10,940 bases of DNA from Ignavibacteriota bacterium. Lineage in GTDB: Bacteria; Bacteroidota; Ignavibacteria; UBA10030; UBA6906. The notes beneath the pieces were generated by a model, which ran no database searches, was not told the origin of the DNA, and was given only the letters and a program-made list of their open reading frames with translations. Position numbers and translations under genes: made by a program. Shown here piece after piece: positions 1-10,940 of this stretch (within the stretch, counting starts at the first letter, position 1; every line of letters starts with the position of its first letter). The stretch spans positions 1 to 10,940 of the forward strand of contig CAWDEM010000003.1 of the NCBI GenBank assembly GCA_963801355.1, written 5' to 3'.

Positions 1-1
1 T

Positions 2-2299
2 ACCGCCGAGTGTCAGACGGAATGCTTTTCTGCCTGTGTCAAAGCCCTTCTCGGTTCTCGCAAATGTCGAGAGTGGAACCATTCCGATCCCCTGCCGTGC
101 AAGCCCCGAACCGACCCAATCAAGCGACAGGCCTGCAGGGAGTTTGTCGATGATCATCAGGGGATACATGCTTCCTGTGGGGGGCTCGATGTGAATCCCG
201 AACGGATTTCTGTCGGCGGGAAGGTTGTGCAGTGCGGAGGTCAATGCCTCCATCCGTTCGTACAGGAGAGTGTTCCTCAGCCGCCAGTATGCGCGCGTTG
301 TCTCCAGGGAATTGCGATAGAAGAGATACGAGAGAAGAATCGCCCCTGTGTTCGGTCTTATTGAAGAAAGAATCGCGCAGAAGCGCTCACGAAGGGTTGC
401 ATCCCTGATCTCAACGACCGAGAGTCTTGCACCGGCCATACAATCGGTTTTGGACATCGAATGCACTGTTATAAGCCGGCTTGCCTGTCGTGAAGTCAGG
501 CCGCCCGTCGCGACCAGTTCATCCGCAATCTGACGCAATGTCGGGATTTCGGGCAGGTCAGCGACTGGCGCTACGTTCTGGTAGGAGAGATCGTCAATGA
601 CGGTGATCTCCTTCCCCAGCAACTTCCGCAAGAGCTCTTTGACGGTGGCAATATTGAAGACCCTGCCGGTGGCGTTGTGCGGGTTGTTCAGAACCACTGC
701 ACCATGGTTGCTCCATGATGCATCGCCGCGCAGGCGCTCCTCCACCGCATTCACAATGCCATCCCCGTCCAGATCCAGGTCCGGCGTAAGAGGTACGGCG
801 TATGTCGCCGGAAAGCAATGCTCATATGTCCAGCTCAGATCCGGCATCACCACATCGGTGATTCCACAATGGAAGCCCAGCAGACTCAACGCCGTTCGTG
901 CTGAGCCGCTCACCACAACGCAGCTGCGCAGGTCATACTCCGGGTGGTGACGGACAAATGCAGCAATCAACGACTGCTCCAGATCGGCATGCCACTGCGG
1001 ATCATCAACGTTAGCCGCCAGGGTGTTCACAAGTCCGCGCGGGTCATACTGCAGGAAGTGATCGAAGGGCAGGTCCGGCATGTGTGCCGGAACCCTTCCA
1101 GAATGCGGTTGACCCGTGCATCGAGTCCTGCCAAAGCAACGGTGAGCCGTTGCTCCGTGTGCCGCAAGCAGTGACTCGACTCTCCTTCCGATCTGTCCGC
1201 TTGCTCGCACAAGCGCTTGTTCCCCGCCTATGTTGAATGCCGGGGGTTCAAGAGGCGGCTCAACGGTGAGCGGTGTGCGATCCGGCACTGCGACTTCGTG
1301 GGGTGCATGATGATCCAGCAGGTACGTCAGCAGTTCCACTTCCGACGCGGAAGGGGTCCCCTTCAGCTGAAAATGCAGGGTCTCAAGCAGCTGGAGGTAC
1401 TCAGCATTTCCGGCGACAAAGACAATCGAGAGGGCGGCAAGCCGGGGCGAAAAGATACCCGGCGTAAGAAACCGGATCACGCGGTCAATCAGTCGGGCTT
1501 CACGGCCGAGAGAGAGGTGATTGGGCGCATCGTTCACTTCGACAAAGAAGATGGGCGACGCAAGGCTGAGCTGACGGAGTGACCGGCGCGTCTCCTCGTT
1601 CGTGATCGCGCCAAGGATAAGGAACAGCGGCCGGGATGGTGCTTCTGTTGCCGCCGCACGAACACGACTCAGGGCATCATGTTCATCATCCGGAAGTGTT
1701 TCGAACTCCAGACCGTTGAAAGACTTTACGTGCGGTGGGAGATCAACATGAAACAGCAGGACTTTTGCAGGCAATGTCGCAAGAAATGCCGAGAGCGCAT
1801 GGAAGAACACACGGAGTGTCTCGATGCGTCCCCCGGACGCGAGTATGATTTCGCGGCGTTCCGAGGCCTTGCCGGTGTCATACACAAGCGGCTCCTGTTG
1901 TTGCTGGAGCCAGTTGCTGAATGCCAGTACCAGCGGGGGCGGTGTTGCACGTGCAAAACCGCCGCGGGGAAGATATGGTGCACTCTTGCGGACCAGATTC
2001 ACAAACAGATCGAACAGAGGCCGGTCCGTGTCGGCCCAGTCCAACGCCTGCATCATTCTCTCGGGGAACTCATCCGTGAGCTCCTCATCACGTATGTCAA
2101 GTCCGGTGATCGCCCTGAGGTATGCTGAAGAGAGGCGTGTTTCCTGAACGGGGTTGCCGATGTGGAAATTCACACGGTCTTCAGGCGCGACGGCCGCGGC
2201 AGCCGTGGTCTCGCTGATCTCGGAGACCTTCGCAGCCCTTGTGGGTTTTAGGCGGAATGCTGTATGAAGAGCAGGGTAGTTGTGGCCATGGAACGTCAT
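2..2299 (-). CDS. Large PLP-dependent aminotransferase class I/II-fold protein with two tandem modules (partial, >766 aa, 3' end outside window)
   Basis: Manual translation finds no stop in this minus frame from 2323 down to the window edge; the first ATG is at 2299 (MTFHGHNYPALHTAFRLK...). The C-terminal module has VVLNNPHNATG (688-665), IDDLSY (595-581), HSMSKTDCMAGARL (Lys codon 449-451, about aa 617) and AFRLTL near the edge. The N-terminal module has RVNFHIGNP, APYLPRGG and EIILASGG. It is absent from the ORF track, probably because it has no stop in the window. Confidence 0.9.
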   Translation of the reverse strand, partial: MTFHGHNYPALHTAFRLKPTRAAKVSEISETTAAAAVAPEDRVNFHIGNPVQETRLSSAYLRAITGLDIRDEELTDEFPERMMQALDWADTDRPLFDLFVNLVRKSAPYLPRGGFARATPPPLVLAFSNWLQQQQEPLVYDTGKASERREIILASGGRIETLRVFFHALSAFLATLPAKVLLFHVDLPPHVKSFNGLEFETLPDDEHDALSRVRAAATEAPSRPLFLILGAITNEETRRSLRQLSLASPIFFVEVNDAPNHLSLGREARLIDRVIRFLTPGIFSPRLAALSIVFVAGNAEYLQLLETLHFQLKGTPSASEVELLTYLLDHHAPHEVAVPDRTPLTVEPPLEPPAFNIGGEQALVRASGQIGRRVESLLAAHGATAHRCFGRTRCTGQPHSGRVPAHMPDLPFDHFLQYDPRGLVNTLAANVDDPQWHADLEQSLIAAFVRHHPEYDLRSCVVVSGSARTALSLLGFHCGITDVVMPDLSWTYEHCFPATYAVPLTPDLDLDGDGIVNAVEERLRGDASWSNHGAVVLNNPHNATGRVFNIATVKELLRKLLGKEITVIDDLSYQNVAPVADLPEIPTLRQIADELVATGGLTSRQASRLITVHSMSKTDCMAGARLSVVEIRDATLRERFCAILSSIRPNTGAILLSYLFYRNSLETTRAYWRLRNTLLYERMEALTSALHNLPADRNPFGIHIEPPTGSMYPLMIIDKLPAGLSLDWVGSGLARQGIGMVPLSTFARTEKGFDTGRKAFRLTLGG

Positions 2300-3305
2300 G
2301 CGAGGCCCGGAGGGCGAATCGTCTCACCCGCAGCGCGGCTCCACTATCTTCTTCTCTTCGGTACGCCTCAATCGCACCCTGCACGAACGTGTGGAACATC
2401 GCCAGCAGATCAGTTCCCTGCATTGTTTCCCCCGGGGAGAGCGACACCACCGTGCGTGCGTTCTTCAGAGACTGGCTTGCCTCTGCGAGGCGTGCCGCCT
2501 GGGGTGTGAGCAGCAGAAGTTCGGGACTCTCCTTCAGCAGTCGCATTTCTTCCTTCTCAAACTCAAGCTGTTTCTTCTTCAGCTCAAGTTCATGTGTCGT
2601 CCGTGCTTCGGCCAGCATGGCGTCTTGTTCAAGTTCAGACTTCTTGAGATCGTAACGTTTCAATGCGAGTTCATGTTCGAGGAGTGCAACCTCTTCATCC
2701 GCCTTCACACGCGCCCTGGCTTCGGTGATGCGGGCTTGCTGGTTCAAGGTTTCCGTCTGCTCGAGAATCCTCGCATGCTCGCGTTGACGCATCGCTTCGG
2801 CAATCTGTGTGTTCACCGGCTCAAATGAAGTGATGGCAAGATTCACGATTTCCAGCCCGAGCGCGTTATTGATGTCTTTGAACCGTTGCTGGAGATGTAC
2901 ACGGAGCCCGTCCGACGATAGTTCTTCGATCCCTCTCGCTTCCGTATATTCTTTTACGTACCCCAGGAGGAGCGTCTCAAGTTCCTTGCCGGCTCTCGCG
3001 ACCGAGCCGGCTGTCCAGCCACCTGCGCGTACGAGGGAGGCGAGGTGGCTCATCGACGCAGCCACAGTCACGGCGATCTTGAAGCGCACATCCAGGTTTC
3101 CTTTCGCGGATCCCTCGATGGTTTGCGTAAACGAATGTGCGGTGCGCGTGATGGGAGTGCTGAAATGCCGGGGGTAGAAGCGTCCCTTCCGGACCCCGAC
3201 GCCGTCGTGTGTCTCATACACCACGATTTGATCGGGTTTGCGGAACCGGTACTCGAAGAGCACTGCCGCTATGATAAGCGCGCCAATGATCAGGGCGAAT
3301 TCCAT
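2181..3305 (-). CDS. SPFH/band 7 (flotillin-like) membrane protein; true stop probably TAG at 2344-2346
   Basis: N-terminal TM helix (FALIIGALIIAAVLF), band-7-like core (LGLEIVNLAITSFEP) and a long A/E/K/R-rich coiled coil. SD AGGAGG at 3314-3319. The tail after ...EAYRREE looks non-protein-like and overlaps the next gene by 119 nt, suggesting an indel in the GAA-repeat tract near 2350. Confidence 0.8.
   Translation of the reverse strand: MEFALIIGALIIAAVLFEYRFRKPDQIVVYETHDGVGVRKGRFYPRHFSTPITRTAHSFTQTIEGSAKGNLDVRFKIAVTVAASMSHLASLVRAGGWTAGSVARAGKELETLLLGYVKEYTEARGIEELSSDGLRVHLQQRFKDINNALGLEIVNLAITSFEPVNTQIAEAMRQREHARILEQTETLNQQARITEARARVKADEEVALLEHELALKRYDLKKSELEQDAMLAEARTTHELELKKKQLEFEKEEMRLLKESPELLLLTPQAARLAEASQSLKNARTVVSLSPGETMQGTDLLAMFHTFVQGAIEAYRREEDSGAALRVRRFALRASHDVPWPQLPCSSYSIPPKTHKGCEGLRDQRDHGCRGRRA
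2295..2325 (+). repeat. Degenerate copy of GTCATTGCGAG-type palindromic (REP-like) element
   Basis: GTCAT-GCGAGGCCCGGAGGGCGAATCGTCTC aligns with the 4104 copy (TGTCATTGCGAGGCCTGAAGGGCCAAGCAATCTC) and has an inner GCCC/GGGC stem. Its CAT is the predicted start codon at 2299. Confidence 0.6.
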
Positions 3306-3330
3306 GGGGTAATCCTCCTAGGGGAGCTAA

Positions 3331-3359
3331 ATTATAGCCGATCTGGCATCAAATCGCAA
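3331..3359 (-). promoter_or_regulatory. Sigma70-type promoter for the SPFH + aminotransferase unit
   Basis: Minus strand TTGCGA (3359-3354), 17-nt spacer, perfect TATAAT (3336-3331). Predicted TSS near 3324, just upstream of SD AGGAGG and ATG 3305. Confidence 0.7.
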
Positions 3360-3360
3360 C

Positions 3361-3416
3361 TGTCCTTGCGAGCGGCGCCTCGCGCAGTCCTCGCGAGGCG
3401 CCGACGAAGCAACCTC
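3361..3416 (+). repeat. REP-like palindromic element with an extended hairpin, just downstream of the UDG stop
   Basis: TGTCCTTGCGAG...GACGAAGCAACCTC ends enclose a perfect 12-bp inverted repeat CGGCGCCTCGCG (3373-3384) / CGCGAGGCGCCG (3392-3403) with a 7-nt loop. Confidence 0.8.
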
Positions 3417-3421
3417 ACCGG

Positions 3422-4109
3422 TCAAGATTGTACAACGATCCAAGCGCGCTTCGCAGCCTTGAAGATCCCATCAAACATCGGCCTTGTGAGCTTCCCTGTA
3501 AACGTGTTTTGCTGGCTCGGGTGGTATGAGGCAATGAACGTCAGATCGCCGAAAACGTACCTGGCGCCGTGGGCAAATCGCGGCATGGAGGAGATGGTAA
3601 TCCGGCCGGCCTCGCTGTAGGCTCTGATCGCCGCCTCGAATCCTACTTTCCCGAGGCCAACGACAACCCTGACGTTTTCTAGGAGGGCCAGTTCCTGGAG
3701 AAGAAATGGGCGGCACGATGAAATTTCAGCCGCGGTAGGTTTGTTCTGGGGAGGGGCACAACGGAGTGTTGCGGTGATGTAGCAATCCTTCAACCGGAGT
3801 CCGTCTTCGCGGTGCACGGACTCCGGTTGATTGGCAAAACCTGCATGGTGGAGAGCACGGAAGAGCCAGTTGCCGCTCTCGTCGCCGGTAAACATCCGTC
3901 CGGTGCGGTTTCCTCCGTGGGCCGCAGGAGCCAGGCCCACGAGAAGCAACCACGCGTCGGGATCACCGAAGCCCGTGAGCGGTTTCCCCCAGTACTCTTC
4001 GCGGTCAAAGCGGCGCACCTTCTCTGCCGCGGTCGACTCGCGCCATGCAACGAGCCGGGGGCAGAGACGACACGGCAATGCGGGTATTCAGCCTGTTGAG
4101 TTCTGTCAT
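3422..4109 (-). CDS. udgB: Uracil-DNA glycosylase family 5 (UdgB type, 4Fe-4S)
   Basis: Motifs CRLCPRLVAWRE, GLAPAAHGGNRTGRMFTGD, RCAPPQNKP...C and YHPSQQNT. The track ORF starts at TTG 4078; the likely real start is ATG 4109 (MTELNRLNTRIA) joined by a frame break near 4072. Confidence 0.92.
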
Positions 4110-4155
4110 TGCGAGGCCTGAAGGGCCAAGCAATCTCCTCTAATTGTCATGCGAG
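4104..4155 (+). repeat. REP-like palindromic element (4104-4137) plus a partial copy (4145-4155)
   Basis: TGTCATTGCGAGGCCTGAAGGGCCAAGCAATCTC has an outer ATTGC/GCAAT stem and an inner GGCC/GGCC stem. It is followed by TGTCATGCGAG. Confidence 0.8.
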
Positions 4156-4170
4156 TCGCAGGTCAGACGA

Positions 4171-5686
4171 TCAGTTCACACTTCGTCTCGGTGCTTTGCC
4201 CAGCACATCGTCAACGGTAAGGTTCTTCAGCGGCCCCAGCTTCATTGCCGCGACTTTCGACTCAATCTCCTTCCTGTCTCCAACGAGCACGACCGCCATC
4301 TTTTCAGGATTCAAATACTTCTTCGCCACCCGTTCCACATCCGCTTTCGTTACAGCCAGGACATTCTTGATGTAGTTGTTGTAGTAGTCATCAGGAAGTC
4401 CGTAGATCATCATCTCTTCGATCTTCCCGGCAATCTCGCCGACCGTCTGAAAATCGGCCGGGAAACCGAGGGCCACATAGTTCTTCGCGCGGTCCACTTC
4501 TTCCTGAGGGATCGGTTGGAGGATCCTGTTGAGTTCCTTCATGAACTCCATTAGTGCGGAGTCAGTCTTTGCCGTGTGTACGGAGGATCCGGCGACGAAC
4601 GGACCCGCCAGCTTGCGGAAACCGAACGAAGAGCTGGCACCGTAAGTGTAGCCATGTTCTTCGCGGAGGTTCTGGTTCAACCGGGAGCTGAACGAACCGC
4701 CGAGGATCGTATTCATCACGACAATCGCATAGTAGTCATCCGTCATGCGGGGAGCACCGATGCACCCCATTCTGATCTCCGTTTGGGCTGCTCCCGGCTT
4801 GTCCACAAGCGCCACTGTCCGTTTCTGCACCTGTGCGATAGCAGGAAGGGACGGCTGGGGCACCGTTCCTTTTTGCCATCCGCCATATGCCGCCTCGAGC
4901 TTGGGCTTCATCATCGACACCGTGACATCACCCACGATCACAAGAACAGCATTATTGGGCCGGTAATACGTTTCGTGGAACTTACGCAGATCCTCTACAC
5001 TCAGGGCGCGGATTGCCTTTTCATCGCCAATGGCGGTGCGTCCGTACGGGTGATCCAGTGAATAGAGCGTGCGGGAGAAGAGCGCTGACGCCTGGGCACG
5101 CGCTTCATCGCGCCAGGAGAGGAGTGTTGTGAGGCGTTCCTTGCGGTGCCGTTCCAGCTCGGCAGATGCAAATGTCGGCCGCAGAGCAGCATCGGCTTGC
5201 AGGGCAAGCGCCGAGTCGAGCTTGGAGACCGGCGTATACAGACTCACCGATGATGTATGCAGCCCGGCAGATCCGTGAAGTGATGCGCCGAGGTAATCCA
5301 CCGCATCGGCGAAAGCAAGGGCATCCCGTGATCCCGAGCCGTCGGTGAGCATGGTTGCCACCATTGATGCCAAACCGGTCTTTCCTGCGGGGTCATTCAC
5401 CGCGCCGGAATTTATCACAAGGTTCATCTGCACGAGCGGAACCTGGTGTTTCTCGAGCAACACGACCGGCAGACCGTTCGACAGGGTGAAGTGCTGAACC
5501 GGCGCCATTGAGAACGAAGGCGGCGGGCCGACGGGTGGTGGTGCCGAGCGATCGGGTTTCTGAGCTAAGGCCTGCAGCCGCAAGCAGCAGTGCGACATGC
5601 CAGGAGAGAGCACAATCACCACGCCCTGCTGTCATTGCGAGTGCGCCGAAGGCGCCTCATCGCAAACTCATCGTTGATCTCATCAT
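4171..5686 (-). CDS. Peptidase M16B family, catalytically inactive partner subunit (probably exported)
   Basis: KPDRSAPPP, LSNGLPV and DPAGKTGLASMVATML (HxxEH absent); LGGSFSSRLNQNLREEHGYTYG carries the conserved R/Y pair. The track ORF is 4171-5622. The start is uncertain (ATG 5686 with SD AAGGAGG, or ATG 5635), and a signal-peptide-like VALLLAAA is in another frame. Confidence 0.88.
5630..5669 (+). repeat. REP-like palindromic element in the 5' end of the second M16 gene
   Basis: TGTCATTGCGAGTGCGCCGAAGGCGCCTCATCGCAAACTC has an inner GCGCC-GAA-GGCGC stem and an outer TTGCGA/TCGCAA stem. Confidence 0.75.
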
Positions 5687-7055
5687 CACTTCCCCTCCTT
5701 TCCCGGCATTGCGGCGAGTTCTTTCTTCCCTTGCGGAACGATGCTCAGCACAACCCGGTTATTGTCGCGCTAAATACGTTGCCGCCGCTGTTTGAATGTC
5801 GCCGGGATCAAGTGCCTTGTAGCGCGAAAAGTCTTCCTGAAAGTAGTCAGGATTGCCGGTCTGTGTGAAATATCCGTTCAGCAGATCCACTTTTCCGCCG
5901 AAGCCGCCGACTGATTCAAGCCGTCCGAGGAACGACGCCTCGTACTGATTCACGGCGCGGTCAAGTTCTCTCTTCTCCGGTGCGGCAGACTGGAGTGTGT
6001 GCAACTCCTCCTGGATCACCTTTTCCAGTTCACTCAGCGTATGGCCTGCCCGCGCCGTGGCTACGATCTGAAACGAAGACCCGAGCTGGCGGGATCCCTG
6101 ATACGCGTAGACATCCTGGGCAATCTGTAGATCGTACACCAGGCGTTTGTAGAGCCGTGAGTTCTTTCCGTTGGCAAGCACACTTGCCACCATATCCAGT
6201 TCCGCATCCCCCGGTGTAAAGAGTGCCGGGGAAAGCCAGGCCATATAGAGGCGAGGCAGGGAGACTCGGTCTTCAAGGACGACACGTTTTTCCCGGTCGA
6301 TGAAAGCAACGGGTGCGTCCGGGGGCGGCGACCGGGGGACCTGAAGGTATCTCGCCGAACCATTTTTCAACAAGTGCACGGGTCTTCACCGGGTCAATAT
6401 CACCCCCGATGCAGAGGCTCGCATTATTCGGACCGTAGTACTTCTTGAAGAAATCCACCACGTCTTCATAGCTTGCCGCGCTGAGATCCTCCATCGAGCC
6501 AATAGTTGGCCAGTGGTACGGATGATCCGGTGGGTAGAGATTTTCCCCGAGAGTCAGTTCGGCCATTCCGTACGGACGGTTCTCGTACGATTGTCGTCTC
6601 TCGTTTTTCACGACGTCCCGCTGCCCGTCGACTTTTGAAGGAGACATCGCCTGCACCAGATACCCCATCCGGTCCGAGTCGAGAAAGAGCGGCAGTTCCA
6701 GCGCGTTGCTGGGGACATTCTCCCAGTAGTTCGTGCGGTCGGAGTTGGTCGAGCCGTTGTTGTCCCCGCCAACCTGTTCCAGCCACTGATCGAATTTCCC
6801 TTCCGGCACGTGGGCTGAGCCTTCGAACATCAGATGTTCAAAGAGGTGGGCAAAACCTGTCCGTCCGGGTTTTTCGCGTCCCGAGCCGACATGGTAATAG
6901 ACATTCACGCTGACGATGGGCGTGGAATGATCCTCATGGAGGATCACCGTAAGCCCGTTGGAAAGAGTAAATCGCTGATATGGCACCGAAATCCTCGTGT
7001 CGGCTGCCGTTGCAACGGCGGCACAGAGGAAAAGCGCCAGCAGAGCGCGTTTCAT
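5686..7055 (-). CDS. Peptidase M16B family zinc protease, active subunit (about 455 aa after repairing two frame breaks)
   Basis: Signal peptide MKRALLALFLCAAVATAA, inverted zinc motif HLFEH and distal VVKNERR. ORFs 6273-7055 and 5759-6379 join at the G5 run 6321-6325 (PPVAAP|DAPVAFIDREKRVV). A second break near 5770 restores YLRDNNRVVLSIVPQGKKELAAMPGKEGK* with TGA at 5686-5688. Confidence 0.92.
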
Positions 7056-7235
7056 GCGGGGTCCTTTGATCTGTTGTCCTGAATTTGTATTGCGTGTTGA
7101 AACAAAGACTGATCATCTATATACGAAATTTCCGGCAATCAGGTTCCAGAAAAATCTTCGGAATGGGTCGAAAAAAACGATTGTGGAAGGTAGTAACTGG
7201 GTGAAGGCGTCACCCACCACCCCCAGGAGGCCACC

Positions 7236-8045
7236 ATGGACCCCGACCAAAACCGCATACAGCGGGCGTTGAATGAACAGAAGAAGAACGAACTTGAGAA
7301 ACTCTACGGAGCGCGGTTTTCTGACACTCCTAACGGTATTCCACCCGAGGCCGAAGGCGAATGGCTTGACTACGTCACCGAGTTTGAACGGCAATTCGCC
7401 GAAAATGGACAGATTACCGTAAGGGAATTTGTGGGCAGTCCGGAACTCCGTCCGCTCGCAGCCATTCCTCCGGAAGAACTCCCGGCTGCCACGGAAGCCC
7501 TCATGGAACTCCTGTTCGACAATAACATCCAGGTGCATTTTGACCGGGAGGTGAGCGATGCGGAGGTCTACCGTTTTGTTACCGAGGAGTTGTTCCGCGA
7601 GAAAATGGACAACATCCGCATCGAGCAGATGATGCACACGTTTGTCTACGATCAATTCCATCCTGATGAGGCTTCGCGTGTGCGGCGTGATGCGGAGTTC
7701 TTTCTCAACGCACTCTTCTTCCGCGACCGCCGCATGATATGGCAGATGCTCAGCAAGAAAGAGGTAAAGGATTTCGCAGGAAAGAAGTGCCCCGCTGAGC
7801 TGTTCATGCTCACACTCAACGAGATCTACAGAAAGGTTGAATCCTTCACGTCGCACCTGATGGAAGTGACCTCCTGCGACGTGGATATGCCTCGCGCAGA
7901 GGTTACTGCTTCATTGACATGGGCTGGGATTGCTGCGGATACAAAGAAGCCGGTTGGCGGTTCAGGCACCGCTTCCGTGCAATTTGTGCAGAGTCCGGCG
8001 GGTGGATGGGATGTGGTGGGGGTGACGGTACCGGGGTGGAGGTAG
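7236..8045 (+). CDS. Hypothetical protein, acidic, 269 aa
   Basis: Intact ORF with SD AGGAGG about 5 nt upstream and protein-like composition. It fills the gap between divergent and convergent neighbours. I recognise no functional motif. Confidence 0.85.
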   Translation: MDPDQNRIQRALNEQKKNELEKLYGARFSDTPNGIPPEAEGEWLDYVTEFERQFAENGQITVREFVGSPELRPLAAIPPEELPAATEALMELLFDNNIQVHFDREVSDAEVYRFVTEELFREKMDNIRIEQMMHTFVYDQFHPDEASRVRRDAEFFLNALFFRDRRMIWQMLSKKEVKDFAGKKCPAELFMLTLNEIYRKVESFTSHLMEVTSCDVDMPRAEVTASLTWAGIAADTKKPVGGSGTASVQFVQSPAGGWDVVGVTVPGWR

Positions 8046-8058
8046 AAGGGAAAGCCCC

Positions 8059-8178
8059 GGGCATTGGGAAAGAGGCACGAGGCACCGGTCTTGAGAAAGA
8101 GGCTGAGGCACCGGGCAATAGGGAAGGAGCTATATCAATCGTGCCCCTTTCCTCGTGCCTGGTGCCTCAATGCCTCAG
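8059..8178. repeat. Degenerate heptamer tandem repeats arranged as inverted arms; probable hairpin or terminator between convergent genes
   Basis: GAGGCAC at 8072, 8079 and 8105 (variants GGGCATT, GAGGCT, GGGCAAT) face GTGCCCC 8141, GTGCCTG 8155, GTGCCTC 8162 and ATGCCTC 8170. 8104-8127 can pair with about 8146-8169. Confidence 0.75.
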
Positions 8179-8184
8179 AGTTTA

Positions 8185-10165
8185 TTAAGCACTGAGCTTG
8201 CTCGCCTTAACCTCTTTGGCGTTTTTCACCACAGGCGCCGGCTTTCCTTCCTGGAACGTCGGGTTATACTGCGGCACCAATACATGGAACAGATCCGTCA
8301 CTGCTGCGACGTCACCCTGGCGGGCGGCTTCGATCAGTGTTGTGACATCCATCTGCAGGCGTGACCTGTGGTGGGACATGGGATTGCTGGCAGAGATTTC
8401 ACCCGAGAGATCACGCGCATAGTTCCTGCGTGTGACCATCACCTTGGAATGGGACGTCTCTTCTACGTGATCTGTCTCGTAGAAAAGTTCTTCGAACATC
8501 TTTTCGCCGGGGACGAGCCCGGTGATCTTGATCTCGATCTCCTCTTCTGTGAAGCCGCTCAGCCGGATCAGATCGCGCGCAAGATCAATCACCTTGATCT
8601 GTTCGCCCATATCCAGCACAAACACCTCGCCTCCTTTGCCCATGGTGGCTGACTGGAGGATCAATTGCACGGCTTCGGGGATCGTCATGAAATAGCGGGT
8701 CACATCCGGATCTGTCACCGTCACCGGTCCGCCCATCGCAATCTGACGCTTGAAGAAAGGAACCACGCTCCCGCGGCTCCCCAAAACGTTTCCAAAGCGC
8801 ACGGTGACAAAGGCCTTCCCCGAACGGTTTGCGGCATCCTGAACGATCAACTCCGCAATCCGCTTTGTGACGCCCATGACGCTGGTGGGATTGACTGCCT
8901 TGTCGCTCGACACCATCACAAACCTGCGCACATCATACCGATCGGCGAGGTTCACCAGAACGCGAGTCCCGAGAACGTTGTTCGTTACCGCTTCGGGTAT
9001 GTTTTCCTGCATCAGGTAGACATGCTTATGTGCTGCAGCATGGAAAACAACGTCCGGCCGGAGGGTGCGGAACACCTGCTCCATCCGTTCCCGGTCCCGC
9101 ACATCGGCAATCACCGGGACAATCTTCATATCAGGAACCGGCGACTCTGCCAGCTCCTTCATTATCTGGAAGATCGAAGTCTCCCCGTGACCGACGAGAA
9201 TCATCTCGGCAGGGCGGAAACCCTTGATCTGCCGGCAGAGTTCGCTTCCAATTGAGCCGCCGGCACCCGTGACAAGCACTCTGGCACCGGTCAGCAGAAG
9301 CATGACCTGTGTGACATCAGTTTCAATCACGCCACGGCGGAGGAGATCCTCCAATTGCACGTTCCGGACATCATCGATGCGAGCCGTTCCACGGACAATG
9401 TCATACAGTGCGGGAATGGTTTTGCTCGGTACTTTCACTTTCCTGCACAATTGGACTACTTCGCGGACGACCTTGCCGGGGGCTGTCGGCATGGCGATGA
9501 TGACTTCATCGATGTTCTGTTGTTTCACCACAAACGGAATGTCGCTCAGAGGGCCAAATATCGGCAAGCCGTAGATACGCTTGCTGCTCTTACGCGGGTC
9601 GTCGTCTACAAACCCGACCGGCACGATTCCCAGCTGCAGATTGTTCTGAAGCTCTTTCACCGTCAGTGCGCCCCCGGCTCCGGCTCCGACGATCAATACC
9701 CGGCGCTGATTGCGTGCAGTACCCTGGTCACGCAACTCCGTAAAGAGTATCCTGATCCCCAGACGGCTCCCCGAGATCCAGAATGCGGTCAAGAGGGAAG
9801 AGATGATTGGTATCGATCGTGGGAATCCCGGCGGCACAAGGCCCAAGGGCATGAGCAGACCGAAAAAGAGTACCAACTTCCGCAAGGGCCGATAGTGCCA
9901 GCGCACGAATCATCGTTATCAGGGCGGGCACGCTTGCATACGCCCAGAGTTCCGAGTAGAGATGACTCTGCACAAAAACAAGCATCTTTGCAGCAATCAT
10001 CACAACAGTATAGACCAACAGAGCATTGCTGAGCGGACCCACGATTCCTGGGTCGTCAGTGCGCAGCAGCATCGCAAGTGGCGGAATGATGACCAATCCG
10101 ACAAGATCGAAGGTCATCAAATACCGGTTTCGGAGGCTTAACAGGAGCCGGAGGTATTGTTTCAC
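8185..10165 (-). CDS. Membrane-bound nucleoside-diphosphate-sugar 4,6-dehydratase, CapD/PglF/WbpM family (about 659 aa, one frame break)
   Basis: N-terminal TM region (ORF 9728-10165, GTG start with GGAGG SD) joins ORF 8185-9906 near 9877 (ALAE|LVLFFG). Motifs IVGAGAGG, VGFVDDD, TGAGGSIGSEL, HAAAHKHV, SSDKAVNPTSVMGVTK, VRFGNVLGSRGSVVP and GEKMFEEL. Confidence 0.95.
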
Positions 10166-10381
10166 AGCCCCAACCCTCCGATCCGGTGGACGAGTCCACA
10201 GGATCGCTCTGTGCCAACAGTGTCAAGAATGTGTTTGCGGAAAGGTTGCATGATTCCCCCTGAAAGAGATCTCAACAGATCTAACAGCACCCTAGTTGTT
10301 GAGAGCGGATGCATTGTGCATCCTGTCCGGAAGGCAGATTTCCCGAGAGCCTTATTGAAAGCAGTCGTTGCCCTCAATACT

Positions 10382-10410
10382 ATGATACGACATAGGGCTT
10401 TCTTGTGCAA
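10382..10410 (-). promoter_or_regulatory. Sigma70-type promoter upstream of the dehydratase gene
   Basis: Minus strand TTGCAC (10410-10405), 17-nt spacer, TATCAT (10387-10382). Predicted TSS near 10375. Confidence 0.6.
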
Positions 10411-10437
10411 GAGAACCACCTCATGATGAATGCGCTT

Positions 10438-10476
10438 TGTGACGGGTGTCACGTTGTGACTGTGATGCATATCACG
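10438..10476. promoter_or_regulatory. Two tandem CRP/FNR-family-like operator boxes
   Basis: TGTGA-CGGGTG-TCACG (10438-10453) and TGTGA-TGCATA-TCACG (10461-10476) each match TGTGA-N6-TCACA at 9/10 positions, and both are followed by TT. Confidence 0.7.
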
Positions 10477-10522
10477 TTTTGACTCTTGGCAAAGTTAAAC
10501 TGAACACATCAGGCAGCGCAAA

Positions 10523-10940
10523 TCACCTCAAAAAGAACGAAATGATCAATGCAAGAGCGCCCGCCCCGGACACGATCATCGCACTGCCGACTTCTTCTTC
10601 CAGATTCGCACAAACCAGACGATGAGAAGAATGTTCAACATCCACAGAACCACCTGGAGCCAAACCCGTACGTTCCAGCCATACCATTGCGTGTCCGGAT
10701 CATGAGTCAGCGAATCCACCCACAGATGGAGGGCATACATTGGGATGTATTGCAGACACGTCTCTTCAGCTGCGCCATGATGCGCGCTTTCGTATAGAGC
10801 CCGTGATCATGCTGGAACCTGAATCCGTACAAGCCCAATGAGATCGGGCAGAACACCCAGTATCCCTCCGACGAAATGCAAGAGACCACAACAGGTATCT
10901 CTTTCGAATCCAAGAAATGAATGGGGCAAGCAGCATCGTT
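10523..10940 (-). CDS. Membrane protein resembling YdjM-type metal-dependent hydrolases (5'-partial, several frame breaks)
   Basis: Stitched translation: ...MLLAPFISWIRKRYLLWSLAF|VGGILGVLPDLI|GLYGFRFQHDHG|LYESAHHG...PMYALHLWVDSLTHDPDTQWYGWNVRVWLQVVLWMLNILLIVWFVRIWKKKSAVR* (TGA 10576-10578). GxLPDL and HLxxDxxTH resemble YdjM motifs. A further hydrophobic segment runs to TGA 10523-10525. Confidence 0.6.

Follow-up and report, generated by a model that had tools for sequence, protein, structure and literature searches.

A single gene of an uncultured bacterium, the first part of which fills one end of the window analysed here (10,940 nt, the whole of contig C3 of its assembly), is probably best explained overall as encoding one and a half aminotransferases, with a dead partner domain acting in cis, followed by a very divergent PEP-carboxylase-like half. 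The dead domain, an aminotransferase large domain according to its structure model, has no lysine at the position of the Schiff-base residue, and the resulting three-part enzyme is conserved in uncultured Ignavibacteriota/Bacteroidota and Chloroflexota.

Gene structure and distribution of the family

The open frame of more than 766 codons that the preliminary description reported as missing from the ORF track, leaving the strand unstated, is present on the minus strand (2299..2), as are the other features of this gene and of its upstream neighbour for which window coordinates are given below. It opens with an ATG at 2299 and continues for 766 codons, free of stops, to the left end of the window, being cut only by the contig end; the plus-strand reading of 2..2299 contains many stops. 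The absence from the track is explained by the frame running off the contig, and it is listed once open ends are allowed. All the motifs quoted in that description were found in the translation, and the further domains that were suspected beyond the window exist: 2..2299 comprises the first 766 codons (~41%) of a gene of ~1,869 codons that resumes, after a gap of ~262 nt, at the end of contig C8, where ~1,100 further residues are encoded. A second, 92%-identical copy, with a frameshift after residue ~935, is located on contig C2 of the same assembly, which consists of two large contigs and small variants at ~90-94%. Chance is not a plausible source of the frame, given that 89 database proteins match the C2 copy at E <= 0.001 (best E = 0), all of them colinear across both modules.

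Members of the family were found in 388 stretches of the species-genome collection, and the best 80 loci come from lineages of soil, sediment and wastewater, all of which are represented in that collection by metagenome bins only. The homologues are not pairs of separate genes, in agreement with the fusion proposed originally: at 58 of the 65 loci with room for the gene, a single frame encompasses all three parts, and the remaining 7 are frame-interrupted, with the parts adjacent and in the same order. An SPFH/Band-7-like gene is located directly upstream at all 76 of 76 loci (2181..3305 in the window, where its frame runs on into the start of the giant gene). This gene can be called SPFH-like only, the Band_7 profile match (18.5 bits, E 0.0022) being below the cut-off of 23.6. 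Frame shifts also seem to affect other genes of the window, namely the M16 peptidase gene and the final part of the SPFH-like gene.

The PEP-carboxylase-like C-terminal half

The C-terminal half of the protein (~1,070 residues, contig C8) appears collinear with PEP carboxylase and retains the His, metal and Arg motifs; as far as sequence comparison goes, homology to these enzymes is probable. The motifs of PEP carboxylase (PF00311 in bacteria and plants, PF14010 in archaea), verified in the PEP carboxylases that we fetched, and those of the giant protein follow each other in the same order, namely TAHPTE/TVHPTQ, SWxGxDRDGxP/SFWGDWDGSxRP, PLFET/PLFED and GYSDS/AGSDLS, then a Gly-rich loop, GSRPxxR/RDRPxVR, LRAIPW/LRAIxH and a C-terminal NTG/ENG. 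When 42 family sequences were compared with 26 PEP carboxylases using hhalign, the score was 51.1 (P 1.1e-4, probability 57%, 594 collinear columns, 15% identity over the match), and the controls scored lower: 22.2 for the reversed profile, 25.8-36.2 for six block shuffles and 23.4 for aminotransferases. The same comparison in global mode returned a meaningless 7-column end alignment and was discarded. Across the family, 57 of 57 sequences have the His, the Glu, the Asp, two of the Arg and the terminal Gly, and 56 of 57 have the third Arg; we take the His to be catalytic, the Glu of PLFE and the Asp of SDS to be metal ligands, and the Arg residues to bind PEP. The closest language-model neighbours, after the family's own cluster, are PEPcase clusters at 0.87.

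This half fails every PEP-carboxylase family threshold and is a very divergent PEP-carboxylase-like domain. PF00311 and PF14010 gave no match over the cut-off and none at E <= 1 at the locus, which whole-genome searches with these families miss, and only one of 10 family members compared with PEPcase_2 produced a weak match (E 0.065). Sequence searches of the PDB with a single protein and with two profiles recovered no PEP carboxylase, one of the profiles being dominated by aminotransferase matches, and among the 240 matches of a profile search against 1.84 billion representatives, the best 150 are all family members or fragments thereof, with no remote link. Unlike PEP carboxylase, the domain is never free-standing in the loci examined, apart from the frame-interrupted cases, and it is ~100-150 residues longer. 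Several motif residues are changed as well: Ser or Cys stands in place of the first Arg of the Gly-rich loop in 57 of 57 sequences, SDLSQQ is the family consensus at the site of SDSxKD in the fetched PEP carboxylases, GSGEPMQRQGG replaces GRGGxVxRGGG, and ENG replaces NTG.

These rewritten motifs, together with the low identity to PEP carboxylases and the presence of a canonical PEP carboxylase in one (G121) of the 10 sampled gene-bearing genomes, would be compatible with a PEP-carboxylase-derived domain that is not a carboxylase, having instead another substrate or a scaffold role, in which case the aminotransferase would act on a different keto acid. We regard this possibility as somewhat unlikely given that the residues presumed to be catalytic and to bind PEP and metal are the very ones that are invariant, and that the domain is as conserved as the live aminotransferase (mean pairwise identity of 0.618). 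With respect to genome content, PF00311 is represented in 94 of the 151 sampled genomes of the phylum and the giant gene in 10, the source genome included, all in the same class; by our count, about 19 of the 36 genomes of that class have neither. We considered a distribution complementary to that of canonical PEP carboxylase and saw no clear pattern. The source genome has an ATP-dependent PEP carboxykinase, so that its supply of oxaloacetate need not depend on the giant enzyme alone.

Intact and lysine-less aminotransferase modules

Residues ~420-766 are an intact class I aminotransferase (2..1042, which leaves out the last ~25-30 residues of the module). PF00155 matches aa 431-748 with 50.8 bits (cut-off 19.7), and in an hhalign comparison with 10 aminotransferases of the same genome, the probability was 99.2% (E 1.1e-19). 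The full class I/II set attributed to this module in the preliminary description is in place, with the Lys, Asp, Asn and both Arg kept, in NNPHNATG (aa 538-545, nt 665-688), DDLSY (aa 569-573, nt 581-595), SMSK (aa 614-617, nt 449-460, with Lys617), GARL (aa 623-626, nt 422-433) and FRLTLGG (aa 760-766, nt 2-22). The lysine (numbered K613 in the residue counts) and Arg621 are each kept in 77 of 77 sequences, Asp565 in 82 of 83 and Arg757 in 66 of 67; among full-length proteins, all 57 of 57 retain the Lys and the Arg. Presumably, the SxSK lysine forms the Schiff base, the Asp contacts the pyridine nitrogen, and the two Arg bind the phosphate and the alpha-carboxylate, respectively. Among NCBIfam models, the protein has sub-threshold aminotransferase matches only, the best of which (26.4 bits) is so far below its cut-off of 355 that no substrate class can be assigned.

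The live module does not have the N-terminal segment (roughly 40-70 residues) of canonical enzymes: its hhalign match begins at column 110 of the 425 in the template, in a row that extends upstream of its own likely start. In the models, the missing piece is supplied by the first residues of the giant protein (aa 1-59, 2123..2299), which include VNFHIGNP (aa 43-50, nt 2150-2173; H, G and P kept in 57 of 57 sequences). This motif had been read as a signature of module 1; the modelled segment sits on module 2 as the N-terminal segment of the latter and thus completes the live module, not the dead one. Residues 20-50 are modelled with a pLDDT of 52-60 without module 2 and of 83-90 with it, and residues 19-66 touch 655-678, 723-741 and 756-765. 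The two-module model (pLDDT 88.8, pTM 0.86) aligns with complete aminotransferase chains from residues 2-38 to near 785, over 384 residues for 3aov_A, 393 for 1vp4_A and 390 for 1m4n, compared with at most 387 residues in module 2.

Between this segment and the live module is inserted a lysine-less module with seven strands (aa 96-340, 1280..2014), which encompasses APYLPRGG (aa 107-114, nt 1958-1981), IILASGG (aa 151-157) and FFVEVNDAP (aa 251-259). In a model of aa 1-384 (pLDDT 85.5), residues ~96-340 fold as an aminotransferase large domain, which bears out the PLP-transferase fold expected for the N-terminal half. Among the Foldseek matches listed for this model, there are only class I aminotransferases and C-S lyases (best, 2x5d_D, E 7.4e-10), and VIA aligned the module with 2x5d_A at Z 18.1 (rmsd 2.9 A, 203 residues aligned, model 102-330 against chain 61-291) and with 1bjw_A at Z 16.3 (model 99-339 against chain 54-294). 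The fold assignment comes from the predicted model and not from a sequence match: no Pfam or NCBIfam family is matched by the module, the six-frame PF00155 search matches nt 56-1009 only, the hhalign comparison with the live module gave P 0.051, and that with the aminotransferases of the same genome gave E 0.27.

The segment VIRFLTPGIFSPRLAALSI (aa 274-292, 1424..1480) comprises strand f and the loop at the site expected for SxSK. No column of this loop contains a conserved Lys in alignments of 65, 88 or 57 sequences; the strand-end position is occupied by Thr in 73, Ser in 12 and Asn in 2 of 87 sequences, and an alternative register of the expected lysine, by Pro in 58, Ser in 9 and Lys in 9 of 88. 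The loss of the Schiff-base lysine noticed originally is thus real and conserved, but the module is not decaying, as the word degenerate would imply: among 57 full-length proteins, its mean pairwise identity is 0.578 compared with 0.631 for the live module and 0.258 for the linker, and 49 of its 326 columns are invariant. Its description as a partner module likewise holds for the modelled fold and the missing lysine but not for a whole subunit, the module being an inserted large domain to which no separate small domain belongs.

Tyr109 of APYLPRGG and Lys313 of LKGTPSAS (1343..1366) are both kept in 57 of 57 sequences; from what is known of AspAT, Tyr109 is a candidate counterpart of the tyrosine lent, in canonical dimers, by each subunit to the PLP phosphate of the other. 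The dead pocket contains many invariant polar residues (E235, R238, E254, N260, R266, E267 and R276 in window numbering), which is more than a purely structural partner needs. With N256 added to this (nearly) invariant lining, and with a module conserved almost as strongly as the catalytic ones, it is conceivable that the module is not mainly a structural stand-in for a partner but a ligand-binding regulatory domain, along the lines of the ligand sensor named as an alternative in the preliminary description, or a catalytic site that dispenses with the Schiff base; its ligand might be an amino acid, a keto acid or free PLP, and binding might adjust the activity of the live site or of the PEP-carboxylase-like half. 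There is a parallel in glycine decarboxylase, whose lysine-less N-terminal half is proposed to bind PLP non-covalently (PMC7259800). Nevertheless, the predicted interface with the live module accounts for many of the conserved residues (101-106, 151-156, 281-287 and 307-316), and a sensing role would be compatible with a pseudo-dimer rather than exclude it, so that we consider such a main role to be fairly unlikely.

The two modules are joined by a long helix, as modelled (aa ~358-406, 1082..1228), within which a +1/-1 indel pair, seen by comparison with the C2 copy, changes the coding of aa 381-402 (nt 1094-1159) in the window copy; across these residues, it is the C2 frame and not the window frame that matches the homologues. 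A public sequencing run yielded a contig with near-identity over 931-1135 in which one extra base stands beside one of the indel sites and another beside nt 2273. Contigs from public runs cover the stretch only in pieces; no RNA run was listed for it, and the best DNA run shares 0.14 of the sampled words, with none sharing half. The garbling of 22 residues of the linker helix, these extra bases, the break of the gene between contigs C3 and C8, the frameshift in the C2 copy and the frame-shifted appearance of the M16 peptidase gene and of the SPFH-like gene end would all fit a gene that, in the source genome, is a damaged or mis-assembled copy without a working product, whatever the family does elsewhere. 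We find this unlikely: the reading frame is regained after the indel pair, which falls in the protein's least conserved region, no catalytic motif is damaged, assemblies often contain erroneous single-base indels, and the coexistence of two large contigs with small ~90-94% variants fits consensus problems rather than decay.

In the models, the dead and live large domains look to be packed through homologous surfaces. In a complex test of aa 1-335 against aa 403-800, ipSAE was 0.94 in three runs (best of 3 controls, 0.00), with at least 97% contact agreement between runs and partner pLDDT of at least 88; of 157 solved complexes, 116 attain the mark used for ipSAE, as do 2 of 215 mismatched pairs, counts that hold only roughly here because an alignment of our own was used. 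The packing predictors were trained on many solved aminotransferase homodimers, such that the pass may reflect likeness to these rather than the behaviour of the chain. The predicted interface pairs homologous segments (151-163 with 460-473, 281-287 with 612-622 and 307-327 with 638-659), and includes the live Lys613 and Arg757, along with residues 101-106 (P0002 numbering) in the APYLPRGG region; residues 619-621 pair with 313-314, which places LKGTPSAS opposite the loop that follows the live lysine. The single-chain pseudo-dimer suggested in the preliminary description thereby gains support in silico, from the two-module model and the complex test, and by these models, the protein resembles one and a half aminotransferases that have only one PLP site between them; the evidence for both the pseudo-dimer and the placement of the N-terminal segment consists of models. 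A wide structural search, made to compare the dimer geometry with that of a P-protein-type single-chain pseudo-dimer, returned single aminotransferase chains only, and no such pseudo-dimer, among the 50 matches listed. Predictors fill the known dimer face with any homologous surface on offer, and the input was one chain, but it is very unlikely that the predicted pairing is an artefact of this input and that the live modules of two chains form the usual homodimer with the dead module packed elsewhere, given that the live module is without the N-terminal segment that includes the place of the lent tyrosine, so that a live-live dimer would lack this tyrosine in both sites, that the dead module keeps the candidate for it in 57 of 57 sequences, and that the N-terminal segment gains confidence only with the live module present.

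Comparison with known systems and possible role

Textbook accounts describe fold-type I PLP enzymes as obligate dimers whose two active sites are shared between the subunits. The nearest relatives of the aminotransferase part are class I enzymes (AspAT/LysN/kynurenine-AT-like, PF00155), with 2egy (Thermus thermophilus LysN), 2gb3, 1v2d and 1bjw as the nearest solved chains. The live module together with the N-terminal segment superposes on whole chains of this class (Z 28-30, rmsd ~3 A, 340-390 residues aligned), and the dead module shares the large-domain fold (Z 18 with VIA). Ordinary members form homodimers from chains of ~400 residues and have two PLP sites per dimer, whereas the giant protein has two large domains, one small domain and one lysine per chain. 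In addition, its N-terminal segment is separated by ~360 residues from the large domain to which it belongs, and ~1,070 further residues follow.

A comparable arrangement is found in the glycine decarboxylase P-protein (GLDC/GcvP), which is a chain of ~1,000 residues with both halves of fold-type I and with Gln in place of the active-site lysine in the N-terminal half, the halves being the alpha and beta subunits in some prokaryotes (PMC7259800). The giant protein shares with it the tandem of lysine-less and live fold-type I halves in one chain, and the likeness is limited to this arrangement: the only Pfam match is PF00155, with no GDC-P family among the matches, the nearest structures are class I aminotransferases, and the dead half has no small domain and is fused to a PEP-carboxylase-like domain. 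Another lysine-less partner is known from SerTA (Ser4/Ser5) of Serratia sp. ATCC 39006, in which Ser4, a truncated fold-type I protein without the lysine, forms a pair with a complete one, Ser5, and activity depends on residues of the inactive partner (PMC11726168). Ser4 and Ser5 are products of separate genes of the sugar-aminotransferase type that form a heterotetramer, whereas the giant protein contains the dead copy within the chain of the live enzyme. The current annotation of the protein reads only 'aminotransferase, partial', and a fusion of an aminotransferase, a dead domain and a PEP-carboxylase-like domain was not found described in the literature searched.

Taken in chain order, the protein would consist of the N-terminal segment (aa 1-59), the inserted lysine-less large domain (aa 96-340), the long helix, and the live large domain with the only small domain (aa 420 to ~795). 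Pairing of the dead with the live large domain would resemble that of the two subunits in an ordinary aminotransferase dimer, yielding one PLP site, to which the N-terminal segment and loops of the dead domain (Tyr109 and Lys313-Ser317) would contribute the missing parts in cis. With respect to the chemistry, we tentatively propose that the C-terminal half could convert PEP and bicarbonate to oxaloacetate, which the fused aminotransferase would then turn into aspartate; this assignment of substrates and product is possible, with the odds somewhat against it. The SPFH-like protein from the upstream gene may anchor the enzyme at the membrane. Extended to a self-contained and membrane-tethered route from PEP to an amino acid, in which a deep, previously unrecognised PEP-carboxylase branch may make a labile keto acid that is passed directly to a monomeric aminotransferase with a built-in dead partner, on a dedicated SPFH scaffold, and in which the invariant polar pocket of the dead domain may couple the two reactions through allostery or channelling, the proposal becomes rather doubtful as a whole.

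If the predicted pairing is correct, the use of a lysine-less copy of its own large domain would make this protein a natural single-site, single-chain class I aminotransferase, and the residues that are invariant in the dead copy would show which residues of a partner are indispensable. The fusion to a relative of PEP carboxylase that databases do not recognise points to an undescribed junction between carbon and nitrogen metabolism, and the family appears to be a good candidate for biochemical study.

Extent of the giant gene and state of its copies

The large frame claimed at 2..2299 is real: it starts with an ATG at position 2299 on the minus strand, comprises 766 codons and is open to the left edge of the window, and all the motifs quoted for it in the preliminary description (10/10) are found in their places. 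The frame appeared hidden because it runs off the sequence end; contig C3, one of eight in the assembly, corresponds to the window in full, and its end truncates the giant gene. That more domains may follow had been anticipated, and the rest of the gene is indeed present as P0091, an open 1,016-codon frame that ends the 3.0-Mb contig C8 and whose first residues are the continuation seen in a 92%-identical copy of the gene on contig C2 (P0002). Counting the 87 residues lost to the assembly gap, the complete gene amounts to about 1,869 codons, the usual length in this family: 1,866-1,895 aa in 8 of the 9 relatives within the phylum (the ninth, from genome G041, has 1,747 aa) and 1,798-1,961 aa across 58 public loci.

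The window differs from the C2 copy by a one-base insertion near nt 1156 and a one-base deletion near nt 1094. As a result of this pair, aa 381-402 in the linker helix are recoded, and it is the frame of C2 that resembles the homologues there. A public-run contig that is near-identical over 931-1135 shows an added base after 1097, and another such contig shows one after 2273. A separate frameshift, after residue ~935, affects the C2 copy and splits the gene there just after ...HEMIRG (G000:C2:14165-14230, about 918-985 of locus L002); the next frame, C2:11437-14226, encodes the remainder of the PEP-carboxylase-like half. All these indels and frameshifts may be assembly errors.

The whole window (1-10940) has a ~84-92% identical counterpart, part of it at the end of C2 and the remainder at the start of C1; the first 14.5 kb of C2 match the end of C8 at ~90-96%. 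The other small contigs, C5, C6 and C7, represent variant versions of parts of the two large contigs, with identities mostly of 87-96% (83% for one piece). It would appear that the assembly includes either a second haplotype or a second strain, or else diverged duplications. An M16 peptidase gene at 5759-7055 (-) is apparently split into two overlapping minus-strand frames, 6273-7055 (Peptidase_M16 and the start of M16_C) and 5759-6379 (the remainder of M16_C), suggestive of a frameshift or base-calling error. A 269-aa frame that matches no Pfam family, 7236-8045 (+), is flanked by the M16 peptidase genes on one side and by a Polysacc_synt_2 (CapD-like) gene (8185-9906) on the other. Downstream of the giant gene, G000:C8:3011987-3020894 and C2:4-10344 contain repeated units, each ~1.8-2 kb long, with frames that resemble sensor kinases and response regulators; two neighbouring places on C8 are matched by a single C2 stretch.

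The lysine-less domain and its predicted pairing with the live module

The C-terminal aminotransferase module is readily recognizable, with the sole aminotransferase match in the protein (Pfam PF00155 at aa 431-748, 50.8 bits against a cut-off of 19.7) and a profile-profile match to ten aminotransferases of the same genome (probability 99.2%, E 1.1e-19). Its proposed full catalytic set holds across the family: the lysine is kept in 77/77 and in 57/57 sequences, and Asp565, Arg621 and Arg757 are each absent from at most one sequence. The catalytic roles of these residues are textbook knowledge for aspartate aminotransferase.

Pfam detects nothing in the first 400 residues of the window protein, NCBIfam agrees, and the degenerate module does not match the same ten aminotransferases in profile-profile comparison (E 0.27); its comparison with the live module gives only P 0.051, yet in the register proposed in the preliminary description. 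An AlphaFold2 model of aa 1-384 (65 homologues, pLDDT 85.5) contains a seven-stranded sheet, and all the Foldseek matches listed are class I aminotransferases or C-S lyases (E about 1e-9); in VIA-align, model residues 102-330 superpose on 2x5d 61-291 with Z 18.1 and rmsd 2.9 A over 203 aligned residues. Because of these matches, aa ~96-340 are predicted to form an aminotransferase large domain, in support of the PLP-transferase fold postulated for the N-terminal half.

The loop after strand f of this domain, which in real enzymes contains SxSK, reads VIRFLTPGIFSPRL. The strand-end position is T, S or N in 87/87 family sequences, an alternative hhalign register yields P58, S9 and K9 among 88 sequences, and no column of the family alignments holds a conserved lysine in this loop, so that the lysine loss is conserved. 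The mean pairwise identity is 0.578 in this module, 0.631 in the live module and 0.258 in the linker, with 49/326 columns of the lysine-less module invariant; the domain is under strong selection. Since it is conserved and retains a polar pocket, it may bind a ligand, the sensor role that had been offered as an alternative to a structural one.

Residues 1-810 of the C2 copy were also modelled, with 88 homologues; at pLDDT 88.8 and pTM 0.86, the parts are placed confidently relative to each other. Complete single aminotransferase chains of known structure are covered almost fully by this model (2egy_B, Z 29.9, rmsd 3.1 A, 377/394 residues; 1bjw_A, 358/382 residues) in alignments that begin at model residues 2-38, bypass the lysine-less domain and finish near 785. 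The number of aligned residues exceeds the live module's maximum of 387 in 1vp4_A (393) and 1m4n (390); 3aov_A is also listed, at 384. These alignments place the first ~60 residues, with VNFHIGNP, where the N-terminal segment of a normal enzyme belongs, a placement that also fits the absence of a canonical N-terminal segment from the live module alone in profile-profile alignment and the rise in pLDDT of residues 20-50 from 52-60 without the live module to 83-90 with it. As modelled, the chain comprises the N-terminal segment, the lysine-less large domain (aa ~96-340), a long helix, the live large domain and a single C-terminal small domain. Of the tandem-module description, the lysine-less aminotransferase fold stands; the VNFHIGNP signature, which had been assigned to this fold, is placed by the models on the live module, and the degenerate part appears to be less than a whole subunit.

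The preliminary description had also proposed a single-chain pseudo-dimer. When aa 1-335 and aa 403-800 were folded as separate chains, ipSAE was 0.94 in three runs, compared to 0.00 for the best of three controls, with at least 97% of contacts in agreement and partner pLDDT of at least 88. The mark set for this test is reached by 116/157 solved complexes and 2/215 mismatched pairs, counts that are only a rough calibration because a custom alignment was used, and the pass may reflect likeness to solved aminotransferase dimers. The predicted interface pairs homologous segments of the two modules (P0002 numbering, to which 4 is added for the window): the SGG/SGS turns (151-163 with 460-473), the loops after strand f (281-287 with 612-622, including the live Lys613 and Arg621) and the GTPSAS/RPNTGA segments with their helices (307-327 with 638-659). 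Such contacts are what a two-fold dimer interface would leave behind. The predicted interface also includes the APYLPRGG loop (101-106) and Lys309, the tyrosine of the former and the latter each being kept in 57/57 sequences. In addition, the N-terminal segment (19-66) contacts the live small domain, one of the contacted residues being the arginine of FRLTLGG (756-765). In ordinary dimers, a tyrosine of one subunit contacts the PLP phosphate of the other, and Tyr109 (window numbering) could take its role.

The PEP-carboxylase-like half

P0091 has no Pfam match and no PDB sequence match, whole-genome searches with PF00311 and PF14010 give no match at this locus, and PEPcase_2 weakly matches only 1/10 family members. 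Beyond its own cluster, the language-model neighbours of P0091 are PEP-carboxylase clusters at 0.87, and it contains, in order, rewritten versions of all motifs checked in PEP carboxylases from the same phylum. An hhalign comparison of 42 family sequences with 26 carboxylases yields 594 collinear columns with a score of 51.1 (P 1.1e-4, probability 57%); the controls all score lower, namely, the reversed profile (22.2), six block shuffles that retain the motifs and break their order (25.8-36.2), and aminotransferases (23.4). The His of TVHPTQ, the Glu of PLFED, the Asp of GSDLS, two of the three arginines and the terminal Gly are kept in 57/57 sequences and the third arginine in 56/57; in the Gly-rich loop, Ser or Cys takes the place of the first arginine in 57/57. 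Judged by these sequence comparisons, P0091 is probably homologous to PEP carboxylase; that it has carboxylase activity appears considerably less probable.

Distribution, precedents and genomic context

Relatives are encoded in 388 stretches of the species-genome collection; the best 80 of the 388 come from metagenome bins labelled Ignavibacteriota/Bacteroidota or Chloroflexota, plus two labelled Acidobacteria. Sixty-five loci are long enough to hold the gene (15 further loci, too short to judge, are left out of this count); all three parts lie in one frame at 58 of them, and at the remaining 7 the frame is interrupted with the parts adjacent and in order. The homologues are accordingly one gene rather than two separate ones. 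P0127 (994 aa) is a database protein that spans the PEP-carboxylase-like part only, and on the short contig L104, a frame of 832 aa stops after the live aminotransferase; true split forms may exist beside the frame-interrupted ones.

In all 76 loci with sufficient upstream DNA, an SPFH-like gene precedes the giant gene on the same strand: directly upstream in 72, and either no more than about 660 nt away or as a read-through frame in 4. In the window, this gene has only a sub-threshold Band_7 match. Its frame is 374 aa long in the window and 322 aa in C2; the two differ at 2181-2340 (-) of the window and L002 3826-3910, the window frame being ~52 codons longer and overlapping the giant gene start because the C2 stop is absent; the intergenic stretch between the two genes is the most diverged part between the two copies.

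The concept of a dead-plus-live PLP pair is already known. Glycine decarboxylase P-protein combines a lysine-less N-terminal half with a live C-terminal half, both of fold type I, on one chain (PMC7259800), and in SerTA, a truncated lysine-less protein is paired with a complete aminotransferase, the residues of the dead partner being required (PMC11726168). Both differ from the giant protein in that they are not class I aminotransferases carrying the dead domain within their own chain, and no PEP-carboxylase-like part is fused to either. Among the papers listed by full-text searches for an aminotransferase/PEP-carboxylase-like fusion, none was relevant.

Whole-genome profile searches found neither a canonical PEP carboxylase nor a PYC_OADA carboxylase domain in this genome. 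It encodes an ATP-dependent PEP carboxykinase adjoining a canonical aminotransferase, so the giant enzyme would not be the sole conceivable source of oxaloacetate. At this locus (G000:C8:668266-670880), the best canonical class I aminotransferase is followed directly by the carboxykinase, a separate-gene pairing with an oxaloacetate-forming enzyme in the same organism. For the giant protein as a whole, we infer a function; for its aminotransferase part, where the preliminary observation is confirmed and its interpretation supported and sharpened, the predicted mechanism is well supported in silico.
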